Source: Podarcis muralis (taxonomy: Eukaryota). Taken from it: DNA of 64,000 bases. The notes under the pieces are model-generated. The model worked only from the letters and a program-made list of their open reading frames with translations. It was not told where the DNA came from and did not search any database. This document shows, piece after piece, positions 1 to 64,000 of this stretch; the first letter of the stretch is position 1; every line of letters starts with the position of its first letter. A program made the position numbers and the translations under genes. Location of the stretch: contig NC_135667.1 in the NCBI RefSeq assembly GCF_964188315.1, positions 20,956,001 to 21,020,000 on the forward strand, read 5' to 3'.

Positions 1-45
1 GTCATGACTGGACCTAATTGTCAGGGGTCCCTTTATCTTTACCTT
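1..45 (+). mobile_element. 3' tail of a Sauria-type SINE (cut by the window edge)
   Basis: gactggacctaattgtcaggggtccctttatctttacctt is nearly the same as the tail at 51237-51270. Confidence 0.75.
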
Positions 46-408
46 AGCTCCCTTCCCTTCACAAGAATTGGGCCAGAATGAGGTCCTATGCATCAAAAAT
101 AAGGGATGGACTGAGATGGTAGAATCCTGGAGGAGAGTGGGTTGGCAAGAGAAGCAAGCAGAGGCACCAGTCTCTAGAGCAAATAGTTTTTAAGACATCA
201 TGCCCAAGAAGATAATTGCATGATACTCCCCACGCTGCCCAATTACTTTGCATGCTATGTTTTATAATTCTGTGGTGAATACCACTTCAGGTTTTTCTGT
301 TCAGTATAAAGTGGTACATAAATGTAACTTAAACCAAGGATACACATCTGTTCAGAGCTTGCTACCCCCAATGCCCCAACAGTCCCTCTGCCATCCCACA
401 ATACTCAC

Positions 409-550
409 GCAGAGTGCAGCTGCCATCAGCGCTGTCACCTTCAGTTGCATCATGGGATTGATGGCACCAACTGCAGACAGATCCAGGCAGGTAAGCATAG
501 ATTGGGCATTCTTGTCATACCAGTCTTCCCTGGTTGGGGCAAAGCAGATA

Positions 551-596
<46 letters not shown>

Positions 597-3500
597 TTAT
601 TTATACCCCACCCATCTGGCTGGGCTTCCCCAGCCACTCTGGGCAGCTTCCAACAAAATATTAAAATACAGTAATGCATCAAACATTAAAAGCTTCCCTA
701 AACAGGGCTGCCTTCAGATGTCTTCTAAAAGTAGTTGTCGTTCTCTTTGACGTCTGGTGGGAGGGCGTTCCACAGGGCAGGTACCACTACAGAGAAGGCC
801 CTTTGCCTGGTTCCCTGTAACTTGGCTTGTTGCAGTGAGGAAACCGCCAGTAGGCCCTCAGCGCTGGACCTGTGTCCGGGTAGAACAATGGGGGTAGAGA
901 CACTCCTTCAGATATACAGTACATAGGATTGCAGAGTTGGAAAGGGCCACGAGAGTCATCTAGTCCAACCCCTACAATACAGGAATCTTTTGCCCAACAT
1001 GGGATTCGAACCCACAACTCTGAGATTAAGAGTCTCATCCTCTACCGACTGACCTATCCCAAAGTCAGTGCAGAATCTCCTTCTGGTGATCTCCTTCTGT
1101 CCTGGTGTTCAATGATCCCCTTGAAGCTTTTGTTGCCAGTTTCCCCAAATAGAAGTAAAGGGCCAAATGGGTAGATGATTTGTGTTAAAGAAATAGTTGT
1201 TACTGATCAGCAGCACGGTGGGGGCCAAAAGTTATAGCCTCCTTTTCTCACACCATAAGGGACTCTAGCTTAGTGGCAGAGCCTTGCATGCAGAAGGTTC
1301 TAGGTTCAAATCCTGATGTCTCCAGGTCAAGCTACAGAGCTACAGTTCCCAACCCACAGCTCTTAACAAACCCACAATTCCCAGGATTCTTTGGGGGAAG
1401 TCACATGCTTTAAGGTGACTAACAATCATGTCTACCCTTCTCTATCTACTGTACTTATAGACCATATTATGGTTTGCGAAAATTACTCAAAGCAAGTCCA
1501 GGTTTTGATTTGAGGACACTGGTTTTTTTTTTAGGTAATCTCTATACACTCCCCACTCTTTTTGGAACCTTTGGTTAGACTGTCCCCTAACTGTATCTGT
1601 CAGTTTTGCCATTTCAAAATATTCAAATGATGAAATGAGAAAGAAAACGTTTAACAAACAGGAAAACAGACCCGCTTTGAGGAGGCAGGAAGTCTACTAG
1701 AAAAGAATAAGAATGGGAAATTTAAAGTAGGGTAACAGCGTGCAAGAGTGTACAGATTTATGGTTATACGTTTGTTATTTGTTTTGTGCTTTCTATTTAG
1801 TTTCTTTCTTAATTGTCGTTGTATCTTAGTGTGTGTGTTTATGTGTTGTGACAAAAAGTTAATGAAAAGCATTAAAAATAAACAAGGTGGCTAACAATTC
1901 CAATAATCATAAAAACCTTGAGGGTTTTTAAGTCAAGACTGAAAGCAAAATAAGCAGCAGTATTAACAAATCAGCAAAAAGAAAAGCAACCACCCACTCA
2001 CCCGCCAAATCATTATAGAGAACGTTCCAAGGCCAGCCTAACTCAGCAGGGGGACCGAACACACACTGTGCATTTAAAGCTGTACAGTGGTACCTCAGGT
2101 TACATACGCTTCAGGTTACATACGCTTCAGGTTACAGACTCTGCTAACCCAGAAATAGTGCTTCAGGTTAAGAACTTTGCTTCAGGATGAGAACAGAAAT
2201 CATGCTCCGGCGGTGTGTCGGCAGCCAGAGGCCCCATTAGCTAAAGTGGTGCTTCAGGTTAAGAACAGTTTCAGGTTAAGAACAGACCTCCGGAACGAAT
2301 TAAGTACTTAACCCAAGGTACCACTGTAGTCTACCTCCCATAGAACTACAATCCCTGCCTCCCTTAAAAAAACTATAGTTCCCGCCATTGCGAGGGCAGG
2401 TGGAGGAATGTGCTTTAAAGGTGCTTTAAGTCTGTGCTATGTATACAGCTTTGGCCTTCAACGGACTCTAGTATATCACACAAAATTAATCTGTTGTTTG
2501 TCTAGTTCAAAGATGGTCGTGTCTCCCTTTGCACCTGCTTTCTTTCCCAGTCAAGCACCTGCGTGTTTCACTTCAGGCCTGAAGCAGATCCGGATAGCGA
2601 CCTTGTTTGATGTTATCAAAAAGGGGGATCAGCCGTTGCTTCTTCCGCTAAGGATTTTTCCTAAATGTGTATCTAGAGTCACCATATTTCAAAAAGTAAA
2701 AACCAGGGAACCACCAAAATTGTTCAGTTTTTTTAGGAAACATCCAAAATTGTTGAATGAGGTTTTTCGATTGACTTGCCTAAGATCCAGGACAAAGCGC
2801 CGCCTTTTGGAAATTCCCCACCCCGGATGTCAATTCCGGCTTTGAAATCCCTGCAATGCCCAGGAAAATCTGGACGTATGGCAGCCCTGATATCTTCAGG
2901 TGCCTAAATGATGGAATCTCCACAACCAGCAGTTTTGACAGGTGAGAGATGTGAAGGGAGAAAGAGTTGGGGGAGGACTTTAGCAATATGGCACCCTGAG
3001 CAAGGACGAATATTTATTATATTCACAATAATTCCTTTTGGTACTGCTGCTATTTAAATGGATCTTCTCAGTAGGTACCTATATAAATATTGCTGTTGTT
3101 GTTAGCCCCCTCAGCTCAATGCCCTGTGCTGCCCAGGTTATTATCTACTCTTCCTTTCAGCATTGAGGCTGGCATGATGAACTATTTAATTTAAGACTGT
3201 ATTGTTATAGCCTTTTACTCAGAGTAATCCCTGTGAACTTAATGGACCCGTCACACCCATTAATTTCAATGCATCTACTCTGAGTAAAGCTAAGTTGGTT
3301 ACAACCCTCAATATTTATTTTAAGGCAGTCTATTCATATTACATAGGGCTGGCATACACCCAGAATTTTCACTTTTTGAAATATGGCAACCCTAGTTTAC
3401 AATGCATATTAAAGCAACAATAACAACAAAAGATGCAGTATAACAAAATCAATACGAAAATAACGCAAATATTAACATCAAAGCAGCAGAGCTAAGATTT

Positions 3501-6500
3501 CCATTCCATGGCAATTCTTCCAGTCAGGGAAGTCACTTATTAATCACACCAAAGGAGGACACAGATATGCATAATTTGCCTAGGCTAATTTATAGGTATA
3601 GGTGATGCACCTTTAGAAATGGTTCCTATAATTAAATTAAGAACACAATGCATCTCACCATAATGTGGAAAACTGTGACCAGATGGACTGTTTATTATGG
3701 GCAGCTTTTCCACACATGAAAGGTTTTTTGTTTTTGTTTTTTTGCAGTGTCCGCACAACACTGTTAGGACCAAAATGCCAGCCTGCACTCCCCGCCCCCG
3801 CCATTTAATCTGGATTTACCCTTTCCGCAATAAGTTTTTTTAGAAGCTGTTGCCAACAAGCCATTTGTAAATTAATCCTCCATCTGGAAGCGCACTTAGA
3901 AAGCAGACACATTCATGGAGGATAAGTCTATGAGCAGCTCTTAATCATGTCAGCTCAATAGAACCTCCAGACCCAGGGGCAGTATAGCACAGAGAATTGC
4001 CAGAGAAGGCTCTATGCCTGACAGCATTGCGCTGGCTACTGTGAGAAGCAGGAATCTGGACTGCCTGGCCCTCATCCGGCGGTGCTCTTCTGAAACTCTG
4101 AGATTGCATTTTAAAGGGGGCTGTTTTGGGGTTTCTTGCCATTTTCAGCAAGAGGTGATTTCACAAGGCGAATGATTTATATCTTGCATTGGCAGCGGCT
4201 GCAATGTGCTGTGTGTGAAAGTACGCATCGCTACCCTTAGCACCTAACCTCTGGATAACCACTTCCTGAACACAAACCGGATAAAAAAAACAGGTTGTGA
4301 AGACAGCTTTGTGCAGCAGATGTGAATCATGCTTCCTCACTTGACATTTGAGCACTTGAGCACTTCTCCCCACAGGGCAAAGCACCTTCTGGCAGTTCCC
4401 TCACTATGAGGTTACAAGGAACCAGGCACAGGGCCTTTTTGGTAGCGGCACCCACCCTGTGGAATGCCTCCCATCAGATGTCTAGGAAATAAACAAATAC
4501 TGTACAGTGGTACCTCGGGTTACATACGTTTCAGGTTACAGACACTTCAGGTTACAGACTCCACTAATCCAGAAATAGTACCTCGGGTTAAGAACTTTGC
4601 TGCAGGATGAGAACAGAAATCGTGCTCCGGCGGCGCGGCGGCAGCAGGAGGCCCCATTAGCTAAAGTGGTGCTTCAGGTTAAGAACAGTTTCAGGTTAAG
4701 AACAGACCTCCGGAATGAATTAAGTACTTAACCCGAGGTACCACTGTATCTGACTTTTAGACTGTATCTGAAGGCAGCCCTGGTATAGGGAGGTTTTTTA
4801 ATGTTTGTTGTTTTACTGCGTTTTTATCATATCTCAGAAGCCGCGCAAAGTGGCTGAGGCAACCCAGTCAGATGGGTGGGGTACAAATAAAAAAAATATT
4901 AAATTATTGTTATCCTCCGGGGCCACATGCACCATTGCCATTAGGTCACCGTGCTAGCTAGCTCATTTATCCGCCAAGAAAGTGTGACACTCTCACAGAG
5001 GTAAAAGACAAAGCATGGGCAGACTTTGGTAATCTTTTGTAGTAAGGTCAAAACTTGGTGCCCCAAATAGATCTTCTTAATTATGGATCTTCTCAATGTT
5101 GCACCCCCTCAGGTTGGGGCCCTGTGAGAGGGAGCCGCCCGCACAACCCTAAATCCAGTGCTGATATGAATCCGTCCAGAGCTATGCTTGAATCATATGT
5201 GAGTGGAGTACAGAGGACTAAGCTGAATCAAATCCACCAGCCTCTCACCAGTTTTAGCTAAATCATGTGCCTTGCCTTTAAACCCCTGTCAGAGAACTTG
5301 TTTCCTTGGCCTGCCTATGCTTCTCCTCATAGTATCAAGACACAGCCTTCTCTTTGGCTGTCCAAATAGTGCCCTCCTCACTTTTCTCATCTGACACTCA
5401 CCCTTCCTTTGCCTGCCCCACATCTTCCTCTATGGGGACGGCAAGGAGAGGACGGATCCCCAAGTTCTGGAGCCGTCGCAGTGTTTCCTTGACCTCTGTG
5501 TGGGTTTCGCCAGCAACAAACTGTCCGTAAAGCGTAAGACGGAGGACAGAAGTCCAGAGTCGGTGGCCCAGAACCCGCTGGGAGACGGAAAGGACCTGAT
5601 GGAGAGAAATAAAAGGTTTATGGAACAACTTCTACGTAGACATCGACGGCGAGTCCGAAAGGCTAACAAATAGGGCATGGCAGAGGTGTTCAAGGAATTG
5701 GTGCACCTGCCAATTAAGGATCCATTTTGGGCATCAAGTGGGATCGAAACTTTATGGCACAATCATTCCCTCCATTTCCAGTGTTCAGATTTTGAGCACC
5801 GTTGCTCACATAGCCAAAACAGCAGCAGCCTTGCACAGGAAGGACATATCAGTAGCCTTGGGGGAATCACAGTTTGCAGAAGTACCTCAATAAACTTTAG
5901 GGGGGAGGAAACTGAAGTCGGAGTGACACCCCACCAAGAGCATCTCGCTGAGGTTGAGGGTGCTCAGTCAAAACTGGAATGCTGGGGAGGTGGTGGAATG
6001 GAGCAGCTGGGAATCCTGAGGATTGCTGCATTCTGCACCATTTTGTTGCAGTTTCTGCTTGTTCCCTGTAATTTTTGATGTTGGCTTTGTGTGTGTTGGT
6101 GCTTATGGAGTCAAAATGTCCCATCAACACACAAGAGGGCAGTATCATCAGGCCGGGGAGTCCCGCAAGGCTTGCAGAAGTTCAACAAATATATTTTGGG
6201 GGGGAAGGGGACCCAATGGGAAGGGACAGATAATCGCAAATGAGGGCTATGAATCTTCAGCACCTATTGAAAAGTTGACTGGCTCCTGGAGGAGTGGGGG
6301 TGGGGGCACGAAGAACCAGCAGGAATGGGAAGGGAATTGAGTGACTGGACTCTGGAGCAGCAGTGCTTCATGCTGCAACAATTTGTCGCAGACAAGGTGA
6401 AACAAGACTCCTTTTTGAATACAGTTCAGACCCATCCCACGGCTTGACCCAAAGACCCTTAACCTACCCCACTCGCCCCAGCCACAACAGAGCACTTTGG

Positions 6501-6849
6501 GGCACCCCTTAAGCTACTACAGGTGATTGGAAATGAATTGATTGCGTGGGTGTGTGGCCTGCAGTGGGTCAAAATCTGAGCCCCCCCTTGGTCTCACCGT
6601 GGGCGCTTTCCGAACCAGCCATGGGGAGGAGCAGAGCCGGAACACCAACAGCCCCCGAGTGAGCTCCCAGTTGCTCTTCAGGTGGAATACCTTCCCATCG
6701 TCCAAGTTCAGGGAAAGATGGGCAGGCGTGGGGTCCTTCGCAGCAGCTTGGAGCGCTGGCTGGGGAGATGTAGATTTCGAAGGAGCCGCTTGGGGAGCCC
6801 AGAGGGAAGCCAGCCTACGGTGCGGCAAGCGAGGCCCGCAGTTCAGCAT
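409..6849 (-). CDS. PRODH2: Hydroxyproline dehydrogenase PRODH2, partial: coding exons 6598-6849, 5402-5595, 409-529; remaining exons lie left of the window
   Basis: GT-AG exons join in frame (phases 0, 2, 0). Translation ...ELTRGLLVFRLCSSPWLVRKAPT|VLSVSQRVLGHRLWTSVLRLTLYGQFVAGETHTEVKETLRRLQNLGIRPLLAVPIEEDVGQAKEG|EDWYDKNAQSMLTCLDLSAVGAINPMMQLKVTALMAAALC. YGQFVAGET and RPLLAVPxEE match PRODH2 rather than PRODH1 (YGHFVAGED/SAILDYGVEED) as recalled. The N-terminus resembles a mitochondrial presequence. Confidence 0.92.
552..596. repeat. (AAT)n microsatellite (L2 tail)
   Basis: Direct inspection. Confidence 0.95.
597..870 (-). mobile_element. L2-clade LINE 3' end with (AAT)n tail; other L2 pieces at 4386-4900 (+), 25600-26000 (+), 52760-53000 (-), 60405-60670 (+), 62560-62920 (+)
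   Basis: Shared 3' sequence agacatctgaaggcagccctg…gatgggtggggtataaataa. The 60405-60670 piece encodes a degenerate L2 ORF2 (HWFPVRF…FKALNGLSPVYLKERL). Confidence 0.75.
920..1060 (-). mobile_element. tRNA-derived SINE with CR1-type 3' end (Squam3-like); related copies at ~7190-7310, 12090-12200, 20770-20900 and 50787-51360 (disrupted)
   Basis: Minus strand shows an A box/B box (gggttcgaatccc) followed by ggactagatgac…ttccaactct…tatg, the CR1 3' terminus. Confidence 0.75.
2085..2326. mobile_element. Tc1/mariner (pogo/Tigger-like) MITE, ~240 bp, TIR CAGTGGTACCTC, TA TSD
   Basis: Inverted termini flanked by TA; near-identical copies at 4505-4746, 48500-48730 and 59235-60101 (interrupted). Confidence 0.88.
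4505..4746. mobile_element. Same Tc1/mariner MITE, inserted inside an L2 fragment
   Basis: TA TSDs at 4503-4504 and 4747-4748; L2 sequence resumes on both sides. Confidence 0.88.
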
Positions 6850-7450
6850 GCCGCCAGCTCCGTCCAAGGGCCACGGCTCTGGACAGAGCGTAGCACCTGC
6901 TGCCTATCCCACAGCGTTTGGGGCCAGCAGGAAACCCCCGGTGGGAGGGGTGAAGTAGAGAAAAAGTGCAAGACCCAGCTGACAAGGTGCTGCCTCAGCA
7001 GGTTAGTGGGGGCAGGTGGAGGGGGAGCAGCTTAGTAGGGTAGAAAAACTGCTGAGGAGGAGAAGTCACTTATTAAACTTCAGCACTCCAAGGCAGTCAA
7101 CTGTATTATCCCATCGGAGGCCGTTTCTTTTGAAGGGTACCCATTATTTGAAGGATTGACCTTCTTCAAATTGACCACTTCAATTTGTGGAACTGGCCAT
7201 TTTACTGCTACCACATTTATTCCACACTTGCAATCCATCGGTCCTTAGCTGTGATTCCCGCATTGGACTAGATGGCACTTTGGGTCCCTCCCTCTACTGT
7301 TCTGAGACTCCATGATCCTTCCTTCCGTCGCAGCACTTACATTTTGGAGCTCCAGATGATGGCCAAGGATGATGGGAGTCGTAGTTCGAAGCATCTGGAG
7401 GACACCACGTTGGGGGAGGCTGGTATAGCATGGCAGCCAATGGTTCAGAG

Positions 7451-7586
7451 CAGGCATAGGCAAACTCGGCCCTCCAGATGTTTTGGGCCTACAACTCCCA
7501 TCATCCCTAGCCAACAGGACCAGTGGTCAGGGATGATGGGAATTGTAGTCTCAAAACATGTGGAGGGCCGAGATTGCCTATGCCTG
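7451..7586. mobile_element. Palindromic hAT-type MITE (136 bp), 8-bp TSD gttcagag/gtttagag
   Basis: Arms of ~58 bp are near-perfect inverted repeats. Degenerate relatives lie at ~14607-14720, 20655-20750, 23765-23860, 32995-33070 and 55465-55545. Confidence 0.8.
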
Positions 7587-7594
7587 GTTTAGAG

Positions 7595-7776
7595 CAGGGG
7601 TAGTCAACCTTTTCATACCTACCGCCCACTAATGCATCTTTCTGGATGGTAAAATTTCCTTACCACCCACCAGTGCTCGATGGAAGGATTCAGTTTATGC
7701 CGTAGAACCCCCACCACCCACCTAGAATCCTGAAACACCCACTAGTGGGCGGCAGGGACCAGGTTGACAACCTCTA
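7595..7776. mobile_element. hAT-type MITE (TIR CAGGGGTAGTCAACC), 8-bp TSD gtttagag; second copy at 50831-51016
   Basis: TSD at 7587-7594 and 7777-7784. The reverse copy at 50831-51016 has TSD atctagtc. Confidence 0.85.
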
Positions 7777-7822
7777 GTTTAGAGTGACAAACATATCCAG
7801 TATCTTGTTTTTGTGAAAGGTT

Positions 7823-8070
7823 GAGCCAGTGTAGTGTAGTGGTTGAGAGTGGTAGACTCATAATCTGGTGAACCAGGTTCACGTCTCCGCTCCTCCACAT
7901 GCAGCTGCTGGGTGACCTTGGGCCAGTCACACTTCTCTGAAGTCTCTCAGCCTCACTCACCTCACAGAGTGTTTGTTGTGGGGGAGGAAGGGAAAGGAGA
8001 ATGTTAGCTGCTTTGAGACTCCTTCGGGTAGTAATAAAGCGGGATATTAAATCCAAACTCTTCTTCTTCT
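7823..8070 (+). mobile_element. MIR/CORE-type SINE with L2-like tail; similar remnants at ~21300-21500, 35150-35300, 47430-47610, 63240-63380
   Basis: tRNA-like head, core ctgggtgaccttgggccagtcac, and tail …gctttgagactccttcgggt…aataaagcgggatattaaatccaaactcttcttcttc. Confidence 0.75.
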
Positions 8071-9692
8071 TAAAAGGGTTGAGAATTTCTGCTCCTACAG
8101 AAGCCAGCCTCTGACAAACCACATAACTGCCACCTACAATTCCCCCGTGGGGTGGGGTGGCGCCATTCTGCATTTCTACCTGGAAACTCATCATGTTTTT
8201 GCTTAAACACACAAGCACAAGGTAGCTGGGACATGGTCCAAAAATGGCCGACTTGGGCATTCCCCTCAGGACTGAGAGGTGTGTCTTAGGAGGTCTCCCT
8301 GAGGAATTTATTAACTCTAATTAAAAAAGACTAGGTCACCTGCCAAAGCGGGCCCTACAAATGCGCAGAGGGCAGAAGATACAGTGAGGCAATGCAGTCC
8401 ACCCAGAGTGGAGGCAGCGCAAGACTTTGCAGCTTCTGTTCTTAAGTACTGAAGGTGATTTAGCTGAGGCCTGCCAAGATAAGGAGAAATAAATGCTTTA
8501 GCTTCGGAAGCTGAGCCAAGGGCTTAATACGAACGTCCAGCCAGGCCTACATGGAACTAAAAAAACCCTATCACAAGAAATTAAGGAGAGACATTAAAAC
8601 TGCTGAAATCTGCAACGGATTGTCTGTAGGCTTGGTTAGTGCAGGAATCTTGCCTTTTGGTAGTACGCAACTCCGGACTGTAGCCCAAAGCCAGCTTGTG
8701 GGCTGTCCCACTGACGCTGGGCTACAACTCCCTGTCGGCATTTCCCCCCTTTTAAAAAACAAGACATGGTCTGTGGTAATTTTTCTGACCTTGAGCAAAA
8801 TTACAGTGCCAGACAGTCCAGTATGGACAGGTAAAGCACTACCAACACCCTTGGCAGGAGTGGGCTTTGCTAAATATTGTTAAATTGAAAAAGCATTGGA
8901 CCCTACTGAAACTCAGCCCGTCAGAACCACCATATGGAGTTAATAAATCAGCTCTGCTTCAGTAAGAAGCATCTATGTCTCTCTCCGCCATGGAGAGAGC
9001 CCTATCCAGCTGGGGAGTTTGGTTTTAAGGACAAAGTCCTTTGACAATGCACTTAGTGACCTCACAGAGAAATTCATCTTCCCTTCCTTGTGCTTCCCCT
9101 CAACACCCGGCAGGAAGCAGTCTCATCTGTTTGTTTTCTCTTTAATTAAAAAAGGTGCAGTTGTGGACAAATACCCAATAGGTACAGATGCTGGTGTGAT
9201 GCAGGGGGAGGCAGCTTGTAAATGAATGGACTCGGCCTTGAAACTGTCCATCATTCGCTTCTCCTTGCAGTGGGACACTTGGCAGCTACATTCACTCATT
9301 CTCGGGGTTCTTCCAGGGGAGGTAACTTTTTCAACTCGAGGACAACATTCTGGGAGTCACCTGGCTCCCAGCCACAGCCAGAGCACATCTCTCCATCCAG
9401 GTATGCAAGAGGCATATTCAGGGCAGGCAAAAACACTTGGGGAGATCACAGAGCAGGTTCACAGAGGGGCACAGCCTGCAGATATGGGTTATGGAATAGG
9501 AAGAGGGCCAAAATCCACCAAGAGAGGCCGAGACACATTTGGCCCTGAAGCCAAAGGGCAAAGGTTGGGTGATGCCCCCAGTGGCCACTTGGGACGCAGC
9601 AAGGACAGCAAGGACTCTGTTTCTCATCTCCCACGCTGCTTCTTCTTGTGCTCCCAAAGACACCACAGGCCAGTCACGCTCCAAACAAATTC

Positions 9693-9698
9693 TTTATT
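9693..9698 (-). terminator. EIF3C polyadenylation signal AATAAA
   Basis: tttatt on + strand ~75 nt after the stop codon, followed on the minus strand by a GU-rich stretch. Confidence 0.75.
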
Positions 9699-9771
9699 AA
9701 GTATTTGAATAATGGGAACTGGAATAAGATCTTCCCTGCACCAGAAAACTCTACTGTGATGGCTTAGGGAA

Positions 9772-12700
9772 TCAATAGTTGCTTTGTCGCTCCTGCTGCC
9801 GATACCCTCCACGCCGCATGTAGCCTCCTTCGTTCTTGCGGTAGCCATCCTTCTGGTCTGGAGGGCGAGAGAGAGAGAGAGGAGAGAGAGTTCAGCTACA
9901 AGGCACCAGTGGAAAGTGGGCAAGCAAGATGACAACAGAAATGGGTTTGCTGCGCAGCTTATGGAAAACAAGACAGGTACACGGAGACCAAGGCAAAGTG
10001 GCTCTCGAGTCCACACTTCCTGGCTCTTCGACCAAAACAAACTATCGTTTTGCAATGAAATCGGCACACTTTGGATTTAGAATATGCGGGGAGAGAACAA
10101 CTGTCATCTTTGTGTCCTGTATAGAGGGAGAAGTGCTGAACCAAAGGAGGATTTGGATCCTGTGATGAGGGAAGGAAAGCAGCGGGTGGGCCAACTCAGG
10201 CCAGCCAATCAGGCCTATGTGGTTGTTTTTTTGCAGGCCACACCTACCTGCCACTCACTCGACTCCATAAATAAAGTTTGGATTTGATTTGATATAAGAT
10301 CAGGTGAGATGCAGGTAAAGCTGTGGCTGCAAGGAACCAAGAGAAGCTGACAATCATTAATGGGAACTGGTTTCCTTAGCTTTTGCCCCATATCACAAAG
10401 GCCAGAATTTTTAAAGAGAAATAGATACTTATGGGAACAGTCGCCCTATTTGTCCCCAGACAGATAACAGACACAAAGTGGCTAAAGGAATGGAGATAGG
10501 AGAAGCAAGAAGCTGTGGCTGCAACTGGCTTCCAGGACGCTTGCTCACCCCGGAAGTAGCCCCCATAGGTGCCTTGCTTCTGGTCAAAGACCCTCTCGTT
10601 GTTCTCCACGAGGCTGCCCAGCTTCTCAGCCAGCTGGAGCGCCAGGTTCTGTTGGGATGTGGGCTCCGTCCGATGCATCACAACTGTCTGGGTCGGCTGG
10701 TCTAAAGAGGCCTGGGAAGGCAAGATTTGGGAGGCTCAGACAAACCCAGCGAAGGAGAGACATGTTAGAAACCTTCTAAAGTGTTGGTCTACTTTCCCTC
10801 CCAAATCTGGTCTGTATAAAACCTGAACACTGCCTATAGCACTTACAGGCAAGAGAAGCCATGATTTAAGATGCGACCTCGAGAACCATATGGAACTTCA
10901 GTACCCTGTTTGCCAACTGAGTTATTCATAGTGCAACGGGGCTGGAGACTGCCAAAAGCACTGGATTGTACACCAGAGATTTAGATATTTCTCTTTCACA
11001 AAGAGATCTCATTTTAGGGGTGAGGCCTATACTGGTTGGTGGCTTATATTTGGATGAATCGCTTCTCATGCTCACCCCACGTTGCCTCTTATTTTTTTCA
11101 AAAGGGTCCATGGTGCAGACCCTCTTTTCCCACACCCCTTGAGCTGGTCAAGGGCAACCCACTTTCTCCTGGTCCAAGGGTCCCCTCCTGTGGTGGCCAC
11201 CCATCTCTAGATCTCCTCAAGCCACCCGTCTGCCATGCGAGAAAGCATCACTCACCATCAGCTCTTCATTGATGATCATCTTGCTAATGATACTGTGCAC
11301 TGTGGGTAGGTCCAGCTCAAACATATCAGACAGGATCTCCATGCTAGAAAGGGAGGCATAATTGGGGAAGGGGGCATGGGGGGAGAGAGAGAGGAAGAAA
11401 GAAGTAGAAGCTGAGCTTGTGAGACTCAGCCATCAAAAGCTGGCCCATCGGCAGCCTGCCAGGCAGAAAATCTAAACAGGTCAATGGCAACCAAAAAAGG
11501 TACCCAAGTGTGCCATGTACAGAGGATGGATTCCTTTGATTGATATATTTTATGGATAGGGAGCCTGCAGAGGGGATTCTGAAGCAACATATGCACCCAT
11601 AAAGATGCACTCAGCCACTTATGCCACATCCGCCACTCACACCCTGGCCAAAAAGCTGCCAGGCTGAAAGAGCAACCAGGAGGCCATGATGACCCTCACA
11701 CAATACCTGATGGAGTCATAGACGCTGCTGTAAGTGAAGAGGTAGGTTCGGAGAGACTCCTCTTGGATCTTCCTGCCAGGGAGAAACAAGGGAGGGGAGC
11801 AGTCATGAGAGCCAGGCAGAGATCCCCGAAAGGGGGGCAGAGCTATGCTTTCCAGTCCCCAGACAGACACCCCCCCAGCCTCTCAGCACCCACCTGCACA
11901 CAGACAAGGTGGCCGCTCTCAACACACACATCCCAATTCTGCTCCCTCTTCTCCATTTCAAGATCTGTGTCCCAAGCCCTCCCCTCCTAGCCTGCACAGA
12001 TGGCCCCATAGCTCAGGGGCTGGAGCACTGACGGTCCCAGGCTTCGCCCCTTTATCCATCAAGGTGGATACGCCCAAGCTAAACAGAGCAATGGTCTGAC
12101 TCAGGATAAGGCAGCTTTCTACAGGACAGCTCCATATTCCTGCAATTGCAGGGGGCTGGACTAGATGACCCTCGGGGTCCCTTCCAACTCTACGATTCTA
12201 TGGAGGAACCGCCCCGTCACCCCATTCCCATGCAACTGACCGGACAAGCATGCCTCGCACTTTGTCAGCTTCGGGGAACAGGTCCCAGACCTTCCCGTTC
12301 ATTTTCTCATTGACGATGAAACGGTGACACGTCTTCCAGTCGCCCATCTTCATAGCCTTGGATGCTGCCACCACATGCTCCCTCATTGATTCTGGGGGGC
12401 CTGAAGAAAGATGGGGGGGAGGGGGGAAGAGGTCATCAAATGGGGAAGGCATTCCTTGTCTTGGTGAACAGGATTTTGATTAGCTAGCAAGGCAGGCCAC
12501 ATCCCCTTAACATCCTATTGCACATGAAGACAATGAACACAAAAATCGGCTTTCATTTTTGTATCTAGAAAAAGATATTTTTCTAGTCCTTGTGTCAAAA
12601 TAAATAAATAAATTATCCAATAAAAATAAAACTTATTAGAGAAATCTACATAACTTCAGTTGATTTTTTTCTTAGGTTTAAACAAATAGTTATGGAAGGG

Positions 12701-26222: not shown

Positions 26223-27812
26223 GAAAGAGGAGGGTTTGCCCTGCCAGACATGAAACTATACTATGAATCGGCAGCTTTCTGCTGGTTAAAAGATTGGCTA
26301 CTTCTAGAGAACACTGATATTTTGGATCTGGAAGGGTTCAACAATGTGTTTGGGTGGCATGCATATCTGTGGTATGACAAGGTTAAAGCTCACAAAGCAT
26401 TTAAGAACCATATTGTCAGGAAAGCAGTGTTTAATGTCTGGACAAGATACAAAGATTTACTAGAAAATAAGACCCCAAGATGGTTATCACCAATGGAAGC
26501 TAAGGCTCAGAAAAGACTCAATATGGAGGCCAAGTGGCCAAAATATTGGGAGATATTAGAAAAAGAAGGAGACACATGGAGATTGCAGAGTTTTGAGAAA
26601 CTAAAAGATAAAGTGTGAGATTGGTTACATTATCGTCAAATTAGGGAGGTCTTTAATATGGACAAAAAAATAGGTTTCCAGGTGGAAAAATCGAAATTAG
26701 AAACAGAATTGTTAGAACCTAAAGCTAAGATACTTTCAAGAATGTATAACTTGCTGTTAAAATGGAACACTCAGGATGAAACGGTCAAATCAGCTATGAT
26801 AAAATGGGTGCAAGACATTGGCTATAATATTATGTTTGCTGACTGGGAACGGTTATGGACCACTGGTGTGAAATTCACGGCATGTAATGCCTTGAAAGAA
26901 AATATTATGAAAATGATATACAGGTGGTATATGACCCCAGTCAAGCTTGCAAAAATATACCATTTGCCAGACAATAAGTGTTGGAAATGTAAAGAAACTG
27001 AGGGACGTGCCCAAAGGTCAAGGCTTTCTAGGAAATGATCTATAATGAACTGAAAAAGGTATTTAAATATACCTTCCCTAAGAAACCAGAGGCCTTCCTC
27101 TTGGGCATTGTTGGCCAAATGGTGCCAAGAAAAGACAGAACTTTCTTTATGTATGCAGTAACAGCAGCAAGAATACTTATCGCAAAGCACTGGAAGACAC
27201 AAGATTTGCCCACTCTGGAAGAATGGCAGATGCAACTGATAGACTATATGGAATTGGCAGAAATGACTGGCAGAATCCGAGACCTGGGAGAAGAGCTAGT
27301 GGAAGAGGACTGGAAGAAATTTAAAGACTACTTGCAAAAGTATTGCAAATTGTATGAATGCTAGAATGATGCGGGATATAAAGATAATATGGTATTAGTG
27401 ATATAGTTGAAAGGAGTATGTGAAAAATGGTTTACAGAACAAAGGTGAAGTCAGAATAATATTATGTCAAACTTAAATAAAATGAAAAAATGGGGGAAAA
27501 TTGGAGGCATAATAGTTGAAATGTATAATATGAAATAAGATTTGAAAGAAGGTGAGGCATTGCTGAATAAGATTGTGTAAAAGGGAACACAGAAAAGGGA
27601 GATGCGAGGGAGTCTGGAAGGAGGATTATGAGAACAATATTTAAGAAATTGGTTCTTTTATGTCTTTTTTATGTCTTTTTTCTTTTGCTTTTTATGATGG
27701 GTTTTCTATTGTGTTTTTCTGTTTTTTGGATTGATTGTGATGGTGTTTTTTCTTTTTTCTTATTCTGTTTTGTGAAGTTTGTTTTACTGTTTGAAACTTT
27801 AATAAATATCTT
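26223..27812 (+). mobile_element. 5'-truncated L1-clade LINE (ORF2 C-terminal part plus 3' UTR), inactivated, with 20-bp TSD
   Basis: GGFALPDMKLYY...KMIYRWYMTPVKL...CWKCKETEG...FLLGIVGQ is typical of a vertebrate L1 ORF2 end. It has in-frame stops and a small deletion near 27005. TSD ttaaaatatgtttcattctg at 26203-26222 and 27813-27832; AATAAA at 27801. Confidence 0.9.
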
Positions 27813-28203
27813 TTAAAATATGTTTCATTCTGTACAAATATGCATACGCTGGGGAAGAGGAGATTTTAGAGCTAGAAGAGTCTCTGGGTATCCTCTAGTT
27901 CAGCTGTGCTCAGTGCGGGAATCTTACAACTTCAGCATTCCTGACAGATGGGTGTCCACCTTGTACTTAAATATTTCCAATGAAAGACACCACTACCTCC
28001 TCAGGCAGCATTTCCCACTGTCAAAAAGCTCTTCCCATTAGGAAGTTTTCTGTTAATGTTCTGAGCCAAAATTTGCACCCTTGCTACTTCCACTCACTAC
28101 TTCTAGCCACTGTCTCAACAAATCCCCCAAACATATCAGCCTGTACCATAATCGGTATATCTGAAAAAGGGCAACAACAGAGCAATAATTGAAATATGAC
28201 TGG

Positions 28204-28209
28204 TTTATT
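28204..28209 (-). terminator. Candidate CLN3 polyadenylation signal
   Basis: AATAAA on the minus strand ~600 nt downstream of the stop codon. Confidence 0.4.
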
Positions 28210-28814
28210 GATTGAGCTTGAGACAGAAATTGATCACTGTGCAAAATTATTACCCTTGCCCCTTTCTGAATTGAGCGTGCATCTCACCCTAACAATCTTC
28301 GTTCCCTTCTTCCATATTTATCTATAGTTATTAATGCACTTATGCAGCTGCACATCCCATTTCTGCAGTATCTTCTGGTTACATAGGAGTGTCACACTAA
28401 ATATTCCTCCTCTGCTCCCTCTGCTCAACACAAGGATGTGCTGTGTGACCTATTGTATGCAACATTCACATGTTTCCCCCCTACAAACTGCAGAACATGA
28501 TTTCCCATCCATCTGCGATTGTGTGCTCTGATTAAGCCCTCCCACTGCTGTGCAACATGGGATAAAAGTAGATTCCCATTCAGGCTCAGTTAAAATAAAA
28601 TGCTCTCCAAAAATCAAAACAGACGAGGAAATTAATGCCAAAAGCCGACACCTTAATTCCGCGTGCCTCCTTTCTCCTCTTTTGACAGCCAGAGGAGGAG
28701 GGCATGAGCACATGCATCCCAGTGTCCTTCCCTCCTCCATACTGGGAAATGTACTGTTCAGGAACAGGCATGTGGTAAGTCAAGGCATATGTTGGTCCCT
28801 CTGGGAAGTGGGCC

Positions 28815-29588
28815 TCAAGGGAGGCGACAGAAATGGTTGTGGATAGGGATAGCAACAGCCCCTGAAAGCGAGATGCCCAACGTGTCAGCTATACAAGCAA
28901 CTCCCATAGCAAACTCACGGTGCTCCGGCTTGCTCTGCATTTAGAGGGAGGAAGGAGGAGAGAATACACACATATATATAAATTAGCATGTTTCCAGCTA
29001 TATGGTACCTTACCCGAGTTACTTCCTTCTGCAGTGTTGGATGGCAGGTTGAGAGGAGTTCCCTACCAGGACAGACTTTGCTCGTGTGCTCAAGACATCG
29101 ATTCCATAAAACATATTTTGTTGCATTGTGCAAAATATGAGCAAGCCAGGGCTGAACTGATACTACCCTTGCTGGTACCTTTCCCGGGAAAATCAGAGGC
29201 TCACTATGTCAGGTTCCTATTGGAAGACCGGACAAATGCTAGAACATTAGCAGTGGCAAAGTTTTTATCGGTGGTTGCAAGAACAAATGATCCCTATATT
29301 CTGAACAAAATGCTTGTTTAACCTGGAGGTAGGCTGTATGAATTGTGTATTGCTTTGTAATGATTTGTTGGGTCTCTGGACTGTAATAAAGATTGATGAT
29401 GATGATGATGATGATGATATATATTAGACAGTGATCCTCTACTATGTCTTCTGAAAATGGGAGGTACTATTCCTAGTCACTCTCATCTTTCTTTTGAAGG
29501 CACCTGCTTCCTGCTTCCCTCCCCCAAGTGTCTTCTGCAACACAAAAAGGCTTTGCTGGAGCAGGGGAAGGGGAAAGAGGAGAGCGTG

Positions 29589-29631
<43 letters not shown>

Positions 29632-32600
29632 CTCTAACTGGTTAAAAGAGGTCCACTTGCTTGTTCCTTGCTCCCTCCAAATAAGGGAACTGGCCTCATG
29701 CTCATCTCTCTCAAGCTCTGAGTGATATGCCTTTCCTCTACCCCTCAGTCACGTGACTGAAGTCTCACCCTCCTGGGTGCTCCATTGACATTCTTCCCCA
29801 TTGGGCCACCATCTCCCCCCCACCCCCGCCAAGCTCACCTTTTCACTGATGCAGTGGAAAGTGTTCACGTAACCAGCTCCTCCCAGTAATCCCTCGTAGA
29901 GTACCAGAGCGAAAACTATATAGATGCTGGGTAGAAACATTTTGGACACAGCGACCGAGAGGAACACCATGTTCAGGCACTAGGTTGGAGAGGGGAAGAA
30001 AGAGATAGCATGTCAAGACCTTGACAAGTAGAGGAGAAAACAATAAGGCTAGTCTGTTGTGGAAAAAGGAGCGAAAGGTGGCAGTGATGGGGAATAAGCA
30101 GGACAGGAAAATATGACAAGGGTAGGAGACTTCAAAACAGACCAAAATAATAGACTCGGCACTGCTCTGCAGACATTAGCAGGCAACACTGCCTGCTCCT
30201 TCCTGCTGCTCAGGCAGTTCTTAAAGGCACAACAGGAGACTAGGCCAGCCTATCCAGAAGGACAATTTGCAGTGCAATAAATGTGTGATCATCCTCCAAA
30301 AGGTTCACAGAAGTCTAGTTTTTCTTGCTTCAAAAGCAGGTGGGACAAACTGGTGGAGTCTCCTCCCACTGAAGCAGACCAAACTCCAAGTCATTTGCAT
30401 AGCCCCACCTACGAAGCAGGTGGGAGGAGTGACCCCATTCCTCCACCTCAGAAGCAAAACACAAAGGCCCAAGTTCAGTCCCTGGCATCCCCAGCTGAAA
30501 GGAGCTCAGATAGCAAGGCCTCCCTGCAGACTCTACAGAACTGGGCTAGATAGACCAAGGATGTGATTCCGTATAAGACCACGCGTTCCCTGGCAGAGAA
30601 AGATCACAGTACTTGGATTGCAACATCAACATTACAACAGAAATGGGGGGGGATGAACATGTCTCGGAAGAGCAGAAAGGAATCATTCATGCAGGTGTCT
30701 GTTGGCGAGGGGAATGTTTTACCTGTAACACCGCAAGGAGCCATATGTGCCGAATCCGTATGCAGGTGGCGGAGGAACGAGAGACAAAGACCCCAGCCTG
30801 GTAGAGCATCTGGTACCTATAGGAGGCGGGGGAGGGGGGAATCAGGAGTTTTAGCTCCCAGCACTTTTCTATTCTAACCAACCAACCCAAGTCAGACAGA
30901 GGTTCCAAAATCCCATCTCGTCTCACCTCCCAAACTTTCACTCACCAACGATATTGTTGCGCGTGAGTAAATGGCGCTTTATGGAAGTACAGCAGTTCAA
31001 ACTGAGGAAGAAGAAGACAAAAAGTGGGGGAGGACCGTTAATGGCGATGGATCAGAAGATTTAGCTCCACCTCCCTGGTAAAGAAGTCTCCACCCATCCC
31101 CAACTTTCACACTACTCACCAGGCCCTGGTTGATGAAGTATTCAGCAAAATACACAACAGCTAAAGGGATGAGGTATTTTAAGAGACCCTAGTAACAGAG
31201 AAGGCACATGTTAGTGCATCATGAGAAGGCCGTGAAACCATGAGTCAATCAGGTATATGGTCGCCTTGGGTAATGCAGGCTTCACAAACAGCACCCTTTA
31301 CTACTGGGGTCACATTTGCACCATACATTTAAAGAACAAGGCTCCCCCCCCCCCAAAGAATCCTGGGAACTGTGGTTTGTTAAGGGTGCTGGGAAGGTGA
31401 GGGGTAAACTCACAATGAGGTCTTTTACATCTGGGATCAATGAGAAGGGCTTCCAGATAAAGAGGCATAAATTCCAGGAAGAACAGAGACCTGGCCTTTG
31501 TTTAGCAATTGAATAGCATTCTCCCCGCATCCATTTTGCGCATTATTCACCCTGATATACTCTAGAATAGGGACATATTTACACGCAAACTTATACTGAT
31601 ACGATCTGTGATATGGACACCTTTAAACATGTGCTCCGAAATATCCTACGCCCTCTCTCAAATTAAAAACCAAAAAACCACATGCTGAGCCTGATTCTTA
31701 CCTTGACCACCTGCCCCTTTTCTTGCAGGCTGAGCTGAGGGCTTTGTGCCTCTGGAGGAAGAAAAGGACGGTTGAAATGAGACAGCATAAAACAACCTTA
31801 TTGGAAGAATTGTGAAAAAATTCTGTACATAGCCAAGTGCCAAGGACATTACATGAAGAACTACAGCAATATCTGTGAGCAACTCTCTCTTGTGCTTGGC
31901 ATGAGCACAGTGCATCATGGGTAAAGAAGCTGTGACAGCATTTCTTCCCAGGGATAAAGTCTTGAGATAAACAAGGTGCATTATGGGTATAAATACTTAA
32001 CCTGTCCCTTATATGCAACAGGTGGCACCATAGGAAGGTGAACCCACCAGTAAAGGGATTGCTTACTGTTTTGTAGTGTAGCTTTATTCTCAAGGAGCGG
32101 CTGCTGAGTTGAGGAAGGAGAACGTAGAGACTTCTGTGGACGCTTGCCCCAGCCGCAGCGAGGGGCCCCGGGGGGTGGAGCCAGCACAAAAGAATAACTA
32201 TAGAGAAAGTGGGGAGGAAGATGGTCAAGGAGCCCAGGGGCCTTGAATGATCATTTAAACTTCTACAGCTATAAGCAGATACCTAATATGAGAGAGTTAG
32301 TCCTCACCTGGCCTGCATGATGACCGGAACAATGGTCATGAGGAGGAGGGTGTGCTGGGGGCTCAAGCCTGCCTCTGTCAGTCCAAGGTATGAAAGTGCC
32401 CCTAGCAGGCCAGCCCCACCTGTTCCAGAAGACCAGGCAGACACCACGGCACTGTGAGGGGTGGGAAGAGAAGCAGAAAGAACATGAGTCATAATGGGAG
32501 TGATTTCTGGGTAGCAGAAAGCACCCCCAGACCTAGCGTCATTACCTAATTGACAAATCCTGCACAAATTTATTCTACTCACACTTCAAACCAAACACTG

Positions 32601-35600
32601 GCCCAGCTGTCAATCTTGTCCCTCCCCTCATACATCAGGCCTTTCTGATTTTTATTATCATTATCAGATAGGTATGCATGTTTGTTTAGTTAAATATATA
32701 TCCATCCTTCACTGTGAAAACGAAACAAAAACAAAAACCAGGCCAACAAAGTATCTTTTTCTAAAGTTGCTGGGGTGGTACAAAGCAACTAAGATGGAAG
32801 GCTGTGGAGCCTGTTTCTTCATATCAAAGGCAAAACAAGGATGCTTTGAAACAGGACCTGTGGCTGTATAAAAATGTTATATCTGCCTTCCTCTTTCAAA
32901 GCTGTTCCCTATGGCTGGAAGGAAGGAAGGCCTTGTGGGTTGGGGAACCTGTGGTTTTTCTATATGTTGTTGGACTTGGCCTCCCATCAACCCAGGCAGC
33001 ATGGCCAATGGTCAGGGATGATGAGAACTGTAGTCCATCAACATCTAGAGTGCCACAGGTTCCCCATCCCTAATCTAAAGAAACAGACCACACCCATTGA
33101 GCAACTAATGCATCTGACCCCACTACCAAATCTCCATCCTGCAGCCACTGTGTCCCTTTAGTTACCTGTCAAAGAAAGACGTGAGCGCAAGGAATGTTAT
33201 TTCACCCAGGCCAGATGAAATACTGGCCAGCACGACACCTACAGCAATTAGAAGGTGGAGAAAGACCCAGTCAATACAAAACATGCTGATGCTTCCTTCT
33301 TCTTTTCTGTTGGCCCTCACAGCCGGAGCTTGCTATTAAGAGGCAGCAATTCTAAAGCAAGAGATCATTTATGCTCAAATCACAGCTGGAAAGATATGGG
33401 TGGTGCAATATAAAACCCATAAGCCTCATGCTCTTGCTCCCCACAATTTTAGTCAAATCATGCCTTCAAAGCATGAGAAAAAACAGCTGCAGAGGCTGTA
33501 ACAATAAATAAGAAGGGGGACAAGCTCTCTGGGTTTCCCTGCCATAATCTGAGGACTACCTGCCTGCCCACCCGCCACCCCCGCCAACCCCATCTCCCGT
33601 GAAGATGATTCTTACCTGCAAGGCTTTGGACTGTGCATGTGGAGAAGGCCACCACCAGGAAACTGCCCCAGGCCGTGATGACGCAGATGATAACACGCAA
33701 GCTGTGAGGGGTGGGGTGAGGGAAGGGGGGGTGAGATATAAGATGGGCAAATGGATGAGGCCTCAACTAACCATAAAGCCTCTTGCCATAGCTGTCAACC
33801 TTCCCTTTCTTTGCGGGAAATTCCCTTATTCCAGCGCCGTTTCCCGCAGCTATCTTGGATTGTTAGATATCCCGTAGACTGTCCCTGGGACAGGTGAGGC
33901 TGCTGATCCCTTATTTTCAAATCTGAAAGTTGACAGCTATGCCTCTTGCCCATATGTCACATACAAAGACAACCCCTCGTGACTACTAGGGCTGTTTATA
34001 CATGATACCTTTAAAGCACATTCATAGCTCATTCTTCCTTAATTCTGGGCTCTGTGGTTTGACCCTCACAGAGTTACAATTCCCAGCAACTCTTGGCTTG
34101 GATATTACTTCACCATAACAAGGCAAGTTATTTTTTCGTATACGCTAACAGAAGTCCGCAATTACATAATGTAATTTAACATCTTATCTTTTCCACAGAT
34201 TATATGATTTTGTTCCAAATACACTTTGCCAAATTGTACGTCCATCGCACATGCAAATAAGTTCCCATTTCCGTCTTGCGTTACGAGGGAATTTGGTATC
34301 TACCCAGACGACGCTTCCAGCGATCTGAGCCAACTCACCCATATGGGAGCAAGTGGATACAAAAAGGTGCACTGGATTTGATGAGAAGGGTGGGCAGAAT
34401 GTCAGCCAACAGCACAGCCTGTAGGGAGCAGCAAAGAGATGGGAGTGAGCCAGTAGCTGGTGCCACACTCAAACCTGCCCCTGTCATCTCCCTGCACCTG
34501 ACACTTACCCCCGTGGAGATGGCATTGCAGTCATAACGAGAAGCGTTTGCAGGAACGCTGGGGGGAGTCTGAGGGAGAAATTGGGCACAAGAGATTAAAT
34601 GTAGGAGAGAATAATTTCATCACCCATCATTTCACCATCTGTTTTCCAAGATTTTCCTCATTCCAGTATGGAAGTATAACTTATTCAGTCAGGCATTCCA
34701 TGAACTCAAGACCCACTTTGGGGTTCTGTACTTGGGTCACAATCCCGATCAGGGCTGCCGTGTGAGGGGAGGCAGGGTTTAATCCATGGATGGGAACCTG
34801 TGGCCTTCCAGATGCTGTTGGACTCCAACTCCCAGCAGCCCCAGACACCATGGTCATGGGGGGGGGGGTCACAGGTTCCTCAACCCAGCTTTAACCCTTC
34901 TCTCCCTTGCCATTTTCTTGATTTTTAGAATAGGGGCAAATATCAGCTTTAGGGGGGGGGGTTGGAATGGGGAGAGGGGGAAAAGATTAGGGGCCCCCTG
35001 GAGCTGCTTTTTGCAAAGAAAGATACATGACCAGTCTGAAGTATTCAAAAAATGCAGTTAGAAGTCGTGTCTAGTTTGACCTTTGCAGATTTTCAGACAC
35101 TTTTTATTATGATTTTAGTCCAACTCTCCATCAATGGGTAGTTTAACATGGTTTTACCCTCCGCTCCCCCCATTTTTCTCCACAACAACTCTGGGAGGTA
35201 GGTTAGGCTGACTAACTCCAGATCACCCAATCAGCTTCATGGCTGTGTGGAGATTTGAACCCAGATCTCCCTGGTCCTATTCTAAATACTCAACAGTACA
35301 ATATTAGCACCACTAAACGGCATTGTCAAACATACTGCTCATGTTCATGACCAATGTCAGCAACCAGCATGGCTGGTTTGTATAAGGTTCCCTGGTTATG
35401 TTGCAGGGCCCAGGAGGAGAGTGCCATTACGTACTGCTGCCATCTTAGTGAGCACTGGGTAATGTCACAATCTTCTCGATTAGTGCATGTGCTCACTAGC
35501 AGTGTAAGGGCATGCCAATGCCTTCTTTGCCGTGAACAATATCTGTATGGTTCTGTATATTCCCCATTTATTAGTCCACTAATTTACAGAGCAAATCTAT

Positions 35601-37265
35601 TTGTGGTCAGATCCAACGCTCTGAGATGTTTGCTTTCACATTTGCCTAAAGTTTCCCCTCTGCTTAAAGTAGTTTGATCTTAAAAGGCCTTTCAAATATA
35701 CAAAGGCCCTGGCTAACTAAGAGCTAGAGCCAGCCTTAGTGCAGTGCCAACATCCAAATAATCCTTTTTCATCTTTTGTACACACATGTGATGCACCCTC
35801 TGCCACCGTCCACAGTCCTTTGCATGTGTGGGGTCTAATGCACTAGATCTGGCACACAGATGTTTTTCCATCCCTGTTTTCTATTCATCTCTCTCATCCA
35901 GGCTCAGATACTTTCTCTCGCTTTCTCCTGCACCCAGTACAATCTGTTTCTTGCTCTGTTTTGTACACAAACACTCAAGTACTCCTCTCCTTTGAATACT
36001 CACTGGCTCAGTCCCATTGCCTGCTGGCACCTTCTGATGGCTGAGAATATCATGGGCAGCACTCAGCATTACCACATAGGCAAAGTTGTTGCAGAGTCCC
36101 AGCAACCTGTGGAGGGGAAAGCAGGCAAGTCAGAGCACCCAGAAATGCAAGACAGGAGAGTCAGGGTTATCATATCATTTCTTTCATTTCTATTCTGCCT
36201 TTTTTCCAGGCCAGAGTTCAAGGGGGCATATATAAGGTTCCCTGCTCCCAAGCAGCCTCCCATCCAGATTCAGTTCTGCCTAGCTTCAGCAAGGTTGCTG
36301 CACCGTGCCTTTAGACCATGGGTAGGCAAACTAAGACCCGGGGCCTGGATCCAGCCCAATCGCCTTCTAAATCCGGCCTGTGGACGGTCCAAGAATCAGC
36401 ATGTTTTTACATGAGCAGAATGTGTCCTTTCATTTAAAATGCATCTCTGGGTTATTTGTGGGGCCTGCCTGGTGTTTTTACATGAGTAGAATGTGTGCTT
36501 TTATTTAAAATGAATCTCTGGGTTATTTGCGGGGCATAGGAATTCGTTCATCCCCCCCCAAAAAAAATATAGTCTACCCCCCACCACCACCAAGGTCTGA
36601 GGGACAGTGGACCGGCCCCCTGCTGAAAAAGTTTGCTGACCCCTACTTTCAACTATAGTCCCTTTTGAAAGCCCAGAATGGCATCCCCACACCCTCAGTT
36701 CCCCAGGAGTGTGTGAGAGAGTTCGTACAAATCCGGCTACAGCAAGCCCCACACAGCCCTCCAGTATGTTGCAATATGCTCAGATGTGGAGGATGCAACA
36801 AGGGAGGAGATCAAAAGAAAAGGAAATCTGATCCGTTTAGTGTCAACAGAGCATACAGCAAAATGCACCAAAGCATAGAAAGAGAAACCTGACTTTAATC
36901 GAGCTGTCATTGTGCAAGAAAGAACGCCACAGAGAAGCTGCTTTAAATAAAATAAGAAAGGAGGTTCTGCTTTTGTTCATGCTACACAGCCTAGAAAACC
37001 TGTGGAAATAAAGCAAGGGGGGGTCTCACCAGAAGCCCACGTTGTTCCTCCACTGGCTACAGGCATCCAGGGTGGTCTCAGGCTCGGCAGAGGGTGAGGC
37101 ATCTTCATCTTCCCCTGTTTCTTGAGGGGGTGGAAGAGAATCAGAGTCAGAGAAGAAAACGGGGGGGGGGTGTTGAATGGGAAGGGGGGTGAGAGATGGG
37201 AGCAAAGAAGACTCACCTTCAGAATCACTCGGGATGTGCTGCCACAGACTCCCAGCAGGTCCCAT
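28815..37265 (-). CDS. CLN3: Battenin/CLN3 lysosomal transmembrane protein, complete, 15 coding exons, ~446 aa
   Basis: Exons: 37217-37265, 37030-37114 (alternative acceptor 37120), 36004-36106, 34509-34568, 34339-34418, 33616-33701, 33166-33238, 32308-32451, 32067-32197, 31702-31751, 31120-31188, 30946-31001, 30723-30816, 29839-29979, 28815-28934. Motifs [101 protein letters not shown]. Several exon sizes (80, 86, 73, 144, 69, 56, 94, 141, 120) equal the human ones as recalled. Confidence 0.97.
28980..29419 (+). mobile_element. 3' end of a non-LTR retrotransposon (C-terminal Cys/His motif RLCSC...HILLHC, AATAAA, (GAT)n tail), clade unassigned
   Basis: ORF 28920-29321 shows a LINE ORF2-type zinc-knuckle-like ending, followed by aataaagatt(gat)n; it lies in the last intron of CLN3. 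Confidence 0.7.
29592..29629. repeat. (AC)n microsatellite
   Basis: Direct inspection. Confidence 0.95.
36317..36645. mobile_element. hAT-type MITE (family of 19842-20081) in a CLN3 intron
   Basis: Same termini in reverse; degenerate TSD ctttagac/ctttcaac. Confidence 0.8.
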
Positions 37266-37389
37266 GGCAGGCAGGACAGAATGGGGTAGTGGGGGCGACT
37301 ACCTATAACAAAAATGGGGGGGGGGCATAGATAAAAACAGAAACCATAGCTGCCCTAGAAACTTCTTAACTACACTGAGATATCCTCTC

Positions 37390-37740
37390 CCTCTTGCACA
37401 CACCAGTCTCTCTTTCTGTACCTTTAAGAAATCGGAGCCTTAGACCATCACCGCGTAGCTTTAGGCCATCACCGCCCCTCTCAGTATATCTAGGCGTAAC
37501 AGATCCAAGAAGCTTCCTCTTAAGCGGCTGTCATGTGAAGCTGAAGTTGCCGCCTGACTTTGCTTCCGGGTTTGATGCCATTTCCTGCTCCCAGTGCCCT
37601 CACTTGTGTGCCCTGCCGATAAAGCCATACATTGACGCAAGCACACGCTGGCAAACAAGCCGGTGTAATGAAGCTAGATTTGCCCTCAATATACATGGCT
37701 GCTTTACAACAACAATCTCCTCTCCCGGGAGAGCGTGATT
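37390..37740 (-). promoter_or_regulatory. Probable CLN3 promoter / 5' non-coding exon region (CpG-enriched, ETS-type TTCCGG near 37565)
   Basis: CpG density rises just upstream of the first coding exon, which has its own acceptor at 37303-37304. Confidence 0.45.
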
Positions 37741-39436
37741 GTCAGAAATTTATTGCAATAACGCTATTCATCGGGTAGCTGCAGATATGAACAGGTTCGC
37801 TAATGATCTCTTTCAGCTTCTGCCTTCTGGAAGAGGGTACAGGTTATAAAGACTAGGACTAGCCGCCTGAGAAACAGTTTTTATCCAAATGCGATTTTGG
37901 TTTTAAACGCAGTGTAAAGTAGTCTCTGTGGGAGTATATTGTATTTAATTATGGGGTATCAGAGTTTTAAGGGGGTTAACCAGGCTGGGATAGTTGGGAT
38001 AGCAGGCTTGTTGGTTTTAAAATGTCTGATGTAGATTTTTTCAATTTCGTTATTCTGTATGGGACAACAACAATAAAGATTATCGTATTGTATCGTTTCG
38101 TTATCATTTTAAATTAGGCATTCTACACGAGCACTGTTAAAAGCATGCATGTTTTTAGTGGAGTGACCAATTGCAGAGTTTTGCCATGTATTTTATTTTG
38201 AAACATTTGCATCCCTCTATCCTGACCATTCAAAACACTTGAATTACAGTAGAATGTATATATTTAAAATTATAGCAGAAACCACAGCACCAGAGAAAAA
38301 TCACAAAGTAAACCGGAAACAAAACAGACTCCTTAGTACCTTCCAGAACAGAAACATTTAAAAAAGTAAGTAAAAGTGTGGGGGGCCCAGTCATCCCAAG
38401 TAGGGTTGCCAACTTTGTTCTCACAAAATACAGGACAGGATGGCGGGCGGTCGGGCAGGGGGAGTTGGGGAAATTTTGTTTTTAATCTGGTGCTGAAATT
38501 ACTTCAGAACAATCCATTACAATATATTGCAGCCAAACCTGATGGCCCCTCTGGAATTTGTCACATACACATGAATTTATAAATCTGTCTGTGCTTTGCT
38601 ATCCTGAGCTTAAATACATGACCTTTCATGCACATGCAATTCATGCAGACCAGGGCAAAAAATAAATAAATAGGGGGGCATATTCTGATGAGGGGATGAG
38701 CTTTGCTCCACATGGTAAATTTCTGAAAGAGAGAAAAAATATTATCCCCTACTATGTTCAGATTTTGGGTTTTTGGTTGCTCTCTGAGGGGCAGCGTGGC
38801 ATTCCCAGACTACAGCTCTGTGGATCTCTGTACCACCCATATTTTTCCAGATCAACTGCAAAGGAAGTCCCACTTTTTAATTTAGATGCTGGAATCCTTC
38901 CTGCATTCCTAAATAAAATGGCCCTTTGCAAGTTGTTTAAAGATTCTGGATTGAAGAAGTCTTCTCTCGAAGGATCTTTATATTGTACAAACCAACAATG
39001 AGTTTGATTTTATGGACGCCGTTTACAGAGCTTCCTTGATCTGTGACCTCTCTCTCTGCACTCAGGCCAGAGGAAATAGATGTTATTCTTAACTGGTTCC
39101 TCTCAGGAAACACAACCCTGCAGAAGATATATGCGAGCGATTTGGAGCTGTAACTATTAGTACTCTTCAGGCATTCTAGGCTGCACACCCACCGTACATT
39201 TAAAGCACATGACTCCCCTAATAATTCTTGGAACTGTAGTTTACCCCTCACCAAGCTACAATTCCCAGCACCCTTAGCAAACTACAATTCCCTGGATTCT
39301 TTGGAGAAAGTCGTGTGCATTAAAAGTGTGCTGTGTGTATGTAGCCCAAGCTTCACACAATGTCCTGCTGTGGAGGCAGAGCATAGCCATTGTGGCTAGT
39401 AGCCTTTGATAGCCTTATCCTGCATTTTGAAACATG

Positions 39437-39763
39437 GAATCATAGAACTGGAAGGGACCCAAGGGTCATCTAGTCCAACCCCCTGCAATACAGGAATCTC
39501 AGCTAAAGCATCCATGACAGATGGCCATCCAACCTCTGCTTAAAAACCTCCAAGGAAGGAGAGTATACCACCGCCCTAGGGGAGACAGCTCTTACTGTCA
39601 GAGTTTTTCTGCCTGTTTAGTCAGAATCTCCTTTCTTGAAACTTGAAGTCATTGGTTTGAGTCTCCAGAGCAGGAGAAAAGAAGCTTCCTCTGTCTTCCA
39701 TGTGACATCCCTTAAGATATTTGAAGATGGCTATCATATTTCCTCTCAGTCTCTTCTTTTCCA
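39437..39763 (-). mobile_element. CR1 LINE 3' fragment; another at ~27855-28090
   Basis: gaatcatagaactggaagggacc…tctagtccaacccc followed by CR1 ORF2-end-like sequence. Confidence 0.75.
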
Positions 39764-40366
39764 TTTATTTGTCTAATCCTATGTTGGAGCCATATTTCTG
39801 AGGAAATAACCGAAGGTCACTTCCAGGTGAGCTATTTATGGAGCATTCATCCCGATCTGTTTGCACAAAGACTGAGCATTCGCTCCGATTCCTTTGGAGG
39901 GAGATTATACAGCGTTGCATCAAGCAAGTTTTAATCCCACACTTTTGAGTGCATTTCCCCATCACCTTCCTTTTTGATTGGCGGAGCGGATGAGCTTCTT
40001 GAGAAAGAGCGTTAGCTCAACTTTAATCACGCAACCTGAATTTGCTGGTATGGGATTAAATCCCACCTGCAAAACAGCAACAGTCTGGAAGCTGCCTGAT
40101 TTCCCATTCATTTCTTTCTTACCTAGAAATGTAGATGCCTCACCTGGGGCTGCATACACACCACACATTTAAAGCATGAACACACATACACACCCCACAT
40201 CTCCTGGGAACTGTAGCTTGCTGAGGACTGTAGCTCTGCGAGGATAAAGCTACAGCTTAAATGTACGGTGTGCGTGCAGGCCTACTGAATTTGGCTGCTA
40301 TGGCCTTGGATCATTCTGTCATCATTTGGCATTTGGGAACTGATTTGTTAATGCGCCTTCGGTTGG

Positions 40367-40371
<5 letters not shown>

Positions 40372-40423
<52 letters not shown>
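40372..40423. repeat. (TC)n microsatellite
   Basis: Direct inspection. Confidence 0.95.
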
Positions 40424-40427
<4 letters not shown>

Positions 40428-41071
40428 TCAAACCTCCTGAATTTTTATTATTGTAACAACGGCTAGCTACCTTAAAGGTATTTTTTCTGGGATGGGAAGG
40501 CATGATCGTAATGGTCTAATAAACAGATGAGTGAATAAATAGCAGCCTTACTTGTAATCGTGTTAATGGCCCGCTAATCTCTGCTCTATTTTGTAATTAA
40601 TCAGAACCCCACCCTGAAATTTGCTGTGGGTTGTTCCACAAGTTGGGAAAGAACCTGGGTGTGTTTTGGTCAAAGTTCATTGCACAGGGTTCAGGTCAAG
40701 TTGCCACTAAATTGTCAAGAGAGAGAGCGAATCTTTCTCTTTTTTAGAAGGGTTGATATGTGGGTGAAAGTAAAAAAGGGAGGGTTAATAAACAAGATGG
40801 ACTGAATTTTCCAACTATGGTTCTGCACTCCCCTGAGTTGGAGGCTGATTTAGTCGGCATTTGACACTGACTGTCTCTCAATGCTTCTTGTTTCCATCAA
40901 GTTTGTGGTGTGCTGCTTTTAACAGTTGTGCAAAGCCAGAACGGACTGTGGCAATGAGTTGCAAAGGGGAGGAGGAGGATGTGGTCAGAAGCTTTGACGG
41001 CGGCGTTACTTCCCTCCCTGGGGAGAAAGGAGAAGCTGCTGTACCTCCTCTCCACCTGACCCAGATGTCCG

Positions 41072-44000
41072 ATGGAGCACCTTCAACGGCTGCTGGGGAC
41101 CCTGCAACGGGCTCTGGTAAAGGAACCCCCTTTTGTCGTCAGCCAAGCTGGGGTGGGCTCCAGGGCCCATGACTTACGTGGAGGGAGGTGGGTGCATCTG
41201 CTGGCTTGCTCAACAGACCGTCTGCATTCAGTGTCTCCCTTGCTCCACCCCATCTTCAGGATTATGTTTCGTCCTTCACCACTTACCTGCTTGGAGATGA
41301 AACTTACCCAGGAGCAGAAGAGTCAGGACATAGAAGGGATAGGAGCAGCCGAGGCAGCAGCCATGACGGGGAAGTGGAGACAGCACACTCTGGGTAATGA
41401 AGCTGCTGGCTGAGGTGGGAGTGGGGGAGCTATTTATGCTTGGAGCTTTCTACCTCTTGAGTGGAAGGGTCTCCACAGCAGCTGGATTCACCCTTTCCCC
41501 CTCTTCCCTGCAGGGACATTCCTCCAAGGAGACATCTGGAGGTCTTTGAAGGTTCGCTCACCGCAGAGGTAGGTGCTGGAAAAGAGGAGGCGGGGAAAGA
41601 GTCATTTAAGCTCCGCCTCTCCTTCACCATGGTCCTTCCTTTTTCAGATAACCCCAGCCAACCAGGAAATCCAGGCAGCATCAGAAGCAGCAGATCACGA
41701 TGCTCAGGCGACAGAGTCTGTTCACAAACCTTCCAAGTTCCCCAACAGATCTGAGGGACAGAAAAAGGCTGAGGAAAAGCTCTCAGGTGATGGAAAATTC
41801 TAGAATGTGCCAAAGTCACACTGTGGAGGGCCCGACGGGTGTTTCTAGGAGGCATGGGTTGCTACCTGGTTTGATTTAGCTTGGAGTCTCCATCTTAAAC
41901 ATAAATGTGTGGGAAGCGATTGTGGTTGCTCAGTCTTGAGGATAAAACCGTCTGCATATGAGCAGAGAAACCTCTATCTTTCCCATTGACACATTCCTGG
42001 GCTAATTTATGCCATTTGAATAAGGTTCCAGAACTGGGACTACTGACCCATGGCTCATCCTGGAAAGAGAAATCAATATATTTATATTGGGCACTCTGCA
42101 TGCACTGATGTTTCTCTGCTATTGTTTTTATTGATCGTGACCCTGAACGTTTAATGGTCCTGTACAACTTCAGATTTTTTGGTGCTTTGTTACTGGGGAT
42201 GATGTTTTATTCTAAGATCTTGCACGATGATGATGATGATAATTTGTTAGCCTTGTTGCAGTTTACAAGAAAGTACGATAATGAAAATATTTTACAATAA
42301 GAAAACATCCTTAATTTCTGGGTGGAACAATAATATAGGAATGTGTATATTTGTGGGGAGAAACCAATATCTTTAGGTTCTGGGGTGCTCAAATGCAGAG
42401 CTGAAGAGACCAAGATCTGTGTGAGCACAGTATGAGATTCATAGTGTAGGACCCAGGAAAGAGCCCCTTCAGCAGTAACTCCTAGTATTTGTAACTCCAT
42501 CATAACTGAGGCCATTAAGATTCCTCTTTTCTGGTGGGTGTTCAGAGGAGGAGAGACCTGAATGCTATTAGCAATTGTGATTCAGTGATAACTGCTACGT
42601 GTTTTTGAAAGATCCTGGTTCATCAGTTGTATGCATTTTTATCTATTTGCTTTGTTGTAAGCTGCCCTGTGAACGCGGGTGGCGCTGTGGGTAAAAGCCT
42701 CAGCGCCTAGGGCTTGCCGATCGAAAGGTCGGAGGTTCGAATCCCCGCGGCGGGGTGTGCTCCCGTCGTTCGGTCCCAGCGCCTGCCAACCTAGCAGTTC
42801 GAAAGCACCCCCGGGTGCAAGTAGATAAATAGGGACCGCTTACTAGCGGGAAGGTAAACAGCGTTTCCGTGTGCGGCTCTGGCTCGCCAGAGCAGCGATG
42901 TCACGCTGGCCACGTGACCCGGAAGTGTCTTTGGACAGCGCTGGCCCCCGGCCTCTTGAGTGAGATGGGCGCACAACCCTAGAGTCTGTCAAGACTGGCC
43001 CGTACGGGCAGGGCTACCTTTACCTTTACCTTTTAAGCTGCCCTGTGGCTTTTGCAAAGGGAGCTATATAATTCAAATACATTATCCAAATACATAAATA
43101 CTGTAAATGTGACCTTCCTAATTTCTCCCCCACAGAGTCCTCTCAATTCCCAGCTGATGCTCCAAAGTCAAGCCCCACAGCAGCTGCGATCAGCAGCATT
43201 AGACAGAAAGATGTGGAGGGGCCAACTGCTACTGAGGGACTCCATCAGCTGGAGCTAGAAGGAACCAGCTGGATAGGAGGAGTTCAGCAGCAGGGGGCAC
43301 TAGAGGAAGAGGCAGATACAGAACAGCATCAGCATGGGGAAGCAGAGAAGCCCAAAGGCAAACAGCCAGAGGAACAAGGGCAGGGAGAAGAGACTTCAGA
43401 GGAGAGGGAGGAAAAACAAGTGGGAACTGTGTGGTATGACGGGATCCAGCAAACTGCACCAGATTGGGCACTATCTGTGGGAGAAGAGCAGAGAGGGATG
43501 GTGAGGGCTGTGGGGTTTCAGCTCACTGGGGGGGTGGAGGAGGAGGTCAAGATGGTGGAGAGACAGCAGCTAGAGGCTGAGAGACAACAGGAAAACGAAG
43601 CAGAGATGGAAAAGGACCTGCTGGAGGAAACCAATATGGTGGTTGCAAAGGAAGGAATTCCACAACCAGTGCCAGGCAGGGCAGAGAGTGAAGAAGACCA
43701 GGAGGAGATGCTCAGAGGAGAAGCTGAAGCTGGGAGAAGCCATCTGTGGGAGCCAAAAGAGGAAGTGGAAGGCACAAGAGAGACTGATTGTGGTCAGGAA
43801 AAGGAACTGGGAGAAACTTTCTGGTACAAGGGGATTCAGGAAAGGGTACCAGATTGGCCACAGTTTGTGGAGGTACAACAGCGAGGGCTGGAGGAGGCAA
43901 CCAAGATGGCAGAAGATGAGCAGCTGGAGGTTGAGCAGGAACACAAAGAAGATCCAGAGGCAGAAAGGCAGGAGGGAGAGACATGGGCTGTGGGATTTCA

Positions 44001-45020
44001 CCACAAGGGGCTGGAGAAGGAGGAAGAAGAGGTCAAGATGGCAAATGGTCAACAGCTGGAGGTCAAGCAGGAACAGGAAGAAGAACCAGAGGTGGAAGAG
44101 AACCTGCAGGAGGAGTTAGATATAGCCGAAGAAGAAGAAATTCAGCAAACAATGCTGGGCACTGCAGAAACTGAGGGAGGGCAGGAGGAGGAGCTAGACG
44201 AGGAAGAAGAGGCAGGGAGATGCCACCAGTGGGAGCCAAGGGAAACTGCTGTGCTTTTGGAAGGGCAGGATGGGGAGCCAAAGGGAATAGCAGAGAACAG
44301 GGGTGGTCGGTGGGAAGAAGTGGCAGGTGCAGAAGAGACAGAAGGGGTCCAGCAGAGGGAGGAAGAGGAACCTGTGAGAAAGGAGGCAGCAGCAGAAGAA
44401 GAAGTGGAACTTGCAGGAGAAGAATGGCTGGAGGAGAGTGATCAGGAGGGTGAATCAGAGAGGCTGGCAGAATCTAGTGGTCTTTTTGACAAAGAGGTGC
44501 TGGAAGCAGCTGGAGTCCAGACAAAGCAAACAGAAGAGATGGAAAGTGGCCGGCAGCAAGAACCCATGGTGTGCACTTCCTCCATCGCTGGGACGTTCCC
44601 AGTTAAGGTAAGCAAAACTAAAATAAAAATGGAGCATGATGGGAGTCAGGACTCTGGAGTTAACCAATTCACTTCTCCTGTGCAGGTCACGGCCCTGGAC
44701 ACAAGTCACCAAATGGAGCGGGTGCTGCTTCGCCGCAAGAGCTCTATCCGGCGGGCGCCCAGCACAAAGAGACAGCCAGTGGAGACCCAGCCAGAGACGA
44801 TAAGCGTAGCTGAGGAGGTTCCAGCTCAACCACAAACACCGCGCAGGCAGAACCCAAGGCTTTCTGGGTAAATATGAATATCCTATCACCACCAGCCCAG
44901 GAGTTAACCTCGGAGTTTTGCCTCACTCTGCTCATTCATTCTCTTTGCCTCCCCAGGTTTGGGCCTATGCACCCCAACATGATGGCTGAACTTCAGACCC
45001 GCCTGCGCAAGCCCCAGTGA
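41072..45020 (+). CDS. APOBR: APOBR-like (apolipoprotein B receptor orthologue) Glu-rich protein, 7 coding exons, ~696 aa
   Basis: Exons: 41072-41116, 41260-41393, 41514-41568, 41648-41786, 43136-44607, 44686-44867, 44957-45020; phases compatible. The N-terminus MEHLQRLLGTLQRAL|DYVSSFTTYLLGD resembles human MDFLRLYLPGLHQALRGALDSLGTFVSYLLGD, and the C-terminus GFGPMHPNMMAELQTRLRKPQ* resembles GFGLAHPGMMQELQARLGRPKPQ (recalled). Position head-to-head with CLN3 and tail-to-tail with IL27 is as in mammals. The small middle exons are less certain. Confidence 0.85.
42672..43033 (+). mobile_element. Full-length Sauria-type SINE with 14-bp TSD (taagctgccctgtg) in an APOBR intron
   Basis: tRNA-like head with B box GGTTCGAATCC and an (accttt)n tail. 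TSD at 42658-42671 and 43034-43047; CpGs are retained. Confidence 0.9.
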
Positions 45021-48007
45021 CCCAAGGGTTGATTTCTGCATTATATTTGAGCTTTCACTGGACGCAAAAGCCGCCTCTGGAAATCTAGGGGCAGTTTAGC
45101 ACTCATTTCCATGTTAATTGCTTTCGGGGTGGGGGATATCCATTTGCAACCCTGTTAATGCAGAAAATTGTGGGAGATGAGTGATGAAATTGGGGGTACT
45201 CTACCGGCATACAGTTCTCTCGTGCCATTTTCATGCGTGAATCATGGGGGGACAGAAGTGCGCAGGTGCGGAAAGGGTGGGGAAGCGGCCTCATGTCCAA
45301 TGACATTTGTTGTTGTATCACACCTCACCCACTGGTGTGAAAAAGAATTAGTGCAGCATGCCAGCGTATTGCTCGAAAAGCTACAGCAGTGTGAAAGCAA
45401 CGTTAGAAAACAGGGCAGGAGTGCTAGTGTTATAATCAGGAAAACCACCACAAAATTCTCATGTCTGAACTTACCCCTGTGATAGGCTAAGGCACAGGGT
45501 GTGTGTGTTGGGGGAGCAAGACTAGAAAATGGGGCTAATGATACCGGTTGCCATTCATATCAATGGCTCCTTCTACATTAGAGCATTGTAGCGCTGCTGA
45601 GGCACTGCTTTTCCACAATAATCTGGAAGTGGAATTAACACTCCACGTAATACTTCATATAGCTCTTTCCGCCCTAAAAATTCCTTCCTGCTCAATCCAT
45701 TAAGACAGGGATAGCCAACATGGTGCCCTCCAGATGTCAATGGATAACAGATCCTGTCCCCCTTGACCACTTGCTATGTTGGCTGGGTCAGATCGCATTT
45801 GTAATCCAGTAGCATGCAGTGGACATCACTGGCTACCCCTGTAAGAGTATCTATAGCAGAAGCTCTATCGAGGGTGCCACAACTTTCAAATGTGAGAGAG
45901 CCTTTTCGGTGGTTGTGTCCTCCCGACTTTTAAAATATTTTTTTGTAACTAAGTGAAGAGGATGTTTTTCTTTCTGGCTTTTAAACGATAGCTTTAGTTC
46001 ATTTAACTAAATTTAGTTAATGTAGTTCGTTTATTCACGTTTAATTGTTATTTCTACTTTTGTTTTTAGTTGCTGTTTTCACCGTCAGATGTGCAGTTTC
46101 TGGCTGGTTTAAAATGTCAAAATGTTGGTATTAAAAATTGTTTAATTGCACTGTTTTTTGCCGTGTTTCAAAAGCTTCCGTTGAGAGGTAGACAATAAAT
46201 CTTTCAAATGAATCAATAAATCCATGTCAGTGGTTGTCATACTGTTTCACAGGGAGCTTAAAGGCAGGTGAGCTAAAACGACTTGCCTGCTGCTGCCAGT
46301 CTTCCATTACAACATGCAGCTACTGGAGAGTTTGGTAGTGTACATTGTTCACCTAAGGCAACAGTGAGATACATTAGCCAGGCCAGTACCAGTCAGGAAC
46401 GGTGCATGCTCCCTAGAAAATACCCAGAATCCTCTGTAACAAACAGTTACACTCACTCCAGTTCTCTGAGCAGTGAGAAGCTCTGGGGGTTTGATTTCCT
46501 TTGGAAAGAGGTTACTGGAGTGACTTATTGATGCTTTGTAATAATTATGTTCATTTATACACGCACACAAAAATTTTAAGCCAAAGTTCACAGGGCGGTC
46601 CACAATATAAAAATACAAAATGAAAACACACAGTTTAATCTCGCCAAAAGATAGGCAGATGCTCCCACATCAGATCTTTGCCAGCAAACCACAATTTTAA
46701 GCCATTGTTTGTTGATGACTTATGCATGTTGGGTTGTTTTAACTAGGGCTTGGTGTTATGTGCAAACCTAGCACCCTTCCTTGACCATGGCTGCATGCTT
46801 TTTACCATCTTAAAATCCAGCTAGGTTCTTCTTTCCACCCCAATTTGGATTAAAGCTGGTTGAGGGGGGGATGTATCAAAATGCAATATTTCATTAAAAA
46901 CAACAGGATAGACACAGGAAAGATATGGATTGTGGCTAACATTGTGCATAGACTGCTTCCCAAAATAGCAGTGGGAGTGTAGTGGATGCAGAGGGAACAG
47001 CAATGTACACAGCCCATGTTTGTTTTGGCCACCCCACCCCAGACGCTCATTAATCACCAAACAAAAGAAGCTGAAAAACTAAACTGGAGAAACAAGCCAT
47101 GGTTTGTTTGACTGTTGGACAATTAATGGTTTGTGGTTTGTCAGAACAAACCATGGCTTGCCATTACGCGCAAACCAGTCAGTCTCTGGTTCAGACTGAT
47201 ATGCGTCCTTTGCACACAGATCCCATCAATCAAAAAAACAAACACAAGAGAGGTTCTTTCAGAGCTACTCCAAGGTTTATTGTTTGTTATTACTCTGCTT
47301 GTTAAGCTTGTACTCTTACCATCAGAACCAATGATCATGGAGCCTACAGAGACAAATTTCAGGTGAGAAACACTGTTTGAGCCAGAGTATACCTGATTTT
47401 ATTTAATTATCTATCACATTTATATCCCACCATTTTTCTCCAAATACATGGTTCTCTCCTTCCTCATTTAACCCCCCAAACAACCCTGTGAGGTAGGTTA
47501 GGCTGGGGGGCAATGACCGGCCTAAAGTCAGCTAGTGGGCTTCATGACAGAGTGGGGGGATTCAAACCTTGGTTGTCCACATGCTAGTCTGACATTTTAA
47601 CCACTACAGCACACTAGGAAAGATATAAATTTAAAAAATGTCCAGTAGCATCTTAGAGACCAACTAAGTTTGTTACTGGACAATTTTTTTATTTATTTTG
47701 ACTGTGTCAGACCAACACGGCTACCTACCTGAATAGGGAAGATATGTGAGTGGATTTCCTGACACAATCTTCCATAAAGCTGTGGTGAGTGTCACTGAAT
47801 TGGCTTGAAGTAGCAGTGTTGGGGGTAAACCGGTTTGGGGGGGGGGAGCCAATAATCTGGCATTTTCACAGTCAAAATTGCTCCCTATCCAAGCTGCTTA
47901 CAGTCTTGCTTGAGCAGTGATGAGCAGAAATATTGTGTCTGCCCCCCCCACGCCTCCAGAAAGGCAATTAGCAGTCTTGGGAGGGGGCCATTTACAGCCC
48001 AAGAATA

Positions 48008-48175
48008 CCGTATTTTTCTGCATATAAGATGCCCCCATGTATAAGACACCCCCTATTTTGGGGGACTCCAAATTAAGAAAACACCTCTCAGCACTACCCG
48101 TGTATAAGACAACCCCCAATTTTAAACCTAATTTTTTTTTAAAAAAAATCTAGACTTATACATGGAAAAATACGG
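48008..48175. mobile_element. Tc1/mariner MITE with TIR CCGTATTTTTC, TA TSD; partial copy at ~50333-50410
   Basis: ta|ccgtatttttc … gaaaaatacgg|ta. Confidence 0.75.
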
Positions 48176-48499
48176 TACTTCCCATAAAGCTGAATGCGGA
48201 AAGTGACAAATAGCATGTGGGATAGCATGAAACATTTATGCTCATGTAACCAGGAAAAAAAAATGTTTCACAATAAGGAAGCGGGTGGGTGGGGAGTGTT
48301 TTTTTCTGGTTTCCTTCTCAAAGTTACAACTCATTAATTTAGAAAGTGGCCTTCAAGAGCTCTATGGTGTTAGCACTGGTAATCTGCATTATCTAGATTT
48401 CTGTGGATTTGTTGTCTATCTACAGAAGGGGCGGACAATTCCAGGAGCAGAGTTTTTGATCCAAAGCCACCTCACAGGATAGGCAAATACCTTGAGGTA

Positions 48500-48730
48500 C
48501 AGTGGTACCTCGGGTTACATACGCTTCAGGTTACATACACTTCAGGTTACAGACTCTGCTAACCCAGAAATGGTGCTTCAGGTTAAGAACTTTGCTTCGG
48601 GATAAGAACAGAAATTGTGCTCCGGCAGCAGCAGGAGGCCCCATTAGCTAAAGTGCTTCAGGTTAAGAACAGTTTCAAGTTAAGAACAGACCTCCGGAAC
48701 AAATTAAGTACTTAACCCGAGGTACCACTG
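48500..48730. mobile_element. Same Tc1/mariner MITE
   Basis: ta|cagtggtacctcgggtt … aacccgaggtaccactg|ta. Confidence 0.88.
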
Positions 48731-49657
48731 TACTTCGTTTGCTTTGCATGAGCATGGTTATTGAATCAATAAATCCCATTTGCTTTGGCTGTTGATCAGG
48801 TGGTTTCACTCTCTCTGTTGACATTTTTTAGGCAGAGGATGAAAGGGATTATGTGGCCCACACCTTTTTAAAAGAGAGGGGTTTTTTACTGGGGAAACGG
48901 TGCAGAGAAGAGGATTAAACATTCCCAATTCCCCCCACCCCTTGAGGTTTTAATTTGCAATTGTAACAGAAAAAGAATACTAATAATATATGATTGGAAA
49001 AAGCAATCCATTGCCACACGACCTTGACACAATATTTCCTCAATCCAGGTTTAAGCGTATACATTTATATAGGGAGTCCAAATTTCCAAATAGGTGCCTG
49101 GATTAAATTGATGATTACAAACCATATGCTCGAACGTGGAAAGAGCAGTGAGATCTTCTAACCACTGGGTGATAGATGGTGGAATTTGTCTTTCCAGCTC
49201 TGCACTATAAGCTTCTTAGAACTCATCACAGAACCCACTTCTGTTGCCCATCTGTTAAGTCGAACACCGCCTGCTTCTGTCTCACTGCTCTGACCCAATC
49301 TTCCCCTCTCCTGCAGGCTGCAGCTGCTTTTAAGCTTTAAAAACAATGTTTGGAAATTTGGTTGTGCGTTTCCAAAATTGCACAAGGTTCAGGCCTTCTC
49401 TGAGGGAGCAACAATCAAATTATTACAGCCCGTTTTGTCAGCAAGTCTGCTACATCAAATGCATAAGGTGGATTGTAGAGCTGCGTTCTCTTGCGGGGGA
49501 GGGGAACTGCATTATTTTTGGCTCTTTGCCTGTCAGCAAATGTGGAAGATACAGGGACCCTGTACCTCCAGCTAGCTGGCATCTCTCCTACCAGATCACT
49601 CCATCACAGTAATAGGTTTTTTAAAAAGAAATCTGAGTGAAATGTCTCCTTCAGTTA

Positions 49658-49691
<34 letters not shown>
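49658..49691. repeat. (CA)n microsatellite
   Basis: Direct inspection. Confidence 0.95.
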
Positions 49692-49695
<4 letters not shown>

Positions 49696-50830
49696 TGCAC
49701 ATGCAACACTTAATTCCACAGCCCATAAACTGCGGAATTACCTCCCTGCCAAGCTGCATCGGGCGCCTTCATCAAGTGGTATAAAAATGATCGAAAATAA
49801 TTATCAACAATATGCAGAGAAGAGCAGCAAAATTTAAAACAAATATTTAATTACATAATCAGGATAGACTTGTTAAAATGAATAAAGTTTTGGCAAACCT
49901 CTAAAATACTATAGTGAGAGTGCTGTTATAGGCGAAAAAAATAGGGGGGTTGGTTTTTGCTGCCCAACTCCCCAAGGGACTGAGTCCCGTAGGTCCATGA
50001 TCAGTCAGAGATGGATAGATGGAGGCAAGATCCACAGAAAGTCAGGCAGATCTTTATTTTTCTGTTGCAACAGAGTTCCCTCCCCTCCTTACAAGGAGGT
50101 AGGAGAGACCCAGAACAATGGTGCACAAGCCCCTATAAAGACTTTTGAAATTGCCCACCCTGTAACCCAAGACCCCCCCCCCCCAAAAAAAACATCATAC
50201 ATACATCACATAGGAGGCGGACTCCAGCAGAATTCTGAGAGTGTTGCTTCTCTCCTGTCTGCCAGGATACCTGATAATGCCTTACTTGATTGCATTTTCT
50301 GGGTAGCCTGATCATTCCTTTGAGATGGTAAATACCATATTTTTCCGTGTATAACACACCCACATGTATATGACACCCCCTTTTTGGGGGGGCTCAAAAT
50401 TAAGAAAATAGGGGGAGATTGCCCAGAGTATGGTACTTTACTTCTTGAATCTCTTACACATATTGATGGTTTACTCAGCTTAACAGATACTTGCCTGACT
50501 GTATTTGCAGGGAGGTGTAAGCCAATACAGTCCAAAGACATTTGGAAAGCTTTTCCCATTTCCTTCTTCCTTGCAGAGAAATATTTGAGGTCAATTTGGA
50601 GAGAGTCAAAATGGCTTCAGGATTGCTCTCCTGTACTGTTTCAGACACGTGGTTTATACACTTATGTATGTGTTTGCTTTGTACATTTATGAACATTTGT
50701 TCTATATTTGAGACCTTAGAATTCTTATAACAGTGCCTAATGTTAATCATGAGGCAGAGCATTTGGTCCATCTAGATGTCTGTGTTCATAGAATCATAGA
50801 GTTGGAATGAACCCTGAGGCTCATCTAGTC

Positions 50831-51016
50831 CAGGGGTTGTCAACCTGGTCCCTACCGCCCACTAGTGGGCATTTCAGGATTCTAGGTGGGCGGTAGGGGG
50901 TTCTATGGCACAAGCTGAATCCTCCTTCCATCGAGCAGTGGTGGGCGGTAAGGATATTTTACCATCAAGAAAGATGTATTAGTGGGCGGTAGGTATAAAA
51001 AGGTTGATTACCCCTG
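50831..51016. mobile_element. hAT-type MITE, reverse copy of 7595-7776
   Basis: TSD atctagtc at 50823-50830 and (displaced by a SINE insertion) 51280-51287. Confidence 0.85.
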
Positions 51017-51020
51017 ATCT

Positions 51021-51270
51021 TCCTGCCAACCTAGCAGTTTGAAAGCATGTCAAAGGGCAAGTAGATAAATAGGTATCACTCCGGCGGGAAGGTAAACGGT
51101 GTTTCCATACGCTGCTCTGGTTCGCCAGAAGCGTCTCTGTCACGCTGGCTACATGACCCGGAAGCTGTCTGCGGACAAACGCCGGCTCCCTCAGCCACTA
51201 AAGCGAGATGAGCGCCGCAACCCCAGAGTCGTCCACGACTGGACCTAATGGTCAGGGGTCCCTTTACCTT
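51021..51270 (+). mobile_element. 5'-truncated Sauria-type SINE with 13-bp TSD ttacccctgatct
   Basis: Body matches 42780-43030; TSD at 51008-51020 and 51271-51283. Confidence 0.88.
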
Positions 51271-51726
51271 TTACCCCTGATCTAGTCCTACCTCCTATGC
51301 AGCTGGGGATCGAACCTGCAACCTTGGCATCATCAGCACCATGCTCTAACCAACTGAGTTTTATTGTTTGTCAGTGCCTCTTCGGTTCCTTGCACTGTTG
51401 GGAGCTCGCCACTTCCTCCTGCTCCTCCACTGCTGCATATGCCCCCCACCCTCTGCCCCCACCCCCTGCTGCAGCCACATGCACCCGGAGCGGCTGTGGC
51501 GAGGAGGCACAGTATTCTTTGCAGAGAAGCCACCATGTGATTTAAAAGTGTGGTGCATATGCTGCCCAGATCAGCAGAAAGCCGGCTGCCTAAGGCAGGT
51601 TTAGAATTGCCTGTCAAACATTCCTAGCTTTGCTTTCTCTTTCACTCTTTCTTATCTCTTTCCCAAGAAAAGCGCCTTTGCTGAACTGAAACAACAGTTT
51701 CCATAAATGGTCACAGCAGTGTTGGT

Positions 51727-51840
51727 TTTATTGAAAAAAATAAGTTAAAAATACAAAATATAAACATTTAGAAAAAAATAAATACTTATAAATTAAATAT
51801 TTTAAGATAACCAATTGGTAAATCCATAAATTACAGTAGG
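51727..51840 (-). promoter_or_regulatory. IL27 3' UTR: AU-rich element cluster (about five ATTTA) and AATAAA at 51727-51732
   Basis: taaat occurs repeatedly on the + strand at 51779-51832 in a very A/U-rich stretch just after the stop codon. Confidence 0.7.
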
Positions 51841-51898
51841 GGAGGTGTTGAGGTCTGGATGCCAGGATGCCAGCATCCTCTGACAGCGGATTGGGGAT

Positions 51899-54800
51899 CT
51901 AGGCTGGGAGTGGTGTAGATTTGGAAGCCTTGGAAAAGGAAGTGTCTTTAGCCACCCGAGTCCTCAGCAGCAAGAATTCCCTTGTGACCCGGCACAGGAA
52001 ACTGTTGAGGGAGCGTAAGATGACATATACTTCCTGGCGATTCCTCCACCAACTCCAGTGCTGAAGAATTCGAAGGGGCTTGAGTGTTGGCTCAGGCTCG
52101 TTTTCAATCGGCAGGCCCCAAAGCAAAATCTACAGGGAGAATCAAGGAAAGGTGTTAAAACAGCACAAAAGATAAAGGATGCCTTTGCCCCACCGAGCTG
52201 TGTCCCAAAGGGCAGGAAGACCTACCTGATAACTCACATGATGGTCCAGGTCTCGGAGGGAAAGACTGATGTCTTCAAAGTTAGATAGGAATTTAGAGTC
52301 TTCTTTGGTGGCCTCGTGGTCCCTCAGCTGTTGTGCCAAACCCTGATAAAATGGCAGCATCTTGGACATGTAGGTCAGGCGCTTGGCATCCTGGGAAAAT
52401 GGCAGGATTAGGAATCAAACCAGTCAAAAGCACCCAGGTGCCCTGCCTCTTCCCTCCCTGCCCTTGAGATGTGGAAAGAAACCCTGGCGAAAGCAGGCAG
52501 CTATGGAGTGTCCCAAAGCTCTGCCAAAACTGCTCATCCAAAATACTAATCATTGGTTAAGGCCCAAACTACATGTTAATCTGGGAAATTGATAATGGAT
52601 AGCCTAGTTCAAAACAAATAACAAATTGCAGCCTACAGAAAGAGGAGGCTAATTAATTTGGTCAAGGAGATAACTCAGGGTAAGGGTGTCTAACCTTCTT
52701 CCTAACACCAGTTCCCCAATCTATATTGCCCCCACTCAAGTTGATCAACAACAATAACAACATTATTGATACCCTGACCATCTGACTGAGTTGTCCAGCC
52801 ACTCTGGGCGGCATCCATCATAATATAAAACACAACTAAACATCAAGCAATAAAAACTTCTTGATACAGCGCTGCTTTCAGATGTCTTCAGAAAGCCATA
52901 TAGTTGTTTATTTGTTTGCCCTCTGATGGGAAGGTGTTCCACAGGGTGGGTGCCACTACCAAGAAGGCCCTCTGCCTGGTTCCCTGTAACCTTAGTTTCC
53001 AAGATTCTGTGGGGGAAGCCACGACCGCGAATCTGCCTCCAGGTGACCTCACCTTCAGAGGCAAGGTCAGTGGCTCCTGGAGGGAGAGGGCCTTTTCAAT
53101 GGTGACACCTCAGTGACGGAATTCCCTCTCCTTATCAGCTCACCCAAAGCCAACATTTCATATCTTTTAGGCACCAGGTAGCAAAACATTTTGTTTGCTT
53201 TATGAGGCTTTTGGTGGCATTGAGTAGTTCACAGGGGCTTTTACCTCCTCTTGTAGAGACCGACAATGTTGTTAAACACAATTTATGTTGTTACTTGCTT
53301 TCTATCATCATTTTAAGCCATACTCTGAGGGCATGAAAAGCGGGATAGGAATTTTTCAAATAAATAATTATTCTTACTGGAAGAGAAAGCCATGTGTAGA
53401 GATCAAGGCTGACTGAGGGAAGCTGCCCTGAGCTTCGTACAGAAGTGGGCTGCACTCCAGACAGACGTTCAGAGAGCTGGAAAGAAAGAAAGAAAACACC
53501 AAGACTCTAGGTGGGGTTGCCAACTTTTCAACCAGCTGCTGCAAATGTGCCTTAAGAAATATACCTTACTTGAGATAGAGGAAGGGACAGAAGCAAGTTA
53601 TTCAAATTTATTTATTATGTTAGTTCCACTTTTCCTCCAAATTTGCTGAGAGGTGTAAAAAATTATTCCATTATAATGTTAGCAGGAAATACCAATAATA
53701 AATTTAACTATTGCTCATAAAGTTTCTAATTTTATACTGTGCCTTCATAGATCACAGATTGATTACTGTTTGATCCCATCAGCAATAACTAAGGACACAG
53801 AATTTTCCAAGTTTTCAGTTTTCCACTACTATTCTTGTGTCAGAACCTTCCGATATCCCCATCAACCATTGCATGATTAACAGGATAAACAGTGAAAGGG
53901 AAAAGAACTAATGAACTAAGAAGCTGTTAGCTTTCCCTTCCAGAAACCAGCCAGATCCTATCTCAAGGCCCGTCACACTGTGTGTGCAGAGGAGTTAGAA
54001 AGACGAGTAGACTTACGAAGCGACGTGAAATATTCTGTATTTTGCAGAGAAGTTGCCGGGAGTGTCTTAAGCTAATGCCAAATTCTTTCTGCAGCGTCAG
54101 CCGCCACTGTGGGATGAGACTGGAACCATTCTCTTCCTGAAGTCCAGCCGTGGTGGCAGCAATGAAAAGGTCAACATTGAGGACAGCTTGGAGAAGGAGT
54201 GTTGCACCTAGACAGTTGTGGGGAGAAGGGAAAGGTGGTGCCATTACATGGGAAAGGCAGCAAATTTGTTGAGCTGGATACCTGTTGATCTTGGGACAAG
54301 AATTCAGAGCTAGGGTTGTGGTGGGATAAGCCTCAGTTTGTCCATAGGGAGCAATGGGTGGTACCATCAGGGTACAACTTTGAGGCAGATATCTGTGGGA
54401 ATGTTCAGGGATGCAGGAGAGGATATATTGTCTGATTATATCCTTATCCAACTTGTGCTAACAAGTTCCCAATTTCTGCAGAGTAAAACATTCCCCTTTA
54501 AGTTTGCAACGACAGCGTTTGCTCAGGCTCGCTAAAGCCTCTATAAAACTACTCTGGTAATTTCCCCGTATTCCCTCTTAAAATAGAAGACACGACACAA
54601 TCCTTTACAAAAGTATAAAAAGAGTTTACTTACATTCTGTTCACAATCAGATCCCAGAAGGCAGACTTAAGCTTAGTGAAGTAATATACATTTGGAGTCT
54701 ATCTCTTAAGAAGATAGTCCCTTTGTCCTTTCTTGGCTGGGAGCCAAGAGGACATCTTGCACTCAGGAGATGTTGTTCCTTTGATGCATGTGGTGAAAGA

Positions 54801-55287
54801 GAGAGAGATGGCTGCCCTGTCCTGTGGTTTTATCATTACCTGCACAGGTGAGGCCACACCCACCTCTAGTCATATGTGGAGGAAGTCTGTCCCAGCCCAG
54901 AGGGAAACAGGAAGTTTACCTGCTGGCTGGACAAACATCCCTCCCCATGTCTAAACATGTACACTCTAGGAATGTTGTACTTGACTGCTCTTGTGTTTCA
55001 TATCCCACAATATCTAGAGCCACTTTGGCAAAATGAGCAGGAAAGTCTACAAATGCAGTGCGGCTTACCATGTTTTGAATACACAGCAGTACCATCGAAA
55101 GAGTCCTGCCCCACTCAACCATTCAACCCAGAGTCAAAAATTACCCAACAGCACCACTGATTAAAACAACACCATTTTGGCTCCTACAATTCCTGTCACA
55201 GGACCTTAGCAAACACACATGCTCCCAAATTTGGTTTGCAGGCCTGTCACACAGCGTGACCTCACCATCTGGAGAGGGGAAACCCAT
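51899..55287 (-). CDS. IL27: Interleukin-27 subunit alpha (p28), ~235 aa; exons 55266-55287 (tentative), 54017-54207, 53378-53476, 52226-52390, 51899-52129
   Basis: Four well-supported GT-AG exons encode a signal peptide (ATLLLQAVLNVDLFIAATTA), helix A LQKEFGISLRHSRQLL (human LRREFTVSLHLARKLL), LSERLSGVQ...QLPSVSLDLYTWLSLP (human AESHLPGVN...QLPDVSLTFQAWRRLS, same 99-nt exon), LRDLDHHVSYQ and helix D YVILRSLNSFLCRVTREFLLL. Syntenic position is directly after APOBR. Confidence 0.88.
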
Positions 55288-56611
55288 CTGAGGGGAATTT
55301 CGCTGGCCACTTTGAGGTTTTTTCAGTAGATTTGGAGGTTATGTTTACCAGTAAGGGAAAGCATGGAATGGCGAGCCATTGATCCCTCAGACCTAAACAA
55401 CCTCAGAGATTTGTTTTCAAGTCAAAATAGAACAACGTCCCAGGCTCCTTTAGAGTACAGGTGGGGAACCTTTGGCCAATGGTCAGAGATGATGGAGTTG
55501 TAGTCCAGCAAGATCTGAGGGGCCACAGAATTCCCAAACCTGGACTACAGTGTATTGAATCCATCAACAAAGGTGTCTAGAAGTGGTCCAGGGCATGTTG
55601 GTACTTAAAGTAGAAAATCCAAATGCCTGGGGTGGCCAATAATGCATTGCCAAAAATAAAGGGGTGAAAGGTGACACCAATTTGCTTAACATTTGCATAT
55701 GGTAATTTATATGTATTCAGAGGCTGAACCGGAGGAATCCCAGCCTGCACAGGAGTCCCCGCCTCCAGGGCCGGCTGAACTGGGGCATGGCCTTGATTCT
55801 GAAGCGCCTGCACCTGTGCCGGATCCTCAGGAGTAGGCACCAGGTGAATCCACTCTGGCTCCGGAGGTGGTTGAGGACTCTGTGCCTACAGGTGAGTCTC
55901 CCCCTGGGTCCAGTAACCCTTCAGCCTCTCCTGAACTGCAGAGGCTCAGGGCAGAGAGGCGGAGGGAACTGGTTTCTCCCAGGAGGAGTGCTCGCCTTAA
56001 GGCAAGGAGAGGCAGGTCTCCTGGGGGCCGGGACCGCCCCTGGCCTCAGAGAAGATAAAGGCCAGTCAGCCCGGTCCCAGGCTGCAGGAGCAACGTCGTT
56101 GAAGAGCTGTTTCGGCCAGTACCCAGTCCGGTTCCCCCAGAGTTCCTGTCCTTGCCAGGCTCCTCGCTGTGGACCCTGCTTCGCCCGTGGAGGACTGTCT
56201 GCCGACCCTCGACTCAGGTCCTGGACCTCGCCCCACGGTAACCTCCCCCCTGGACCAGCACAAATACCTTCAAACAGAGGACTGTGAAGTAGGACACACA
56301 TGGCTATCCTACAAATAGCCCTCCCCTCATCCCTTAGAGCAGTAGTTCTTAAACTTTTTTGAGGAACCCTCCTTACTTCCATAAACTCCTCCCCACTGCC
56401 CCCTACCCTATAAAAAGCATTATTCAAAATAGTGCTTTGCTTGGCCCACTAAGGAAGATCATAACACAATAAAATTCAGAACGGTAACAAACAATTACAC
56501 ATTTATTCAAAATCCAGTTAGAACTATTTCATGTAATTAATTCAACAAAACTGATGAGCTTGATCCAGTGATACCAGCTTTTCAAAGCTTCACAGTCAGT
56601 TACACCTCCAG

Positions 56612-56980
56612 CAAGGTAACGGTAATGGTAAAGGACCCCTGGATGGTTAAATCCAGTCAAAGGCGACAATGGGGTTGTGGCGCTTATCTTGCTTTCAGGC
56701 TGAGGGAGCCAGCGTTTGTCCTAAGACAGCTTTCAGGGTCATGTGGCCAGCATGACCAAACCCCTTTTGGTGCAACGGGGCACCGTGATGGGTGCCAGAG
56801 CACATGAAAATGCCATTTACCCTCCTGCCACAATGGTACTTGTTTATCTACTTGCATTGGTATGCTTTTGAACGGCTAGGTTGGCAAGAGCTGGGACAGA
56901 GCAATGGGAGCTCACCACGTTGCACAGATTTGACCCAAAAGGGTCAGTGGTTTAGGCCACAGTGCCACCTGCTCCCTTCA
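56612..56980 (-). mobile_element. Older Sauria-type SINE
   Basis: Diverged reverse-complement match to the other Sauria copies (ggtaaaggacccctg…ctaggttggcaag…gccacagtgccacc). Confidence 0.8.
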
Positions 56981-58813
56981 CACCTCCAGCATCCCCCTGC
57001 TGTCCCCTTGTCTCTTAGCACCCCAGATAATACTATCCACTTTAGGAACCTCTGTTCCACAGTAAAATATAAGCCGTTTGTTTTGTTATGACTGCTTATG
57101 CCCCCTTCCCTCTCTGCCATGAAACTTGAGAATTGATATTCATGAACACCTCTCCAGCAGTTTCGCACCCAAAGGGGAGCCAAACTCAAATTTGCTTAAG
57201 ACGGCCACACACTAGCCATTTAAAGCACATTAGTGCTGCTTTAAGAGTCATGGCTTCCCCCAAGAATCTTGAGAACTGTAATTTACCCTTCACAGAGCTA
57301 TAGTGGCCAGAATCCTTAACAAACTACAGTTCCCCAAGATTCTTTGGAGAATACATGATAGTCGAAGTGGTACGAAACTGCTTTAAAGGCATGGTGCGGC
57401 TGGGACCCACATCCAAGTTACATAGCCATTTGCCTTCAGGCTCCAAGGCAAAGGGTCTCAAAGTGGAGGCTTCTCCGTTAGTAGTACTATAAAACCTGCC
57501 ACCTGAGCTGCTTTGCCTCACCCTAGCTAATGGTAGAGCCGGCCCTGGCAAGCCTCTTTCTGCCATTGACAGCCAGCCTCCGTGTCTCATCCCTTGCCTG
57601 CAGTACACAGTGCCCCAATAAACCTCACCCTGGACTATCTTCAGGACCGAAGCGAGGAAACGCTAGAAATGTAAAGATCACAAATAATTTCTCATTTCTT
57701 ACCACACAGACGCATCTTGAGAATCTCTGATTAGTGGGGTATCTGCTTGTCTGTCCAAGAAGGCAATGTTTGATCCTACAGCCCATCTTGGGGGCCTTTT
57801 TATGTCCACCGGCTTTCATTTTCATTTGGACCTGTAATGTCCAAGATTACAAAGGGTGCTCTTTTCAAAGAGGCGAAACAATCTGATTTCTGGAACTGCG
57901 TCTTTCACCTCTACTGTAGTTTCTCTCTGCTGTAGTTTCGGGGGGAGGGAGTAGCAAGGGATTGGAGCGGCCAGGGTGCTTGCTCAGCTTCCTCTTTTCT
58001 TGGGGGGGGGGGGAGAAACCGCTTGAAAAGAGGATTTCTTCAGCTGACCATGTGACACAGGATGCCCTCTCATCTTGGGGAACCCTCTCATTCAGCCTGG
58101 GGCTTTTCCAATGCTACCAACGTACTCAATTTCTGGTCTCTGTTGATGTTTCTCACCCTCCTCCCAGCAAAATCCAAGCAGAGAACACTATTAAAAATCG
58201 CCTCATCATAAATTACACCGCAGTATTTGGAATAAGGGAATAGAAAGTCATCCCCAAATGCTAGCTCTGCATGTTACACTGAATACGCTGCCCCTCATTG
58301 GCAAACCTTTGCCCATCTCTGTTTGACAAAGGTCTGCCTTAGTATTGCACATTTCACTGTTGTCAGGGAGTTTACTATACAGGTGACTCTCCGCTTATGT
58401 GGGGGTTATGGTTCCAGGGATAGCACCTGGACAACCATTTTGCGTGAGACAATAAGGCGACAACATTCCCCCTATCATTGGCCTCCTGCTCCTATCCAGT
58501 AACCAAGCAGCCACCTCCTTCTCCTTGGTCTTCCAGGAACAAGAGTGAGGCAGGGCACAGGAGTGGCTTCAAGATGGCTGCTTGACAGCGAGGTCAGCCA
58601 TTGGTACATGTACCCAGTGCTGTCTACTCTGACTAATAAGAGTTCTGCTTGATCAGACCAAAGGCCTAACTTCTTTTCCCACAGTGGCTAATCAGATCAC
58701 TAGCAGGACGTGTGTGCAATAGCCCTCTGTCAATTGCATTTTGGAGGCATGGTATTGATAATGGAGGTAATTACTATTATTGTTGCTATTTTGATTTATT
58801 ACCCACCCATCAC

Positions 58814-59188
58814 TAGGGCTGGGTGATATATCGATATATTGACCAAAACCAGTTTGAAGTCTGTATCATGATATTGGTTTCATAATTTTTTACCTGGCAA
58901 TATATAGCAAATCATAATGTGTGCTAAAGCTGGGCCACATATCATTCAAAACCAGTTTGAAGTCCATGTCGTGATATCGGTTTCATAATTTTTTTGACCT
59001 GGCAATACATTACGAATCATGGTGTGCCCGTGTGCTATGCAAAAATCCCAATGCGGGAAAAACTGTAAAGCCAACCAATGCCTCTACATAGCTCCATCCT
59101 TATTTCAGAAATCATTATATATCAGTATATTGCGATGTTTAGCTGGTGATATATCACAATGTTAAAAACCAGATATCGTCCAGCCCTG
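58814..59188. mobile_element. Probable hAT-type MITE with TIR (T)AGGGCTGGGTGATAT / ATATCGTCCAGCCCT
   Basis: Imperfect inverted termini and an internal direct duplication (aaaaccagtttgaagtc…gatat…ggtttcataatttttt twice); no clean TSD. Confidence 0.55.
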
Positions 59189-59300
59189 TCACCCTAAGGT
59201 TCCAGAGTAGGTTGCAACCAATTGAAATGCGATACTGTGGTACCTCGGGTTAAGAACTTAATTCGTTCTGGAGGTCCATCCTTAACCTGAAACTGTTCTT

Positions 59301-59383
59301 GAGCTTGTTTGGAGGTTCTAGCAGGGGAGCGCAGCTATCGTATACCCTTGACTGAAGAACGGTACACTCCTTCTATCTGGGAT
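59301..59383 (-). pseudogene. RN7SK: 7SK snRNA retropseudogene fragment (approx. nt 155-235 of 7SK); the 5' part probably lies in the assembly gap
   Basis: Reverse complement atcccagatagaaggagtgtaccgttcttcagtcaagggtatacgatagctgcgctcccctgctagaacctccaaacaagctc closely matches vertebrate 7SK (…CATCCCCGATAGAGGAGGACCGGTCTTCGGTCAAGGGTATACGAGTAGCTGCGCTCCCCTGCTAGAACCTCCAAACAAGCTC…, recalled). It is embedded in a MITE. Confidence 0.85.
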
Positions 59384-59587
59384 NNNNNNNNNNNNNNNNN
59401 NNNNNNNNNNNNNNNNNNNNNNNNNNNNNNNNNNNNNNNNNNNNNNNNNNNNNNNNNNNNNNNNNNNNNNNNNNNNNNNNNNNNNNNNNNNNNNNNNNNN
59501 NNNNNNNNNNNNNNNNNNNNNNNNNNNNNNNNNNNNNNNNNNNNNNNNNNNNNNNNNNNNNNNNNNNNNNNNNNNNNNNNNNNNNNN
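59384..59587. other. Assembly gap (204 N)
   Basis: Run of N. Confidence 1.
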
Positions 59588-59753
59588 TGTTCTTAACCTG
59601 AGGTACCACTTTAGCTAATGGGGCCTCCTGCCGCTGCCGCGCGATTTCTGTTCTCATCCTGAAGCAAAGTTCTTAACCCGAGGCACTATTTCTGGGTTAG
59701 TGGAGTCTGTAACCTGAAGCGTCTGTAACATGAAGCGTCTGTAACCCGAGGTA

Positions 59754-60083
59754 AAGGTAAAGGGACCCCTGACCATTAGGTCCAGTCGTGGCCGACTCTG
59801 GGGTTGCGTGCTCATCTCGCTTTATTGGCTGAGGGAGCCGGCGTACAGCTTCCGGGTCATGTGGCCAGCATGACTAAGCCGCTTCTGGTGAACCAGAGCA
59901 GTGCACAGAAATGCCATTTACCTTCCCGCCAGAGTGGTACCTATTTATCTACTTGCACTTTGATGTGCTTTCGAACTGCTAGGTTGGCAAGAGCAGCACC
60001 CCGTCGTGGGGATTTGAACCGCCGACCTTCTGATCGGCAAGTCCTAGGCTCTGTGGTTTAACCCACAACGCCACCCGCGTCCC
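59754..60083 (-). mobile_element. Full-length Sauria-type SINE inserted in a MITE terminal repeat, TSD taacccgaggta
   Basis: TSD at 59742-59753 and 60084-60095; both head and tail are recognisable. Confidence 0.88.
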
Positions 60084-62202
60084 TAACCCGAGGTACCACT
60101 GCATATAACCCGAGGTACCACTGCATTAAAATCAGTTAAAGACAAATTACAATCACAATGATAGGGGTGTGCAAGGCCGGCCTGCCACAAGGCACAGTGA
60201 GAAGGCTGCTTTGGGTGGCACAATCCCATGCAGTGGTACCATGCAACCCAGGTAAGAGAGGCTCAGGCGGGGTGGGTGGGCTTCAGCAGTGAAACAGGGC
60301 AGGCTGCCCCTGAGGGTGGGTGCTAAAAGTATTCATATCAAGGGTCTAATAGCAAAAGACTAGTGGTAATGGATAGCCTTGTCCTTCATGAATTTGTCTA
60401 ATCCGTTTATTAAGTTATCCTCTACATGGGGCTACCTTTGAAGGTGACCCAGAAACTACTACTAATCCAGAATGCGGCAGCCAGACGGGTGAGTGGGAGC
60501 TGCCGCCGAGACCACAGAACACCGGTCTTGAAAGACCTACATTGGTTCCCAGTACGTTTCTGAGCTGACCTTGATGCTGACCTTTAAAGCCCTAAATGGC
60601 CTCAGCCCAGTATACCTGAAGGAGCGTCTCCACCCCCATTGTTCAGCCCAGACACTGAGGTCCAGCGCCGCTTTGCTGGAGAAGTCCCAAAGTTCTGCAA
60701 ATGCATTTACATAAAAGAGTGTTGCAAATGTTGCAAATGCAGAAATCCAAACATTTGCTCACAGACCAAGACTTGGTGTACAAACGTGGGTGTTCTGGCC
60801 ACAACGGAAAGAAGTATGTTCGTTCCATGAGAAAAACAGGGCCAGGAAGTTGACTTATAGGAACTCTGAAGAATCAAAGCACGTCTTCCCTTGTATGCAA
60901 ATTCTATTCTCATTCAGTGTCTCTCTCTCTCCCCATCAGTGTCTAGTTTAGGTGGTTGTGGGGAGAGTATTCAGAAGGCTAGCTACTGAGAGCATTCGGC
61001 CAACTTCTCTAGCAAAATGAAGGCAACTGTACTAGGATTACTTTTAAGGCAGCAAGTGGTTGTAGTCCTGTCCTGGCTCCATTAACTTGCTCCTGTCCAA
61101 ACATCCAGATTCACCACATGGTCCATTTCTGAGCTACTCACTATGTGTGTCTTATTTAAAAACGATAATAAATCTCTGCCATATATCTCACATATTTTGC
61201 ACACATCTCAAGAGGTTCTGTCATTCAGGTTCCAACCCCAGGCACACTTTGGCCATGTACACACTCCAGTTTACTCTGCACCCAATGCACTCCCATCACT
61301 GGTATATGAAGCCGTGTACACACAACGTTAGCCACTATCCACACATATCTTGTCGTTTGTTGAAAAATGCTGCATTTGGATATGTTCAAACGACCTTTGA
61401 TCTGGTTTGAAAATGTAAGCCATGGGAAGACAACTACAGCCCCTCTTTGCCCACTAACGTGGACAGATAGCAGGTGACTTAGAAACAAATTCAACCATAC
61501 TCATGTGTACAACAGCATGCATATGTGATTCAAAACACAGCAAAATCCAACGACCTTGCTGCACTTTAAGCCAGGAATGTGAACACAGCCCTGGTTGGCA
61601 GTAAGCCTAGAGATGGATGAATCAGTCTGTTCCCAGTCTATGTCTGTTCTCTCCTGACTCTGCAATAATCTGAAAATCTGATTCAATATTAATCACCAAA
61701 ATCACATTTAAATATATATAAATGTGTCTTTAAATACATATTTTGTGGCAATGTGCACATTTCTAAAAAGAAAAAGAAAAAGTTTATCCTATAAGCATTT
61801 TTAATACATGTTGGTACTTTTTTGAAATGTGCAGTAAAACACAAATTTTAAAGGATAACTATATTTCAATCTACATATGAGTCTGGTAAGTGTGGATCAG
61901 GCAAATTTCACATCAAATTAACAGCAGCTAGAGGCACCAGGTGGCCCCCAAGATTGGGGAGGCTCCCAGTGTGCATTGCATACATATGTCATCACACACG
62001 CAGAACATGACATCACACACATCCCCCGATGCAATAGTAGCCCCAACTACAATAGTACCCCCAACTACACCTCTTGTAGCAGCTGGCTGAGAACCAGTCT
62101 CCATGTGACAATAAATGTGTCACTTGAATTTACATTTGTATTTTACAGCTGCTACCAGGGGTAGAGTGGGATAGTTTTCAATCAGGGTGGGAAAGTTTAT
62201 GC

Positions 62203-62494
62203 CATGGGTAGGCAACTAAGGCCCAGGGGCCGGGGCCTGCCCAATCACCTTCTAAATCTGTCTAAATGAGTAGAATGTGTCCTTTTATTTAAAATGCATC
62301 TCTGGGTTATTTGTGGGGCCTGCCTGGTGTTTTTACATTAATAGAATGTGTGCTTTTATTTAAAATGCATCTCTGGGTTATTTGTGGGGCATAGGAATTC
62401 GTTCTTTTCTTTTTTCAAAATATAGTCTGCCCCCCACCCCAAGCTCTGAGGGACAGTAGACCAGCCCCCTGCTGAAAAAGTTTGCTGACCCCTG
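62203..62494. mobile_element. hAT-type MITE (family of 19842-20081), perfect TSD gtttatgc
   Basis: TSD at 62195-62202 and 62495-62502. Confidence 0.85.
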
Positions 62495-64000
62495 GTTTAT
62501 GCTTTTTCGTTCCCACCGCAGTCCCAACAATATTTGCCACCTTGAAGCTGCTGTTTGCGCCAGAAGTGAGGCTTCCATTATTGCCAGTGGGAGCTTCTCC
62601 CAGTGTAAGGCAAATTGCAGCTGAGGAGTGGCAACATGAGAACGGGCCTTTTCTGTGGTGGCTTCCAGTTTGTGGAATGCTCTCCACAGGGAGGCTTGCC
62701 TGGAGCCTTCATTACATATATTTAAGCACCAGGTGAAAACTTTTCTCTATAACCAGGCCTTTGGCTAATTAAACAATATACCAGTATGTCCTTTTAAATG
62801 TGTTTGTGGGAGCATGGGGTTTTTGTTTTTTTTTTGTATTCTGTGTTATCATTTTGTATTTTTATGTTGTAAATGGCTCTGTGATCTTCAGATGAAGAGA
62901 GGTACACAAATTCACTAAATAATAATAATATTTTTTCATGGTTTTAGCCTATGGCCTGGAGATGGCTGCTGTTAACAAACAACCCTTTTTTACATGATAA
63001 GCGCAGAGGAGGTTGATTTGCTGTAATCATCTCTTGTAGGTGTATAATGATTATTTTTATAACTTGTGGCTAGAGTTTTTGGTTTTGAAGCAGCAAAAAA
63101 CCAGTTCCTGTTTTCTGCTGAGTCACAGTGTAAGAGTCACTGATAAATACCTAGCTAGTCACGTTTTCTTGAAAACAGGCACAGTTTCTTTATGACTATT
63201 TGTGTTACATTTGGAGCCCCACTCTTCCTCAAAAGAGAAACACGCATACCCCACATTCCCTTCTATCCTGGGAGATAGATTGGGATGAGAGGCTGGCATG
63301 ATGTAATCTCATGAGCTTTGTGAATGAGCAGACATTTGAACCCGGGTCTCCTTGGGCTGTGCCCATGACTCTAGCCACTAGACTCGAACCAACTAAATCA
63401 ACTTAACCAGCTAACTTTAGTTCCCACTGAAAGCAATGGGACTAAAACTAAGTCATGACTAACCTACTCCATTGATTTCAGTGGGACCTAAGTTCAGTTA
63501 AGTTCCATTTTCCATCCTCCTGGCATGCACTCTTTACAAAGACCTGAGGAATGAGATTATCACCCCTCTCTTATTGTCCATTCCGGGTCACCCAACCACT
63601 GCCACAGTGTCTTTTCTCCTGGCAGATCAAGAGGAGCAGATGACTGTAAAGGTTGCAAGGTTTCTAGCTGGGGCAATCCGAATAAGGTCCACTATTTGAT
63701 TGCTGATTCATGACCCTAAACTGTGTTTTATATAATTGACTTTTTATTTTGTTCTGTGTACATCCCAATGTTCTTTTGTTGCTATGGCCGATGGCTGGCA
63801 CAAATAGAGTTTCATTCATTCAACTGTATCCAGCCCAGTGAATTTTAGAGTGGATAGTGACCCTTGAGATCATCCATAGTTCAAACAGCTGCTCCGTGTA
63901 GGATCCCCAATGCAGGATGGGACCATGGCATTGCTGACCAAAGGCCACCCAGCCCAGTGATCAGCATCATCTGCATCTTAGTTTTCAATGGCTTATCTGA

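Follow-up and report, generated by a model that had tools for sequence, protein, structure and literature searches.

The APOBR protein of Podarcis muralis ends in a basic tail that carries two short conserved blocks, and we propose, at a probability of about 0.5, that the first of them (block 1) is a divergent version of the motif that opens the Pfam family Tankyrase_bdg_C (PF15327), and that it would serve for docking in the cytosol. Judging by the orthologues compared, both blocks are short linear motifs that date back to the common ancestor of lungfish and tetrapods.

The gene occupies positions 41072–45020 on the plus strand of the window (the whole stretch of 64,000 nucleotides that was analyzed) and has seven coding exons (Table 1). 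Exon by exon, these match exactly the NCBI entry "apolipoprotein B receptor [Podarcis muralis]" (P0001, 696 aa), which equals the spliced product of the window and was taken as the spliced protein. On the public chromosome, the upstream neighbor is CLN3 (Pfam PF02487) and the downstream neighbor is a gene of 232 aa, both on the minus strand; the human gene order at 16p11.2 is presumably CLN3-APOBR-IL27. Since the database name, the synteny with CLN3, and the common N- and C-terminal modules all agree, the orthology to APOBR, as called in the initial annotation, is secure. The P. muralis gene is no different from the rest of the APOBR group and has the same N-terminal module, acidic repeats, blocks 1 and 2, and CLN3 neighborhood.

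The initial annotation had also read the tail after removal of a 78-nt intron, and this reading proved to be exact, both in the product (P0001) and at the RNA level. The 78-nt joint is supported by the transcript contigs of runs X1 and X5 and by the stranded raw RNA-seq reads of runs X21 and X22, and the 89-nt joint by the contigs of X1 and X5 and the raw reads of X22. RNA depth within the two introns is zero, with no sign that the in-frame intron is retained. Because this intron keeps the frame and contains no stop codon, the mechanical ORF at 43213–44871 crosses it. The final four residues of exon 5 (FPVK) are the first four of block 1, so that the 78-nt intron, of phase 0, lies three codons past the F (FPVK|VTALD); the 89-nt intron ahead of GFG is of phase 2. 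Two variants were observed in exon 6 in the RNA runs (44778 A>T and 44799 G>A), both synonymous third-base changes in Pro and Thr codons. Elsewhere in the window, a (CT/GA)n microsatellite at 40261–40503, ~600 bp upstream of the APOBR start codon, gives SLSLSL and ERERER ORFs, and 204 N at 59384–59587 correspond to an assembly gap or a masked stretch.

Table 1. Coding exons, introns, repeat copies, and block 1 of P. muralis APOBR, in window coordinates
Feature	Position	Strand	Description
Coding exon 1 (MEHLQRLLGTLQRAL)	41072-41116	+	P0001 aa 1-15, exact; donor GT; opens the amphipathic N-terminal module
Coding exon 2 (DYVSSFTTYLLGDE...)	41260-41393	+	P0001 aa 16-60, exact; splice ends from sequence context
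Coding exon 3	41514-41568	+	P0001 aa 60/61-78, exact
Coding exon 4	41648-41786	+	P0001 aa 79-124, exact
Giant exon 5	43136-44607	+	Acidic, disordered, internal repeat; 3' end ...GTFPVK
Exon 5 repeat copies	43483-43761 and 43963-44244	+	
Block 1 (interrupted by the 78-nt intron)	44596-44763	+	F-PVKVTA-LDTSHQMERVLLRRKSSIRRAPS
78-nt intron	44608-44685	+	GT (44608)..AG; in frame and stop-free, yet removed
Coding exon 6	44686-44867	+	VTALDTSHQMERVLLRRKSSIRRAPSTKRQ...RQNPRLS(G), in its longer form VTALDTSHQMERVLLRRKSSIRRAPS...RQNPRLS(G); remainder of block 1 and basic/Pro-rich linker
89-nt intron	44868-44956	+	GT..AG
Last coding exon 7	44957-45020	+	(G)FGPMHPNMMAELQTRLRKPQ*; block 2 and TGA stop

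According to our composition analysis, P0001 contains 24% D+E and has a net charge of −97, whereas the 85 residues at its C-terminal end carry a net basic charge (15 K+R vs 7 D+E). The top mean Kyte-Doolittle value over 19 residues is 1.08 in P0001 and at most 1.12 in five other squamate orthologues; a TM helix conventionally needs ~1.6 in such a window. By hydropathy and by inspection, none of these six proteins has the signal-peptide-like N-terminus or the TM-grade stretch of a classical membrane receptor. The N-terminus of P0001 (MEHLQRLLGTLQRAL) is charged and amphipathic, with a high hydrophobic moment. These results bear out the earlier claim that the protein lacks a signal peptide and a TM helix. 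The chain had further been described as acidic and disordered-looking, in agreement with its net charge and with an AlphaFold2 model of the tail computed from a 29-sequence alignment (mean pLDDT 61), where the sole structure is a helix at MMAELQTRL (pLDDT 80–85). Exon 5 holds a tandem repeat of ~95 aa (P0001 241–333 vs 401–494, 48% identity). This repeat keeps aromatic anchors (W/F...VGF...EEEVKM...QQLE...AGR.H.WEP.E), and skink APOBR orthologues have many copies of a related unit. The layout of APOBR is that of an amphipathic N-terminal module, an acidic, repeated, and disordered chain of ~550 residues, and a basic tail of ~85 residues.

A profile built from squamate tails was searched against 1.84 billion representative proteins and gave 37 matches at E ≤ 1e-3. 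The matches come from squamates, turtles (P0027-29), a mole-rat (isoform P0046), a lungfish (P0041), and, in large number, amphibians, whose APOBRs are 2,000–3,700 aa long compared to ~700 aa in lacertids; all but one odd repeat ORF are APOBR-type. The possibility that the matches of 2,000–3,700 aa were TNKS1BP1-like or fish proteins was rejected, as they are amphibian APOBR that share both termini with the other orthologues. None of the APOBR proteins listed by a word-index search carries a Pfam annotation.

Block 1 has the motif F-x6-LD-S-x-Q-K-x-RV-x-LRRK-x-S-I-RR, of which P. muralis carries the lacertid version, and across all orthologues it reads [FL]-x6-L-D-x-S-x-Q-[KR]-x-R-V-x-L-R-R-K-x-S-[IV]-R-R. 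Across the same set, block 2 reads H-A-G-F-G-x-x-H-P-x-M-M-x-E-L-Q-x-R-L. Both are near-invariant in 17 squamate tails and are kept in squamates, turtles, a mammal, amphibians, and lungfish, with the GFG, MM, EL, and R columns of block 2 invariant in 29 tetrapod and lungfish sequences. The N-terminal module, M-[DE]-x-L-Q-R-x-L-P...A-L-x-Y...F-G, is kept from amphibians to mammals and has no match in Pfam. The residues RRAP, which the initial annotation had counted as part of the motif, occur in sauropsids and one of the lungfish copies but are not kept in amphibians, which have RRKQG. A degenerate mammalian version, described there for the human protein, was indeed found in the Nannospalax copy (LDVSVPRSRVLLSRSSSQRRSRP). 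The near-invariant Ser of block 1 sits in R-K-x-S-[IV], which is a basophilic-kinase (PKA/AGC-type) consensus.

Several members of this set have unusual features. The lungfish protein P0041 (Protopterus annectens, 434 aa) contains two copies of block 1, one of which includes RRAP, and its block 2 is preceded by seven KVKIPSHAFKLPVPPPG repeats; these repeats give a sub-threshold match to Pfam Chisel/SMPX (23.6 bits, E 6e-5) that is probably inflated by the repetition. P0044, a 240-aa ORF (L002:6001-6723) on a 445-kb ENA metagenome contig with eukaryote-like neighbors, has four ~38-aa "FDVTSQRDERLVLRRHFTARRTPCP" repeats. Its match to the APOBR tail profile (E 5.5e-5) is likely that of a tandem-repeat ORF and not of a relative. 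In P0026 (MetaClust, 367 aa) the blocks are ordered 2-1-2-1, an arrangement that suggests either tandem duplication or an assembly/model artefact of an APOBR-like tail. Many orthologues, among them P0003, P0004, P0006, P0008, and P0036, have received wrong automatic names ("golgin A6-like", "trichohyalin-like", "uro-adherence factor A-like") due to their E/Q-rich repeats.

To compare the tails with known families, we used scans at E ≤ 10 over 24,736 Pfam families, in which PF15327 has 167 profile positions and a gathering cut-off of 27 bits. Block 1 of 9 of the 10 snakes, of Elgaria, and of Rhineura matched this profile at E 3.6e-4 to ~0.06 and 14–21 bits. The snakes scored between E 7.6e-4 and 0.012 (16.5–20.3 bits), the anguimorph Elgaria reached E 0.022 and the amphisbaenian Rhineura E 0.064, while five amphibians matched at E 4–10 in the same register as squamates. 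Isolated 61-aa pieces of block 1 gave the best scores (E 3.6e-4 to 9.2e-4, 20–21.4 bits). However, no APOBR orthologue attained the 27-bit cut-off, the best piece standing at 21.4 bits and E 3.6e-4. No match, even at E ≤ 10, was obtained with the P. muralis exons, the read-through ORF, or pieces of P0001, and skink, turtle, and mammal APOBR did not match either. As the matching orthologues inherit one motif, they amount to one borderline-significant observation repeated, not to independent trials.

The initial annotation had assigned a TNKS1BP1/KIAA1671-type motif to the window protein itself. The in-register, sub-threshold matches of snakes, Elgaria, and Rhineura speak for such a motif in APOBR, but the P. 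muralis copy does not show it at E ≤ 10. Consequently, this lacertid protein cannot be said to make the homology visible, at least to an HMM, and the Pfam profile check that had been named in advance as decisive formally went against the idea for the window protein, which has no Tankyrase_bdg_C match.

The resemblance could also reflect chance or the convergence of short basic, Ser-rich motifs, in which case APOBR would be an orphan family with C-terminal motifs of its own, unrelated to TNKS1BP1 and KIAA1671; we regard this as a serious but less likely alternative. It would account for scores that all lie at 14–21 bits when 27 are needed, and for a match so fragile that one to three substitutions remove it, as in lacertids and in skinks, the latter differing from snakes by two or three residues. 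The aligned span covers profile positions 3–49 (at most 55) of 167, or ~27%, block 2 has no counterpart in the profile, and the ~60 related segments scanned inflate the best E-value. In the reverse search with the APOBR tail profile, neither TNKS1BP1 nor KIAA1671 was among the 37 matches, and the C-termini of these 37 had no PF15327 match at E ≤ 0.1. On the other hand, PF15327 is the lone family of the 24,736 to match many members and the sole one recurring across many tails (8 of the 29 tails of the broad set and 8 of the 17 squamate ones), which is harder to reconcile with coincidence. Snakes, the anguimorph, the amphisbaenian, and the amphibians all align in one register, F falling at profile position 3–4 and LD at 11–12. 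Neither half of block 1 scored alone; both are needed, so the signal does not come from the basic run only. The shared architecture, a large disordered protein with the motif ~80–165 residues from the C-terminus and after a giant exon, also argues against chance. Controls were negative: PF15327 matched none of 21 N-terminal segments of these proteins, nor a 552-aa acidic ORF. The register agrees with the spacing in the TNKS1BP1 and KIAA1671 strings given in the initial annotation, and those strings were found in no paper.

Taken on these alignments, the balance tips slightly toward block 1 being remotely homologous to the Tankyrase_bdg_C opening motif, that is, toward a common ancestry with the corresponding motif of TNKS1BP1 and KIAA1671. 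If the link is real, APOBR would carry a known module in shortened and divergent form and would not be a formal member of the family. The likeness lies in an F-x6-LDSS...RV.L...RRAP-type motif placed close to the C-terminal end of a large, disordered chain. The ~120 remaining profile positions, in contrast, are unmatched in APOBR, and unlike Tankyrase_bdg_C proteins, it ends in a strongly conserved GFG..HP.MM.ELQ.RL helix. A pattern search of APOBR-type sequences showed that the conserved tankyrase-binding RxxPDG is absent. The link between APOBR and TNKS1BP1/KIAA1671 appears to be unpublished.

For the family itself, a partner is known. Residues 1543–1635 of TNKS1BP1 bind CAPZA2 directly (Ohishi 2017, as stated in PMC10092648), in agreement with the capping-protein binding that the initial annotation gave for the TNKS1BP1 C-terminus. 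Residues 1617–1711 of KIAA1671 are 32% identical to this CAPZA2-binding region, and KIAA1671 co-purifies with CAPZA2 in a pull-down (PMC10092648). Provided that the PF15327 domain sits at the extreme C-terminus, a placement based on protein lengths of 1729 and 1806 aa for TNKS1BP1 and KIAA1671, profile positions 3–49 would fall within the CAPZA2-binding fragment of TNKS1BP1, which makes CapZ the leading candidate partner of block 1. Under our proposal, block 1 is probably a docking peptide for a cytosolic partner, and heterodimeric capping protein (CAPZA) would be the first candidate by analogy with that TNKS1BP1 fragment. The near-invariant Ser in R-K-x-S-[IV] could plausibly act as a phospho-switch, and block 2 is modeled as a short terminal helix. 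CapZ binding by APOBR itself, for which the argument is one of analogy, seems doubtful. In the literature, no paper ties APOBR to CapZ or TNKS1BP1, the co-mentions being unrelated gene or protein lists. A cytosolic, actin-capping-related role of APOBR is a fair but unproven idea.

Block 1 was also compared to the CPI-motif regulators (CARMIL, CD2AP, CKIP-1, CapZIP, and WASHCAP), with which it shares the character of a basic linear peptide in disorder ending in RR-x-P; their mode of action would be comparable only if block 1 does bind CapZ. The CPI consensus LxHxTxxRPK(x6)P had no strict or loose regex match in 50 APOBR-type sequences. A PDB profile search with the APOBR tail returned no relative and no CPI peptide chain, just chance matches to plectin (E 0.3–0.8).

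The basic tail may instead attach a peripheral-membrane lipoprotein receptor to the membrane, with block 1 working as a MARCKS-like electrostatic kinase switch on acidic phospholipids and the N-terminal amphipathic helix binding lipid surfaces, so that the likeness to TNKS1BP1 would be functionally irrelevant. The excess of 15 K+R over 7 D+E in the 85-aa tail of a protein of net charge −97, the fit of R-K-x-S-[IV] to a basophilic kinase site, and the high hydrophobic moment of the N-terminal helix are all consistent with this. Human APOBR is described as membrane-associated and as binding triglyceride-rich lipoproteins, which would point the same way. Published work reportedly ascribes surface TRL-binding and uptake activity to human apoB48R, and this counts against the cytosolic proposal. 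However, the conservation of block 1 is residue-specific (LD, S, Q, RV, and L) and does not merely keep the charge, and block 1 has no MARCKS-type aromatic or hydrophobic anchors. Membrane attachment is, in our view, quite unlikely to be what the tail is for.

Block 2 (HPNMMAELQxRLRK) was considered separately as a WH2-like G-actin-binding helix through which APOBR would contact actin directly. The AlphaFold2 model does show a short amphipathic helix followed by L-R-K, and its sequence is not unlike the MAEI...LKKT stretch of thymosin beta-4. Yet Pfam WH2 had no match at E ≤ 10 in any of the 29 tails, and a WH2 regex failed in every orthologue because the spacing from the helix to LRK is about two residues too short; we consider this reading very improbable. 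Of the earlier suggestion that the terminal MMAELQTRLRK helix may be a second actin/oligomerisation motif, the predicted helix (MMAELQTRL) stands and the actin motif finds no counterpart in either WH2 search.

Returning to the proposed kinship of block 1 with Tankyrase_bdg_C, a broader version would place APOBR beside TNKS1BP1 and KIAA1671 as their third paralogue, though a strongly diverged one. It would then be a myeloid scaffold of the cytosol, with block 1 as its docking site for capping protein, and the "apoB48 receptor" label would reflect a secondary or artefactual lipid-surface affinity of the amphipathic N-terminus. We consider this version rather unlikely. The human loci are 16p11.2 for APOBR, 22q11.23 for KIAA1671, and 11q12.1 for TNKS1BP1, and the three regions would be linked by the paralogues YPEL3/YPEL1/YPEL4, MAPK3/MAPK1, SEZ6L2/SEZ6L, UBE2L3/UBE2L6, ZDHHC8/ZDHHC5, and ARVCF/CTNND1. 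Such a pattern would be consistent with 2R ohnology.

Both in annotation and in citations, APOBR figures as a macrophage lipoprotein receptor, a label that contrasts with six squamate APOBRs without a signal-peptide-like N-terminus or a membrane-spanning segment. If true, the link to TNKS1BP1 and KIAA1671 would provide the first testable molecular handle on an intracellular role of APOBR and would define a conserved peptide of ~30 residues, including a near-invariant kinase-site Ser, for binding tests. Even if the link is due to chance, two deeply conserved motifs would still locate the function of this orphan protein.
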